Part shown: piece after piece, positions 1 to 64,000 of the stretch | Position numbering within the stretch: the stretch's first letter is position 1 | How the letters are laid out: every line of letters begins with the position of its first letter | Source: an uncultured Methanosarcinaceae archaeon | Lineage (GTDB): Archaea; Halobacteriota; Methanosarcinia; Methanosarcinales; Methanosarcinaceae | Assembly (NCBI GenBank): GCA_963721455.1 | Contig: CAVRJG010000051.1 | Span: 1 to 64,000 of the forward strand | Reading direction: 5' to 3' | Length of the DNA: 64,000 nucleotides | The notes under the pieces: model-generated | Told to the model about the DNA's origin: nothing | What the model saw: the letters and a program-made list of their open reading frames with translations, nothing else | The model's database searches: none | Program-made: the position numbers and the translations under genes

Positions 1-82
1 ACTTTTTATTATTTTCTGGTCTTCCGATTTTTCTCTGAATCATACAAAACAATAAAATTTTAATTTCATTGAAATAATTTAT

Positions 83-1375
83 TTGTTAATGGGAAAAGGA
101 AACAAAGCAATAGATAAGTCAATGATAAAAACGATCTTCGAAGGTAATATAATAATTCCTTTGCCTAAAGTCTTACTTGAGAATCGATACCATTCTATGT
201 TCTCTTTAATATCTCCGACTCATTGTGATTTTTGTGGCACTAAACTAAATGTGAATTCTCACTATACCCGTTCAATTCTCACGAGTTATGGCACCATAAC
301 TTGCAATATTACATACTGGATTTGTCCTAATTGTGAGAAGCATTTTCATGATCATATCGTTGGTGTTTCTGGATCTGCAAATTACAGCGATGAGTTCTAT
401 GACAAACAAATGTTTGTCAGATACAATGGTAGATGCAGCCTTCACAATTCCTGTATTATAGGTGAAACATATACAGAAGGCTTGACTGATATATGTGGGC
501 GAGCTCCTTGTGCCTCTTCATTATGGTTGCATGAGCAAAAACAAGCCGAATTTTCTAAGCAAGAACTTTTAGATCAAAAAGTTGGCTTTGACCGAACATT
601 GTATGTTGATGGGGATTGGATCAAAAAAGGATGGAAAAAGAAGTTTGAAACTTTGATGGGAAGAGAAATTACAGTAAAAGAATGGAAGAAGATGCGATAT
701 AAATCCGTTTACGTTATCGCCACAAAAGAAAAGGTAATTTTGGATTTTGAGATTACCGACAGATTACCAACAATTGAGGCTTTGAGTCCTCTTTTTATAC
801 GAATCAAAAACCGATTTCCTGAAGGCAAGATACAAAAGATCGTTTCTGACGAGGATAAAGCAATCATTGGAGCTATAAAGAATGTCTTCCCTGAAGTGAC
901 TCATTCCTTTTGTGTGTTCCATCAATTAAAAAACGTTAGCAAGAGGTATAGTGATGAATTCAACTCTATCACAAATATTCCAGATAATGATGAGCTTGTG
1001 TACAATGAGATCTGTCAATTAATACGCTCTGATACGGTAATCAGTGCTGTTGTATGTTTTCAAAAGATACAAGAATTGGATTCTGGTCTGGAACTTTCAA
1101 AAGCGTCTCATAAAGCGATTTCTTATGCAAAAGAAATTTTCACGAAAAATGTAAGCTTTTTGAAAAAAGGGTTTACACCTGAGACAGATAATACAATGGA
1201 ACAGATATTTTCTTTGATAAGTGATGTTGTAGACAAAGCAAGATCATTCAAAACTGATAGTGGTCTAACTAATTTTTGTTACAATTTGTTTACTTATTTC
1301 AACAAACGGTGTTTCCGCACTGGTAAATGGAGAGGATTCTCTCCCTTAATGAGGGCAAGATTCCAGTATGGATAA
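83..1375 (+). mobile_element. DDE transposase of an insertion sequence (family uncertain; MULE/IS256- or IS6-like fold); probable right end near 1406-1428
   Basis: N-terminal CDFC...CPNC zinc ribbon; acidic motifs YVDGD, IVSDED and TDNTMEQ; HSFCVFH motif typical of DDE transposases. The left end lies outside the window. Confidence 0.8.
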
Positions 1376-1596
1376 ATAATGGGTAAATAGAAACTTTCAA
1401 TCTAAATCTGCAACATTATAGCGGTAGCTATCGAATAATGATGGCAAAAATCAGAAATTTGGATGAAAAATGAAAGAGTTTAGATATGAGTGGATCAATT
1501 TTTCCAAAATGAGGAAAAAGGTATAATGAATATGGATGGAATTCCATTGTTCTTTTAAAATTGGAGAAGAACCAGAAAAAATTAAAAAGACTCTCT

Positions 1597-1879
1597 ATTT
1601 TTGACTAATTTTCCACCATAATATTACTTTATTTTCCGTGTCTATTGATGTTGAAGTTTTCTGAGAGCTTTTACGAAGCTTCTCTGTCCTTCTGGAATAA
1701 TAATAACTTGCATAAAAACTTGTAATTTTGGTGCATCAATTGCTGTAATAGAGACATTTCCCGATTGAAAAAATAGATTTAGAATTTTTGACAAAAGGAG
1801 ATTAAAAAGAGAAGAAGGAATCCTGTTACAAACTTTTGAAGAGCAGTGAAATATGGAATCTTAAGCAGATCAAGTATTC
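1597..1879 (-). pseudogene. Decayed IS5/IS4-like transposase fragment
   Basis: Minus-strand translation across frameshifts gives KIPYFTALQKFV / IPSSLFNLLLSKILNLF / NVSITAIDA / YASYYYSRRTEKLRKS / TSIDTENKVILWWKISQK, resembling Methanosarcina IS5-type transposases. An IS-end-like GGTTCTGTAGAACTC lies at 1880-1894. Confidence 0.7.
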
Positions 1880-2093
1880 GGTTCTGTAGAACTCTTTTAA
1901 GTTGGATTTTTATTCTATGTTTTTAATATAGATTATTTATTTGATGCTATAATAATGTCACAAGCAATGATTAAATAATAACAAGTTCTTACAGTGAAGA
2001 GCATATTTTAGGAAAAATTATTTAGGATAGAAAGTTTCATAAATATTTCCTCGAAACTGTGAAATTTAATCAAATATATTAATATGTGACAAT

Positions 2094-2954
2094 ATGACAG
2101 ATAATAATGAGGATATTGAGCATCAAGATTTTTTACGACATAGGAAAGAGTTTGAGCTTTTTTATAGTAAAGTATCAAAGTATGCTACTTTTGAGAACTC
2201 AACTATTGTAGATATTGGCGCAGGTTGGGGGATGCATATTGGTTTTATTGTAAACAGTGGTGCCAAATATGTCACTGGCATAGATATTGCCGATTATATT
2301 AATTATTTTAAAAACGATTATAAGCTTAAAGTTTCTCAATATTATGAAAAATATGGTTATAAATTTATTTCAAATAATTATGATTTAGTTAGAATGGATG
2401 CCCAAAAAGTTGCATTAAAAAGCTCATCTTTTGATATTGCTGTATCAATTAATGCTTTTGAGCATATCCCAAATCCTGAACTAGCGCTTTTAGAATTAAT
2501 CAGAATCTTAAAGCCAGGTGGATATGCTTTTATTAGCTTTATTCCAGTATTCTTCTGTGATGAAGGTTCTCATATGACCGAGTTTGTCAAAGAGCCTTGG
2601 GCTCATTTAATATATAGCGAAGAAGAATATATTAAATTGCTTAGGGATGCAACACCGGGTACTGAGTATTATGTTAATGAATTTAAATATGGTCTTAATA
2701 AGCTACCAAGGAAATTTTATTTAGATTTATTTAATAAATATAATAGTCCCAATAATGGCGAAAAATTTACTAACATAGTTAAAAAGTTATTTAATAAAAA
2801 TTATTGTAAGTTTAGTATTATTGAAACTGAAGAATGGAAAGGGGTCGGAGATGAAAAAAATTTATTACATGAAAACTTTGAAAAATTGAAAAAAAGATAT
2901 TCCTCTGAAGATTTACTTTTTCGGGGCATGAATTTAGTTTTAAGAAAAAATTAG
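2094..2954 (+). CDS. Class I SAM-dependent methyltransferase (probably glycan-related)
   Basis: Motifs IVDIGAGWG, FDIAVSINAFEHI and RILKPGG; very AT-rich coding sequence. Confidence 0.85.
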   Translation: MTDNNEDIEHQDFLRHRKEFELFYSKVSKYATFENSTIVDIGAGWGMHIGFIVNSGAKYVTGIDIADYINYFKNDYKLKVSQYYEKYGYKFISNNYDLVRMDAQKVALKSSSFDIAVSINAFEHIPNPELALLELIRILKPGGYAFISFIPVFFCDEGSHMTEFVKEPWAHLIYSEEEYIKLLRDATPGTEYYVNEFKYGLNKLPRKFYLDLFNKYNSPNNGEKFTNIVKKLFNKNYCKFSIIETEEWKGVGDEKNLLHENFEKLKKRYSSEDLLFRGMNLVLRKN

Positions 2955-3179
2955 TACAGGTATAAATAATTTTAGATCAATAATATGGTCCCTGGAAGCA
3001 ACTTTTATGTTCACGCTATCGCTATCGTTATATTGCAAATTACCTTTGTAGGAAGCCTTTAATTTATATAATTTCAAGCTTTTTAGTTGGTTTGCAGTCA
3101 GATTTTTTAAGTTTAAATTTAACCTTATAATGCCACCCTAGAGAGTTTCGATTGAGTCAATTAAACAACAATAAATTCT

Positions 3180-3265
3180 CTAGTGTCACGCCAATAGCAT
3201 TATGTTTACAAAACCTCTTGTAACTATTAGCAGCTTCAAATCTGTGATAATTGATGCGACATTAG
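3180..3265. repeat. Degenerate ~86-bp MITE-like element (CTAGTGTCACGCCAAT...ATTGATGCGACATTAG)
   Basis: Imperfect terminal inverted repeat. Length and internal words (caaYagca, ttgYaactatt, aatct) match the element at 11927-12016. Confidence 0.6.
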
Positions 3266-3536
3266 TTTGTTGTGTGTAGTATTGTTTAATCTCTCACTAT
3301 ATTGCCAAATCCTACATTCCGCAGTATTTTTTCGAAAATCAATAATTTTCCTGATAGCGTTTTTGGAACATATTCAAATAATTGAGGCTCGAACTGGAAC
3401 TTGGTGAAAATTGAGTGATATCGTTTTTTGGTCTCTAAATGCACCACATAGTTGCTTTTAACTTCTGCACAGAAATTCAATATATTCGTGTTAGATTGAA
3501 AATCGATAACAGGAAAAATTATGAATATACTAAAAT

Positions 3537-4530
3537 TTACTGCGGAAAGTGGGCAAATTCATTAAAAATCTCTTTTAATTCTTCATCTGTATCAAATAAA
3601 ATGTCATTTTCTTCAAGTTGTTCTGCCAATCCTCCGACATTTGAAGCGATAACCTTTTTATCAAATAATTTAGCTCTTCCAAGCACTCCAGAACTCCATA
3701 TTTCTCTATAAGGTATTACCATTACATCGCAAGCAATTATCCACGTATCGAAATCTTCATCAGACAAATATCTCTCTACAACATGGATTTGAGAGTTTTC
3801 TGCAGCAGTATTTTTCAATTTTTCAAGATAATCTACATATACATCCCATTGAATCCTTAAGGAACCAACTATATAAAGATGCATTTTTTCATTATTAACA
3901 CTTTTAAATGCCTGAACTGCTCTGTCATATCCTTTATGAGGTTGAATAAAGCCGATGCATAGAAATACCATTGCATTAGTAGGAATTCCTAACTCTTCTC
4001 TGGCTTCTTTTTGCGAAATATCTCTAAACTTATAAAAGTAAGCATTTGGAGATCGCAATTCGTAAGATCTCTTGGATAAATTGAAATAATTTCCAAAATC
4101 ATCAATCTCTTTCTGTGTGTGAAAAACAGAATTCGGGCATAATCGCCATTTCATCTTCTCTAGATGATAGGTCAAGGCAGACGAATGTAACCTTGGAAAT
4201 TCATGTACGTCTACTTCTAACTTCTGCCTTAACATTAAAAAGATTAAATAAAATGAAAAATGAGTCATTAATATACTAATGATATTCCTCTTATTTTGAT
4301 CGTCATAATAAAAAGATTCATGATATTGAATTACTATTCTATCATAAAATAAAGCATATTTCAATATTTTAAGAAGATTTGCATTCCCTTTTAGCTGAAG
4401 GGAAAAATCACCCCCTGTACCTTCGAGGGATATTATATTAACAACGTGACCTCTCATTTCGTAAATATTTTACCGTTTGAAAAGCATAAGTCCCGATTCC
4501 ACATTTATTAGGAGGGTAGGTTGAAATCAT
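3537..4530 (-). pseudogene. GT4-family glycosyltransferase with a +1 frameshift near 4452 (or a sequencing error)
   Basis: ATG at 4530 gives MISTYPPNKCGIGTYAFQTVKYLRNE, a typical GT4 N-terminus, out of frame with 3537..4457 (GHVVNIIS...GFIQPHKG...PYREIWSSGV...IASNVGGLAE). Confidence 0.8.
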
Positions 4531-4541
4531 TAAATATTTAA

Positions 4542-6890
4542 TTATAACCCCCCCACCCTATTTGTAATCTCTTTACCTGCAATCCTTGAGATTTTATTCC
4601 AATCATATTTCTCAGCAAGAAGTCTCGCATTCTTTGAAATTTTATCCCTTAAAGAGCAATCGTCTAATAATTTTTGGATTGAATCCTGAAATTCATCAAG
4701 TTCTGAGATAATTCCGTTTTCGTAATTATTAAATTCAATCCCTCTAGCGCCAACTGGTGTGGTTATTATATTCAGCCCTGCTGCCAAATAATCAAAAACT
4801 TTAACATTTGTACCGGAACCTTGAGTTACTGGATTAAGAGCAAAATCAGAACACGATAAAATTCTTTTTTTCTCCTCCGAACTCACAACCCCCATCAAAA
4901 TCACATTTTGTTCAAGCTGCTTTTTCATTTTTCTATTAATAGTATCGCACACACTCCCGACCAGAACGAAGGTTACTCTCTTTAATGATGGTGCAAGGTT
5001 TTTACATATATATTCAGCAGCATCATCATTGGGTTTATATCCTCCACTTGCCAGAAAAACAGCTACGATTTTATTTTCAAAACCAAATTGAGACTTTATG
5101 CATTCTTTTTCATCAGCACTCACGGGAGTTATATCATTTATCGAAGCGCCATTTGGAACCAGTAATATTTTCTTTAGATCTGCACCGTAAACTTCAGAAA
5201 AGGCTTTAGAATCGTTACTGGAACATGCAAATATCAAATCTGAGTCTTTTACTAACTGTTCCTCTACACTATGAACCAAATTGGCTAAACGCTTCTCCAC
5301 AAGTGTGGAGTTTAAGATATTTTTTTTAATATTATATTCCAGATTATGGGAATCATAAATCAAAAGAGGTTTCTCTTTCATATCTGCAATTTCCTTTTTT
5401 ACATAAGGATATACCCATGGATGAGAAACAATAACGACATTTGCTTGTGTGCATAAAATATTCAATCTCCGTTGATATTTCGGAGTTAATTTCATTAATA
5501 GAGGAATCGTTACATCTAAAGTGGTTTTTCCGGCACATAACCTACTGATAATCTTATCTATTGTAATGTGAGGTACCGTCATTGGCACCAATATCTCTGT
5601 AAAATGATCGGCAAGTTTTTGTTCTCTTTCTTCAGGGCCCAACCAATCAAAGGTACCCAAATAGGTTATGTCAAAAATTTCAGGATCAAAGTTTTTGTAT
5701 AATTCATAAATCCTTACTCTTCCTCCACCAATTGGGGGGTCCAGAATTTGGTTGTCTGTAACAAGAACTTTTACTTTTTTTGGCTCCTCAACAGAGTGTG
5801 AAGTATTTCCCTCTTCACGAGTCGGCAAACTTGGTTCTTCAAAAGAACAACAAGTACTTTCCTCTTCACTGATCGACAAAATTTCAGAAACAACGTTTTC
5901 CCAAGAGATATCCTGAACAAGTTTGCAGCCTTCTTCCCCCATTTTTCTGGCATCTTCTGGGTTTTCAATTAAATAATTTATTTTTTCAGCAATTTTTTTG
6001 GGGTCAGGCTCAACAACATAGCCACTGATTCCATCTTTTACTATCCTTGCAGGCTCCCCAGAATCAGAGCATGTAATTACCGGTTTTTTGCTTTTGTAAG
6101 CTTCAACAGTTATTAATCCGTAGTCCTCATTTATAGGTACAAAAGGCACGACAATAGATTTTGAATATAACTCCACTAGTTTTTTATCGTCAATCCAACC
6201 TACAAACTTTATTCTATTATCATTCTTTGCCAATTCCTTGTATTGCCTTTCGTCTTCCCCTCTACCTGAGATTACCAGATCTATATTATGGTTAACATAC
6301 TTCATCGCGTTTATTATCAAATCTGGCCTTTTCCAGCGATGCAACCTTGTTGGGAAAAAAATTATTTCTCCCTTCTGTGGTTCCCTATAGTTCTCAACTT
6401 TTGGGGGATGATGGAGAACTTCGAAATTTACTTTTTTCCAGAAATCATCTACTTCCATCATCCTTTCATAAACGGGAGCTCCATTAACGAAATGCTTTTT
6501 TACTCTTAAAGGGTCTAATCCATGTTTATCACATTCGCGAATCAATTTTCGCTCTTTCTGTTTTTCTTTATCCCGCGGATCAAATTCCCGATCAAACATA
6601 TCGTAAAAAACGCGAATTGTATGCAAAAGATACGAGACGTGATTCCTATGCCTTACCATATAGGTCGGTGCCTTCGTCGAGACAACAAGATCATAGTCAT
6701 CAAGATCAAGGTAGAAACAGTTTGAATATGCTTCAAGAATACCCTCAAAAGATGATTCATCTACCAAAACTTCAACTTGAACAGCTGAATGTCCGGCCTT
6801 TTTTAAAGCGATAACCAAGCCCTCATAAAGATTCTCTGCTCCACCCTTTTCCCCATTTAAATTTCTTGGAGTAACGACAGCAATCTTCAT
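4542..6890 (-). CDS. Two-domain GT4 glycosyltransferase (WbdA-like polymerase candidate)
   Basis: Two GT-B modules (GGAE...EDYGLITVEA; GGGRVRI...GSGTNVKVFDYLAAG) joined by an acidic linker with a 51-bp imperfect duplication (5782-5883). Confidence 0.9.
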   Translation of the reverse strand: MKIAVVTPRNLNGEKGGAENLYEGLVIALKKAGHSAVQVEVLVDESSFEGILEAYSNCFYLDLDDYDLVVSTKAPTYMVRHRNHVSYLLHTIRVFYDMFDREFDPRDKEKQKERKLIRECDKHGLDPLRVKKHFVNGAPVYERMMEVDDFWKKVNFEVLHHPPKVENYREPQKGEIIFFPTRLHRWKRPDLIINAMKYVNHNIDLVISGRGEDERQYKELAKNDNRIKFVGWIDDKKLVELYSKSIVVPFVPINEDYGLITVEAYKSKKPVITCSDSGEPARIVKDGISGYVVEPDPKKIAEKINYLIENPEDARKMGEEGCKLVQDISWENVVSEILSISEEESTCCSFEEPSLPTREEGNTSHSVEEPKKVKVLVTDNQILDPPIGGGRVRIYELYKNFDPEIFDITYLGTFDWLGPEEREQKLADHFTEILVPMTVPHITIDKIISRLCAGKTTLDVTIPLLMKLTPKYQRRLNILCTQANVVIVSHPWVYPYVKKEIADMKEKPLLIYDSHNLEYNIKKNILNSTLVEKRLANLVHSVEEQLVKDSDLIFACSSNDSKAFSEVYGADLKKILLVPNGASINDITPVSADEKECIKSQFGFENKIVAVFLASGGYKPNDDAAEYICKNLAPSLKRVTFVLVGSVCDTINRKMKKQLEQNVILMGVVSSEEKKRILSCSDFALNPVTQGSGTNVKVFDYLAAGLNIITTPVGARGIEFNNYENGIISELDEFQDSIQKLLDDCSLRDKISKNARLLAEKYDWNKISRIAGKEITNRVGGL

Positions 6891-6899
6891 TTTTTCACC

Positions 6900-8363
6900 T
6901 TATTTCTTACCTACAACAACATAATCCTGCGGGCCGTATAGTCGGTAATTCAAAAGTTCGATATTATGATTGTAGATCTCTGCATCTGCTTTCTTCCTCT
7001 CATCCATTTCTTCAAAAACCGGGAGTTTTTGCAACCTTGCTTCGTCCTCCACAGGAGAAATAAACTGCATATCTAGGTCTCTGAAACCTGATGATTTAAT
7101 TAGAAACTTCAAAGTTTCAGGGTGCACTGGTCTAACATGTGTTAAATCAATGTAAAAGTTGGCAAAAGAGAAAAATGAAAGTGGATTTACGGTTTCGACC
7201 ACAATATGATAACCAAAGTTTAATTTTTGGTAACATAGTTTTAGTAGCCTGATTAAACAACTGGCTTCTAGGTGCTCAACCACCTGGTCAATAAAAACCC
7301 CATCGAGGCTATTATCATCGAGCTTTTCAAGGTATTGTATTGCATCATTTTTCTCTACATCTAACCCTTTTATGAGACAATAACTTACCATATCGTCATC
7401 TATATCCACGCCTTTTGCACCAACACCCTGTTCTTTTGCTAACTCCAGAAATTCACCTCTTCCGGATCCAATATCAAGGACATTAGAACATCCAGCAAAA
7501 TAATTCATAAACTTAGATTGACGTCCTTTTATATCTTCACTTGAGCCGCGAAACTTATTCTCAAAGTCCACATAGTTTATTTCCAAATTTTGGGACCCTG
7601 AAAGTATAGTTTTCTGATGTTCAAAATCTTCTTCAATTTTACTTTCAACTATGGATGAACATTCTTTATTATCTGTCTTGGAGTCAATTGAAGAAATTGC
7701 CATATCAATTTCATTCATTATTTTTTCGAGAAATTCCAACCTGAGCAGATCGATCTTTTTGTTAATTTCAAGTCTAAGTTTGTCTATCTTTGTGTCTATT
7801 TCCGGTCTGAGCTGGTCTATTTTGGTGTCTACTTCCGGCCTTAGCTGGTCTATCTTTGTGTCTATTTCCGGCCTTAGCTGATTTATCTTTGTATCTATTT
7901 CCGGCCTTAGCTGGTCTATCTTTGTGTCTATTTCCGGCCTTAGCTGGTCTATCTTTGTGTCTATTTCCGGCCTTAGCTGGTCTAATCTGTTACTTACATC
8001 GTTCAGGAGTTTAACTGCACTCCTATTAAACTCCGATTGTTTCCAGACAACCGGATCTACATACCTTCTGACTTCCCCATGCACCAGTTCTCTACCTTTA
8101 ATTAAGTATCTCCCCACAACCGGACGATGAGAACTTATGAAATAACTGCTGTTCTGAGTATCCCAGTTTGAATTTAAATAATCAAGATCTCTTCTAGTGT
8201 TATTTTCACTAAAAGATCCCTCAGGTAAAGAACCTTTATGAAGATCAACGCTTTTCTCCGAAAAGGCCTCTCCTCCTTTTCGTTTACGTATGTTTTCCCT
8301 TATTTTTCCCATAATTTCTTCAACGTTGATTTCTTCTCCATTATTAATCTCAAAAGTATCCAT
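6900..8363 (-). CDS. Class I methyltransferase with an N-terminal helical/repeat stalk (glycan chain-terminator candidate)
   Basis: C-terminal FENKFRGS..VLDIGSGRGEFL..QVVEHL..FYIDLTHVRP methyltransferase domain; 11-aa repeats DQLRPEIDTKI upstream. Confidence 0.85.
   Translation of the reverse strand: MDTFEINNGEEINVEEIMGKIRENIRKRKGGEAFSEKSVDLHKGSLPEGSFSENNTRRDLDYLNSNWDTQNSSYFISSHRPVVGRYLIKGRELVHGEVRRYVDPVVWKQSEFNRSAVKLLNDVSNRLDQLRPEIDTKIDQLRPEIDTKIDQLRPEIDTKINQLRPEIDTKIDQLRPEVDTKIDQLRPEIDTKIDKLRLEINKKIDLLRLEFLEKIMNEIDMAISSIDSKTDNKECSSIVESKIEEDFEHQKTILSGSQNLEINYVDFENKFRGSSEDIKGRQSKFMNYFAGCSNVLDIGSGRGEFLELAKEQGVGAKGVDIDDDMVSYCLIKGLDVEKNDAIQYLEKLDDNSLDGVFIDQVVEHLEASCLIRLLKLCYQKLNFGYHIVVETVNPLSFFSFANFYIDLTHVRPVHPETLKFLIKSSGFRDLDMQFISPVEDEARLQKLPVFEEMDERKKADAEIYNHNIELLNYRLYGPQDYVVVGKK
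7782..7984. repeat. 33-bp in-frame tandem repeat, 6 near-perfect copies plus 2 degenerate copies toward 7715
   Basis: Unit gtctatctttgtgtctatttccggccttagctg, encoding DQLRPEIDTKI on the minus strand. Confidence 0.95.
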
Positions 8364-8380
8364 AATTTTACATCCTAAAC

Positions 8381-9658
8381 TCAGATCTTCCAGTTGCAGG
8401 GTACCTCGAAAAGTCCACTTTCTCTACATGTTGGAATTACATCAAAAGAATACAGTTTATCATGCCAGTCATAAGGCTTATGATCATGAGTATGCACCGC
8501 TACTGTCAAAAAAAATCTTCCTGTTATCATTGGGATTCTTTCTATCATAAGGTCAATATGTCCTTTGCCTTCAAGTAAATCAATTGAAATATCTTTTAAT
8601 TCTGTATTTGTACCAAACAGGCTTTCTCCATTTTCAGAATAAATAGCAATGCCGAAAACCGGATCAGGGACTTTTCGATGCGCGTTGTAAAAGATCCTTA
8701 CTGTCATCGGATCAAAAGAGTTAAATCTGGCTCCTTTATTACCAAATTTATCATAAAAGTCTACATGGGTAATTTCAACTGTTTTATCCCCCCATCTGGG
8801 AGTTTTCCCTTCAGATTTCTCTTCAGATTTCTCTTCAGATTTCCCTTCAGATTTCTCTTCAGATTTCCCTTCAGTTTCATCACCCTCCAGTGTATCCTCA
8901 TGATTTTCAGGAGAGTAAGGTACTACTTCATTTTTGCCACCATATACATAACGGTCAATTACATCTCCTGTATCCCCTAAGACTACCTGCTCTCCTTTAT
9001 TCAGAAGCAATGTCCTATCACAGAATCGTCTTACTGATCCAAGGTCATGCGAAACGAAAACAATTGTAACTCCATCTTTTCGATACTTGCTAAGCACATC
9101 AATGCACTTTTGTTGAAATTCCATATCTCCCACTGCCAGAACTTCATCCATCAAAAGGATTTCCGGATCAGTTTGAATTGCCGTTGAAAAGGCAAGTCTT
9201 ACCTGCATGCCTGAAGAAAAGTTTTTGAGTTTCGTATCCCTGAATTTCTCAAGTCCTGCGAATTCAATAATATCGTCTAGTCTATCATTAATTTCTCTTT
9301 TCTGCATACCCATGATGGTTGCATAAATTTTTACGTTTTCTGCAGCCGTGAGATCATGCTGGAAGCCAACTCCAAGTTCAAGGAAGGGAGTGAGTTTCTT
9401 TAGGGCAGTAACCCTCCCTGACGACGGACGTAAGATATTTGCAATAATTTTCAATAAGGTGCTCTTTCCACTTCCGTTCTCTCCAATAATCCCAAGGGCT
9501 TCCCCTTCTTCAACTTTAAAATTAATATCCTTGAGCGCATGGAAAGTTTCATACGTAGGAGAGTTGAAAGCCCCGGTCAAAGTTTCAAATATAGTTGTTC
9601 TTTTTTCATGAGGTATGCGGAATGTTTTGTGCAAATGCTCAACTTCAATTGCTACCAT
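8381..9658 (-). CDS. wzt: Polysaccharide ABC exporter ATP-binding protein with C-terminal Wzt_C carbohydrate-binding domain
   Basis: GENGSGKST, FSSGMQVRLAF and LLMDEVLAVGD motifs; beta-rich C-terminal extension (VEITHVDFYD...PVFGIAIYS). Confidence 0.92.
   Translation of the reverse strand: MVAIEVEHLHKTFRIPHEKRTTIFETLTGAFNSPTYETFHALKDINFKVEEGEALGIIGENGSGKSTLLKIIANILRPSSGRVTALKKLTPFLELGVGFQHDLTAAENVKIYATIMGMQKREINDRLDDIIEFAGLEKFRDTKLKNFSSGMQVRLAFSTAIQTDPEILLMDEVLAVGDMEFQQKCIDVLSKYRKDGVTIVFVSHDLGSVRRFCDRTLLLNKGEQVVLGDTGDVIDRYVYGGKNEVVPYSPENHEDTLEGDETEGKSEEKSEGKSEEKSEEKSEGKTPRWGDKTVEITHVDFYDKFGNKGARFNSFDPMTVRIFYNAHRKVPDPVFGIAIYSENGESLFGTNTELKDISIDLLEGKGHIDLMIERIPMITGRFFLTVAVHTHDHKPYDWHDKLYSFDVIPTCRESGLFEVPCNWKI
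8804..8874. repeat. 12-bp in-frame tandem repeat x6 (SEGK/SEEK) in the Wzt interdomain linker
   Basis: Unit tttcYcttcaga repeated. Confidence 0.9.
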
Positions 9659-10437
9659 CAGATCTCCTCAGCAAATCTGGGTTCTAATCTGGAAAATATA
9701 ACATATCCGACAAGAAGGAAGAATATTGATGAAAGAAAAATAAATAAAAGATCCTCTATTTTAGCTGGAGTCGAATAAATAATAGTATCCCTTGCAGAAA
9801 TAATAATCCGTGCAACTGGATTCAATAAGGCAAACGTCTGTAGATTTTTAGGGAATATGTCAATAGTATAGAGTATAGGAGTTGCATAAAATCCAATCTG
9901 CAAAAGTACTTGCCAGATAAACTGCACATCCCTGTAAAATACATTCAGCGCGGAAAGTGCCAGAGCGATACCTAATGACATAATAAACAGGAGGATTATG
10001 ATAGGAAATACATATGCCAGATTGATAGAAATTGGTACCCTGAAATATATCATAAACATTATGAATACCAAAGACTCGAAGATGCTCATAAGCAGAGCTG
10101 TGATGCATGAAGAAATAACAAAGATCTCTCTTGGGAAGTAAATTTTCTTAACCATTTCTGGTTTTCCTACTATGGAAAACATTCCGATGGTAGTAGCTCT
10201 GCTCAAAAAACCCCATATAATAATTCCGATAAACAAGAACAGCTGGTAGTATTCTACCTGGACCTTCATTAAGTTTGAAAAAACCATGTATAGAACTAGG
10301 AGCATAAGCAGAGGTTCTAGAAGAGACCAGAAATAACCCAGTATAGAGTTTTTATATCTTAATTTAAACTCACTCCATGCCAGTTGCCAGATAAGATTCC
10401 TGTAGTCATAGAGCTCTTTCAGGTGATTAACAATCAT
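9658..10437 (-). CDS. wzm: Polysaccharide ABC exporter permease
   Basis: [29 protein letters not shown] and FYATPILY motifs; multiple TM segments; overlaps the wzt start. Confidence 0.92.
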
Positions 10438-11506
10438 TATTTACCACATTTTTTATTTTTTCATTAAAGATCGAAATATCAAAGTGTTTTGCCTGCTCAA
10501 TACATGAGGCCCCGTAAATTTCAGGTTCACGAGATACGAATTTGACAGCTTCTATAACACTATGAACATCTGCGTTTATAAGAAGACCCGTTTTTTCGGT
10601 TACCGTCTCCTTAAACCCTCCTTCATTTACAGCTACCACGGGTTTTCCACTTGCCATAGCTTCCACAGGTGTCATGCCAAAATCCTCATCCATGGCAGTG
10701 CATATAAAGCCCCTGCAACGGGAGTAAATGTCAAGCAGCTCAACTTCAGAAATCTCTCCGAGCACTTTTACATTCTCCGGTAAGTCATTAATAATACTTT
10801 CTGCATAACTTTTCGCGTGGTCTCCTCTTGAATATCCACCGACAATGACAAGTTCTTCTTCAGGCATTTTCCTGAAGGCTTCGATCTGGATTTCCACTCT
10901 TTTTTCAGGATAGAGGCGGTTTACTGAGAGCCAGAAGTTTCCATACTCTTTACAGGTGAACTTTGAAATCTCAACCGGGGGATAGATAACTTCAGCATCC
11001 CTGTGGAAATACTTTTTGATTCTTTTTGATGTATTTTTTGAATTGGTTGCAATTTTACAGACGTGGGAAAGGTAATATTCGGAGACTGGCCTGTGAAGCC
11101 TAACCCATATTCTGAAGAAAATTGAGATAAAGAGCGGCTGTCTTTTTATAAATATATCGTAAAGGTCATAGAAAGCTCGTGTAGGAGTATGGCAGTAATA
11201 TAGGTTCGGCTTATGTTTCCTTGCAGCGAAATGTGCCCAATTTCCGGAAAAAATGAAGAAATTGTATTCCTTTGAAAAATCACACGTTGCAAAGCGAAAA
11301 GATGCTGAGATTTGCTTCATGGGAGGCACTTTTGAAGTTTTTCCCAGGCTGATTATGCGTATGTCGGAATAACCCATCTTTTTTACGGATTCTGTGTTTA
11401 AGTCCGTGGTAATAACATCGGCATTAAGACACTTCGCGAGCATCAGAACCAGTTTTTCTCCGCCGCCAATGGCTCCAAAGTAATCATGAAATATGGCTAT
11501 TTTCAT
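10427..11506 (-). CDS. GT4 glycosyltransferase (WbaZ-like; start probably ATG 11506)
   Basis: [25 protein letters not shown] and [19 protein letters not shown] motifs. Confidence 0.9.
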
Positions 11507-11926
11507 CGATTTCTCACTTTTATCAGGGGGTTTAAACAAAATACAGGTTCAAGAGACTACTGGAAAATTAAACGTAAATATCAAGTTCCCGGGAGTGGGA
11601 AGAATACCGTGTCAGGTTTTTATAGTATGTAGAACTCCTAACCTATCCTTTAATTAGCAGTACGAGATTTTTATCAGCAGTACCAGATTTTCTGTCAATG
11701 TTTTATATCAATAGTACTGGACATCCCATTGGTAATACCAGATCTTCTTCACGATTTCAACAATTCATTAAGCTCAACGGTTATAAATATATTGAAGAAT
11801 GCATATCAACATTGGGAGAGGTATATATAATACTTGCCAGATGAGATGGTTCATTAGATTGTATTGAAGAGAATTAACCTTCACTTTAAGTATCACTTTA
11901 ACTGTCATTTTAACTCTCATTAATAT

Positions 11927-12016
11927 ACTAGTGTTGTGTCAACAGCAAAATATCGTATAAAATCGATTGCAACTATTCAGATTTGTTGAATCTTAAAGGA
12001 TTGACACGACACTAGT
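11927..12016. repeat. ~90-bp MITE-like element with 16-bp terminal inverted repeats
   Basis: ACTAGTGTTGTGTCAA ... TTGACACGACACTAGT (15/16 complementary), located in the divergent GT4/aglB intergenic region. Confidence 0.75.
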
Positions 12017-12197
12017 CTAAACTCAGATAATATTCAACACTCAGGCTACGGTTACAGTCTATGGTTATACTGGTTAAGAGCACTCAGTTAATCATTTAGA
12101 TTATATAACCCTAAAGTTATTATATTAATTCGCCTACTATCAAAGATTACTTTACTTAAAAGTGCAATAAAAAGCAAACAGCTAAAAATTAAAAGAG

Positions 12198-14687
12198 ATG
12201 GTTACAACGAACAAAGGCATGGGATGTCCGGTGGCAAAACGGCCCGCTCATAGTTTAAAATTTAGTATTATTTCTCTGACCGCAGTTACATTAGTTGCTT
12301 TTCTCATGCGCATGCTCTCATATGCCTCGGTTACTGCAAACGGAGGTATAACCTTCACTGGATATGATGACTTCTATCATATGCGGCGCATTCTTTATAC
12401 AGCTTCCAATTTTCCTCATTCCCTTAATTTCGATTCCTACCTCAATTATCCTTACGGTTTTGAAATTGGGTGGCCGCCTCTTTTTGACCTGTTAGGCGGT
12501 CTGCTTGCAAAAGTCCTGGGAGGAGGGCAGCCGGATTTGCATACTGTCGAATTTGCAGGAGCTCTATTACCGGTACTTCTCGGGATTCTGACAATAATTC
12601 CATTGTATATTGCAACTGCCTCGGTATTTGACAGGAAGACAGGAATTCTTGCGGCTTTCATTTTTGCAGTTCTTCCAGCTCATGTATATATATCCCGGTT
12701 TGGGGCAGTTGACCATCACGTAGCAGAAACACTCCTCTCAACGGCAGCTTATGCGTTTTTTATACTTGCCTTAAAATGGGCAAGGGATGGGTCTCTTTCC
12801 CTGACTTCTCTCAAAACCATCTATTCTGAAAAGAAACTTGTAAAATCTATGGCTTTTGCAGGAGCATCCGGGCTTTGTTTCGCACTCCTTATTTTCACAT
12901 GGATAGGAGCCCCTATTTTTGTAAGCTTTATTGTATTGTATGCACTCATACAGGCCACAATCGACCTTAAGGCCGGGAAAAACTCCGATTACCTCCTTAT
13001 CTGCTCTATTGCATGCCTCTTTGCAACACTTCTGTTTACCATTCCCCTATCAGCCGGATCTTTACGCCCGGGCCTGGAAATGAGTGCGATGTATCTTTCC
13101 TGGTTCCAGGTGTTCTATGTGTTCAGCATGTTAGCCGGAACCTTTATTCTCTGGGGCTTTTCCTTATATGTCTCCAAAAAAGGCATGAACTGGAAGTATT
13201 ATCCCGGAATTCTAATACTGGTTTTCGGTGCAGGGCTTCTGTCCCTGAGATTTTTTTCCGCTGAATCCTATGCTTTCGTAATTGAGGGAATGAAGTTCTT
13301 CCTCGGAAAAGGTGAGTACATAGGCACTATTTCCGAAGCTTCGCCTCTATTTTTTAATGCAGGAAAACTTACCTTTTCGGCAGTACTGGGTGCTTTCGGA
13401 GTTTGCTTCCCTGTGGCTCTGGCAGCTCTTTTCCTGCTCGTACTTGAGTGGAAAGGAGAAAAGTCGAAGCCGGAAGGGGTATTTTTCCTCTTATGGACAG
13501 TCTTTTTCGCATATCTGGCCATTTCTCAGAGGCGTTTTTCGTATCTGTTTGCAGTAAATGTTTCAATCCTTACCGCATATCTTCTCTGGGTTTTACTCGA
13601 ATCCCTCAACTTTGAGGCTGAGGCAAGAAAACTGATTAAATCCTGGCCGACGACTGGAAAAAATACCATACCTGCCTTTCAAACCGGAAAAGAGACTAAG
13701 TTAATAACGAGATCAAAACCGAATATGAAAAATGGGTCCGGATCAAAAAAGGCGCAGGACCCCGATTACTTCAAACTTGTGTCCTCGCTGGTACTGGTAG
13801 GGCTGGTTTTTGTACCCAGCATATTGATTGGGTCTGCTTTTACAAAAAACGTAGACTCGGTTGATCCTGAATGGCAGGACTCTCTCAGGTGGCTTGGAAC
13901 GTCGAGCCCTGAGACTTCTCATTACCTTGAGCCTTCAGAAACTCCCGAATATGGGGTTTTGAGCTGGTGGGACTACGGAAACTGGATCGTTTACCTTTCC
14001 AGAAGGCCTGCAGTTTCAAACAATTTCCAGACCGGCGTGCATGATTCTGCACTTTTCTTCACAACTGACTCGGAACAGGAAGCAAAGGCAATTATGGAAA
14101 AACTCAACGTAAAATATGTAATAGCCGACAAACTAATGGCAAGCGGCAAGTTTGCGGCTATCGTTGAGCTCGCAGGAAAGGATATTGGGAAATATTTCGA
14201 CATAAAAACAGTCACTGGAAAAGAAGGCTTTGAGACCGTTGCGACTGCTAAAAATGAATTTTTGAATACCGAAATATACAAACTTTATGAACTTGACGGA
14301 ACAAACCTCGGAAACTTGAGGCTTGTCCACGAAAGCACTGCCCCGCAAGAGGGTAGCAAAAAAAATGATGTAAAGGTATTCGAATTTGTCCCTGGAGCCA
14401 TAATCTCAGGTACTGCAGTCCCGGGTCAGCCCGTTAATGCAACACTTGAGCTCAGCTCGAATACAGGCCGAAAATTCACATATCAAAATAAAGCAGTTTC
14501 AGATAAAAACGGTTCATTTGAGATAACCGTACCCTACTCGACCGAAAATACGGCAGGTGGAGTCAATGCTGCATCGGCTTATTCCCTTAGTGCAGGAGAA
14601 AACGTTACAATATCTGGAATCCAGGTAACTGAAAGTGACATTCTGAAGGGAAATAGGGTAGAAGTGAATATTTCGGAAGCTAACTGA
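12198..14687 (+). CDS. aglB: Archaeal oligosaccharyltransferase (STT3 family)
   Basis: GYDDFYHMR, GWPPLFD, DHHVAE, TISE, catalytic SWWDYG and SNNFQ motifs; many TM helices. Confidence 0.95.
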   Translation: MVTTNKGMGCPVAKRPAHSLKFSIISLTAVTLVAFLMRMLSYASVTANGGITFTGYDDFYHMRRILYTASNFPHSLNFDSYLNYPYGFEIGWPPLFDLLGGLLAKVLGGGQPDLHTVEFAGALLPVLLGILTIIPLYIATASVFDRKTGILAAFIFAVLPAHVYISRFGAVDHHVAETLLSTAAYAFFILALKWARDGSLSLTSLKTIYSEKKLVKSMAFAGASGLCFALLIFTWIGAPIFVSFIVLYALIQATIDLKAGKNSDYLLICSIACLFATLLFTIPLSAGSLRPGLEMSAMYLSWFQVFYVFSMLAGTFILWGFSLYVSKKGMNWKYYPGILILVFGAGLLSLRFFSAESYAFVIEGMKFFLGKGEYIGTISEASPLFFNAGKLTFSAVLGAFGVCFPVALAALFLLVLEWKGEKSKPEGVFFLLWTVFFAYLAISQRRFSYLFAVNVSILTAYLLWVLLESLNFEAEARKLIKSWPTTGKNTIPAFQTGKETKLITRSKPNMKNGSGSKKAQDPDYFKLVSSLVLVGLVFVPSILIGSAFTKNVDSVDPEWQDSLRWLGTSSPETSHYLEPSETPEYGVLSWWDYGNWIVYLSRRPAVSNNFQTGVHDSALFFTTDSEQEAKAIMEKLNVKYVIADKLMASGKFAAIVELAGKDIGKYFDIKTVTGKEGFETVATAKNEFLNTEIYKLYELDGTNLGNLRLVHESTAPQEGSKKNDVKVFEFVPGAIISGTAVPGQPVNATLELSSNTGRKFTYQNKAVSDKNGSFEITVPYSTENTAGGVNAASAYSLSAGENVTISGIQVTESDILKGNRVEVNISEAN

Positions 14688-14932
14688 GCATTTCCTGAAC
14701 TGGATTTCTAAATGAATAAAATCCACAAAATAAATATATTCGGAAAAGTGAGGGGAAAAGAAAAAGGATAAAATGAGAAGAAAGAGAAGAAAGAGAATAG
14801 AAATAAGTGAGGAAAGGAAGAAAAAGAGAGAAAAAGAAATCTTTTCCTCCTATCATTTTATTGAAAAACTTTTACTGAATCGTTTTTGGAAAGGTACTTC
14901 AGTTGCGGGGGTCGCCGCCGAAAATTTCATTC

Positions 14933-16444
14933 TCATGTATTTTCAACTCCTACCGCACTCAGGAACCTTTTGACCACTGCTTCATTAACCAGCCTTAACA
15001 GTGTCTGACGGTCTTTTGTAGCGCTAAAAACCCCGAGGGGAATCTGGGCTCCTGCTGCGTTTGCGTGCCCGCCTGCATCCTCTCCGAAAGCCTGGCGCAT
15101 AATTTCTCCGAGATTGACTCTGATATCGTTGCTGCGCCCGGAAATATAGATGCGGTCTTCAGTAACCCCAAAGACGACTGTTGTGGATATTCCTTCAAGG
15201 CTCAGGAGGTAATCTGCAGCCTGCGGGAGAGTGTCCCTATCCCGTATGTTCCCGACATTTGAGAGGAGGTAACTCCCAAGCACCTGCCGGTTCCGGATGG
15301 CTTCTCCGAGCACTTCAAGGGTTTCAATAGCCATTGAAGGCTGCTCGAGCTGATCCAGAATGCCGTGATTCGAAAGGGGATAGAGGTATGAAGCAGCTGA
15401 GAGGTCTGCAGGGTCGGTTTTCCTCTTGAAGTCCTGTGTGTCAGTCCGAATCCCGTAGAGCAGAGCCGTTGCCATGGTCTTGGATATATTGATATTGAGC
15501 TGCTGCAGATACTTTGTCATTATAGTGGCCGTTGCCCCGAAATTAGGCCGAATGTCTATATACTCGGCCTTTATCTCAGTCTCTCCCGGTGGATGGTGAT
15601 CGATCACAATGCCCACATATGAGTTGAGAGGGACCATATTGTTAACACCTGGGATGGAGCAGTCTATCAGGGCAATTTCATCAAAGTTTTTAAGATTGTG
15701 CTCTTCCATCTTGCCAAGGTCAATCCCGAGCAGGTTTACAAAGGCTTTGTTTTCCTGGTGCCCGATCCTGCCGTGGTAGATGATATTTGCTTCCACCCCC
15801 AGGTTTTTTGCAATTTCTTTTAAGGCAAGCCCGCTAGATATGGCATCCGGATCAGGGTTATCGTGAATTACAATAGCAAGTTTTTTTTCTCTTATTCCCT
15901 TCAGCCACCGCGCAAGCCTGTTGCCCCTGTGAACCGACTCGGCTCTCTCAAGGGAACGGGAAAGGGAGCTTGCAACAAGCTTGGAAGGCATAAAGACATA
16001 ATCTGCCCCAAGATCTTCCATCTTTTCCTTATTGATAATATCCGAGGCCCGGGAAAAGAGCTGGATGTCAGGATTGATTACCTTTTTGAAATTCTCAAGG
16101 CCCTTTCTGTTCGCCTCGTTATTGGAAGTCAGGAAAAGTATGACAACAACGTTTTTAAGGTCAATCTTATTAACAATCTCAGGATCGGAGATGTCGCCTA
16201 CAATCGTCTCAAAGCCTTCTTCCCTGAGAGTCTCTACTTTGGCTTCATCTTTATCTACAATAATCACAAGCTTATTGCTTTCCCTGAGCTCTTTTGCAAG
16301 CGCAAAACCAACACTTCCACTGCCCAGAACCAGGTATCTGGGTTTAACTGTGCTCTTAAGGTTGCTGTCTGCATCTTTTGAAAAATTAGACAAAAGTAGT
16401 CCTCCCTGTTTTATGTAAGTCCAGACACGTGCAAAGGAAAGCAA
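14933..16444 (-). CDS. DHH/DHHA1 phosphoesterase with N-terminal TrkA-N (RCK) domain
   Basis: VLGSGSVG Rossmann motif; HDNPDPDA, IDHH and AGGHANAAG motifs. The true start may be slightly downstream. Confidence 0.9.
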   Translation of the reverse strand: MLSFARVWTYIKQGGLLLSNFSKDADSNLKSTVKPRYLVLGSGSVGFALAKELRESNKLVIIVDKDEAKVETLREEGFETIVGDISDPEIVNKIDLKNVVVILFLTSNNEANRKGLENFKKVINPDIQLFSRASDIINKEKMEDLGADYVFMPSKLVASSLSRSLERAESVHRGNRLARWLKGIREKKLAIVIHDNPDPDAISSGLALKEIAKNLGVEANIIYHGRIGHQENKAFVNLLGIDLGKMEEHNLKNFDEIALIDCSIPGVNNMVPLNSYVGIVIDHHPPGETEIKAEYIDIRPNFGATATIMTKYLQQLNINISKTMATALLYGIRTDTQDFKRKTDPADLSAASYLYPLSNHGILDQLEQPSMAIETLEVLGEAIRNRQVLGSYLLSNVGNIRDRDTLPQAADYLLSLEGISTTVVFGVTEDRIYISGRSNDIRVNLGEIMRQAFGEDAGGHANAAGAQIPLGVFSATKDRQTLLRLVNEAVVKRFLSAVGVENT

Positions 16445-16825
16445 ACATTTGATCAGAATCCTGCCTATTCACGTTTTACTGCAGTTAGTTAACTGTAACA
16501 CTGGCTATAGCTATTTTAGGTAGTTGCTCTTACTGATAAATACTCTAGGATTAACACCGTTTTTCCTGGGAATTAAATCATCTCGGTATTTAAGCCATCT
16601 CGGATATATATTATATTATTATATCGGAATGCAACGTATATAGTTAATAACATCAAATAGGTTTTCCTCGGTGTAAAAATAATAAATAAATTATTTCAAT
16701 TACCTGAGAGATATATAACAGTTTCTATAACAATCACGAAGTCAAATAATTCAAGCTTACAGAAACATTCGAAAGATTAAGCAGATAACAGGAAACTGAA
16801 TAAAATAAACAAACCGGTAATTATT

Positions 16826-18334
16826 ATGAAGTGCATCAGTTCTTTGAGGATGAAGGCAATAGACAGAAACTGCGAATGCCTTGGCCTTCTACCTGTCCAG
16901 TTAATGGAAAATGCAGGAGCCGTTATTGCGCAGAATATAAGGGAGAAGCTTGAAAGCGGCAAGGTTCTTTTTGTTGCAGGCCGGGGAAATAACGGAGGAG
17001 ATGCTTTTGTTGCCGCCAGGCACCTTGCAGGTTCTTCAGGGTACATTGTAAAGGTAATTGTTCTGGGAAAAGCCCGGGATATAGGAACCGGGGAAGCTTT
17101 CCACAACTTTTCCCTGCTGAAGTTCAGCCGCGTGCAGATGCTCGAAATAACAGATTCAAGCCAGCTTGGGGCTGTAGCTTCTGACTGGTTTTCAGAAGCT
17201 GACCTGCTCGTAGACGCAGTATTCGGGACTGGAATTAAAGGGAACATAAAAGAACCTGAGTCCACAGTTATCGACCTTATAAACGGGGAAGGAAAAGCAG
17301 GGAAAACCGTAATTTCTGTTGACATTCCATCAGGACTTGACCCTGATGGCGGAGACTTTGAAAAAGCTGTGCATGCAGGGCTTACAGTTACTTTTCACCA
17401 TATGAAAGTAGGGCTTTTGAGCGAGAAGGCAAAAGAATACACTGGCATGATAAAGGTTGTAGATATAGGAATCTGTGCGGATGCCGAGCAATATGTGGGT
17501 CCCGGAGACCTGACGATGCTGCACAGGCGAAAGTTAGAAGGGCACAAGGGAGATTCCGGAAAGATCCTTGTTATCGGAGGCGGCCCGTATTCAGGAGCTC
17601 CAGCCCTTGCAGCCCTTGCAGCTCTGAAGGCAGGGGCAGACCTGGTAACAGTAGCAGTCCCTGTGCCTGTAGCCGAAATAGTGGCATCTTATTCTCCGAA
17701 CCTGATAGTCCGGAAACTCTCTTCAAATGTACTCTGCCCGGACGATCTTTCCATCCTCCTGGACCTCATAAACTCCCATGACGTGGTCGTGATGGGAATG
17801 GGGCTGGGGAGAGCGGCAGAAACCCTGGAAGCCGTCCGGAAAATCCTGCCCTTCTGCAGGAAAGCCGTCCTTGACGCCGATGCTCTCTCAGCCCTCTCAG
17901 GCTCTATCTTTGAAGCCCTTGCAGGCAACTGTGAACTGATAGTAACCCCGCACGCAGGAGAATTTGCCCGCCTTAGGGGCATGGACACTCCTGAAAGCTG
18001 TGAGGCCCGTATCAGAGCCGTCAGAGAGTTTTCTGAGGAAAAAGGGGTTGTAACGCTCCTCAAAGGAAAGACAGACATTATCTCGGACGGAAAACAGACT
18101 CTCCTGAACAGGACAGGGAACGCAGGCATGACAGTCGGAGGTACAGGGGATGTCCTGGCAGGGCTTACAGGGTTCCTTTTTTCCAGAAATCCGGCATTTC
18201 TTGCTGCAGCCTGTGCTGCATATATTAACGGGGCAGCCGGAGACCTGGCTTTTGAGAAAGCAGGAAACGGACTGCTTGCAACGGATATAGTAAAAAAGAT
18301 TCCCGAAATAATTAAAGAGGCAGAGATAGGGTAA
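16826..18334 (+). CDS. nnr: Bifunctional NAD(P)HX epimerase/dehydratase
   Basis: LMENAG, GRGNNGGDA, VDAVFGTG and DIPSG (YjeF-N); HKGDSG, TPHAGEF and GGTGDVLAG (carbohydrate kinase-like). Confidence 0.95.
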   Translation: MKCISSLRMKAIDRNCECLGLLPVQLMENAGAVIAQNIREKLESGKVLFVAGRGNNGGDAFVAARHLAGSSGYIVKVIVLGKARDIGTGEAFHNFSLLKFSRVQMLEITDSSQLGAVASDWFSEADLLVDAVFGTGIKGNIKEPESTVIDLINGEGKAGKTVISVDIPSGLDPDGGDFEKAVHAGLTVTFHHMKVGLLSEKAKEYTGMIKVVDIGICADAEQYVGPGDLTMLHRRKLEGHKGDSGKILVIGGGPYSGAPALAALAALKAGADLVTVAVPVPVAEIVASYSPNLIVRKLSSNVLCPDDLSILLDLINSHDVVVMGMGLGRAAETLEAVRKILPFCRKAVLDADALSALSGSIFEALAGNCELIVTPHAGEFARLRGMDTPESCEARIRAVREFSEEKGVVTLLKGKTDIISDGKQTLLNRTGNAGMTVGGTGDVLAGLTGFLFSRNPAFLAAACAAYINGAAGDLAFEKAGNGLLATDIVKKIPEIIKEAEIG

Positions 18335-18512
18335 AAGAGATAAAAATAAACTCTAAAGGCGCCAGTGTGGTACTGGAAATCCAATACTGCGATTAATTTT
18401 ACATTGCAATTTATTTAACACTACGATTAATTTAACATTTCAATTAATACTTCTATAATGTAAATTTAATGTAAAATACTGTAAACGGGCGTAAAATGGG
18501 GAGGCAACTGAT

Positions 18513-18698
18513 ATGGTACAGGGAATTGAAAGGAAAATAGAGTTAGAAATCGAAAGAAACAGGATAAGGATTACGATTTTTCACGGGGAAGACGAGCAGA
18601 TTATAAAACTCAACCTTGAGGAAACCAGAGAACTTGCAAAAGATCTGGAGAAAGCACTTGATGACTATTCAAAAAGAAAGCAGATAAGAATTGACTGA
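18513..18698 (+). CDS. Small hypothetical protein (61 aa)
   Basis: RBS-like GGGAGG upstream, protein-like composition, and operon position before moaC. Confidence 0.7.
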   Translation: MVQGIERKIELEIERNRIRITIFHGEDEQIIKLNLEETRELAKDLEKALDDYSKRKQIRID

Positions 18699-18809
18699 TC
18701 AGAGAAGAAAGGCCCTTCAAAATTGAACAAAACGGCAACTGGAAGCCAGATGGGCTCGAAACCAAAATGAAATAAATTCAAGATAAAATACGAAAAACGC
18801 GGTGATTTA

Positions 18810-19277
18810 GTGGAAAAGAGATTTACTCATATCGAGTCCGGCAGAGCGCGTATGGTTGACATCAGTGGAAAAACTGATATTCCAAGATTGGCGCGGGCTG
18901 CTGGGGAAATCGTACTCTCCGGGGAGACCATAGAAAAGATAAAGACTGGAAATGTGGAAAAAGGAAACGTGCTTGCAACTGCGCGGGTTGCAGCCGTGCT
19001 TGCGATTAAAAAGACCCCGGAAATAATTCCCATGTGCCATCAGATCCCGATCACTGCTATAGATGTGGATTTTAATCTAGGGGAGGGAGTGATCTCGGCT
19101 GTAGTAGAGGTCAGGACTGTCGGGAAAACAGGAGTTGAAATGGAAGCCCTCACAGGGGTTTCGGCAGCACTGCTAACGATATGGGATATGGTAAAATCGG
19201 CGGAAAAAGACGAAAGCGGGAATTATCCCCATACTTCGATAAAAAATATAAGGGTGCTCGAAAAGCTCAAAGGGTAA
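18810..19277 (+). CDS. moaC: Cyclic pyranopterin monophosphate synthase
   Basis: MVDIS, KGNVLATAR, IIPMCH, TGVEMEALT and IWDMVKS motifs. Confidence 0.96.
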   Translation: MEKRFTHIESGRARMVDISGKTDIPRLARAAGEIVLSGETIEKIKTGNVEKGNVLATARVAAVLAIKKTPEIIPMCHQIPITAIDVDFNLGEGVISAVVEVRTVGKTGVEMEALTGVSAALLTIWDMVKSAEKDESGNYPHTSIKNIRVLEKLKG

Positions 19278-19357
19278 AGACCCAAAAAAATTAAACCCAT
19301 TAAAATAAGCTTTTTAAAGGATGGGATATATCAAGACGGCAGACTGAGGTATATATC

Positions 19358-20209
19358 TTGAAGATCGTAGGTGGACCAGCATCACAATTACTCGCCAGCC
19401 GCACTGCCCGGGCTTTAGGGACAGAACCGGTGCTTTGTGAGTTTAACCGTTTCCCTGACGGAGAACTTTATCTTCGAATCGCAGAAGAGACCGAAAACGA
19501 GAGTGTGACCCTTATCCAGAGCACACCCACAGATTCTGACCTTGTTTCCCTGCTCCAGCTTATCGATGCCTGTGACGGGGCAAGAGAACTCAATGTCGTA
19601 ATCCCTTACATGGGATATGCCAGACAGGACAGGAAGTTCAAACCCGGAGAGCCTATTAGTGCCCGCGCAGTTGCCCGCTGCATCAATGCTGACCGGGTTT
19701 TTACAATAAACATCCACGAAAAAAGTGTGCTTGAATATTTCCCGGGCCCTGCATACAACCTTGACGCAGCAAAGCTGCTTGGGGAGCATATCGCAGGTTT
19801 TGGCCTGGAAAACCCTATTCTGGTTGCACCTGATTCCGGAGCCGAAGGGCTTGTAAAGAATGTATCTTCAGGCCTGGGTTTTGATTACGATCACCTGCAG
19901 AAAACCAGGCTCAGTGGAGATACGGTCGTAGTCAAGACAAAGAAAGTCGATGTAACCGGCAGGCACGTCGTCCTTGTAGATGATATGATCGCAACAGGCG
20001 GGACAATGGCCGAATCTATCAGGATGCTCAGAGACCAGGGAGCGGTCGGAGTTTATCTTGTTTGCGTGCATCCCGTACTTGCAAGGAATGCAGCTTTAAG
20101 GCTTTTCAATGCGGGCGTAAATGACATAATCGGGACCGATACCCTCGAAAAAGCAGAGAGCCGGCTAAGCGTTGCCCCCCTGATTGCAGACGCCCTTAAA
20201 GGTCTCTGA
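19358..20209 (+). CDS. prs: Ribose-phosphate pyrophosphokinase
   Basis: RFPDGE, PYMGYARQD, APDSGA and VDDMIATGGT motifs. Confidence 0.96.
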   Translation: MKIVGGPASQLLASRTARALGTEPVLCEFNRFPDGELYLRIAEETENESVTLIQSTPTDSDLVSLLQLIDACDGARELNVVIPYMGYARQDRKFKPGEPISARAVARCINADRVFTINIHEKSVLEYFPGPAYNLDAAKLLGEHIAGFGLENPILVAPDSGAEGLVKNVSSGLGFDYDHLQKTRLSGDTVVVKTKKVDVTGRHVVLVDDMIATGGTMAESIRMLRDQGAVGVYLVCVHPVLARNAALRLFNAGVNDIIGTDTLEKAESRLSVAPLIADALKGL

Positions 20210-20271
20210 TCAAATTACTTTAATTTTTATTACCGTTAACTATTTTTTATATTCTGCTTATTCTTAGTACT

Positions 20272-20988
20272 ATGACCCTTCCAGAAGTCTGCCCACTTGA
20301 TGAAAGCCAGATCTGTAAAGGGCGGGAGTGCCACCTCTTCTGCCTTGAGTGGAGAACGAGAGAACCCACCTGCCTTATAGGCTACAGCACAACAAGTAAA
20401 ATTAAGTTAGGTAAGGCTGACCGCAAAAAGGATACCTACGCTGAAGAGACCTTCCGTAAGTTAGGTAGACAGCCTCTCCCTAAAAGGAAAAACGTCTCTG
20501 AAAAGGGAGACTGGACCCCCACAAGGCTCACAGAAAAACCTCCGGAAATATCCGTTGAAAGGAAAGAGGAAAGATTTACTCAGAATCCAAATTTCCAGGA
20601 AGCAATTGTCAGAAATCCTGACCCAAGAACTGAGGAAAACCACGAAGAAAGGCTGAAAGAAAGATACTCTGCCAGTGAAGCTGAGAAAGCTTCCATACGG
20701 CTGGAAGCCAGGTTGAAAAAAGAGCAGGCTGAACAAAACCCGATTATATGTGCAAAAACTAAGCCAAAAGTCCAGGAAAAGCCAAAAGCCCAGGAAAAAG
20801 TAATTTCAAGAGATAAGCACACGACAATCTTTGCATCCTGTGATGCAGATGAAAAAGATAGCTCTTACCCATCAGGCAGAGAAGAAAAAACAAAAAAGCC
20901 CCCTGAGAATAGGGAAAGACGTAAGAAGCTTGATGAAATGATGGAAATAGACCTTCCTGACGTTTACGATGAAGAGTTCTGGAGTTAA
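20272..20988 (+). CDS. Hypothetical protein with Cys-rich N-terminus and charged, probably disordered body
   Basis: CP...C...CHLFC...C cluster; long Lys/Glu-rich ORF ending in DVYDEEFWS. Confidence 0.7.
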   Translation: MTLPEVCPLDESQICKGRECHLFCLEWRTREPTCLIGYSTTSKIKLGKADRKKDTYAEETFRKLGRQPLPKRKNVSEKGDWTPTRLTEKPPEISVERKEERFTQNPNFQEAIVRNPDPRTEENHEERLKERYSASEAEKASIRLEARLKKEQAEQNPIICAKTKPKVQEKPKAQEKVISRDKHTTIFASCDADEKDSSYPSGREEKTKKPPENRERRKKLDEMMEIDLPDVYDEEFWS

Positions 20989-21296
20989 CAGCCCGGAAAG
21001 AAGGAAAGAGCCTGGATATACAGGCAAAAGTTCCGGAAAAGGGTCATCTTGCCCGTGAAAGAAAAAAATCGCTTTCTTCGCGGCATTTCTTAAGAGAACC
21101 TTCGTGACTTCTTTAAAAAATCGCCCATTCTGGGTTTTAAGGCATGGATTATTATTATAAACCATGAGCATAGAAGAAATTATGAGAAAATCAATTGCAC
21201 GTCTGAGAGACTTTTGATATTGTAAAATTCTCGTTTTTCATGCTGCTGAATTTTCATTTTGCATGCTCAGGAAAAAACAAAAAAGGGATATGATGA

Positions 21297-22091
21297 TTGA
21301 GGATGGACCGCCAGACATACCAGAAAATATACAGTTCACTGCATGACTTTAAAGATGTTTTCCGCCTCTCGGAGGAATATGCCAAACCTGCAGGCATGCT
21401 AGCAACAATTCTTAACCAGAAAATCGTGAAAAAGACAAGGTTCACGCACAGAAAGATTTATTCCAGAGAGAATGAAATCTTTTTAAAATGGAAGCAGGGA
21501 CGTACGATTCTTGATCTTGCGGAATATACCGGTTTTCCTCCGACCCTTATGGCGTCTCTAATTATGAAAAATTGTGACATTTCCAAGAAGAATATAAACT
21601 GGCTTTTCAAAAACATCGATTTAATCGAAAGCAGCCGCCTGAGAAAAGAGGTCCAGAAAGCCCTTGAGGCAGACCATTTCTTTTCCCCCCACGCCCACGA
21701 GATGCAATGTAAGAAAGGTGAAATGGGAGAAGAAGTCATCCGGAAATGGCTCGATGACAGGGAAATTCCGTATTGTACCGAAGCAGATATTCGGGCTCAG
21801 GGAGACGGCAAGACCCCGGATTTTGTCCTGGTAGACCCTATACGCATAGACAACCTCATGGTCAAATGGATTGAAAGCAAAGCCCTCTTCGGGGACGACT
21901 TCGAACATGAGCATTATTCGAAGAAGCAGTTCAGGGAGTACGCAGGTATTTTCGGAGAAGGTATGGTCGTCTACTGGTACGGTTATCTCGAAGATCTCCC
22001 TGCAGACGGCTACCTTGTAAAGAACTACAGTTTCTTTGAAGAGTACACAGAGGAAATTGACGGATTGTTTAATTATCTGGTATACTGGTGA
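21297..22091 (+). CDS. C15orf41/CDIN1-like (TPD) PD-(D/E)XK-fold protein
   Basis: GEMGE...KTPDF...WIESKALFGD...QFREY...FGEGMVVYWYG signature. Confidence 0.85.
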   Translation: MRMDRQTYQKIYSSLHDFKDVFRLSEEYAKPAGMLATILNQKIVKKTRFTHRKIYSRENEIFLKWKQGRTILDLAEYTGFPPTLMASLIMKNCDISKKNINWLFKNIDLIESSRLRKEVQKALEADHFFSPHAHEMQCKKGEMGEEVIRKWLDDREIPYCTEADIRAQGDGKTPDFVLVDPIRIDNLMVKWIESKALFGDDFEHEHYSKKQFREYAGIFGEGMVVYWYGYLEDLPADGYLVKNYSFFEEYTEEIDGLFNYLVYW

Positions 22092-22129
22092 ATTGGGTAA
22101 CAGCCCCGCTTTTCTGCACTCAGACGTTT

Positions 22130-25100
22130 TTAAAGCCTTACAATCGAGGACATATTAGTAAGAGGGTCTTTTTCTACCTGAAATACATGGTCTGCCGAAT
22201 CGATAAGGGATTCGTCATGGGAAACCACGATTATCTGGCCGACCCCTATGCTGCGCATCATATCTATGAGTTTCAAAAGCTGCCTTATATGCCCGCGGTC
22301 CAGGAAAACCGTGGGTTCGTCAAAGATCATTGGTGGAAGCCCATCTGCCCTATCTCCCCCAAAACCGAGGGCAAGCAACCTGTAGATCGCACAGCGCAGG
22401 ACAAGGTTAAAGATAGCACGTTCACCCCCACTCAGGAGTTTGGGTTCAAGAGGTGTTCCGTCTTTTCTGTAGACTGTAAGGTTGTATTCCGGGTCGAGTT
22501 CTATATGGGAATAAGCATTGTTTGTGTACATGAAGCCGAACATCTCATTTAAAAGGGCAGAAAGTGCGCCTATGTTCCTTGCCCGCATATCAGCCCTGAC
22601 GCGCATATAGGTATTCTCAAGCTCTTCGGCATTACTGTGTACGGCTTCCAGGTACAGTTGCCTGTTTTCGAGAGCCCTTTGTTCTTCTTTCAATTCCCTG
22701 AGGCGTTTTAAGCTATTCTCGACCATACCGATTTCTTTTAAAAGCGCATCTTTTGCAGCAGTCATTTGCCGGATTTTTTCTGTAATGTTTGCCTGAGCCT
22801 CTTCGAACTGGGCGCGCTTAAGCTGAAGGTCTTCTAGCCTGTTTCCCTCCAGTTTTTCTTCGAGCTGCTTTACCCTCTCACTCCGTTCAAGGATTTCGCG
22901 GTCAAAGAAACCGACCTTTTCTGTGAGGTTCCTGATCGAAGCCTCAAGCTCTGAGATTTTGTGCTTTGTGTTATCCATGCGGAACAGGTTTGCCTGGAGC
23001 TTTTTTGCCTGCAAGAGGAGCTTTTCGCTGTCCTGCTGGACTTTTTTTGCCAGCTCCTCTTTTTCCCGCATGGCTTCGAGATCAATCCCCAGAACTTTGA
23101 GTTTTTCTTCCTCAAGGGTCTCCCGTTCTGCAAGCCCTTTCAGTTTCTCATTCAACTCTCCAAGCCGCTGCCCGTGATTTTCGATTAGCGCAAGGGAAGT
23201 CCTTATTTTTCCATTCAGGGTTTCAATTTCCGAGGCGTTTTCGGCAAGCTTTTTCTCTAAAGCTTTTGCCTCCCGAAGAGCTTTTTCACTCTCACCATGA
23301 GCTTTTTGGGCGGCCTCCTCCCAGCCCTGCAGGGCTTTAATATCGGGAAGGAGCTGGCCCATTTTAGCCTCAAGCTCCTGTTTTTGTTTATTAAGGCCTT
23401 CCAGTTTAAGGGAATCTTCTTCGGTACGGGTCCTGTGGATCTCTATCCTTTCTTGCAATTCCTTTGCCTTATCACTGAGTTTTTCGGTTTCCAGGTCGTA
23501 ATCCGAGATCCTTTTCTCCAGCTTTTTTGCGTCCTTGAGCCGGTTGAGCTTCTTCTCAATCTCAGCCTGCTGGAGCTTTATATCCATAAGTTCTGCTGCA
23601 AGCTTTTCTTTCTTCTGTTCGGATTCCTCTGTCGTGCAGGCAATTTCAGACCCTTTAAGCTCCTGCCCGCAGGTAGGGCATTTTCCTTCGGCAAGCAGTT
23701 GCAAGTTTTTACGGATAACTTTCTCAAGTTCCCTGAGGGTAGCCTCAAGCTCTTTTTCCCGACCATGCAGCCGATTTTTATTTTCCAGCAGAAGCTCGCT
23801 GAAGTATTCCAGGTCTTCGAGCTGTTCCCCGGTAAAGCCCAGTCCCTTTAAACCTGCTGAGGCTTCGGATTTTTGCTCCCGGACTCCCAGAACTGCCCTT
23901 CCGTTTTCCCTGAGTTCCTCTTCAAGAATCTCAATCTCTGTCTTGCCTTTCCGAACTGCAATCCTGTAATTTTGAAGTTCTTTATCGAGCGTGATTAAAT
24001 TTATGTCTTCGGTTTCTTTCTCCTGAGAGGCAAGGGCAAGCTTTGCAGACACTTCGCTTTTCCTGTCACGAAGAAGGCTTTCTTTTTCTTCCAGTTCCTT
24101 TATATATAAAGAAATCTCGTGAGCTTCTCCGACTTCTGCCTTTTCTTTAAGCCCTTTGATTTCCTCCTCGATTCTCCGTATACTTTTCCTGTTTCCTTCG
24201 ATTTCCCCGTTTGTAGCCCCGATATCCGCTCTGCACTGCATGAAAATGCGTTCAGTCTCAACCTTTTCTTTTCCGAGGTCGCGCAAGGCCTGAGCGTGAG
24301 CTTCTTCTTCTCTGAGGAGGAGAGCAAGTTCTTTCAAAATTCCATTTACCTTTTCCCTGGCAAGAAACTCTTCTTTTTCCTGCCGCAAGATCAGGGTTTC
24401 AATATCAAGGCTTCCAAAGCCGCATTCTTCCCTGATAGAATTGTTTTCTTCTCCCAGTCCAAGCAAAACCTGCCTTTGATCCTGGGTTTCCCCTGAAAAG
24501 GTTTCTTTTTCCCGGAAGCAGCCAGCCTTGTTTTCCTGGGATTTAAGTATAGCCTGCTTAAGGGTCCCAATCTCCTGCAGGCGTTCCCTGTACTCTGCAA
24601 TCATCAGGTCGTGTTTTTCTTTGCGGGCAGCTGCAAAATCTTTTTTTTCATTAAATTCTTTTAAGGCGGAATCGCTTTCCTTTACCTTATGCCTGAGCCC
24701 GTTCAGTATGGCAAAAGGCCCTGTGCTTTCAATTCCCTCAATCTCAGCTTTCACGCCAGAAAGGCTGTTTTTTGTGTCCCTTTCAAGTCTTTTGACCGCT
24801 GTTTTTGCGCTGCCTGTCCTTTCCCTGTATTCTTCAAGCTTGCCAAGCTGCAGCAGGTCATCGATCATGCGCTGCCTGTCTTTCGGTTTCGCATTAATAA
24901 GTACATCAATTTCCCCCTGCCGGATGTAAGCACAGTTCCTGTATGCCTCCTCATCCATATTCAGGAGAGAACAGACCTCTTCATAAGTCCGCGTGGTCTG
25001 GTCTACAATACTTTCTCCGTCGGCATAGAGCACACATTTGGAGCTCGAAGCGTTCTCATTTTTAAGAGAATACCTGAAAGCCTGCTCGATAAGGTATTCC

Positions 25101-25342
25101 CGCCCTAAATGCTCGAAACCCAGGCTGATTTTTGCATTCTCTGCCCCCTTGAAGATCACGTCCGCAAGCACAAAATCCTTTGAAAGGATCTTGCTCCCGA
25201 AAAGCCCCATAAAGCAGGCTTCAAGCAGGCTGGACTTTCCGCTCCCGTTAACCCCGGAAATGACTGTCACTCCGTCTTCGAAAGTGAAATCCAGCTTTTT
25301 GTAGCTCCGGATATTTTCGATATACAGGTTTTTCAGCTTCAC
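22130..25342 (-). CDS. rad50: DNA double-strand break repair ATPase Rad50
   Basis: Walker A GVNGSGKS, Q-loop, long coiled coil with CPTC zinc hook, LSGGE, FDEPT and VSHD. Confidence 0.96.
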   Translation of the reverse strand: MKLKNLYIENIRSYKKLDFTFEDGVTVISGVNGSGKSSLLEACFMGLFGSKILSKDFVLADVIFKGAENAKISLGFEHLGREYLIEQAFRYSLKNENASSSKCVLYADGESIVDQTTRTYEEVCSLLNMDEEAYRNCAYIRQGEIDVLINAKPKDRQRMIDDLLQLGKLEEYRERTGSAKTAVKRLERDTKNSLSGVKAEIEGIESTGPFAILNGLRHKVKESDSALKEFNEKKDFAAARKEKHDLMIAEYRERLQEIGTLKQAILKSQENKAGCFREKETFSGETQDQRQVLLGLGEENNSIREECGFGSLDIETLILRQEKEEFLAREKVNGILKELALLLREEEAHAQALRDLGKEKVETERIFMQCRADIGATNGEIEGNRKSIRRIEEEIKGLKEKAEVGEAHEISLYIKELEEKESLLRDRKSEVSAKLALASQEKETEDINLITLDKELQNYRIAVRKGKTEIEILEEELRENGRAVLGVREQKSEASAGLKGLGFTGEQLEDLEYFSELLLENKNRLHGREKELEATLRELEKVIRKNLQLLAEGKCPTCGQELKGSEIACTTEESEQKKEKLAAELMDIKLQQAEIEKKLNRLKDAKKLEKRISDYDLETEKLSDKAKELQERIEIHRTRTEEDSLKLEGLNKQKQELEAKMGQLLPDIKALQGWEEAAQKAHGESEKALREAKALEKKLAENASEIETLNGKIRTSLALIENHGQRLGELNEKLKGLAERETLEEEKLKVLGIDLEAMREKEELAKKVQQDSEKLLLQAKKLQANLFRMDNTKHKISELEASIRNLTEKVGFFDREILERSERVKQLEEKLEGNRLEDLQLKRAQFEEAQANITEKIRQMTAAKDALLKEIGMVENSLKRLRELKEEQRALENRQLYLEAVHSNAEELENTYMRVRADMRARNIGALSALLNEMFGFMYTNNAYSHIELDPEYNLTVYRKDGTPLEPKLLSGGERAIFNLVLRCAIYRLLALGFGGDRADGLPPMIFDEPTVFLDRGHIRQLLKLIDMMRSIGVGQIIVVSHDESLIDSADHVFQVEKDPLTNMSSIVRL

Positions 25343-27138
25343 AGGTAATCACCAAGGTTATACTGTCGAAGTGCAGCAGGCTTTCCTTTTCTCTTTTTCT
25401 GCCCTGCCTTTGCCGTTTTTCCGGCTGTATCCGGAGTCTTGACCAATTTTTCTTCCGAAAGCCTGTCTGTTTTGCCTTCTGCCTCCATTCCGGGACTGGC
25501 GTCAACTCCGGGTTCAACCCAGGATTCAGGCAGGTTTCCAGCTTCTTTTTCAGGCTCTTTTTCGCCATCTTCTGAGAGCTCAATTTCTTTTACAGGGCTT
25601 TCTGCAGGGTTTTCAGAACCTTCTTGAGGAAAAGCCGGTGTAGAGGCAGGTTCGGATGCCGGTCCAGAACTCTCCGGACTCACGGCAGAAGGTTGAAAGC
25701 TCTTTTTTTCAGGGCTTTCAATTCTTTCTGAAGCCCTGAGAATTTCAGAATTTCCAGTAATTTCAGAATTTCCAGTAATTTCAGAATTTCCAGTAATTTC
25801 AGGGTTTCCAGCAATTACCCCGACAAATTCAGCTTCTCCAACAGATTCATTTTCTCCGGCAAGTTCATTTTCCCTGGCTGGTCTGATCTCCTCATCAGGC
25901 CCAATTTCATTACCCGGCCTGGCTTCTTGAGACTCATCAAATCCGACAGGGCTGGCAGGAATTTCTATCCTGAAATCCGGGTCTTTGAAGTCTCTAGCCT
26001 CAATAAGCTTCAAAAGCCGGCCTTCGGTCTCTTCGTCCACCCTTGACCTTGAGATGTTCGGATTCCGGACAACTTCATCAACAATCAGCCCGCCATCGTT
26101 TAAGCTCATTCTCCTGATCTCGTTTGCAACTGCATGGTCAGGGTCAGAAAAAGTTACTTTCAAAACATCGTCCGGGAAAGACTCTTTAATTCTCAGGTCT
26201 CTGACCCTTGGAACGAGAACTCCTTTATTCAGCAGGTATTCCTCAATCTCGCTGAAGGAAAGAACTACTCCCGAATCCCCGGAAATTTCCAGAAACACAA
26301 CTGATCCGTGGAGCTCTTCAAGATGCTCGTTTACTGCAGAAAAAATCTGTTCATAGGGTTTCTCTTCCCCATCCAGTTTTGCTGGGATAAAAAGGAAATC
26401 ACGGGTAGGAATTGTTCGCCTGCTGATCTCCAGTCCCCCGTCTGAAAGAGTGATAATGTTATAGGAACGGGGTTCACTTTCCGACGCGCTGTTTCGTTCT
26501 GTACTCCCGGGGTAAGTGACCCAGGCGTCCCCGACCTTAATTTTTTCATATTTATGATAATCGCCAAGAAGAATCGCATCAGTCTTAAACGGGAGCTTCT
26601 CAAGCACCTCAGCACAGTCCCATTCCGCATACGGAAAAGGGTGCATGATCTGGTGCATTACAAGCAGTTTCCAGCAGTTTTCCGGAAGGGAAAAAAGGGC
26701 AGAATCCGGAGCTTCAAACCCTGAATAGTCGAATAAAGGAATCTTTGACTTCGGGACGCTGTCGATCCCGTAAATTGCCGCATTCCCTACCATCAGCGGC
26801 TTTTTCCCAAGCCTTGCCGCAAGCCCCATTTCCTCAAAGAGGTCGAGCCACTGGGTATTCTGCTTGCTCTCATGGTTCCCGACAATTCCAAAAAGAGGTA
26901 TGCCAGCAGCCTTCAGCCTGGACAGGATATTCATTGTCTCCAGCAGGTCTTCAAGGGTCGGGTTCCTCGAATCAAAAAGGTCTCCCGCATGCACGACAGC
27001 ATCAACCTGCATCTCAACCGCATCATTTACAACAACCTCAAAAGCCGCAAAAAAGTCCTTTCTCCGGACCTCACTGTGGTACTGCCTGTATCCCAGATGC
27101 GTGTCTGCAGTGTGGAGTATCCTTATTTCCCTGGCCAT
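25339..27138 (-). CDS. mre11: DNA double-strand break repair nuclease Mre11 with a long acidic C-terminal tail
   Basis: HTADTHLG, GDLFD, GNHE, GDYH and YPGSTER phosphoesterase motifs; overlaps the rad50 start. Confidence 0.95.
   Translation of the reverse strand: MAREIRILHTADTHLGYRQYHSEVRRKDFFAAFEVVVNDAVEMQVDAVVHAGDLFDSRNPTLEDLLETMNILSRLKAAGIPLFGIVGNHESKQNTQWLDLFEEMGLAARLGKKPLMVGNAAIYGIDSVPKSKIPLFDYSGFEAPDSALFSLPENCWKLLVMHQIMHPFPYAEWDCAEVLEKLPFKTDAILLGDYHKYEKIKVGDAWVTYPGSTERNSASESEPRSYNIITLSDGGLEISRRTIPTRDFLFIPAKLDGEEKPYEQIFSAVNEHLEELHGSVVFLEISGDSGVVLSFSEIEEYLLNKGVLVPRVRDLRIKESFPDDVLKVTFSDPDHAVANEIRRMSLNDGGLIVDEVVRNPNISRSRVDEETEGRLLKLIEARDFKDPDFRIEIPASPVGFDESQEARPGNEIGPDEEIRPARENELAGENESVGEAEFVGVIAGNPEITGNSEITGNSEITGNSEILRASERIESPEKKSFQPSAVSPESSGPASEPASTPAFPQEGSENPAESPVKEIELSEDGEKEPEKEAGNLPESWVEPGVDASPGMEAEGKTDRLSEEKLVKTPDTAGKTAKAGQKKRKGKPAALRQYNLGDYL
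25741..25816. repeat. 18-bp in-frame tandem repeat (TGNSEI) x3 plus one degenerate copy in the Mre11 tail
   Basis: Unit aatttcagaatttccagt. Confidence 0.9.
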
Positions 27139-27745
27139 GGTTCTATCAGTCTCTAATTTTTATCCTATAAGGATTTCTATATTAGTATTTAACTCATTTC
27201 CACAGAACCAAATCTCACCCGAATCAGGAAATTAATAAACTAGCGCCAGAAACTCAACTCACTCGCATAAACTTTACGTAAAACTCTAAGATAAAACTCC
27301 GACGGTCAGTGGTTTAAGAGGCTTATATTAGTCCAGAGAAACCTGAATAGCATCTTCCGGTCGTTCCTGTCCCGCGCATCTGCGCGGTTGGAGCCGATTG
27401 GCTATGATTAAATGAAAAAGTGACTTCAACCACACTGGAAAAAATCGAGTATCAAAAGAACAATTATTGAGCGGTGGACGACCAAATATTACAAAGTGAA
27501 TACATTTTGGGATGTTGGGGATTATTAGCACTCCTGCTACTCTTAGACAAGCTATTATTAGCATCTCTCTAAGCTTGTTGAAAACTCCAATAATATCGAA
27601 AAACAATCATTAACGGCTGTTCTTTTCCTTCCATCGAAAGCCGTATATGCTCATCAATTCAATTATTCGTAACGCAGATAAATTAAAAATCAGTTTAATG
27701 ATTATACATATAAACAGTGAGATAAAACCCACAGGTGAAAACCGT

Positions 27746-28279
27746 ATGAGTCAAGAAGATTATATGCTAATTCTGGGAACGAACGTGTACGCAAATCCAG
27801 AGTATACAGTGTCATATGAGGTGGATAAGGACACACGAGACAGGATAAACCTGTTTACCCTGGAAAATCGCGAGAATGGCTTGATTCTGACAACCGAGAT
27901 CCGGGATGAACACGCCAACCTTATAGCAAAAATAGATAAAAACGAGGTTACTCAGGTTAACGAGAAATTTGATGTACAGGGAGAAATCGAGAAAGAACCA
28001 GGCCTCACGCTGACAGGAAAAGAAGACGGTACTGTTATTTTCAATGCCAGAATCACAGAAGATGGGTACGTTGCAGTAACCGGACTTTTTTATATCGGAG
28101 GCAAGAAAATCCATATAAGTGATGATACAGTAAAAATAGACGATGTAACCCGGCAGACCATAAAAGGAATGAATATACACGATAACTTTTTTGTTGGGAT
28201 TGGCGATATTACGATAACCGATGACGGTTTGAAGTTTTATACCCCGGCTGATTGCAACCCACATGATTGCAATTTATAA
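27746..28279 (+). CDS. Hypothetical beta-rich protein (start probably ATG 27746)
   Basis: RBS AGGTGA upstream of MSQEDYML; intact ORF. Confidence 0.7.
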   Translation: MSQEDYMLILGTNVYANPEYTVSYEVDKDTRDRINLFTLENRENGLILTTEIRDEHANLIAKIDKNEVTQVNEKFDVQGEIEKEPGLTLTGKEDGTVIFNARITEDGYVAVTGLFYIGGKKIHISDDTVKIDDVTRQTIKGMNIHDNFFVGIGDITITDDGLKFYTPADCNPHDCNL

Positions 28280-28483
28280 CCGGAATTTCAATGTTCTCTC
28301 ACACTAAAAAGGCAAAGGAATAAAGAATTGAATGAAAATTGAGCGCTTGATATCACAAAAAAGAAAAGCCTCATCTTTCTCAGATTAAATGGCCAACTGC
28401 CGGTAATTAACTCCTACAGGTAAAAACATAAATTATTGGGTTTTACTGAATTAGAGAAGTTAAAAATAATCTCCGCAGGCATC

Positions 28484-29090
28484 TCACCTGCGGAACAGGG
28501 CAAAGGCCAATGCAAGAACTGAAATTGAGCCGGCAAGTGTGAAAGCTGGCGCTGATGAAGATGTGGACGAAGGTTCGTTTTCTGAAACTGGCTGTTCCTC
28601 AGAAATTGGAGCTTCACCTTTGTAATGCTCGTTGGAGATGGTGCAGTAGGCGACGGTAAATTCACCATTTAATAAGTGTTCACTCGTTCCAATTCATCAA
28701 TTTGATACACAATAGTCAATAGGTATCGATCCACCTGCCCATTTTTCAGTTGGTTTTACTGTCCATTCATATAAAATAGTGAGATTTTCTTCCATTACAT
28801 CTGCCCAGAATATATATTCATTTTTGAAGTTGGACCATCTACAATTCAAAATATCCGTCTCCCATTTCACTTAACTTTACAGATACTTCTGATTTTTGAT
28901 ATACAGTTAGATTAATACCTAACATTAAAAGGCTCTCCAATTTTTAAAGACGGTTTTGCAATTTCTTTTCCAGGTAAAAGCTTATCATTATAGTAAACAT
29001 CCATTTTACCATATGGACTGTCTGCAGTAGCATATTTCTGCTAATAAAATCACACAATAAAATTCCAATAATAACCAGTTTTGTTTTCAT
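28484..29090 (-). pseudogene. Sarcinarray-family (MAST-domain-like) exported protein with multiple frameshifts
   Basis: Reconstructed across frames: MKTKLVIIGILLC (signal) / ADSPYGKMDVYYNDKLLPGKEIAKPSLKIGEPFNVR / INLTVYQKSEVSVKLSE / VDGPTSKMN / YEWTVKPTEKWAGGSIPID / NGEFTVAYCTISNEHYKGE...APAFTLAGSISVLALAFALFRR* (PAF-TM-RR anchor). Confidence 0.8.
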
Positions 29091-29254
29091 GATTTCTCCA
29101 CCTAATTCTACAATAAGATCATTCATATCCAGCTGATTTTTCAGTAGCAACCACCTGTTTTATCTCCAACACCTTTTGGACCTGGACCAACAATCGTAGA
29201 AGCAGTATCCACTAAAATGAAACGTCAGTCGGTGTATTTTTTCCAATCCAGATA

Positions 29255-32200
29255 CTACTTCCATCTATCGTTTTTTCTGGAGGGATGATTTATGTGTTCT
29301 TCTTGCCTCACATACCTCTGCCCTTTATGCCCGAAATAAGGCTCTGGAATCACCTCGTTATCATTGTCGATAACAGTAAACACCTGATATTTTCCCACAA
29401 TCTCATAAGTCCAAACATTTACTGTAAAAATCCAGTGCGGTGGCAATACTGGCAGCCCGCATGGGACAGCCGCCATCGTCCTGTCCAGCCTTTTTGAAAC
29501 CTTGTTTCCCATCTCTCCTGAATACGTGTCAACAGTTTCATTTGCCAGGTTTTTCAGTTCACTGTCAACCTTACCGAAGCTGGCGTCAAGAGCTTCGCCT
29601 TTATTTACGGTAACCGAGCAGATACCGTTTGCAACACCGATTCTGATATCAGTATCAACTCTATTCAGAGTGGCTTCAAGTTCATCAGGTCCAACAGGCG
29701 GGTTTGAATTTCGGATTTCGGATTTTACGACGGCGGAGAGTTCAGAGGCGAGTTCATTTGTAGTGGATTTTTGAATTACCCGGTCGTCGGAGAGGCTGTT
29801 AAGGTAACTTGTTGTGAGTGCCCGGACTCTATTTTCCTTTATCCAGCCTGAAACAACCGGATTTGAACTCACTTCAGAGGCTACCTTTTCAATTATCTGA
29901 AACCTCATTTCCTGAGCGTATGTGTGCTTCAGGTTAGAGACTTCAGTGTTGAGACGGGTTGTATCCAGGGAAACATTCTGTTCGCTCAGGTTCTGCTCAA
30001 GAAGGAGAACTTCTGCGTTCAGGGTGGAGACGCCCTGGCTGATCTGCTGGGAAGTTTCGGTTTTTACGGATTCGCCGCTTGAAGAAATTGCATCTGCGAT
30101 CTCCTCGGAAATGCCGGTTGTGAAAACGCAGGTATTCCGGACGCCGAGGGGATAGATTGTTTTTCCGGTCATGGAATCGGTCCATTCGTATTCTTTCCTG
30201 AGGTCAAAGTCAGGGTCATGATAAAGGTAGTTCGGTTTCTGGTCAATAATCAGGGTCAGGTTTTCAGTCCAGTTGTATTTGCTTTCCGGCTGGCCGGTGA
30301 CGGTCATTGTGGATATGATGCCCATATCTTCCCCTGGAGCTGAAGCAGCCCTTTCAATTGCCGGGTTATTGAAAAGGGTCATCGGGCCTGAGGTCACGCT
30401 GTCAAGCATACCGGTATCGAGGCCTTTTTCCTCAAGGGCATCGAGGATGTAGGAATTGAGGTCAGAGTCCAGCTTACTGTTTTTCCGGTCAATGTCTTCA
30501 AGCAGCCTGTTGTAAGCTTCATTTTTTGCAATGTAGCGGGCAGAATCGCTTGAGGTGTACATTTTCCCTGAAGGCGTGAGGTACTGCCCTTTGTTTACGT
30601 AAGTATCCCGGCTTTTTTCCAGGGCCAGAATGAGTTTTTCGGCAGCTTCTACCTGCAGGTCTGTCGGGTCCCGGCCCGGAGATTCAACAAGAGAGTAATT
30701 GAAGGCTGGATTATCCTTTTCGACAGAATCGAGCATTTCCAGCACCTCTTCTGCCATTATCCTGTGCAGCCACGGCGGGATATCGCAATTTACCCCATGC
30801 CGGGCCAGATATTTCCCGTCAGGGTATGCCCAAAAATTGCTCTCGATTGCCCTTAAATCCACATAGGAATCCCTGTATTTGTCGCCAGCATCGGAACAGC
30901 ACGGGTCAAACCTTTTACTTTCATCTATACCGCTGTCTACACCGTCCGAATAAACTGTTGTTTCCCTGTATTCCCGTTCGATGGGATCAGCATAAGTTGA
31001 CAAACCTGTATAGCCGCCTGCCGGAGGGCACCTGTGGTAAATTACTGTCAGTTTTTCGGCTTCGGTTTCGGTGTGGGAAAAGGATTCCAGATTGGTTTTG
31101 CCTGCAGTTTCGGAGTCCGAACCGCTTGACGTATCGTAATGTGTCGCAGTCGTATAATTTCCATCAGGCAGCCGTTCTCTTGTTTTCCACCTGTAGGTAT
31201 AATCATAACTGTAATCTATTTTCCATGCAGTTCTTATTTTATAGGAAATATCGTACCTGATTCCCCAGTCAAAAATGTGGTCTTCCCGGTTCAGGTAGCC
31301 TTCGTTCCTGTTTTCAACCGTAAGTCTATCGTTACTCGCGTAAGAGTAATGAGGCTCAATATTAACATCACTTATATCGGCAGAAATCAGGCTGACAGAT
31401 GCTCCTGTAACAGACCAGCTGACCACACTCCCTTTCGGCGGGTCAATTGAAGGGCTTAAGGATTCGGAATAAGAATTTCTATTGAAATCGCTCCAGGAAT
31501 AAGGAGGCACAAGAGACCCTTTATGCCTCCCTGATGCGAAATATTTTGAATCCCAGCTAACGGTTTGCCCGCTGCAGGAAACTGAACTGCTGTCGAAATC
31601 CGCAGTGACTGCAGAGGCAAGCGGGTCTGGAGAATCAAAGCCGTCTCTTATTATTTGCCCCTGTACCGGAGCCGTATAAACGCTATCCGTGACGGCATGG
31701 ATAAGGTCAGGTTTTTTCTCTGTCCACAAATGGTCATTGAAGACCCAGCCATCGAGAACTCCGTCTGTATAGTCCGAGGCTGAGACTGTTATTTCCGAAT
31801 ATTCGGAAAGCTCCTCAAAGGAGGTATTTGTCTCTTTAAGGGATTGTCCGATGCTTTCTTCAACGTCCAGGGAAAAAGACCTGTTCTGTGCAAGCGAATC
31901 ATAAGTGGTTGTGAGGTTTACGCCTCTATTCTCTTCATATGCACTCTTATTATTTTCATAAAGGGACCCTGAGGTGTTGAGGCTGGTAGAGAGGCCTGAG
32001 CCTGTTTTTCCGTTGCCGGAGGTGAAAACGTCTTCATAGAGGACCTTCCCGTTGTAGTAGGTTGTGTAGGTGAGAGCCAGAGGGTCAACCGAATCAAAAA
32101 CCTTTTTCTGGGTATAAAGTGTGGCCCCGTTAATTGAGCTTGAAAGGGCAGGGTTGGTCAGGATGTTTAGAGGGCCGTTTGCATAATGCTGCCAGGGACC

Positions 32201-33301
32201 GTAAACGAAAGTCCTCAGGTTTGTCGCTCCGAGCACGAGATTGGATGTCGAATCAAGGCCTGAGGAATTTCCAAGTTCGGTTTCGTATTCCCTGACAAGC
32301 TCTTCCAGAAGCGGTTCCCTTGATGTGATCAGCGTGGAAAGGTTCATGCTGCTGTTGAATCTTTCTCCGGATTCAAGGTTCACAAGGGTATAGTTAAGGA
32401 CAGGAATTTCAAAAACGTAATAAATAGTGTAATTTCTGTCAGCACTGGTGGTTTCCCGCTGCAGAGTTCCCCTTACCTGTCTTACTTTTATCTGTTCGGG
32501 TTTTATGTCAGGTTCTACATTGACTGCATATTCCATGAAGGTGTGGCTATTTCCCTGGTAATTTGCAGAGAGCAGCCTGTTAAAAGAGTCCACTGTGATA
32601 TCTTTTACAGGGCTTACTTCAACCAGGAACCAGTCGGAGGCTTTGAGTTCGTCCCCGTAATAGAGTTCGATTGATGCGTATCCTGATTCTGTGGAATCCG
32701 GAATTTTAGCATATTCCTCGAAGGAAACTTTTTGAAAAAAACCGGTTGCCTGGCCGTAGTTCAGGTTTTTGATTTCACGGCCTGTGGAATCTTTGACAAT
32801 CAGCTTAATATCCCGGTTCTTCCAGAGAGCTTCGATTCTGCCCCAGATATCGGAAGGCAGGTTTATGGAAATTTGAAGCATGTCACCTTTTTCAAGGTTC
32901 TGGTTTTCTGGGATTGCCAAAAAGCCGTCCTCAGAAAACCTGTTAACAGGATTGCCTTCAGGCAGGATCACAGGATGTTCTCCCTGCCATTCAAGGGCTT
33001 CCATTCCTGCATAGTTCAGGCAGCGAGCAAGATCGGATGCGGCAAGATTGATAGCAGTCTGCCTGGGATCACTGTTCTCTGTCGTGTAAATGGTTTCGGC
33101 TACTTCACTGTCTATTTTCAGAAGGTAAACTGAGGTAAAGGTTGCAGCAAGGATTATGAAAATCCCGATTACGGCATAGGGAATATACGCACACGTATCC
33201 TCAATGAACGATGAAAATTCCCCGGATAATTTTCCAGCCGTAGACCCTGCCCCCGGAAAAAAACATCTAAACTGTATATAAAAAATAAATAAGTTTTTCA
33301 C
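29255..33301 (-). CDS. Very large secreted/surface protein with a pilin-like N-terminal hydrophobic segment (DUF7286-like); true C-terminus probably extends to ~29087 through frameshifts
   Basis: Open frame of about 1350 aa (in-frame GTG at 33301); EDTCA-YIPYAVIGIFIILAATF segment; C-terminal VPCGLPVLPPHWIFTVNVW. The frame-broken continuation reads DGSSIWIGKNTP..IVGPGPKGVGDKTGG..TEKSAGY. Confidence 0.75.
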   Translation of the reverse strand: MKNLFIFYIQFRCFFPGAGSTAGKLSGEFSSFIEDTCAYIPYAVIGIFIILAATFTSVYLLKIDSEVAETIYTTENSDPRQTAINLAASDLARCLNYAGMEALEWQGEHPVILPEGNPVNRFSEDGFLAIPENQNLEKGDMLQISINLPSDIWGRIEALWKNRDIKLIVKDSTGREIKNLNYGQATGFFQKVSFEEYAKIPDSTESGYASIELYYGDELKASDWFLVEVSPVKDITVDSFNRLLSANYQGNSHTFMEYAVNVEPDIKPEQIKVRQVRGTLQRETTSADRNYTIYYVFEIPVLNYTLVNLESGERFNSSMNLSTLITSREPLLEELVREYETELGNSSGLDSTSNLVLGATNLRTFVYGPWQHYANGPLNILTNPALSSSINGATLYTQKKVFDSVDPLALTYTTYYNGKVLYEDVFTSGNGKTGSGLSTSLNTSGSLYENNKSAYEENRGVNLTTTYDSLAQNRSFSLDVEESIGQSLKETNTSFEELSEYSEITVSASDYTDGVLDGWVFNDHLWTEKKPDLIHAVTDSVYTAPVQGQIIRDGFDSPDPLASAVTADFDSSSVSCSGQTVSWDSKYFASGRHKGSLVPPYSWSDFNRNSYSESLSPSIDPPKGSVVSWSVTGASVSLISADISDVNIEPHYSYASNDRLTVENRNEGYLNREDHIFDWGIRYDISYKIRTAWKIDYSYDYTYRWKTRERLPDGNYTTATHYDTSSGSDSETAGKTNLESFSHTETEAEKLTVIYHRCPPAGGYTGLSTYADPIEREYRETTVYSDGVDSGIDESKRFDPCCSDAGDKYRDSYVDLRAIESNFWAYPDGKYLARHGVNCDIPPWLHRIMAEEVLEMLDSVEKDNPAFNYSLVESPGRDPTDLQVEAAEKLILALEKSRDTYVNKGQYLTPSGKMYTSSDSARYIAKNEAYNRLLEDIDRKNSKLDSDLNSYILDALEEKGLDTGMLDSVTSGPMTLFNNPAIERAASAPGEDMGIISTMTVTGQPESKYNWTENLTLIIDQKPNYLYHDPDFDLRKEYEWTDSMTGKTIYPLGVRNTCVFTTGISEEIADAISSSGESVKTETSQQISQGVSTLNAEVLLLEQNLSEQNVSLDTTRLNTEVSNLKHTYAQEMRFQIIEKVASEVSSNPVVSGWIKENRVRALTTSYLNSLSDDRVIQKSTTNELASELSAVVKSEIRNSNPPVGPDELEATLNRVDTDIRIGVANGICSVTVNKGEALDASFGKVDSELKNLANETVDTYSGEMGNKVSKRLDRTMAAVPCGLPVLPPHWIFTVNVWTYEIVGKYQVFTVIDNDNEVIPEPYFGHKGQRYVRQEEHINHPSRKNDRWK

Positions 33302-33792
33302 CCATAAATATTTTACTTCTAATTGGAAAAACGTAATAAGATAAAAAATAAGCCAAAAATAAAAAATAGTGAAATCTTTCTGCTCAGGTTTAACGATTTC
33401 CTTAATTACTTCCATTAATAATAGGTGCCTTGAACTCAAGACAAATTTTTATACAAATTTTTATACAAATCTCTCAAATAAACCTCTTAATACAAATTTC
33501 TCATCTTACATTTTCTAGTACAGTCTTCTTTTTGTCAGTTTCGTCTCTGATTTTTAAATTTAAAGGCTAACATTGAAAGTCCGAAAGACGACTCTATAAA
33601 TTCTTCAGTTATTTTTCTTTGAACCCTGAGAATATTGAAAACTCCAGATAGAAGCGCGACAGATATAAATTACTCATCTAATGTTCCTTAATAAAGATCC
33701 TTAATATAGGGGCGGCTTCAGAAAAATTTAAGGTTATATGCACCGGAAAAATCTCTCCGGATCATATCAAATCAAAAAGTTTAATATTTCTT

Positions 33793-33936
33793 CATTTGTA
33801 TTCGGTTAAGGATTCTGTTAACATTAAAATGACTACTGCAATGATCTACGCATCTCGATTTACATTTATAGGTTTACAGAAACGGCAACAAGAATAACAC
33901 ATTTATTATAGATTGTATCTTAACCGAATACAAATG
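33793..33936. mobile_element. 144-bp MITE (IS4/ISH8-type ends) with 18-bp perfect TIRs and a 10-bp target-site duplication
   Basis: CATTTGTATTCGGTTAAG (33793-33810) / CTTAACCGAATACAAATG (33919-33936), flanked by AATATTTCTT at 33783-33792 and 33937-33946. Confidence 0.9.
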
Positions 33937-34203
33937 AATATTTCTTATAGCAATTCCCGTTTGCAATCTTAGCCCATTCAGGTAAGGAGATATTGATAAT
34001 ATATCGCAAGAGATGAATATATCATCCTTTTCGATCAACCTTACAACCTTTTACACATAAAACTAATTTAATAATTCATTGAGATTTGCTTTCATCCGAG
34101 TTAAAAACGCAAGAATAATGAATGTCTGGCAGTTAAAAAATCTTAAAAAACGTTCTTTCAAACATCCGGCTAAACGAGCCTTAAAAGGAAGCCGGAATCT
34201 TAC

Positions 34204-36672
34204 ATGGGGGAGCGAGATTTCCGCAAAAAAGAAAAAAGCAGGGTGGCTGAATTGAAAAAGATAATTGTAACATTAATGCTTCTATTCTCCGTATTCTCGG
34301 CTTCAGTTTTAGCTTATGGAGAGCCGACACAGAATTCAAACGACAATACAACCGTCACTTTAATTGCAGACTTTACCATGAATCCGGCTTCTGGAACTGG
34401 GGAAGCACCACTCAGTGTACAGTTTACTGATACATCAACAGGTACACCTACAACCTGGCAATGGGACTTCAACAACGATGGTACAGTAGACAGTTCTGTA
34501 CAAAACCCCTCGTATATCTACACTACAGCCGGTACATATACAGTCAGGCTCACTGTAACGAACGCTGGAGGTAGCGATGATGAGGTGAAAAACGGATACA
34601 TCGTTATAAGTGCTCCCCTCCCTGCAACACCTGTTGCAGCGTTCACCGCAACACCGACTTCCGGCAATTCACCGCTTACTGTCACTTTCACAGATCAGTC
34701 AACAGGTACACCTACAATCTGGCAATGGGACTTCAATTCTGACGGAAAAGTGGATTCAAATAAACAAAACCCTGTTTACAAATTTAAAAACCCCGGAACT
34801 TACTCTGTCAATCTCACCGTATTCAACGGTGTCGTGTGGGATTACGAACGAATAGATGACTGTATCACTGTAGAAAATTCTCTACAGGCAGGTTTTACTG
34901 CTTCTCCTAGAGAAGGGAAAGCCCCGTTGACCGTTCAGTTCACTGATACTTCTACAGGAGCTGCAACTGGATGGTTCTGGGAATTTGGAGACGACCTTAC
35001 CTCAACTTCCCGGAATCCCAGTCACGTATATTCCGAAGCCGGCACCTATACAGTGAAGCTGACAGTGACGGATAGTTCTGGGTCGAATACCCGGGAAGTT
35101 CCTTCTTCAGTCAATGTGCTTTCCAGCACTGATCCGGTGGTCGATCCCCCTGTTAACCCTCCTGTCAATCCTCCTGTTAATCCTCCGGTAGTCGATCCTC
35201 CGGCTGTTGATCCCCCTGTTAATCCTCCTGTTGATCCTCCTGTTAATCCTCCGACTGTTGATCCTCCTGTTAATCCTCCAGCAGTCGATTCTCCTGTTAA
35301 TCCTCCGGTAGTCGACCCTCCGGCTGTTGATCCCCCTGTTAATCCTCCAGCAGTCGATACGCCGATTGTTGATCCTCCGGTAGTCGATTCTCTGTTAGTC
35401 GATTTTAAATCCGACATAACTTCTGGCAAAGCCCCTCTTATTGTCCAGTTTGAGGGCAATTCTGGTGTAGATACAGTAGCCTGGGAATGGGACTTCAATT
35501 CTGACGGACAAGTAGACTCAAAAGAAAAGAATCCTGTTTATGAGTTCAAGGACCCGGGAGCCTATAGCATTACCCTGAGAGCAGGCAATGGAACTTCTTG
35601 GGAAGATGTTACAAAAACGAATTATATTATAGTCGGAGATGGCCTTCAGGCAGGTTTTACTGCTCTCCCGACAGAAGGGAAAGCCCCGCTGACAGTTCAG
35701 TTCACTGATTATTCTACAGGTTACGTTACTTCGTGGCTGTGGGACTTTGGAGACGGCAATACATCTACCTCCCAGAACCCAATCCACACGTATTCCGAAA
35801 TCGGCAACTACTCCGTAATTCTTAACGCCAGTAACATGTACGAGTACAATGTTCTCGCCTGGACGGATTATATCACAGTCACTGAAGAAGGCGAGAGTAA
35901 TGGAGATGGCACTGGAAGCTCGGATAAAGATGGTTGGGGTTACACTGAAACAGGCGCAATTACTGGTGGAGGAGGTTCCCCTGAGCCAGCAAGTAATATT
36001 GATACCACGGTACTGACCCAGAGATTCATTACAGCTGGGAGCCGCATCAGGTACAATTTCACACAAAATGCTACCTGCATTGACTTTGTTGAATTTGATG
36101 CAAAGAGAACTATCGGAAAAACTACAACGATCATTGAACAGCTCAACGGAAGGTCAGTCCTGACTCCGGCCGAACCCGGAGGAACAGTTTACAGGTACAT
36201 GAATATCTGGGTGGGAAATAAAGGCTTTGCAACTCCGGAAAATATAGAAAATGCCGTTATAGGTTTCAGAGTCAGCAAGGCTGAAATCCCGGTGAATGAA
36301 ACCGATAATTCAACAGTTGTTCTTCACAGGTATGCAGACGGAGAGTGGACCCCCCTCCCTATCCAGAAAACGGGGGACGATGACCTCTATGTCTATTTCC
36401 AGGCCATGACTCCTGGCTTTTCACCGTTTGCAATCACTTCCGGCAGGGTAGAAGAAATTGTGCCTACAGAAGTGGATGAAGGAGTTCAGGAAGGTATCGG
36501 GCTTTCCGCTGAGGGCAAGCAGCCTGGGGAGCCTGAGAGGCCTGAGACAATTTTTGAATCCGGACTGATATCTGAAGAAGACTGGCCAGGATTTTCGAGT
36601 GCTATAGGGCCCTTTATCGGATTCATGCTAATACTTTTTATAGGCCTCGTCGTAAGAGAAAAAAGAAAATAA
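34204..36672 (+). CDS. Cell-surface PKD-repeat protein with a Pro-rich stalk, PGF-pre-PGF domain and C-terminal anchor (start possibly TTG 34252)
   Basis: Signal peptide; five PKD repeats (APLTVQFTD..W.WDF); GGGGSPEPASN...TPGFSPFAI; WPGF followed by TM and REKRK. Confidence 0.92.
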   Translation: MGERDFRKKEKSRVAELKKIIVTLMLLFSVFSASVLAYGEPTQNSNDNTTVTLIADFTMNPASGTGEAPLSVQFTDTSTGTPTTWQWDFNNDGTVDSSVQNPSYIYTTAGTYTVRLTVTNAGGSDDEVKNGYIVISAPLPATPVAAFTATPTSGNSPLTVTFTDQSTGTPTIWQWDFNSDGKVDSNKQNPVYKFKNPGTYSVNLTVFNGVVWDYERIDDCITVENSLQAGFTASPREGKAPLTVQFTDTSTGAATGWFWEFGDDLTSTSRNPSHVYSEAGTYTVKLTVTDSSGSNTREVPSSVNVLSSTDPVVDPPVNPPVNPPVNPPVVDPPAVDPPVNPPVDPPVNPPTVDPPVNPPAVDSPVNPPVVDPPAVDPPVNPPAVDTPIVDPPVVDSLLVDFKSDITSGKAPLIVQFEGNSGVDTVAWEWDFNSDGQVDSKEKNPVYEFKDPGAYSITLRAGNGTSWEDVTKTNYIIVGDGLQAGFTALPTEGKAPLTVQFTDYSTGYVTSWLWDFGDGNTSTSQNPIHTYSEIGNYSVILNASNMYEYNVLAWTDYITVTEEGESNGDGTGSSDKDGWGYTETGAITGGGGSPEPASNIDTTVLTQRFITAGSRIRYNFTQNATCIDFVEFDAKRTIGKTTTIIEQLNGRSVLTPAEPGGTVYRYMNIWVGNKGFATPENIENAVIGFRVSKAEIPVNETDNSTVVLHRYADGEWTPLPIQKTGDDDLYVYFQAMTPGFSPFAITSGRVEEIVPTEVDEGVQEGIGLSAEGKQPGEPERPETIFESGLISEEDWPGFSSAIGPFIGFMLILFIGLVVREKRK
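35131..35390. repeat. Degenerate 12/15-bp repeats encoding (D/N)PPV / PPAVD low-complexity stalk
   Basis: Repeated gatcctcc/aatcctcc...gtt units. Confidence 0.9.
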
Positions 36673-36801
36673 TACAAGCAGGAAGGTTTGAATATAGGAA
36701 TGTTTGAAAAATAAAAGCTATCAGGTGACAAATCTGTCCAATTATTTATTTTTTATAATTACTTTATATGAAATGACAAACGATTCTTAACGGGGATAGG
36801 T

Positions 36802-37092
36802 ATGAGTTTCATGCTTAAAATAGAAACCGATTTCTCGCCTCAGGAAGTGAGTGAGGCTATTCGCTCGGCTCTGGAACACGAAAAGCACGTTGCAAAGTAT
36901 AAAGTCAGGCGTTATTCTATAATCTGTAAGGATTTCGAAGCGAAATTTGGGATCAGTTCTTTTGAACTCCAGGCAAAGTTCGAAACTGGAAGTATAGGAA
37001 AAGAAAGTAATTTTTTCGAATGGTGTGCAGCAAAAAGAGGGATGGACCACTGGAGCAAAAGACTTGAGATTCTTTCGGGCATTTCTCTTTAA
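36802..37092 (+). CDS. Small hypothetical protein, antitoxin-like
   Basis: RBS GGGGATAGGT; FEAKFGISS..F..G....NFFEW pattern recalls archaeal type II antitoxin-like proteins. Confidence 0.6.
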   Translation: MSFMLKIETDFSPQEVSEAIRSALEHEKHVAKYKVRRYSIICKDFEAKFGISSFELQAKFETGSIGKESNFFEWCAAKRGMDHWSKRLEILSGISL

Positions 37093-37434
37093 ATAGTGAT
37101 TATAAGGGTTCAATGATTTTATCCAATGATTTTATCGGCACGGTTATGCCTTCCGAAGATTTGCTTGAGTACTCTTAACGATTCTTCTATGAAAGTTTAC
37201 TTATGCCTTGATCCGGAGCACCTATCTTCGTTTATGCTGTCGAGATACAACTGGCAAATTATTTATGTATGTGTATAAGTATTACAGGCTTAACTATTCT
37301 TTATGATCGAAATAATCGTGCTTAATACCCTACTTGTTATCTGATTTATTGATTAGCGGATATGAAGATAAATTCACTTCTCTGTATCCGGGAATTTTGG
37401 GTATCAGGCTTTCTGTTGTAGAATATAAGCTGAG

Positions 37435-37950
37435 GTGTTTAATCTGGTCAAAAATATTCTAAAAAGTATGGTAGGAGAAGCTCTCATAGGTTCCGGTCCG
37501 GAAATTGCACACATAGACCTGGTTATCGGGCCTAGAGGAGGACCCGTAGAAGCAGCATTTATAAATTCGCTTGCAATGCCCAGACAGGGCCACACACCAC
37601 TTCTTGCAGTTCTTGAGCCAAATGTCCAGCCAAAGCCTGTTACCCTGCTTGTAAACAAGGTAACTATAAAGAACGTGTCGCAAGCTGCCCTTATGTTCGG
37701 GCCGGCTCAGGCTGCGGTTGCAAAGGCGGTCATGGATTCCGTAGCTACTGGCGTGCTCCCTGAAGAACAGGCTGATGACACTTTTATTATCGTTTCTGTC
37801 TTTATTGAATGGGACGCAAAAGACAAGGACAAAGTTTACGAATACAATTATGAAGCAACAAAGCTTGCAATAGCACGAGCCATGGAAAACAGGCCGACTG
37901 TTGAAGAAGCGCTCGCTAAGAAAGACTCGGCAAAACACCCGTTTGCGTGA
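37435..37950 (+). CDS. fae: Formaldehyde-activating enzyme (stand-alone)
   Basis: VGEALIG..EIAHIDLVIG, GHTPLLAV, FGPAQAAVAKAV, SVFI and YNYEATKLAI motifs. Confidence 0.95.
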   Translation: MFNLVKNILKSMVGEALIGSGPEIAHIDLVIGPRGGPVEAAFINSLAMPRQGHTPLLAVLEPNVQPKPVTLLVNKVTIKNVSQAALMFGPAQAAVAKAVMDSVATGVLPEEQADDTFIIVSVFIEWDAKDKDKVYEYNYEATKLAIARAMENRPTVEEALAKKDSAKHPFA

Positions 37951-38375
37951 GCCTGTGGGTTCAGGGCAGTTTAAATTTAAAACGCAATTTATTCCGGGTT
38001 TAAACCTGATAGATTTACTTTAAATTGTGGGCAGGGTCCCGGGGCATCTCACCTTTTCAAAGAGGACTCTGCCTGCAGTTTTTTCTAAAGAATTCTCGGA
38101 GATTCTGGTAAAGAAGAAACGCCTGGGAAATACTTATTATGTATGCTCTTCAGACCCTTCTTTTTTCTTGTTTTTGGGGTGCCTGAGAATAAAAATAATC
38201 CCCGGAAGGTAACACATGCGAGCCTGAAGCAAGTGTAAAACTGAATATAAGAAAGGGGATATAATATAAGGTACAAAATATCCGATAAAAAATTTCTATT
38301 GGTGCAGTAATGTAACCTGTATGGTTATTTACAGGAACATTTCAGGTATAATCTGGCTATCTGGGGGAAAATGGT

Positions 38376-39833
38376 ATGCAAATAGCTCAGTTTTTTGTAA
38401 AAGGTATAGCTCACAGTTCATATATCCTTGCAGGAAAACAGAATTGTGCGGTTATTGATCCGCGCAGGGACACAGATATTTATCTTGAAGAGGCAAAATC
38501 CAGGGGCTTGAAAATTACCCACATTCTGGAGACTCACCTGCACGCTGATTTTATCTCCGGGCATCTGGATCTTGCAGAAGCAACAGGGGCAAAAATCTAC
38601 GCTCCCAGAGCTTCGAACTGTGAGTTCGAGCATACCGGGCTGGCCGAAGGAGATACCTTCGAAATCGAAGACATTGCTATAAGGATACTTGAAACTCCAG
38701 GGCATACGCCCGAGCATATCTGCTATGTTGTTTCAGATACTTCGAGAGGTCCTGATCCGGTTGCGGTATTTTGCGGGGATACCCTTTTTGTCGGGGACGT
38801 GGGCAGGCCAGACCTGTTTCCCAACCGGGCAGAAGAACTTGCTTCAAGGCTTTATGACAGTTTGCACGAAAAATTGCTTTTCCTTCCTGATTCTTGCGAG
38901 GTTTATCCTGCTCATGGCGAAGGTTCCCTTTGCGGAAGAGCCCTCGGGGCCAAACGCTCAAGCACAATAGGCTATGAACGCAAATACAACTATGCCCTGC
39001 AGATTCCTGACAGGGTCGAATTCATAGATAACCTTACAACTGATATGCCGCCTGCACCCGACCACTTCAGCCGCTGTACTGAAATCAACCGGAAAGGGCC
39101 GACAAAACTCAAAAGTCTTCCGCCTGTAAGGGAAATCCCTCCAAAGGAATTTCTCAAGCTTTCAGGAAGGGATGACATTGTTATTCTTGATACACGCTGC
39201 TATGAAGGGTTCGGGGGAGAACATGTTCCGGGTTCCTGGTGTATTGATCTTCGGAGCAATTTCGCAACCTATGCAGGCTGGCTCCTGCCCCCGGATAAAC
39301 AGATCCTGCTCGTATCAGAAAGCGAAAGCCATGCTCTGGGATCTGTTGTCTGGCTGCACAGGGTGGGGCTTGATAATATTATCGGTTTTCTGGACGGGGG
39401 GACTTTTGCGTGGGTGACTGCCGGTCTCAGGGCTGCCCATGTGCCCCAGCTCTCAATCCCGGAGCTTCATGAATGGATTATAAGTGGAAATCCACTTGTA
39501 ATTGTCGATGTAAGGACCTCTTCCGAGTATGAGATTTTCCATATAGAAAATTCCATTCATATCCCGGTCCAGGATCTCAGGGAAAGGTACACCGAACTTG
39601 ATCCTGAGGCTGAGAAGGTTGTTATATGCAGTACAGGACACAGGTCCAGTATGGGCTGCAGTATTCTTAAACAGCATGGTCTTTCCAGGGTGAATAATGC
39701 CGCAGGAGGAATGACGGGTTATAATGCCGCAGGTTTCGGGCCCGAATGCCCGATATGTGCCCTTTCCTGGGCTGGAAAAGCCGGAAAAGAGGGGAGACCA
39801 GAATTCTTCGAAAAGCGGGATCAGAAAAAGTGA
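38376..39833 (+). CDS. MBL-fold metallohydrolase (persulfide dioxygenase-like) fused to two rhodanese domains
   Basis: ETHLHADFISG, TPGHTPEH, GDTLFVGDVGRPDL and YPAHG; rhodanese motifs DTR..GEHVPGS and DVR...ICSTGHRS. Confidence 0.92.
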   Translation: MQIAQFFVKGIAHSSYILAGKQNCAVIDPRRDTDIYLEEAKSRGLKITHILETHLHADFISGHLDLAEATGAKIYAPRASNCEFEHTGLAEGDTFEIEDIAIRILETPGHTPEHICYVVSDTSRGPDPVAVFCGDTLFVGDVGRPDLFPNRAEELASRLYDSLHEKLLFLPDSCEVYPAHGEGSLCGRALGAKRSSTIGYERKYNYALQIPDRVEFIDNLTTDMPPAPDHFSRCTEINRKGPTKLKSLPPVREIPPKEFLKLSGRDDIVILDTRCYEGFGGEHVPGSWCIDLRSNFATYAGWLLPPDKQILLVSESESHALGSVVWLHRVGLDNIIGFLDGGTFAWVTAGLRAAHVPQLSIPELHEWIISGNPLVIVDVRTSSEYEIFHIENSIHIPVQDLRERYTELDPEAEKVVICSTGHRSSMGCSILKQHGLSRVNNAAGGMTGYNAAGFGPECPICALSWAGKAGKEGRPEFFEKRDQKK

Positions 39834-40818
39834 TAATCCGGGCTTGGACATAATCTCTTTATGAGGTTGTAACGGGTGCGGGGAGTCCGGGCTGGCCTCC
39901 TTTTCTGTTCCCTAAAACGCTTAATGCTTCAATTGGTTGAACACGGGATCCTCAAGAAATTTTTCAGGGAAAAAAGCCAAAAAGATTGAATATTTTGCAA
40001 AGTTCTGGCTAATGATGAATTGGGAATGAATATTTGCAGCAGGCTTATCTCTTGCTTTTTCTTTCCCTGGGCATTTTCCTGTATCAATGGATATCTTTTT
40101 TCTCGGAACTGTTTTTTGCTCCCTGTCGTTTATTCCTGAATTCCTCTGGCTCTTTCCTCTGGAGAGTAAAGTTGCCAGGCGGCTTATAATCTCGAGTATT
40201 ACATAATAATAGGACAGCTTTCCCTTGCCCGTTTACAATACTGAAGATTATACTCGCCATTTTATATTACCAGAGTAGATCTCTTAAACTTCCTGAGGTT
40301 AATATACCTGTATTCGAAGCCGATTTATTTTTATGAATATTCCTGAGTTATATATTTCTCGATAAGCAATTCGGAGTATCGCGGTCTGGCAAAGTGCCAT
40401 TACGGATGTTGCAGTAAATTTTTTCCAATCTGACTCTCAGGGTAGAATGCCATGAGTTTTTTCTAAGATGTAACGCTCTGTAAAACTTACTGCAAGTTAA
40501 AAGATTAATTCCGGAAAAAGGCGGATTAAAGGCATAAAAACCTTCCAGAATTTTATAGGTCCGCTCCCATGATTATTTTTTTTCTTGGTTTTCTTTGCTG
40601 AGAACATTCCTGCAGGGATTAATATTTCTGAGTTATGGTTATTTTTGCAGGTTTATCTCTTCCAGGCTTTTTCCAGCATTTAAGGGTATCTAACAGGAGA
40701 TAGAAAACCCGGAGTACTGTGTGAAAAATAAAAGTGCTGATAGATAAATATTTATAATCTGTATAAGTAGTTTATATTAAGGTAAAAACGTAAAAGAACT
40801 TTATAGTGGGGGAAAAGT

Positions 40819-41226
40819 ATGAAAATTAGAGTAGTTAGTTCCAGAGAGGAAATTTTCACTCTCAATCCTAATGAACGTGTCGTTCATCTGGCTTTCAGGC
40901 CTTCGAACAAGGATATCTTTGCACTGGTTGAAACATGCCCGAAAATTGAGGTAATTCAGTTACCTAAATCCTACAGGCGCACGGTCTCAAAATCAATAGA
41001 AATGTTCCTTGAGATGCAGAGAATCCAGCTTATTGAAGGAGATGTCTGGGGTCACAGGAAGGACATTAACGAATATTACAGTATTCCTTCCTCAGTGATT
41101 GAGAAAATAAGGGAACTAAAATCGGAGGGTACACCTGCTGAGAGAATCGAAGAAAAGGTCTCAAGGGAAAGCAAACTCAATCCTGAGATGGTTGCTTATA
41201 TCCTGACCAAGGAAGCTCCTGCCTGA
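40819..41226 (+). CDS. DUF1699 family protein
   Basis: MKIRVVSSREEI...HLAFRPSNKD...LIEGDVWGHRKDINEYY, a typical Methanosarcina paralog family. Confidence 0.88.
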   Translation: MKIRVVSSREEIFTLNPNERVVHLAFRPSNKDIFALVETCPKIEVIQLPKSYRRTVSKSIEMFLEMQRIQLIEGDVWGHRKDINEYYSIPSSVIEKIRELKSEGTPAERIEEKVSRESKLNPEMVAYILTKEAPA

Positions 41227-41644
41227 ATAGGTGTCAGGCCAGAATTTCCACTAAATTCTTGAACGCAGATAAAACCACGCAAATAGTATCAAATCTTTGA
41301 GAATTCATTCATTATCCAATTTCCAGCTAAAACATTAAACTTAAGGAGCCCAAAAGGCCCCCTGACCTTGGACAATAGCATTAGCTTTCCAGGTCAGGGA
41401 GACTCCACATGTTTTTTAATCGTCAACTCTTTTGTTTTGCCAACTCTTTTTTTGTTTCCTGTTTATATGATAAGTAGTTTTTTATTTACTCTTTGTTTCC
41501 TACCTTATTTTCGATACCGGGGAATAATATGGGAAAAGCCTCTGCAGTCTATTTAAACAAAAGGCTGGCGGACAGTAATAACTTATATACTTTTGAAGGC
41601 TGTAATCTTTTTAGTCACATAAAACTCGAGAGGAGACTGATGGG

Positions 41645-42442
41645 TTGCAATTAGAACTTCTAGAGTTGATTTTTCTTTCCGATAAGCGAAAACAGTTATT
41701 GCTTTTTCTGAAAAACGGGCCGAAAAACATGGATGAAATCAGGGAAGCTCTTCAGGTAACTTCCACAGCCATTCTACCTCAAATTAAAAAATTAAAGGAA
41801 AAGTCCCTGGTTATTCAGGAGGACAAAAACTATACACTCTCCCGTATAGGAAAAGTCCTTGTTGAAAAAATGCAGCCGCTTGTCAGTGTAATTGATGTTT
41901 TCGAGGACAATTTTGAGTACTGGGTTGAAAGGGACCTGCATGGAATTCCCCCTTCTTTTCGAAAGCGGATCGGAGAACTCGGGAATTGTAAACTGATCCA
42001 GCCCGATCTGGACAGGATGTTTGAACTTGATCCGGAAATTGTGGAAAACCTCTTTGAATCGAAATATATTCTTGAATGCATAGCTTATTTCGATCCCTCG
42101 CTCATTTCTATATGCCAGAAGCTTTCAAAAAATGGGGCAGAGTTCTCCTTTCTTATGTCTGAACCTGTTTTTCAGCGCTATTCTAAGGATTACCTCGAAG
42201 ATTTCAGGAATTTGCTGGCCTTCGAAAACATGAAGTTTTTCCTGTATTCCGGAGAACTCAGGATCGCGAACCTTACTGTTACGGATAAGTTTTTTTTGAT
42301 CTCGCTTTTCCCGAAGAATCAGAAGCATTTCGATAGGGAAAGCCTGATTAGTTATGAACCTTCAGCTCTCATATTCGGAAATGAGCTTTTTAACGAGTTA
42401 CTCAGGAGTTCTACCCGCATTACTCGAATGCCATATGAATAG
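41645..42442 (+). CDS. Winged-helix transcriptional regulator (ArsR-like/DUF1724, Methanosarcina Msr-type)
   Basis: SDKRKQLLLFLKNGPK...ILPQIKKL N-terminal HTH; YW..RDL..IP motif; ALIFGNELF C-terminus. Confidence 0.88.
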   Translation: MQLELLELIFLSDKRKQLLLFLKNGPKNMDEIREALQVTSTAILPQIKKLKEKSLVIQEDKNYTLSRIGKVLVEKMQPLVSVIDVFEDNFEYWVERDLHGIPPSFRKRIGELGNCKLIQPDLDRMFELDPEIVENLFESKYILECIAYFDPSLISICQKLSKNGAEFSFLMSEPVFQRYSKDYLEDFRNLLAFENMKFFLYSGELRIANLTVTDKFFLISLFPKNQKHFDRESLISYEPSALIFGNELFNELLRSSTRITRMPYE

Positions 42443-42614
42443 ATTAAGAATCCTGCCTGCACAGACGTGCACAGGACTATGTCTCCGGAACTTTTGAGCT
42501 TTCTGTTCCAGTTTACTTTGTGACAATGTCCTCAATTAGAGTTCTAAGTATAATTTCAATAGGTTCTTCTCTCCTGAAATTCCTTGGTTAATCTCAAAAA
42601 AGGTAAACTGCCGC

Positions 42615-42740
42615 CCGAGTTTTGCTCCCCGAGTTGCGCCAGCAGAGTTGCGGCTCTGCAGTGCGCTGTCCTTCTCGCTGAGCTCGAGAGGACTAATTTC
42701 AAAGAATTGCTTTTCAACTCGCTCAAAAGGACTAATTTAT
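42615..42740. repeat. Dispersed GC-rich palindromic repeat, copy 1
   Basis: 36 bp GAGTTGCGCCAGCAGAGTTGCGGCTCTGCAGTGCGC (42631-42666) is identical to 52202-52237, and is followed by GTCCTTCTCGCTGAGCTCGAGAGGACTAA. Confidence 0.85.
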
Positions 42741-42981
42741 AGATAAGTAGTATTGTTTTGCTCAGGCGGGTTAATTTACAAAATTACAACGTTTCCGTGA
42801 GGTCGGTGCTTTCTGCGGTTATAGAAAATGAAGTGAACCAAAACTGCTGAAAACACCTGCAACCCGGAAGAAAAAGAGCATTGTCAAAGCTTTTTCGTGC
42901 TCTCCGTGCTATATAACGTCGATTGAGTTACGTACGGATATCAGGTTCGAAACTACAACGTCCGCTTGCTGTTTCCTGCGG

Positions 42982-43428
42982 TTACCCTGTTTTTCTCCTG
43001 TGTTTCAGCTTTTCGGCAATGTCAATACCGAGCCTTTTGCATTCCTGGACATCCTTATCTGTGGGCTTGTGAAGAATCCGGAGCACAGGGTCTATAACAG
43101 TCATTCCCATCTCTCGCATCTTTTCGGCTATCAGTATGGGCGCTTCTCCGCTCCATCCGTAAGACCCGAAAGCAGCTCCTAATTTGCCTTTTGGGTTTGT
43201 GGCAGCAAGAGTCTCATTCATGAATTTTTCCATGGGCAGTAGCATTTTGTAGTAAAAAGTCGAGGAGCCAACTGCAATTGCATCTGCTTCATCAAGGTCT
43301 TCGGGCTTTATGTCATAAAAGCTGACAGCTTTTACATCCACATTCTTTGATTCGATTCCACTAGCTATAGCTTCGGCCATAGCTTTTGTATTCCCTGAGG
43401 TACTGAGATAAACCACTATTGCTTTCAA
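42982..43428 (-). CDS. Flavodoxin-domain protein (start probably TTG 43428)
   Basis: VVYLSTSGNTKAMAEAI and AAFGSYGWSGEA motifs; RBS GGGGAT. Confidence 0.92.
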   Translation of the reverse strand: MKAIVVYLSTSGNTKAMAEAIASGIESKNVDVKAVSFYDIKPEDLDEADAIAVGSSTFYYKMLLPMEKFMNETLAATNPKGKLGAAFGSYGWSGEAPILIAEKMREMGMTVIDPVLRILHKPTDKDVQECKRLGIDIAEKLKHRRKTG

Positions 43429-43643
43429 CCTTATCCCCCATCCGATGTAAGATTTGATATTAACGCCGGTTACGGACAAAAAGTGAGCGAAAATACGCAA
43501 TTGCATATCTACCCGAAGCCCAGGGAGAATAAAAGTGAAACCTGAGGCTTTCTCACTTTCCGATCCTGCATTAATTATAAAAATTATTTTAAATAAGGAT
43601 TTCGTCCAGGGTCAGATTTACTTCAGGCGTGAAAGAAAATCCT

Positions 43644-45422
43644 TTATCCCAGGTCTGCCGCAATACGGATGGGGGCTATATAGTTCACTACCTGGAGAGC
43701 TACGCTCTCAAGAAAGTTGCGGACATTCTGGGAAATCCTGTCCGTAGTATGAGAGGCAAAGTTAAGGCTGCCTATAATTTCTCCTCTGTATTTCATAGGA
43801 ATCACCGCTACCGAAGTAATTTTTTCCTTCCTGATCAGGTCTGCCATTTTCTCTGAGAAAAAATCAAGCTTGTAAACAGGTTTTTCAGTCCAGATCTGCC
43901 GTGCTTCAGGGGAATCTGCCTTATATGTGGAAACACTTTTCACAAATTCGGGGGAAAGTCCTCTTTGTGCAACCAGATTAACCTGGTCGAGGAGCTCATC
44001 TTTCAGGTATATGCCTGCTGCATCTATCTCTTCTATCTGCAGGCAGGCATCAAGAATCCTGTTAAGCATAGTCTGAAGGTTCCAGGTGGTACTCAGGGAT
44101 ATTCCAAGTCCTCTCTGGATCTCAAGCATTTTCTGCGCCTCTTTTCTTTCAGTAACATCCACAACTATCCCCTGGAAATGAGCTACATCGCCTTTATCGT
44201 CTCGCTGGATAAATGTCCGCTCCTCAACCCAGTGCATACGGCCGTTCCCGGTAAAAATTCTGTACTCCATCTCGAAAGAATCGTATCCTTCTCTTATCGA
44301 ACGCGCAAGTTTTTCGATAACTGCTTTGATATCGTCTTTATGGATTATATTCCCGTAAAGTACATTTCCGGAAGTGAAGTCCTCTACTGTATACCCGAAT
44401 TGCGTTACATTTTCGGAAACAAATTCTGCAGGCCAGTTTTCCATGTTTTTCCATGTAAAAGCTACTGCCGGACTTTTGTTAATTATGGTTTTCAGCAATT
44501 TCTGCGTTTCAAGAGATTTTCTCAGGGCCTCTTCAACTTTTTTTTTGGGAGTTATATCAAGCACTATCCCCTGAAAACAGCTTACTTTCCCGTCTACCTC
44601 TCTCTGGATAAAAGTTCTTTCGTTTATCCATCGCACGTCTCCGGCTTTAGTAAATATTCTGTATTCCGAATTGAAGCTTACCTCTCCTTTCTGGATGCTC
44701 CTTTCAAGCTCCTCTTCTACTTTTTCCAGGTCATCGGGGTGTATGATTTTACCGTACTGAATTGTCTGTGATAGAAAATCATCAACCGTATATCCAAACC
44801 GTATCACGTTGTCTGAGACAAAAACCGCAGGCCAGTATTTCTCGTTCCTCCAGAGAAAGATCACTGCAGGGCTATTATTGATTACCGTGGTCAGCACTTT
44901 CTGCATCTTAAGGGTTTTTTCCAGTTCTTCTTCAATTTTCTTCCGCTTAGTGATATCGAGCACTACGCCCTGAAAGTGTGTTGCCTCTCCGCCTGTATTT
45001 CTCTGAATAAAGGTCCTTTCATTTATCCATCGAATGTTCCCGGATTTCGTAACAATTCTATACTCCATGTTAAATGCAGGAACCCCACTTTTTACTCTCT
45101 TCTCAAGTTCCTTTTCAATATTCTCGAGGTCATCGGGATATATTATATCCCTATACATTACCCTGCCAGAAGTGAAATCTTCTACCGCGTATCCGAAATT
45201 CGCTACGTTTTCAGAGACATATTCTACAGGCCATTTATCTTCGTTCTTCCTGAGAAATAGCACAACCTGGCTGTTATTGATTATCATTTTCAGGGCTTCT
45301 TCTTTTTCCAGGGCTGTGTGAAGGGCCTCTCCTCTCGTGTTATTTCTACTCTCTGTCGCCTGGAATTGCGTGTTTAAAGCTCTTTTATCTTCCGAACCCT
45401 CACCATCCATTTCTCCAACCAC
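43644..45422 (-). CDS. Sensor protein with three PAS/PAC domains and a C-terminal GAF domain, no output domain
   Basis: Three repeats of WP.EFVS.N...FGYTVEDF..G...Y..II...EYRI.T..G..RWI.ERT; GAF motif IPMKYRGEIIGSL. Confidence 0.9.
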   Translation of the reverse strand: MVGEMDGEGSEDKRALNTQFQATESRNNTRGEALHTALEKEEALKMIINNSQVVLFLRKNEDKWPVEYVSENVANFGYAVEDFTSGRVMYRDIIYPDDLENIEKELEKRVKSGVPAFNMEYRIVTKSGNIRWINERTFIQRNTGGEATHFQGVVLDITKRKKIEEELEKTLKMQKVLTTVINNSPAVIFLWRNEKYWPAVFVSDNVIRFGYTVDDFLSQTIQYGKIIHPDDLEKVEEELERSIQKGEVSFNSEYRIFTKAGDVRWINERTFIQREVDGKVSCFQGIVLDITPKKKVEEALRKSLETQKLLKTIINKSPAVAFTWKNMENWPAEFVSENVTQFGYTVEDFTSGNVLYGNIIHKDDIKAVIEKLARSIREGYDSFEMEYRIFTGNGRMHWVEERTFIQRDDKGDVAHFQGIVVDVTERKEAQKMLEIQRGLGISLSTTWNLQTMLNRILDACLQIEEIDAAGIYLKDELLDQVNLVAQRGLSPEFVKSVSTYKADSPEARQIWTEKPVYKLDFFSEKMADLIRKEKITSVAVIPMKYRGEIIGSLNFASHTTDRISQNVRNFLESVALQVVNYIAPIRIAADLG

Positions 45423-46121
45423 CTGCAGAGGGCTCTACAATATCCCCCTTTTATGTGCTCCTGCATTGTTTTTCCGTGTCTTTCATCTATATTCCATTTA
45501 TATAATTATGTTTCTATCAAATATCAGTTTTCTTGATTACTGTCTCTTATTTTTCATATTTCTATTAGTGCTGAAAAACCGATAACTATAAACTGGTCAG
45601 TTTTTTAGCTCCCAAAAGTCAGGCTTTAGGTATTGAATTCCGTTTTCGTGTCGCTTCCGGAATCCATATATATTAAAACAAAGGTAATAAGATTCCGTAC
45701 TCCGTATTTCAGGTACGCCTCTGCCAGTCAGAAAAGCTCCTTTATTATGCAACCACCAAAGAAAATCGGCTGGACATAAGGCTTTAAAATCCGCGTGCCT
45801 ACCATGAACCCCATTATGAACCCAACAGGTGAATAGCTAAGATCTCAAAGGAATATTTGTCGGCAAAAATTAGTTAAAGCGGATTTTAGAAGACCATATT
45901 GTAACTCAATAAGACCTGTAAATACGGAATACGATAAAGAAAAATGGCAAAAGTCTAAAAATGGCAAAAGTCTAAAAAAGCAAAAATGGCAAAAAGGCCT
46001 GAAACGACATAAACCTCCATAAAAGGGCTTGCGGTAAGGTATGAGGGAGACTTTACTGCAGTTCCTTTGCTTTTTACCCATTCCTTTGATTAGCTCTTTA
46101 TAATATCATTTGCTTGAAGGT

Positions 46122-46940
46122 TCATTTCTCAGCGTACGCTTCGATTTCCAGCCTTATCATCTGGACATGGATATGCCCCTTATTATCCGGGGGGCGGAAA
46201 CTGACAAAAAGATTAACAAGCTCATCTATAAATTTATAAAAGATTAACAAGCTCCTCAAATTTATTTTCAGACTTTCAGGTACTTGCTGTGTGAATGGGT
46301 GCCAGGTTGAAGCGATTGAGGCAAAGAGACTTTCTTTTCCCGCAAGAGCCATATCTTTTGAGTTCATTTCCAGGCGTTTCACTCTAAAACCTGCATTCTT
46401 GAGCCATTCCCGATATTCTTCAGGTCCGTAAAACCCGTATGGAAAAACAAAATCCCTGAAATAACAGCTCCATTTTTCATCTTCAAGCATTCAATCAATG
46501 ATTTTAAGGATTTCTGCAGCGTTTCCCCTCCCTCCAAACTGCATCAGCAACGCTCCACCGGGTTTCAGGCTTCTCCAAAAACCTTTCAGGACAGGTTCCG
46601 GGTCCTTTATCCAGTGAAGAGCAGCATTGGAAAAGATAATGTCGTATTCGGAGTCAAAAGGAAGTTCTCCCGCATCCACCTGCATAAAGGCAAGGTTTGG
46701 GAATTGCTCGGGAGGATAATGAGCCTTTGCAAAATTAACCATTGTTTCTGAAATATCTATTCCGAGAATCGAGCCTTCAGGCAGGTTCTTTGCTATTTCG
46801 GCGCTGAGTCTTCCGTCTCCGCAACCTACATCAAGAACTCTTTCGTTTCCGTTGAGGGACAGTTTTGTGAGAAGTTCGAGTCCCCAATTATTCTGGGCCG
46901 AAGAACTGGAAGCGTAAAGTCCGGGGTTCCAGCAGTACAT
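46122..46940 (-). pseudogene. Tam-like class I SAM methyltransferase interrupted by an in-frame TGA (46491-46493) and an internal duplication
   Basis: VLDVGCGDG, IFSNAALHW and LKPGG in 46491..46940 continue in the same frame into 46122..46490 (FPYGFYGPEEY..WL...TWHPF). A ~28-31-bp tandem duplication lies at 46206-46266. Confidence 0.85.
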
Positions 46941-47085
46941 AAAAATACTTCGTCCCGTTCTGAGATAAATATTTTCGGCGAAAATAGAGGTTAACTCTTA
47001 AGAAAGAAAGTTTTAAACAGGAAATATCAAAAGAATTAAATGGAGAAACAAAAATGGGTAATATAAATAGGAGTAATAAAATTTG

Positions 47086-47181
47086 GTGAACGGGTGCAAC
47101 TCTGTCGTGGTTAAGTGTCTGTGGTATGTCCTTTTATTTGGGTGTGATCTTGTAGATGTGGTCCAGAGCAGGCCCGTTCAC
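47086..47181 (-). ncRNA. Candidate stem-loop sRNA (GTGAACGGG...CCCGTTCAC)
   Basis: 9-bp terminal stem plus an inner CTCTG/CAGAG pair; minus-strand TATA (TATTTATATA) at 47211-47220; same architecture as 54844-54932. Confidence 0.45.
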
Positions 47182-47571
47182 TATGCTATTGGTTCAAGAC
47201 TCGGACTGGCTATATAAATATTTGGGCATTATTATATTAAATTGCCTTTTTGTGAAATTACGTGCAAGTTTTAAGAGCTAAAATAAAGATTTCTATCCGG
47301 ATTTACTTTTATTGTTCGAAATGAAACTATCTTTCTCCTTCTAATTTTCTTACTTATATTTTTCAGTCAGCCTTCTGTACCTACCATTTTTTAATTAATT
47401 TTATCGGTTCTTTTCAGTAACCTTCCCGTTCTTTTTCATCCGATATTCCCAGTACTTTTTTCTGCCCTCTTCGCAGCTTTTTCTTCCCCAACCTGTTTAT
47501 ACTATGAAGTTTTTTCCTATCTATACATTATAACTCTTAACTCTCACCATAAAATTCGAAGGAGATTTACA

Positions 47572-49233
47572 ATGAGAAGCGCTATTATCAAAGAAGGACC
47601 GGAACGTGCTCCCAACCGCTCACTTCTAAAAGCGACCGGGGTCACAGATTCCGAGATGAAGAGGCCGTTCATCGCAGTCGTCAATTCCTGGAACGACATA
47701 ATCCCTGGCCATATCCATCTGGATAAACTTGCGGAGGCTGTGAAAGCCGGGATCAGGAATGCCGGGGGAGTTCCTTTTGAATTCCACACTATAGGGGTTT
47801 GCGACGGAATCGCAATGGGGCACGAGGGTATGAAATATTCCCTCCCCAGCAGAGAGGTTATTGAGGACACAATCGAAATTATGGTCAAAGCCCACCAGTT
47901 TGACGGCATGGTCCTTATTCCTTCCTGCGACAAGATAGTGCCAGGGCACCTTATGGCAGCAGGCAGGCTTGACATTCCTTCAATCGTTGTAACCGGAGGG
48001 CCGATGCTTCCGGGCTATGTGGATGACAGGTATACGGACCTCATATCGGTCTTCGAAGGGGTCGGAGCTTACAGGGCAGGCAAACTCTCCGAAGCCGACC
48101 TTAAAAGGCTCGAAAATCTTTCCTGTGCAGGAGCCGGGTCGTGTGCAGGAATGTTTACCGCAAACACCATGGCCTGCATGACCGAAGCTCTGGGGCTGAG
48201 CCTTCCGGGATGTGCAACTGCCCATGCAGTAGATGCGAAAAAGACCCGCATTGCCAAGGAATCTGGAGAGCGTATTGTGGAGATGGTCAGAGAGAACCTG
48301 ACTTCCAGAAAGATTGTCAATTTTAAATCCTTTGAAAATGCCATAATGGTGGATATGGCAATCGGGGGGAGCACAAATACTACACTGCACCTTCCTGCCA
48401 TTGCCCATGAATTCGGGCTAAAGCTCCCTCTCGAGGTTTTTGACGAACTGAGCCAGACGACTCCTCATCTCATCTCCCTGCGTCCGGGAGGCCCTAATTT
48501 CATGCTGCATTTTGACAGGGCAGGTGGAGTTCAGGCAGTCATGCAGAGACTTGCTCCTAAGCTCTATCTGGATCAGCTTACGGTTAACGGCAAAACTATC
48601 GGGGAAAATCTGAACGAATTCGATATCGTTAACCCAAAGCTCAATAAAGAGATCATTGCAACTCTCGAAAAGCCTATCCACGCTCAGGGAGGAATTGCAG
48701 TTCTGAAAGGCAGCCTCGCTCCTGACGGCTCGGTTGTGAAACAGACAGCAGTTGACCCCAGAATGCATGTTCACACAGGCCCTGCCAGGGTTTATGACTG
48801 TGAAGAAGACTCTATGAAGAGCATTCTTGCAGGTGATGTAAAGCCTGGAGATATCCTTGTTATCCGTTATGAAGGCCCTAAAGGCGGCCCTGGTATGCGG
48901 GAAATGCTTGCAGCTACAGCCGCAATCGGAGGCATGGGCTTGCTGGAGTCTGTGGCTCTGATAACTGACGGGCGCTTCTCCGGAGGCACCCGTGGGCCAT
49001 GCATAGGACACGTCTCTCCCGAAGCCAGTGAAGGAGGGCCGATTGCCCTGGTAAAAGATGGAGATATGATAGAAATCAATATTCCTGAAAGGGTTCTGAA
49101 TCTGAAGGTTTCAGAAGAAGAGCTTAAGCAGCGGAAAGCTACCTTCGTACCTCCGAAAAAGGAAGTTACAGGTTACCTTGCCAGGTACCAGCGTTCCGTA
49201 CATTCAGCAAGTACGGGCGGGATAGTGGACTGA
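47572..49233 (+). CDS. ilvD: Dihydroxy-acid dehydratase
   Basis: [57 protein letters not shown] and TDGRFSG motifs. Confidence 0.97.
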
Positions 49234-49380
49234 GCTGCCCGATGGTTATATTTTAAAAGATTTTTATTTCTGGAGGGTTTTATCCCTCCCTGGTTTTTTA
49301 GCTTTTTTCAAGCCTGAAATCTATCTTTTCTGAAGAATCCTGTGAATAACTTTATCGAAAAAATTGGAGAGGTGGAACTT

Positions 49381-49560
49381 TTGGAAGTAAAAGGACTATG
49401 TTCAATCTGTGGACTTCCGGCTAAACTTTATACATGCCAGTTATGCGGAAAAACCGTATGCAGCCAGTGCATGGATCGTAATAAGAGTTTCTGCATCAGG
49501 TGTGCCAGCGGCAGGACAGGTCCTGTACCTGGCTCTGAAGATATAGGGACACTTAAATGA
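49381..49560 (+). CDS. Small zinc-finger protein (CxxC x4; start probably TTG 49381)
   Basis: CSIC..CQLC..CSQC..CIRC; RBS GAGGTGG upstream. Confidence 0.75.
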   Translation: MEVKGLCSICGLPAKLYTCQLCGKTVCSQCMDRNKSFCIRCASGRTGPVPGSEDIGTLK

Positions 49561-49657
49561 TTGAATCAAAAATGGAAGTATTTCTGAAAGTAGTGGTCTG
49601 GACTTTAAAACCTGCAGGTCTTACCAGCCGTGAATTCCTCCCTCAGGTTCAGGTAAA

Positions 49658-50590
49658 TCATACAAGCAGGTTTATAGGGTGTCGGGAGGCAGGTTCTATG
49701 TCGAGGTCAGCTACAGCTTCCGCAATCATTATGTCGCTCATGGCAGCCATGGGAAAAACATGTGGAGCATACTCGATAGGTCCATAAAGGATAAAATCTC
49801 CGGCTGCTGCCTGTTGCAGGCAGATTGAGCCAATATCGCAGATCCTGTACAGGATAGGGTCTTTTTCTTTCTTCCGATTCAGCCAGCTCCAGGCCGAGGG
49901 CGCATTGTGTATCCCTGAGCCTGTTGGGTGTCCCCATTTTGCTTTTGCGGTGATGGTCATCCTGAGGGCAACGCCTGCTCCGTTTCCCATAGGGGTGATG
50001 CTCGGGTCTATGAGCTTGTTAACTATTCCGCAACTGTCTGCTATTGAAAGGAGCCCTTCTTCCAGAAGTCCGGCTCCGTTTTCCAGCAGTTCCATCCTGC
50101 CCTGAAGGGTTGAGTCCATTGCATTGAAGCCAAGGATAATCGAACTGTCTATATCGGATAGAGCAAGAGCCTCCATTTCCGAAGCGTTTATGCTCAGATT
50201 TATGGAGTTATAGATTGCTCTGTCTGCAAGCCCTACCTCGCTGACATATTCTGCTGCATGGGAACGTACAGCTCCTTCGGGGGAGTCGATAAGAAAAGGA
50301 GCTTCTGAAATTTCTGTCACAAAGTCAATATAGCGAGTAATGCTTTTAGGGGTAGTACCGAAAATATGGATTATATGGGGGTTTCCTGTTTCTTCCGAAC
50401 TTGCTTCCTGCAGGTTTATCAGTCCTTCGGCAGCAGTCCGGTCAAACAGGCCTTTTGCAACGTCTTCTACGATTTCATGCTTATCATAAAAAATAGTTCC
50501 TGCAAGTACGGTCGGGAGTTCTCCTGGCTGTCCGCCTACTTTTACCCCTGCAATGTTAACTATTTCCTGTTCTTTCTGGAACTTAAACAT
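49658..50590 (-). CDS. mtxH: MtrH-like methyltransferase subunit MtxH
   Basis: MFKFQKEQ..GGQPGELPTVLAGTIFY, IYNSIN, GSGIHNAPSAW, LYGPIE and HPINLL; in an operon with mtxA/mtxX. Confidence 0.92.
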   Translation of the reverse strand: MFKFQKEQEIVNIAGVKVGGQPGELPTVLAGTIFYDKHEIVEDVAKGLFDRTAAEGLINLQEASSEETGNPHIIHIFGTTPKSITRYIDFVTEISEAPFLIDSPEGAVRSHAAEYVSEVGLADRAIYNSINLSINASEMEALALSDIDSSIILGFNAMDSTLQGRMELLENGAGLLEEGLLSIADSCGIVNKLIDPSITPMGNGAGVALRMTITAKAKWGHPTGSGIHNAPSAWSWLNRKKEKDPILYRICDIGSICLQQAAAGDFILYGPIEYAPHVFPMAAMSDIMIAEAVADLDIEPASRHPINLLV

Positions 50591-50674
50591 CTTTACGCCC
50601 TCAAAATCTACAGGTTACTATTTTACTTTAAAATATCGTAATATACTTTCAAAGTGAGTCTCTTCCATTGAAGG

Positions 50675-51268
50675 TCAGAGACTTTCGGCATGGCAGACAA
50701 TTCCTGCAGCTGCGTCCATAACAAATTCTTCGGAAATGATTACATCGCCTGAGATAGGGACTGCAAAGGGAGATTGCCTTCTTTTCGGGGAACAGATGAT
50801 AAAAGGCTCATCCGGGTAAGCTTCTCCTCTGCCTTTATATTTTTTCACAATCCTCAGGATTTCTTTGGGGTCGACAAGTCCTATTCTGTCAAGGAGTACG
50901 ACCTGCTGCTGAAAGCGTCTGACTGCTGCTCTGGATATATTCTCTATGAAAGGGATTGCTCCCTCAGAGCCAACGATCCTGCCCTTTTCGTCAACCCCGT
51001 TTTCATGAATTGCAAGCAGGGAATGGCCTGCCAGGTGCCCCCTTGACTCTGCCCCACAGACAAGGACATACCGGATATTAGAATTTGAAATAATATTTAC
51101 GATTATTTTTTCGACTCCGAGATTTTCGGTTTTTGAACTTCCCCAGATGGCCGCTTCAGGTGAGGGATTGATCTGGCTTGCAAGAGTTACAACCGCAATC
51201 CGGGATTCTGGATTCCCTACGATGTGGTCTCCTTTTACTACCGGCCATGTCTCTGCAATGGTTTTCAA
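50675..51268 (-). CDS. mtxA: MtrA-like corrinoid subunit MtxA
   Basis: WPVVKGD..VGNPESRIAVVTLAS, KTENLGVEKII.NIISNSNIRY, GHLAG and GAIPFIEN; no TM anchor. Confidence 0.92.
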   Translation of the reverse strand: MKTIAETWPVVKGDHIVGNPESRIAVVTLASQINPSPEAAIWGSSKTENLGVEKIIVNIISNSNIRYVLVCGAESRGHLAGHSLLAIHENGVDEKGRIVGSEGAIPFIENISRAAVRRFQQQVVLLDRIGLVDPKEILRIVKKYKGRGEAYPDEPFIICSPKRRQSPFAVPISGDVIISEEFVMDAAAGIVCHAESL

Positions 51269-52128
51269 TGGATCACCTTTTTTCTTTCCTTATTCAGGTA
51301 GGATAGTGCACTTGCAAGCATTATGGCTTTAGTGAAATGTCCGCCTACTCTTGATGTGTCCACAAAAACGTAATCGTCCATCAGCACTGGAGCCCCGAGT
51401 CCATCGCCCCCACCCAGGAAAGCAATTGTTCGGAAGATCAGGTTTCCTGAGATCCCGTCAGGGGCAACGATAAAGTTCGATTCTTTTATGGCATCTTCAA
51501 TAAGAATGGTGTGGTGTTTAGCATTGATCCCCAGTTCCACAGCTCGCCTTGTCACGAATTCCCCTTCCGCAAGGGTCCGGTCCACACGTCTGTCCCTTCC
51601 TATATCTCCAATCCTGCCTCCGGAAAGCACACCGACCGCAGGCTCGATCCCGAACCTCCTTATATATTCGGCACCAAGAGTTACCATGTGGAGCTTATCT
51701 GCAATGGTATTCCCTTCATCGATTCCTACAGGGGCGAGAAAGAAAGGCGTCCCGTCAACCGTCAGGAGGAGGGCAAGCCGGCAAATTCTTTTCGTTCCAA
51801 GGGCTTCTTTAAGGTGGGCAAGAGCTCCGGATGCCTTTGCAGTGCCCCTAATAGCAGCATCGACTTTTCTTGAAATCAGGAGTTCTGTAAGAGTCTTTTC
51901 GGGATCGTCTGTATCCATTACCTCAAGTTCTGTCCCGATCTCATCGATTTCTTTTTTGCTTCCAACAAGGACGACCTGTGCATATCCCAGTTCCTGGGCT
52001 TTCCACGCACTCTCGAGAATTTTGGGAGTTGGCTCTCTTATTCCCATAGCTACTCTGGCCCTGTTCGTCCTGGCTCTTATTTCGATAGCCTCAAGGAGGG
52101 AATCCATGCTATTTTTTTCCATATCCAT
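51265..52128 (-). CDS. mtxX: Methanogenesis marker protein 4 / MtxX (start at ATG 52128 or 52122, not 52392)
   Basis: DAAIRGT, FFLAPVGIDEG, GVLSGGR..D.GR, ILIEDA, APDGISGNLIFR and FVDTSR motifs. Confidence 0.92.
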   Translation of the reverse strand: MDMEKNSMDSLLEAIEIRARTNRARVAMGIREPTPKILESAWKAQELGYAQVVLVGSKKEIDEIGTELEVMDTDDPEKTLTELLISRKVDAAIRGTAKASGALAHLKEALGTKRICRLALLLTVDGTPFFLAPVGIDEGNTIADKLHMVTLGAEYIRRFGIEPAVGVLSGGRIGDIGRDRRVDRTLAEGEFVTRRAVELGINAKHHTILIEDAIKESNFIVAPDGISGNLIFRTIAFLGGGDGLGAPVLMDDYVFVDTSRVGGHFTKAIMLASALSYLNKERKKVIH

Positions 52129-52195
52129 CCTAACTTTTGTGTAAGATTTTAAGTAGTTCAAAGAAGTACAAACACGATCATTAATTAATTTTGTC

Positions 52196-52388
52196 CCTGC
52201 AGAGTTGCGCCAGCAGAGTTGCGGCTCTGCAGTGCGCCCCGAATTGCGCCTCGGGATCACAGGAAATCGTAGATTTTCTGGGAGTTGCGATGTAATCGCA
52301 ACAGTACGCGGTCCTTTTCGCTGCGCTCCCCGAGTTCCGCTTCGGGAGCACGGGTCCTTTTCGCTGCGCTCAAGCGGACTAACTTCAG
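52196..52388. repeat. Dispersed GC-rich palindromic repeat, copy 2 (multi-module)
   Basis: Shares 36 bp with 42631-42666; contains hairpins GCTCCCCGAG..CTTCGGGAGC and GTTGCGAT..ATCGCAAC, plus two GGTCCTTTTCGCTGCGCTC modules. Confidence 0.85.
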
Positions 52389-52646
52389 GCATTGGCGTTT
52401 CACGCTGAGGTTATCTTAAAATTGAAGAAAAGTTTATACTGTGTCAGGTCGCCAGATTTATTTGACAATTGGAAATTGTCTGTTTTTTATATACGCAAAA
52501 AAATAATGTGCATGCAAATGTAAATTCATTGTTGTCAGTTAAAAAATCAGTATCAGAAGATGATGTGGGTAAAGATTTTTTACATAATAAAAAAATCAAA
52601 ACGTATAAAGTTAATAATTAGTTCATTTTTATTGGTATGGTTTTAG

Positions 52647-54464
52647 ATGATGTCGGCAATTGAATGGGCTGAGAAATACCGGCCCAAGACCCTCAAGGAG
52701 ATCGTGGGAAACAAGAAGGCGGTACAGGATTTGGAGACCTGGGCTGAGGAGTGGCTTTCAGGCATTCCTGAGAGAAGGGCAGTGATCCTTCACGGGCCTG
52801 CAGGTGTAGGGAAGACTTCAAGTGCCCACGCTCTTGCCCGGGATCTGGGCTGGGAAGTAATCGAACTCAATGCAAGCGACCAGAGAACTGCAGGTGTGAT
52901 CGAGAAGATTGCGGGATCGGCAGCGTCGATGAAGACTCTCTTCGGAGGAAAACGCCTGATCATCCTGGACGAAGCGGACAATATCCACGGGACTGCAGAC
53001 AGAGGGGGGATGCGGGCCATTGCAGGGATTATAAAAACCACACTTCAACCAATAGTGCTGATCGCAAACGACGTTTACGGGTTGACTCCTGCTATCAGGA
53101 GCCTCTGTTTTGAAATAAAGTTCGGGTCCGTGCAGAGCCGCTCCATGGTCCCGGCTTTGAAGAAGGTATGCGAGAGTGAGGGAATTTCATGTAGCCCGGA
53201 TGCGGTCCAGAAGATTTCGGAAAGTGCGGGGGGTGACCTCCGGAGTGCAATGAACGACCTTCAGGCTTCTGCCAGCGGAAAGAAAGTGCTGGAGGCGGAG
53301 GACATCAGCACTTCAGGCAGGGACGTCAAGGAAAATATCTTCAAGGCAATGCAGAAGATATTCAAGAGCACTGACTGTAAAAGGGCCCTGGAAGCTGCCC
53401 GTGGGCTTGATGAAAGTCCTGAAGATCTTGTACACTGGATTGATGAAAACCTGCCTATCCAGTATGCCTGCAAAGACGGGGACCTCGGGGATATAAGAAC
53501 CGGTTTTGGTTATCTCTCTAAGGCTGACCTCTATCTGGGGCGCGTAAAGAAACGCCAGAACTATCGGATGTGGAGATATGCCAGTATGCTGATGGTTTGC
53601 GGAGCTGCAATCTCAAAGACAAGGCCCTACCCCGGATTTATCAAGTACCAGCAGCCTTCTCTCTGGAAGAGGCTCGGGCAGACTCGTTCGAAGCGAGATC
53701 TCAGGGACAATCTCGCTTCTACAATCGGAGAACACAGCTTCAAATCCATGCGCTATTCCAGAAATAATCTGCTGGAGCTTTACTCTCACCTGGTAAAGGA
53801 CGAGGAATCTGCGGTTGAAATTACTGCAGGCCTAGGGCTTGAACTTGAGGGATTGATATATCTCTCGGGAAGCACAAAAGCCAGCAAAAAACTGCAGAAA
53901 ATTTATGATGAGGCGCAGGAACTGCTCCTTGAAGGAAAAGAAAAATCTGAAGAAATGGAATTTTTCAAAACTCCTGCTCCTTCAGGAAACGATAAACAGG
54001 TATCCTCCGGTTCCGCAGTTAAAATTCCCGGGGGAAAAGATGTGGAATCTTCTGGCAAATCTGAAATCTCCGCTTCCCTTACTTCCGAAGGCAAGCAGAA
54101 GATCCTTAAATTTGGTTTTGACATTTCTCCGGAGGAGATCTCCGGGGAAAAGAAGAATTCAGGAAGCAATACGTCTGCTACCCTCACATCTGATGATCTT
54201 AAACCTGATACCCTTACATCTGATGAGACTAAGGCTAAGAATATTTCCTCTTTGCCAGAATCCTCTGAGAAGGGTGTATCTGGTGGCCCTGAACCGATGG
54301 CTTTCGCGGCATCTCCTGAGTTTTCAAAGCAAAAGGAACTTACAAACAGCGAACCTGTTATCAGGAAAGTTACTGAACTTAAGCCCGCAGGCCTTGAGGT
54401 CGACGCCACCGAAGTTTCTAGAAAACCCGAGTCGAAATCCCAGAAGACACTTTTCGACTTCTAA
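52647..54464 (+). CDS. rfcL: Replication factor C large subunit
   Basis: [31 protein letters not shown] and [11 protein letters not shown] motifs; C-terminal PIP box QKTLFDF. Confidence 0.96.
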
Positions 54465-54843
54465 TTTTTTTTCGCTCTTTGTTCAAAATAATTTACATTT
54501 TTTTCCGGACTGCAGTATCGTAAGAAGGCTTCTTTCAGATTGCATGGGACTGATGAAAAGAGAGTTGAAATGCAAAATTAGAACAAAGTTGAGATAAGTC
54601 CCACTAAGTATTTGTAACGAAATAACTTAGGCAATGAATAATTTAGTTAAAGTTAAATAATCCCTCTTGCGTGTGAAAGTTATTTAATACATCTTTAAAA
54701 ACTGCCTATATTATTTCGCGGTGGGTCCTAAAATGAGATCAACTTTGAATAGATTGAGATAAACTCCGAATAAGCTGAGATAATTTTACAAAAAGTGTGA
54801 TAATTTACAAGAAAATCGAGACACAAAAAAGAGAGAAAAGTTT

Positions 54844-54932
54844 GTGAGCGGGTTGGAGAGTTTTGGGGAATAGTTGGGGAAATAGTTGGGGGAATAGTTG
54901 GGGGTTATACTATGGAAAATAGACCCGCTCAC
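54844..54932 (-). ncRNA. Candidate sRNA A: terminal stem enclosing repeated CCCCAACUAU motifs
   Basis: GTGAGCGGGT...ACCCGCTCAC stem; BRE/TATA-like GAAAAGCTATTTATA on the minus strand ~24 nt upstream (54956-54970); T-rich terminator-like tract downstream. Confidence 0.55.
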
Positions 54933-55115
54933 TTGACATGACTACCTATTCATGCTATAAATAGCTTTTCACTTTATTTTTTATAATTTATAATCGAGGA
55001 TTTATAATTCAAGGCTCGTCTATTTTGCAGGAAATTATACTTCTTTATGTAGAACTCGATAATTAATGGGCGGAATTAAAACCTAAATAAATATTTCTCT
55101 TTTATGAGAATGGAA

Positions 55116-55188
55116 TGAGCGGGTTGGGGGTATGAATTGGGTTGTTGGGTTGTTGGGTGTTTATCTAACAAAAGAGAGACTCGCTCAC
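55116..55188 (-). ncRNA. Candidate sRNA B, paralog of A (CCCAACAA repeats)
   Basis: TGAGCGGGT...ACTCGCTCA stem; minus-strand TATTTATA at 55210-55217. Confidence 0.5.
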
Positions 55189-55503
55189 AAGCTAATCATG
55201 CTAATCCGATATAAATATATTTTGTTTAATGTTTATATTCCTCAAAATTACAGCAGGCTTACCTGTAAATGAAATAAATCTAATTGTCCAAAACAAGTAA
55301 ACTTTATTTCAGTTTTCCTATTTTTTCCTGTACACAAGATAGTAGACGTGAAGGATATACATCAATTTCACTTCGTGTTAATAATAATAATAATTCCTCA
55401 GATAATCTCTTAAGTTCCTCCCCTAACAAAAGAGATATATATAACTAGTGACATTTTGACCCTGCACTTAGAGCAATTCTGCAAATGTAAGCAACGGTAA
55501 AAT

Positions 55504-55580
55504 GGGCTCGTGGTCTAGTCGGTTATGACATCGCCTTTACACGGCGGGGATCCTGAGTTCGAATCTCAGCGGGCCCACCA
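55504..55580 (+). tRNA. tRNA-Val(TAC) with encoded CCA
   Basis: GGGCTCG acceptor paired with CGGGCCC-ACCA; D arm TGGTCTAGTCGGTTATGAC; anticodon arm TCGCC-TT-TAC-AC-GGCGG; T loop GTTCGAATC. Confidence 0.96.
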
Positions 55581-55990
55581 TATTTTTTTGAGTTAAATTA
55601 TTTCTAATTTCTATAAATTTCTTAAACAGTATTGGCTCACATATATGCCTCACATATATACTTTTGTGTATCTTTTCAGTTTTTCTCTTATACATTTTTA
55701 GTGTGTATTCTTCCTTAATACTGATTTTTTTTAAAAAGACTAAGCAAGAGTTGTTTCCAATTTTTTCTCTTATAATTGCCCCTTTTCCCCCGCCGCAACA
55801 GGGAATCCATCAGTTATAATCATTTTTCTTTATAACTTGACCTTTTATATAATACTGATATTGTTATATAGAAAGGAAAACGATTAAGATTTAGAATCTT
55901 TGTTACCTACAAAAAGATACGCTTTAATATTTTTAAAGCGTAACTTCATACAAAGATTATTTTCGAATCTACCGTGGGGGAGGAGTCAGT

Positions 55991-56218
55991 ATTAAGAGAA
56001 GAAGCAGGACTGATATTGCAGTAGATATTTTAAGAGTAGCAATGAACGGGGCGAAGAAAACTCATATTGTATATGAGGTAAATCTAAACTTTAATATTGC
56101 CCAGAAATACCTGGAAATGTTGAAAGAGAAAGAGCTTATCAGGCACGAAAATGGGCTTTTTATCACTACCGACAAAGGAAAAGTTTTTCAGGAAATGGCT
56201 AAGGAACTCAAACTTTAA
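55991..56218 (+). CDS. Small winged-helix DNA-binding protein (HTH_45-like), probable ATT start
   Basis: IKRRSRTDIAVDILRVAMNGAKKTHIVYEVNLNFNIAQKYLEMLKEKELI...TTDKGKVF; RBS GGAGGAG upstream; in-frame stop at 55934 with no canonical start before 55991. Confidence 0.85.
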   Translation: MKRRSRTDIAVDILRVAMNGAKKTHIVYEVNLNFNIAQKYLEMLKEKELIRHENGLFITTDKGKVFQEMAKELKL

Positions 56219-56460
56219 GCGGTTTTTTATCTCTTTTTAATTTTTTATTAAATCTTCCCATTTTTTTCCTTTTTCAGGTTTACTTTTTTTATTTCACTCT
56301 AAACCGATTTTTCTTTACTCCTACTTTTTTCTTTAACATTTCAATTACAAATTCCAGCCAGGATGATCAGAAAGAGCGCCCGGTAAGTAATTCAGTAATA
56401 ATATTTCTGAATTATCGTGCGCTCCCGTATATATAAAGGCAGATTGGAAACATATACACT

Positions 56461-57108
56461 ATGGCGATGAAGGTACTTTTTTTGAACGGCACACTGAAAA
56501 AATCGCCTCAGGTATCGAACACTCGTGCTCTTGTTGACAAGGCGGCGGCTATTTTTAAAGAATTTGGTGTTGAAGGTGAAGTGATAAGGGTTGTAGATTA
56601 TAATGTAGCTTTCGGAGTTTCCTCGGATGAAGGAGGAGATGAGTGGCCCCTGATCCTTGAAAAAATAAAAGCCTGTGATATCCTGATAATCGCGTCTCCT
56701 ATCTGGTTCGGGGTACGTTCTTCGGTAGCCCAGATGGTTATCGAAAGGCTGGATGGGACATACATGGAGGGGGACCCTCAAACAGGGCAGTATCCCCTTT
56801 ATGGAAAGGTTGCAGGGGTCATAGTTACTGGAAATGAAAACGGGACGCACAATGTCGCCAGCACCACACTTTTCAACCTGACTCACCTGGACTGCACCGT
56901 ACCTCCTAACGTGGATTGTTACTGGGTTGGTGATGCAGGTTCGGGTCCAAGTTACATAGAAGCTGGAGGAGATAGGCACCTCTATACAAATCGGACAGCC
57001 AGATATATGGCACACAACCTGGTATATTTTGCAAAGCTGTTCAAAGAAAACCCTATCCCTGCCAACTTAAAAAAACTTGATGAGGAGGCAAAGAAGGTAA
57101 GCGACTGA
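56461..57108 (+). CDS. Flavodoxin-family NAD(P)H-dependent FMN oxidoreductase
   Basis: FLNGTLKKSPQVSNT, IIASPIWFG and YGKVAGVIVTGNE motifs. Confidence 0.88.
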   Translation: MAMKVLFLNGTLKKSPQVSNTRALVDKAAAIFKEFGVEGEVIRVVDYNVAFGVSSDEGGDEWPLILEKIKACDILIIASPIWFGVRSSVAQMVIERLDGTYMEGDPQTGQYPLYGKVAGVIVTGNENGTHNVASTTLFNLTHLDCTVPPNVDCYWVGDAGSGPSYIEAGGDRHLYTNRTARYMAHNLVYFAKLFKENPIPANLKKLDEEAKKVSD

Positions 57109-57184
57109 TGCTGATCAGCCTGAAAGCCGCTGATTTTTTCACAAAAGTCCTGAACACTCTTACTGCTGGAAATGGGGGTATTAT

Positions 57185-59479
57185 TTGACTGACAAGGATA
57201 AAACAACGATAAAATTGAAAGTTGCAGAAGCCGATCAACGGGATGTTGGAAAAGGCATCGTCCGGATAGACGAAAGCTTCAGGGAAAAGCTGGGCCTAAA
57301 TCCCTTTGACGTTGTGGAAATCAGGGGGGAGAAACCAACTTCAGCCCTCATAGGGCGGCCTTATCCGAGCGATGAGGGGCTTGATATCATTCGTATGGAC
57401 GGGCTTATCCGCACGAATGCAAAGACCAGCATAGGGGAATATGTGGAAATCCGCAAAGCAGAGTGGAAAGAAGCAAAACATGTGACCCTATCTCCCGTAA
57501 CGAGGGGCATGCAGATCTACGCTCCCGGTGAGACTCTGAGTGCGGTCTTCATGAACCGTACGGTTTCAAAAGGAGACTTCATCTCCACCACCAGCTTAAG
57601 GAAGTCCAGGGACAGGGACACCTATAGCAAGGAACTCATGTTCGATGACTTTTTCCAGGACTTTTTCGGGCAGGGTTTCGGCCCCTCCTTCGGGCTTGGG
57701 GAAATCAAGCTGCAGGTTGTTTCCACCTCCCCGTCGGGGATCGTAAAGATCACGGACGTGACTGAAATCGAACTCCTTCCCGAAGCCGTGGAAATTGCTC
57801 CTGAGCAAAACATTCCCACTGTTATGTACGAAGATCTGGGTGGGCTCAAGGATGCCATTACAAAAGTCAGGGAAATGATCGAACTTCCTCTAAAACACCC
57901 TGAACTTTTTGACAGGCTAGGGATTGATGCCCCAAAGGGGGTGTTGCTCCACGGCCCTCCAGGGACGGGCAAGACCCTGCTTGCAAGGGCGGTTGCAAAT
58001 GAGTCTGATGCCCATTTCATCTCCATCAACGGCCCGGAAATAATGTCTAAATATTACGGGGAATCCGAAAAAGCTATCCGTGATATCTTCGATGAGGCCG
58101 AAAAGAATGCCCCTGCAATTATCTTTCTGGACGAGATCGATTCCATTGCCCCAAAAAGAGCTGAGGTCACAGGGGAGGTCGAGAGAAGAGTGGTCGCCCA
58201 GCTCCTTTCCTTGATGGACGGCCTGAAAAGCCGCAAGAACGTGATCGTTATAGGTGCAACAAACCGCCCCGAAGCTCTGGACCTGGCACTGCGCCGTCCA
58301 GGCCGGTTTGACAGGGAAATCGAGCTCCGGGTCCCGGACACCGAAGGCAGGCTAGAAATTTTCCAGATCCATACAAGGGGGATGCCCCTTACCGAGGACG
58401 TAGACCTCAGGGACCTCTCCCAGATTACCTATGGGTTTGTGGGGGCTGACATTGCGGCACTCTGCCGGGAATCCGCTATGAGTGCTCTTCGGCGCATCCT
58501 CCCGAAGATCAACCTGAAAGAACCTCAGATTCCAAAAGAAATCCTGGATTCCCTGCAGGTCACAAGGGCAGACTTCGAAGATGCCATGAAAGAAGTCCAG
58601 CCCTCAGCTATCCGGGAAATCCTGATCGAGATTCCCGATGTCAGCTGGGACGATGTGGGCGGTCTGGAAAATGTAAAATGCCTCCTGAAAGAAGCCGTGG
58701 AATGGCCGCTTAAAAACCCTGAGTCTTACCGGGACATAGGGGTGGAAGCTCCGAAAGGCGTGCTTTTATATGGTCCCCCTGGTACGGGAAAGACTCTCCT
58801 TGCAAAAGCCATTGCCCATGAATCCGATGCAAACTTTATCACTGCCAAAGGAAGTGATCTGCTTTCCAAATGGTACGGTGAGTCTGAGAAAAGGATTGCT
58901 GAGGTTTTTAAGCGGGCAAGGCAGGTTGCCCCTGCCATTGTTTTTCTGGACGAACTTGATTCGCTTGCTCCCATTCGAGGGGCCTATGCAGGCGAGCCTC
59001 AGGTTACGGCTCGGATACTTAATCAGCTCCTTTCCGAAATGGATGGGCTCGAAGAACTCCGGGGTGTGGTTGTGATCGGCGCAACCAACCGCCCTGATAT
59101 CATCGATCCTGCTCTCATCCGGCCAGGGCGTTTTGATGAGCTTATTCTCGTTCCGATCCCTGATGAAGGAGCTCGAAGGGAAATTTTCAAAGTTCACACC
59201 GCGAAAATGGCTCTTGCAGAGGATGTTGATATTGAAAGTCTCATTTCAATGACAGATCAGTATACAGGTGCAGACATTGCAGCTGTGTGCAAAAAGGCAG
59301 GAAGGCATGCCCTGCGTGAGGATCTTCACGCAAAAAATGTCAAACAGAGGCACTTCCTTAAAGCAATTGCAGAATCGGGTCCTTCAGTTACTCCGGATAC
59401 TATGAAATATTACGAAGCGATAAAAGGTGAGCTCAGGACCAGGAAATCTAAGGAAATAGAGAACCCCTCTTATATCTGA
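57185..59479 (+). CDS. cdc48: CDC48/VAT-family AAA+ ATPase
   Basis: N-domain DVGKGIVRID; two AAA modules (GPPGTGKT, IFLDEID/LDELD, GATNRP, RPGRFD). Confidence 0.96.
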   Translation: MTDKDKTTIKLKVAEADQRDVGKGIVRIDESFREKLGLNPFDVVEIRGEKPTSALIGRPYPSDEGLDIIRMDGLIRTNAKTSIGEYVEIRKAEWKEAKHVTLSPVTRGMQIYAPGETLSAVFMNRTVSKGDFISTTSLRKSRDRDTYSKELMFDDFFQDFFGQGFGPSFGLGEIKLQVVSTSPSGIVKITDVTEIELLPEAVEIAPEQNIPTVMYEDLGGLKDAITKVREMIELPLKHPELFDRLGIDAPKGVLLHGPPGTGKTLLARAVANESDAHFISINGPEIMSKYYGESEKAIRDIFDEAEKNAPAIIFLDEIDSIAPKRAEVTGEVERRVVAQLLSLMDGLKSRKNVIVIGATNRPEALDLALRRPGRFDREIELRVPDTEGRLEIFQIHTRGMPLTEDVDLRDLSQITYGFVGADIAALCRESAMSALRRILPKINLKEPQIPKEILDSLQVTRADFEDAMKEVQPSAIREILIEIPDVSWDDVGGLENVKCLLKEAVEWPLKNPESYRDIGVEAPKGVLLYGPPGTGKTLLAKAIAHESDANFITAKGSDLLSKWYGESEKRIAEVFKRARQVAPAIVFLDELDSLAPIRGAYAGEPQVTARILNQLLSEMDGLEELRGVVVIGATNRPDIIDPALIRPGRFDELILVPIPDEGARREIFKVHTAKMALAEDVDIESLISMTDQYTGADIAAVCKKAGRHALREDLHAKNVKQRHFLKAIAESGPSVTPDTMKYYEAIKGELRTRKSKEIENPSYI

Positions 59480-59513
59480 GTAAGGACGGCGGTTTATTTT
59501 CCTATAATTTCCG

Positions 59514-59597
<84 letters not shown>

Positions 59598-59830
59598 TTT
59601 ATTTTTATTTAACTACTTTTCTTACAAACTTAAACACTTTTATGATACTGTTATTGCATTAACTGATCTTTAAAGTCGACCAATTTTTTTAATTAGACTC
59701 TTTCTTACTCACCTATATTACAGAGCTTTTCCAATAACGATTATTTGGTTCAGAGACTCATTTAGATATATACTCTATTAATTATGTTAACCAATGATAT
59801 TAAATATCATAATTACTATCGGTAATATAT

Positions 59831-60394
59831 ATGCAGCTTCCAACACCCGAAGATCTTAAAAAAAGAAGAAATGAACTCGGGCTTACCCAGAGCGACCTGG
59901 CTAAAAGGGCAGGAGTAAGCCAGCCCCTCATAGCTCGTATAGAATCAGGAGATGTGGACCCCAGACTTTCTACTGTCCGGAAAATCCTTGATGCTTTTGA
60001 GGAAGCTGAAAAGGAACAGCAGATTATCATAAGGGACCTGATGCATTCCCCTGTTATTCATGTTTCTCTGGATGACTCCCTGGAAGAGGTAGTAAACCTG
60101 ATGCATGTTCATGGTTTTTCACAAATTCCTGTGCTTGATGGAGGCATTCCGGTTGGAAGCATTTCGGAAGAAATGATCGTGAAATTGATGGGCGAAAGTA
60201 AGAAAAAATCAATTTCCCAGTTGAAAGTCTCCGGAATAATGGGTGAGTCCTTCCCAACAGTATCTCCCGGCATTTCTATCTCAGTAGTTTCGCATATACT
60301 GGAAGGAAATCCTGCCGTACTGGTGGTGGAAAAAGGGGCAGTAGTTGGTGTCGTAACAAAACATGATGTTATGAGGCTCCTTCAGAACCAATAA
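59831..60394 (+). CDS. XRE-type HTH plus CBS-pair transcriptional regulator
   Basis: LGLTQSDLAKRAGVSQPLIARIESGDVDPRLST; CBS motifs FSQIPV and VGVVTKHD. Confidence 0.93.
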   Translation: MQLPTPEDLKKRRNELGLTQSDLAKRAGVSQPLIARIESGDVDPRLSTVRKILDAFEEAEKEQQIIIRDLMHSPVIHVSLDDSLEEVVNLMHVHGFSQIPVLDGGIPVGSISEEMIVKLMGESKKKSISQLKVSGIMGESFPTVSPGISISVVSHILEGNPAVLVVEKGAVVGVVTKHDVMRLLQNQ

Positions 60395-60735
60395 CCGGAA
60401 TCCTTCTTCCTGATAGGGTGACATCTGAAGCTGAACATGGAAAGCACATCAATTATATACTAGGATTCAATTAAACCTGAACTCTAAATTTGATTTAACG
60501 CTTGATCTGTCCAAAGTAACTGAATTTAATAAATCCTGTTGAAAAAAGTACCAGGACATAAGAAGGACATAAGAGATACTGTAGAGCCGTTAGGGCACAC
60601 CGTATCAATACCGATATAACTCTGAGTTATTTAAAAACGGTGGGATTTTAAAGCTACAGAATTTAAATAAATTTCCTTAAACATATAAAAAAACAAAAAC
60701 CTATTAAATATTTCAAAATATGGAGCATAATATAT

Positions 60736-61888
60736 ATGGATCTGGAAGATACCCTTCTCATGATGCCTGGTCCCGTACCTGTTGCACCCAGAGTCCTTAG
60801 AGCCATGTCAAAACCGATGATCAATCACCGGAGTGCGGAATTTGCCGGAATTTATACCGATTGCAGGGAAATCCTTTCCAGCGTTTTCCAGACAAAGAAT
60901 GATCTCTTTTTGCTAAGTGGTTCGGGAACTGCGGGAATGGAAGCTGCTGTCGGGTCTGTGGCTGGAAGCGGGGACAAAGTCATTGCCATAGAAAATGGAA
61001 AGTTTGGAGAGCGCTTTAAAGATATTGCCAGCCCTCTATGCGGAAGTCGTTCCCCTTGTATTCGAATGGGGTCTTCCGATTGACCTTGAAATGGTCAAGG
61101 AAAAGCTTGAGGAAGGGGCAAAAGCCATCACCCTTGTCCACAACGAGACTTCAGCAGGTATTCTTAACCCGGCTGCGGAAATTGGCAAACTTGCCAAAAA
61201 GCATGACGCCCTCTTTATTATGGACGGCGTGACCTCCCTTGGAGGAGATGACGTCAAAGTCGATGAATGGGGAGTTGACATTGCAATTGTAGGTTCACAG
61301 AAGTGCCTTGCAGCCCCTCCAGGGCTTGCAGTCGTTTCCGTAAGTGAAAAAGCTTTTGAGGCTATGAAGGGTGTCGCAAAAAAGCCTTATTATAACGACC
61401 TCATGGCATATAAAAAGAGTGGGGATAAACCCAGGCCAGAAACACCTTACACTCCTGCAATTCCTCTTTTCTATGCACTTCAGGAAGCTCTGCATATCGT
61501 AAAAGAGGAAGGTATGGAGGCAAGAATTAAAAGGCACAGGATCCTTTCAGAAGCCGTAAGAGCGGCAGTTGCCGAGATGAACATCGAGATGTTCCCGCAG
61601 CTTAACGAGTACAGCCATTACTCCAATACAATCTCTGCCATGAAAGCTCCTGAAGGCATTGATGGAGAGGATATTAAGAATGATATGAAGAAGCGAGGCG
61701 TAATTATCGCAGGTGGGCAGGAACGCCTCAAGAGCAAGATTTTCAGAATCGGGTGCATGGGAAATGTCACCGCAAGGGACGTGCTCTCAACCATCCAGCA
61801 GCTGGAAATCGTACTGAATAAACGTGGTTACATTGACAGCCTGGGAGCAGGCACAGAAGCTGCAACCAGGGTTATTGACAGGGCCTGA
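60736..61888 (+). pseudogene. Class V PLP aminotransferase (serine-pyruvate/alanine-glyoxylate type) with a +1 frameshift at ~61029 (or a sequencing error)
   Basis: LMMPGP, INHRS, GSGTAGMEAA and GKFGERF in one frame; VHNETSAG, DGVTS, GSQKCL and FRIGCMG in the next. Removing one C in ATTGCCAGCC restores ...DIAALYAEVV. Confidence 0.88.
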
Positions 61889-61897
61889 ATGGGATAA

Positions 61898-62434
<537 letters not shown>

Positions 62435-62473
62435 AGCAATTTAAGTAAAAACAACGACTGGAGACCTTATTAG

Positions 62474-62878
62474 ATGACTATCAGCCTAGGATTTGTTGTA
62501 GCTGAATTTAACAGGGATCTGACCTATCAGATGGAACTGCTTGGAAGAGAACACGCAGAGTTCCTGGGGGCAACAGTTAAAGAGACCATTCTCGTTCCAG
62601 GGGTCTTTGACATGCCCCTTGCAATCAAGAAGCTTTGCCAGAGGGATGACATTGATGCCGTGGTTACTATCGGGTCGGTAATCGAAGGTGAGACTGATCA
62701 TGACCAGGTGGTTATGCAGCATGCTGCAAGGAAGATCATGGATCTTTCCCTTGAGTTCAATAAGCCTGTAACTCTCGGGATTCCAGGTCCGGGTATGACA
62801 CGGATGGCGGCTCATGAGCGTGTGGACTATGCAAAACGGGCAGTTGAAGCTGCAGTAAAGCTGGTGCGGCGGCTGTGA
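62474..62878 (+). CDS. ribH: 6,7-dimethyl-8-ribityllumazine synthase
   Basis: [25 protein letters not shown] and KPVTLGI motifs. Confidence 0.95.
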
Positions 62879-62933
62879 ATTCCTGTAATTTCTTAAATAA
62901 GCTACCAAAATGTAACAAACCAGGACCATCTCT

Positions 62934-64000
62934 ATGACATCCACAAGGCTCAAGCGTGTAGAAGAATCCGCAACGATCAGGATCTCCAACATTGCAACCA
63001 GAATGATTAAAGAGGGTACAGACGTTATCAATTTCAGCCTTGGTGAACCTGATTTTAATACCCCGAAAAATATCTGCGACGCGGCGGCAAAGGCCATGTA
63101 TGAGGGAAAAACCCACTATGCCCCTTCCGGAGGCGTTCCGGAATTAAGGGCAGCCATTGCCGAAAAATTAAGAACGGAAAACAATCTCGATGTGACTGAT
63201 TCAGGCGTGCTGGTAACTCCGGGGGCAAAGCAGGGAATTTTTGAGATAATGATGGGTGTCCTCGATGATGGGGACCAGGCTATTCTGTTTGACCCTTCAT
63301 GGGTAACTTATGACGCATGCATCCGGTTTGCAGGAGCAGATACTGTCTGGGTTCCAACAGTGCCTGAAAAAGGTTTCCTGCCTGACAATTTTGCAGATTA
63401 CATAAACGATAAAACAAAACTCATTGTTGTAAATAGTCCGGGAAACCCTACAGGTGGGGTATTCGGAAAAAAGACTTTGCAATGTATTGCCGATCTTGCG
63501 ATTGACCACGACCTTACAGTCGTCTCAGATGAAATCTATGAGAAAATTATCTATGACAGGGAGCATATCAGCATCGGCAGTTTTGACGGGATGCAGGAAA
63601 GAACCATTACTGTAAATGGCTTTTCCAAGGCATACGCCATGACAGGCTGGAGACTCGGCTACCTGACTGCTCCTCCTGAAATCTTCAAGCTTCTACTTAA
63701 GATTCAGTCCCATTCAGTAAGCAGTGCGACTACATTTGTTCAGTACGGCGGGCTTGAAGCCCTTCAGGGCCCTCAGGATGGCGTTAAAGCAATGGTGGAC
63801 CGTTTCAAGGTACGGCGCGATGTCCTCATCGATGGCCTTAACAAAATGGGCATCGAATGCAAAAAACCAGATGGAGCTTTTTATGCCTTTGCTAATGTCA
63901 GTGAGTATGGAAATGGCACGGAGGTTGCAGAAAGGCTCCTGAAAGAAGCTCAGGTAGCAGTTACGCCTGGAATCGCTTTTGGTGCGTCTGGCGAGGATTT
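62934..64000 (+). CDS. Class I/II PLP-dependent (aspartate) aminotransferase, truncated by the window end
   Basis: Not in the ORF track. MTSTRLKRVEESATIRIS...FSLGEPDF, NSPGNPTG, SDEIYE and GFSKAYAMTGWRLG motifs. Confidence 0.92.
   Translation, partial: MTSTRLKRVEESATIRISNIATRMIKEGTDVINFSLGEPDFNTPKNICDAAAKAMYEGKTHYAPSGGVPELRAAIAEKLRTENNLDVTDSGVLVTPGAKQGIFEIMMGVLDDGDQAILFDPSWVTYDACIRFAGADTVWVPTVPEKGFLPDNFADYINDKTKLIVVNSPGNPTGGVFGKKTLQCIADLAIDHDLTVVSDEIYEKIIYDREHISIGSFDGMQERTITVNGFSKAYAMTGWRLGYLTAPPEIFKLLLKIQSHSVSSATTFVQYGGLEALQGPQDGVKAMVDRFKVRRDVLIDGLNKMGIECKKPDGAFYAFANVSEYGNGTEVAERLLKEAQVAVTPGIAFGASGED

Follow-up and report, generated by a model that had tools for sequence, protein, structure and literature searches.

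The interval between the replication gene rfcL and the tRNA-Val(TAC) gene of an uncultured Methanosarcinaceae archaeon contains two related units rich in C-runs on the minus strand, and it raises the question of what these units are, how widely they are shared and what they might do for their host. The stretch of DNA analysed here, hereafter the window, is 64,000 nucleotides long and comes from a species that differs from M. mazei, its RfcL protein being 88% identical to that of the best named relative, Methanosarcina sp. Z-7115. A preliminary description had read the two units, from the letters of the window alone, as promoter-bearing small RNA genes whose C-rich words would face G-rich leaders of mRNAs or act as a CsrB-like sponge for an RNA-binding protein, and had taken them for a candidate undescribed regulatory system.

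Two RNA genes between rfcL and tRNA-Val

Reading of the sequence bore out the presence of two related minus-strand units between rfcL and tRNA-Val, each with its own promoter (Table 1). TATA boxes were found where the preliminary description had claimed promoters, 23 nt (unit A, measured from the TTTATA hexamer to the first stem base) and 21 nt (unit B) upstream of the stem. The region almost certainly comprises two independent small non-coding RNA genes, driven by their own archaeal TATA promoters, which are the counterparts of M. mazei sRNA022 (unit A) and sRNA021 (unit B) and belong to an order-wide family.

Table 1. Coordinates of the two RNA genes, their parts and their flanking genes in the window.
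Feature	Position	Strand	Basis or remark
RFC-type AAA+ gene (rfcL)	52647-54464	+	left flank of units
Four copies of (A/T)TTATC(A/T)CA	54729..54806	-	repeat search; ~20-nt spacing, downstream of unit A
T-runs (TTTT, TTTTTT) 3' of unit A	54839-54836 and 54830-54825	-	sequence
Unit A RNA core	54844..54932	-	10-bp closing stem, 69-nt loop; counterpart of M. mazei sRNA022
Unit A 3' arm ACCCGCTCAC	54853-54844	-	sequence
Unit A loop segment CCCCAAAACTCTCCA	54868-54854	-	sequence
Unit A loop segment CCCCAACTATT	54879-54869	-	sequence
Unit A loop segment CCCCCAACTATTT	54892-54880	-	sequence
Unit A loop segment CCCCCAACTATT	54904-54893	-	sequence
Unit A loop, 69 nt	54922-54854	-	sequence
Unit A 5' arm GTGAGCGGGT	54932-54923	-	sequence
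Unit A TATA box TATTTATA	54963-54956	-	sequence; purine-rich stretch (GAAAAGC) precedes
Unit B RNA core	55115..55188	-	closing stem, 54-nt loop; counterpart of M. mazei sRNA021
Unit B 3' arm ACCCGCTCAT	55124-55115	-	sequence
Unit B 5' arm GTGAGCGAGT	55188-55179	-	sequence
Unit B TATA box TATTTATA	55217-55210	-	sequence; 21-nt spacer to stem
tRNA-Val(TAC)	55504-55580	+	right flank of units

The predicted fold of unit A consists of its 10-bp closing stem only, with 10 of 10 stem pairs formed (-16.5 kcal/mol, z -6.1, 0 of 200 shuffles as good). From its 5' side, the loop passes through the U-rich CUAUUUUCC, AUAA and three CCCC(C)AACUAUU repeats to CCCCAAAACUCUCCA, and it holds a single G in 69 nt together with UUUU and four C4-C5 runs. 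Both units display repeated C-rich words in an open loop with hardly any G, as had been described, and the U-rich tract reported at the end of unit A is present as two T-runs, which are likely to be the archaeal termination signal of a short form. The repeated (A/T)TTATC(A/T)CA copies downstream may belong to a longer read-through form of unit A; in M. mazei, sRNA022 is recorded as 186 nt, reaching ~90 nt past the stem, and the recorded starts lie at the first stem base for sRNA021 and 2 nt before the stem for sRNA022 (PMC11456600).

The stem of unit B forms 9 of 10 pairs, with an A-C mismatch at pair 8 and a G-U pair at pair 1, and its fold is weaker than that of unit A (-8.0 kcal/mol, z -1.4, 19 of 200 shuffles as good). 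Its loop contains CCCAACAA twice, UUUU and only one CCCCC plus C3 runs, so that the family's feature of at least two runs of C4 or longer is present in part only.

A conserved closing stem and a C-rich loop across the order

Searches were made with a covariance model (R1) built partly from units A and B, so that the scores of these two units, 92.1 bits for unit A (E 1e-15, whole-genome search) and 53.8 bits for unit B (E 1.3e-7), arise partly by construction. B-type copies of relatives score 64-80 bits, and the copy of unit B in the window, scoring below them, is therefore somewhat eroded. R1 detects three copies in the window's own genome, the third of which, a counterpart of M. mazei sRNA047, lies outside the window, where its neighbours, an MFS-like membrane protein and a 121-aa ORF, provide no functional lead. 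Units A and B and this sRNA047 counterpart are members of one family, which is newly recognized here.

Matches to R1 were obtained in 121 of 151 genomes and 12 of 16 genera of the taxonomic family, and in 105 of 151 genomes and 21 of 23 genera across the order, usually with a low and stable number of 2-5 copies per genome. Within the genus, blastn recovers both units in 18 of 24 other genomes, and arms, U-run and C-runs are all present in the 19 hits from other families that were fetched and inspected (19/19).

The family helix is made of 10 bp from the RNA's own 5' and 3' ends, (G/A)UGAGCGGGU with ACCCGCUCA(C/U), a stem pattern for which 0.00 chance occurrences are expected in the window. Stem cells are paired at 99.1% in 68 sequences and at 96.9% in distant members (n=32 distinct), in which both sides have changed at 6 of the 10 pairs (27 cells) and whose level of covariation is reached by 0 of 500 shuffles. 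These both-sided changes identify the stem as a real RNA helix, and the terminal stem of the preliminary description accordingly stands as a 10-bp closing stem that is conserved and covaries in distant relatives. The stem core CGGGU/ACCCG shows no variation across the order, which hints at sequence-specific recognition.

The loops of 133 distinct members are composed of 42% C, 26% U, 28.5% A and 3.4% G, with a U-run in 130 members, at least two C4 runs in 112 and no more than two G in 119. The family loop can be described as almost G-free, with a U-run at its start and two to five C-runs, and it shares the word CCCCCACUCCCCAA, represented in units A and B by CCCC(C)AAC and ACUC(C/U)CCAA. Species differ in the number of CCCCAACUAUU modules, which ranges from 2 to 4.

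The same TATA box and spacing recur among the members, the TATA-to-stem spacer measuring 20-27 nt in 126 of 140 distinct members; a T-run (at least 4 T) is found no more than 20 nt from the 3' arm in 75 of these 140, and none within 60 nt in 35. As regards placement, the A and B types are found downstream of rfcL on the opposite strand, the arrangement also seen in the window: 44 of 80 rfcL loci have at least one member, and all 78 model matches are on the strand opposite rfcL. Apart from rfcL, for which we know of no RNA role, no gene consistently adjoins the RNA genes in the 80 rfcL loci compared.

Counterparts in Methanosarcina mazei

Strings identical to the printed cores of sRNA021, sRNA022 and sRNA047 are found in a genome of the same genus (G013, loci L018 and L214). 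These three RNAs are catalogued in M. mazei Go1, their sequences and expression values being printed in the supplementary data of PMC11456600 (Nat Commun 2024), which credits the original sRNA catalogue to its reference 27. The copies of the sRNA021 and sRNA022 type agree with units A and B in their stem, in the spacing of the promoter and in their order in tandem. Unit A is identical to its sRNA022-type counterpart in 82 of 95 aligned columns, with three clean CCCC(C)AACUAUU repeats instead of the CCCCAAACCCAUAU plus two repeats of that copy, and unit B is identical to its sRNA021-type counterpart in 65 of 76 aligned columns, differing from it in shortened C-runs and a stem mismatch. Over 73 nt, the third copy in the genome of the window does not differ from the sRNA047-type copy of G013, and all 73 nt are identical, between differing flanks, in 18 of 20 fetched genomes (two genera), an identity that is partly due to selection, as these 20 loci were chosen for a model score equal to that of the window's genome.

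In M. mazei Go1, RNA levels range over 29,949-142,299 rpkm for sRNA021, 19,663-45,761 rpkm for sRNA022 and 481,730-698,607 rpkm for sRNA047 (RNA baseMean 353,667), with no significant response of any of the three to nitrogen supply (PMC11456600). Transcription as discrete small RNAs is hence evidenced in M. mazei, and units A and B are candidates for it in the present species by virtue of their counterparts; three metatranscriptome runs placed no reads on this stretch. Comparison with the published set also means that the system cannot be called undescribed, as had been suggested, since the counterparts sRNA021 and sRNA022 are both catalogued and highly expressed. In the literature that could be searched, we found no function for sRNA021, sRNA022 or sRNA047 and no description of the three as one family. 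With Rfam 15, only tRNA reached the gathering score in the whole window, nothing relevant appeared at 54600-55500 up to E 10, and six other family members gave no match up to E 1.

Among the small RNAs of this genus, sRNA41 (sRNA041), sRNA154 and sRNA162 are archaeal intergenic sRNAs reported to mask ribosome-binding sites (review PMC5867862; PMC3510493), and the abundance of sRNA041 (RNA baseMean 285,575) is similar to that of the family RNAs (PMC11456600). They resemble the family in being intergenic Methanosarcina RNAs with their own promoter and a single-stranded, pyrimidine-rich part able to cover a ribosome-binding site. In contrast to the end-to-end stem and G-free loop of the family, they form internal hairpins and carry one or two sites, and their targets are known, whereas this is so for no member of the family. 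Identity with sRNA41 was rejected, the printed sRNA041 sequence being unrelated, and comparison by eye of the printed sRNA041, sRNA154 and sRNA162 sequences revealed no shared stem or loop word. RsaE/RoxS in Firmicutes and 6C in Actinobacteria likewise use exposed C-runs to pair with G-rich Shine-Dalgarno regions, and they are conserved across an order or phylum and often abundant. Their C-runs are displayed in hairpin loops, as opposed to the single large open loop of the family, closed by the RNA's own ends, and, unlike them, the family has an archaeal promoter and termination and no Rfam match.

Possible pairing with ribosome-binding sites

The function that we tentatively favour, as a fair possibility that falls short of being probable, is pairing with ribosome-binding sites. 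The closing helix would shield both ends of the RNA and thereby yield a stable, abundant molecule, whose U-run may be bound by an Sm-like protein. Pairing would take place between the C-runs and G-rich ribosome-binding sites, especially those of the GGGGG or UGGGGGAA class, for which CCCCC should be a better partner than the CCUCC of the 16S tail because the latter needs a G-U pair. As each molecule has several seeds and each genome several of the genes, the RNAs would be in competition with the small ribosomal subunit, and the translation of mRNAs with sites of this class would be lowered or tuned as a result. On this model, mRNAs whose sites are of the UGGGGGAA or GGGGAGUG type would be translated more in cells that lack the RNAs.

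Several features of the sequences are in line with such pairing. The variable repeat number across species is as expected for a modular multivalent binder. The 16S rRNA ends in GGAUCACCUCCU, and its tail motif CACCUCCU resembles the family loop word CACUCCCC, with its C-runs, while some members in other families carry CCACCUCCUUUU just after the stem. Words of 6 and 7 letters that are complementary to the loops show a 2.5-7 fold enrichment at positions -25..-2 of 3,081 ORF starts (GGGGGAA, 25 seen vs 3.4 expected; TGGGGGA, 15 vs 2.8), as far as start sites can be placed by crude gene calls that take the first ATG of ORFs of at least 150 codons and so blur them. Ordinary Shine-Dalgarno words are likewise enriched (AGGAGG, 71 seen vs 13.9 expected), and the enrichment of the complementary words is what any G-rich word of this kind shows.

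Duplex energies computed for three loops were no better at start regions than in windows inside genes (fraction at or below -14 kcal/mol, start vs inside genes: A 0.26 vs 0.24, B 0.17 vs 0.19, C 0.28 vs 0.24), and shuffled loops bound as well as the real loops or better. Perfect seeds of at least 9 nt occurred in 47 of the 3,081 start regions, compared to 34 for a reversed-loop decoy and to 23 and 39 in windows inside genes. The energy- and seed-based target tests thus gave no signal above controls, their start sites being those blurred by the crude gene calls, and CCCCC pairs badly with GGAGG, the commonest Shine-Dalgarno word. As for the G-rich leaders to which the C-rich words had been matched in the preliminary description, the leaders themselves are present (TGGGGGAA at 38362 and 40807; TGGGGGTA at 57173), but TGGGGGWA is not above chance in the window, with 6 sites vs 4.83 expected, a number that 37 of 100 shuffles reach, and two of the six sites are the units' own opposite strand.

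Other RNA partners were also considered. Neither unit has an antisense match longer than 15 nt in the window's own genome (blastn-short); the best duplexes with rRNA (-21 to -32 kcal/mol) fall inside or close to the range obtained with random 6.8-kb segments, and at most 7 complementary bases are shared with any of 52 tRNAs.

Protein binding as an alternative

It is also conceivable, if somewhat unlikely, that the RNAs act as decoys for a protein or form the RNA component of an abundant RNP, their invariant stem and repeated C-rich words serving to bind a reader of single-stranded C-rich RNA. They would titrate or carry this protein in the manner of CsrB/RsmZ or Y RNA, without relationship to either. 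One candidate partner would be a KH-domain protein whose usual site is the CCUCC end of 16S rRNA. CsrB is similar to the family in its short repeated motifs in unpaired RNA, variable motif number and high abundance, and Y RNA in its conserved end-to-end stem, pyrimidine-rich loop and high abundance; the family differs from them in a motif that is C-rich, not GGA, and in having no tRNA-like or bulged-stem module.

Binding of a protein would be consistent with pairing tests that do not rise above their controls, with a stem core that is invariant across the order and with a motif copy number that varies between species. It would also agree with the very high, condition-independent abundance of the RNAs in M. 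mazei (PMC11456600). The conservation of the third paralogue, whose 73 nt include the loop, bears on the same point: allowing for the way in which those loci were selected, constraint on every base fits a protein-held RNA better than a short-seed RNA. Furthermore, the footprint-to-RNA ratio of sRNA047 is 0.33, ~3x that of other sRNAs, and could reflect a protected particle. Against these points, we know of no partner protein, and searches of the 98.5%-complete genome that holds the window detected neither CsrA (PF02599) nor Ro/TROVE (PF05731), both of which were matched in control genomes. The only consistent neighbour, rfcL, suggests no link to an RNA-binding partner, and pairing with mRNA would account just as well for the resemblance between the loop word and the 16S tail.

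Coding capacity and DNA-level explanations

It is very unlikely that the units are small protein-coding mRNAs, translated from the GUG that opens the stem into the sORF_036 and sORF_037 peptides, which ribosome profiling of M. mazei had led others to propose. Manual curation of Ribo-seq data is recorded as 'yes' for sORF_036 on sRNA021, sORF_037 on sRNA022 and sORF_070 on sRNA047, but the proteomics column reads 'no' for all three (PMC11456600). Most copies do share their six opening codons (V S G S L F); these conserved codons, however, are simply the stem and the U-run. Beyond them the frame is lost, as single-base changes in C-run length spread the unit length evenly over all three frames (length modulo 3: 8/16/12 in 36 A-type and 11/8/9 in 28 B-type sequences). 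In-frame stops at codons 7-9 interrupt 16 of 28 B-type and 7 of 36 A-type sequences, and unit B of the window reads for 7 codons before a stop at codon 8. In addition, the footprint-to-RNA ratios of sRNA021 (0.11) and sRNA022 (0.13) match the 0.105-0.13 of the regulatory sRNA041, sRNA154 and sRNA162. The sequence comparison, new here, argues that the published small ORFs on sRNA021, sRNA022 and sRNA047 are not conserved.

Finally, a DNA-level element, whether a miniature mobile element with the 10-bp inverted repeats at its ends or a palindrome that binds a protein close to the replication gene rfcL, is extremely improbable, for although the arms are perfect inverted repeats, several copies occur per genome and two of them adjoin rfcL, the position and orientation are fixed (78/78 matches, at 44/80 rfcL loci, opposite rfcL), the promoter keeps a fixed distance, compensatory changes preserve pairing that includes G-U pairs, relevant only in RNA, the transcripts are abundant in M. 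mazei (PMC11456600), and the copy number stays low and stable at 2-5 per genome.

Implications

The comparison brings three catalogued M. mazei RNAs together in one family, to which the two units belong, with a defined structure, a search model and a distribution over most genera of the order. To our knowledge, a function has been assigned to very few small RNAs of archaea, and Methanosarcina is the main genetic model among methane-producing archaea. With M. mazei genetics in place, including a method for markerless deletion (PMC3177094), the role of the family is open to experiment through the effects of gene loss on translation.

A broader reading, which we hold to be rather unlikely, is that the family, instead of consisting of ordinary riboregulators with specific targets, constitutes an order-wide housekeeping class of highly abundant RNAs, which copy the end of 16S rRNA at which mRNAs dock and act globally. 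If this were true, the RNAs would sequester ribosome-binding sites with G-runs or retain a protein that normally reads the 16S tail, and would thereby set how fast or how selectively Methanosarcinales initiate translation overall. They would then represent an archaeal counterpart of CsrB, 6S or Y RNA in logic, not in descent, and, whether through competition with the ribosome or through a 16S-tail protein, they would add a global layer of translation control in methanogens.

Two related units downstream of rfcL

The 1-kb gap between the RFC-type AAA+ gene and tRNA-Val(TAC) contains two related units on the minus strand. Read on that strand, the unit A loop runs from CUAUUUUCCAUAGUAUAA through three CCCC(C)AACUAUU repeats to CCCCAAAACUCUCCA; T-runs lie 3' of the 3' arm, and the predicted fold consists of the 10-bp stem and nothing else (z -6.1). 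The loop of unit B holds two copies of CCCAACAA, and its fold is weaker (z -1.4). Both units are preceded by TATTTATA; the spacer from the TTTATA hexamer to the start of the stem is 23 nt in A and 21 nt in B, in agreement with the 21-24 nt proposed in the preliminary description, and an archaeal TATA box sets the transcription start at such a spacing. The arms, loops, TATA boxes and folds found at these positions therefore confirm the tandem pair reported in that description, and its reading as two sRNA genes was right.

Unit B looks eroded relative to the copies of the genus: a G-to-A change produces its stem mismatch, its C-runs are shortened to CCC, and it scores 53.8 bits with R1, the covariance model of the family, compared to 64-80 bits in relatives. 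The best named relatives of the RFC-like protein come from Methanosarcina, with 88% identity for Methanosarcina sp. Z-7115; other Methanosarcinaceae, Methanococcoides and Candidatus Methanoperedens come next. The titles of these relatives suggest the genus, family and order presumed in our genome counts, namely Methanosarcina, Methanosarcinaceae and Methanosarcinales.

Features of the rfcL-tRNA-Val region and of related units elsewhere in the same genome
Feature	Coordinates	Strand	Description
RFC-type AAA+ gene (rfcL)	52647-54464	+	AAA, RFC lid, Rad17 domains
(A/T)TTATC(A/T)CA repeats	54729-54806	-	four copies, spacing roughly 20-21 nt
Unit A	54932-54844	-	arms GTGAGCGGGT and ACCCGCTCAC; loop 69 nt
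Unit B	55188-55115	-	arms GTGAGCGAGT and ACCCGCTCAT, one A-C mismatch; loop 54 nt
tRNA-Val(TAC)	55504-55580	+	
Third family member, outside the window	C54:15857-15929 (locus L113:1501-1573)	+	R1 match
Second subfamily	C15:169589-169672	-	
Second subfamily	C15:167521-167592	-	
Second subfamily	C15:79810-79896	-	
Second subfamily	C62:13428-13511	-	
Second subfamily	C62:11263-11345	-	
Second subfamily	C52 near 94173	-	

Counterparts in Methanosarcina mazei

Strings from the relatives' copies were matched against the supplementary data of a ribosome-profiling study of M. mazei Go1 (PMC11456600), the accessible part of which yielded two records: sRNA021 (336282-336365, 84 nt), beginning exactly at the first stem base, and sRNA022 (336727-336912, 186 nt), beginning 2 nt ahead of the stem. 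The printed strings equal the copies at one locus (L018) of a same-genus genome, to which unit B is identical in 65/76 and unit A in 82/95 aligned columns. RNA levels in these records are 29,949-142,299 rpkm for sRNA021 and 19,663-45,761 rpkm for sRNA022, with log2 changes with nitrogen of -0.42 and +0.22, neither significant (PMC11456600). The accessible portions of its main text do not discuss either RNA, and no function for them was found in the literature searched; the sRNA41 paper and the catalogue that first listed these RNAs in 2009 lie outside that scope and may add more. Identity of the units with sRNA41 was rejected, the printed sRNA041 sequence being unrelated. The idea of an undescribed system thus stands only in part: both transcripts are already catalogued in M. 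mazei, and, as far as our literature searches reach, no publication describes the family, how widely it ranges, its structure or the fact that it is non-coding.

Just downstream of unit A lie four (A/T)TTATC(A/T)CA repeats, for which staggered termination signals are one possibility; the sRNA022 record extends through a similar repeated stretch (PMC11456600).

Range and structure of the family

By blastn, both units recur in 18 of 24 further genus genomes, and in none of the 16 genomes taken from the order's other genera. R1, built from an alignment of 68 distinct copies, identifies units A and B plus the third member within the window's own genome, three copies in all. At family scope it matched 121/151 genomes and 12/16 genera (33/34 genomes within the genus), and at order scope 105/151 genomes and 21/23 genera (by family 43/48, 15/20, 11/27, 31/48, 4/6 and 0/1); these genomes are a sample of relatives, and the counts show presence of the family, not absence. 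Other orders of the class gave candidate matches in 6/76 genomes, all only at E 0.007-0.01. Genomes usually carry 2-5 copies; in all 19 other-family matches examined the arms are complementary, and a U-run and C-runs (e.g. CCCCCACUCCCC) are present. Of 80 rfcL loci, 44 have one or more members in the 2.5 kb downstream of the gene, and all 78 matches at these loci are on the strand opposite rfcL. In some Methanosarcina-like relatives this cluster includes a third, more divergent unit (L081:4494-4571, L070:4173-4251, L072:4609-4686), and an additional repeat module has arisen in some copies, that in L070 having three AAUUCAUACUCCCC, for example; the cluster therefore expands and contracts.

Within Methanosarcina the stem is nearly invariant (99.1% of cells paired) and covariation is not above shuffles. 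Distant members keep the pairing in variant arms: GCGAACGGGU with ACCCGUUCGC, ACGAGCGGGU with ACCCGCUCGU, AUAAGCGGGU with ACCCGCUUAU, GUGAGUGGGU with ACCCACUCAC, and UUGCACGGGU with ACCCGUGCAA. Among 32 distinct distant members, 6 of the 10 pairs are altered at both positions (27 cells; 0/500 shuffles equal this), and slid controls give at most 1 such pair. This alignment was guided by the model and so is biased towards pairing; the variants are also legible in the sequences themselves. The inner core CGGGU/ACCCG never varies. Across 133 distinct members the loop is 42% C, 26% U, 28.5% A and 3.4% G, with a U-run of at least 4 near its 5' side in 130 and at least two runs of at least 4 C in 112. 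Of 140 distinct members taken together with their flanks, 135 have a TATA-like hexamer, which in 126 is placed 20-27 nt from the stem.

M. mazei sRNA047, whose RNA level is listed as 481,730-698,607 rpkm in the accessible supplement (PMC11456600), corresponds to the third copy, which has two CCCCCCACUCCCCA copies in its loop. All 73 nt are identical in 18 of 20 fetched genomes spanning two genera, with differing flanks, an identity that is partly a selection effect because these genomes were picked for an R1 score equal to that of this copy (27 genomes among the matches listed have exactly that score); the two exceptions carry a substitution and an extra C, respectively.

The same genome also encodes a second subfamily, without R1 matches there, of like plan (TATA box, end-to-end stem, U-run and CCCCCACUCCCAA-type loop). 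Its stem differs, pairing GGGCAUCUG with CAGAUGCCC or, on C52, GAACGGGCGAG with CUCGCUCGUUC; the two groups are united by the loop word rather than by the stem. For one member, blastn finds matches in 17/30 other genus genomes, often in tandem.

Possible pairing or protein binding

The promoter, the helix, the open C-rich loop and their conservation are established, as is abundance in M. mazei, whereas any partner of the loop is inferred. Pairing of the loop with G-run ribosome-binding sites, as first proposed, is a plausible function that we hold tentatively. The 16S rRNA 3' end is GGAUCACCUCCU and the family loop word is CACUCCCC with C on both flanks. Several distant members (two other families; L183, L194, L179, L180, L185) present CCACCUCCUUUU or ACCUCCC, the same word as the 16S rRNA 3' end, right after the 3' arm and before a U-run. 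Loop complements are enriched 2.5-7 fold at -25..-2 of 3,081 crude ORF starts, GGGGGAA occurring 25 times against 3.4 expected. A GGGGG site would need a G-U pair with CCUCC and match CCCCC perfectly, so these RNAs could out-compete the ribosome at such sites. Against pairing, ordinary Shine-Dalgarno words are equally enriched at the same starts, duplex energies at start regions are no better than in gene-internal windows or with shuffled loops, the 47 start regions with seeds of at least 9 nt compare with 34 for the reversed-loop decoy and with 23 and 39 for gene-internal windows, and TGGGGGWA is at chance level within the window. Complementarity to rRNA and tRNAs was unremarkable.

The points against pairing therefore make a protein decoy or RNP role a serious rival, if an unlikelier one. 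Among them is how little the third copy and the stem core vary, which suggests contacts along the entire RNA, as would be expected of a protein-bound particle. However, neither CsrA nor Ro was found in the window's own genome.

Coding potential

The accessible supplement predicts sORF_036 and sORF_037 on sRNA021 and sRNA022 (manual curation "yes", proteomics "no"; PMC11456600). Were translation to begin at the GUG opening the stem, the frame should be kept. No reading frame from this GUG is conserved among 36 A-type sequences (unit length mod 3 of 0/1/2 in 8/16/12; in-frame stop in 7) or 28 B-type sequences (11/8/9; stop in 16, unit B of the window stopping after 7 codons), and the common first residues are accounted for by the stem and U-run. 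In the available profiling data the footprint-to-RNA ratios of sRNA021 (0.11) and sRNA022 (0.13) equal the 0.105-0.13 of sRNA041, sRNA154 and sRNA162; that of sRNA047 is higher (0.33). We read sRNA021/sRNA022-type RNAs as non-coding, against the curation flag of that supplement (PMC11456600), and a small-protein role as very improbable; what probability remains beside this role, pairing and a decoy or RNP goes to something not yet conceived.

The available supplement also predicts sORF_035 on the G-rich strand opposite sRNA021 (PMC11456600), corresponding to about 55116-55250 (+) in the window. An antisense transcript there, if made, would be fully complementary to sRNA021.
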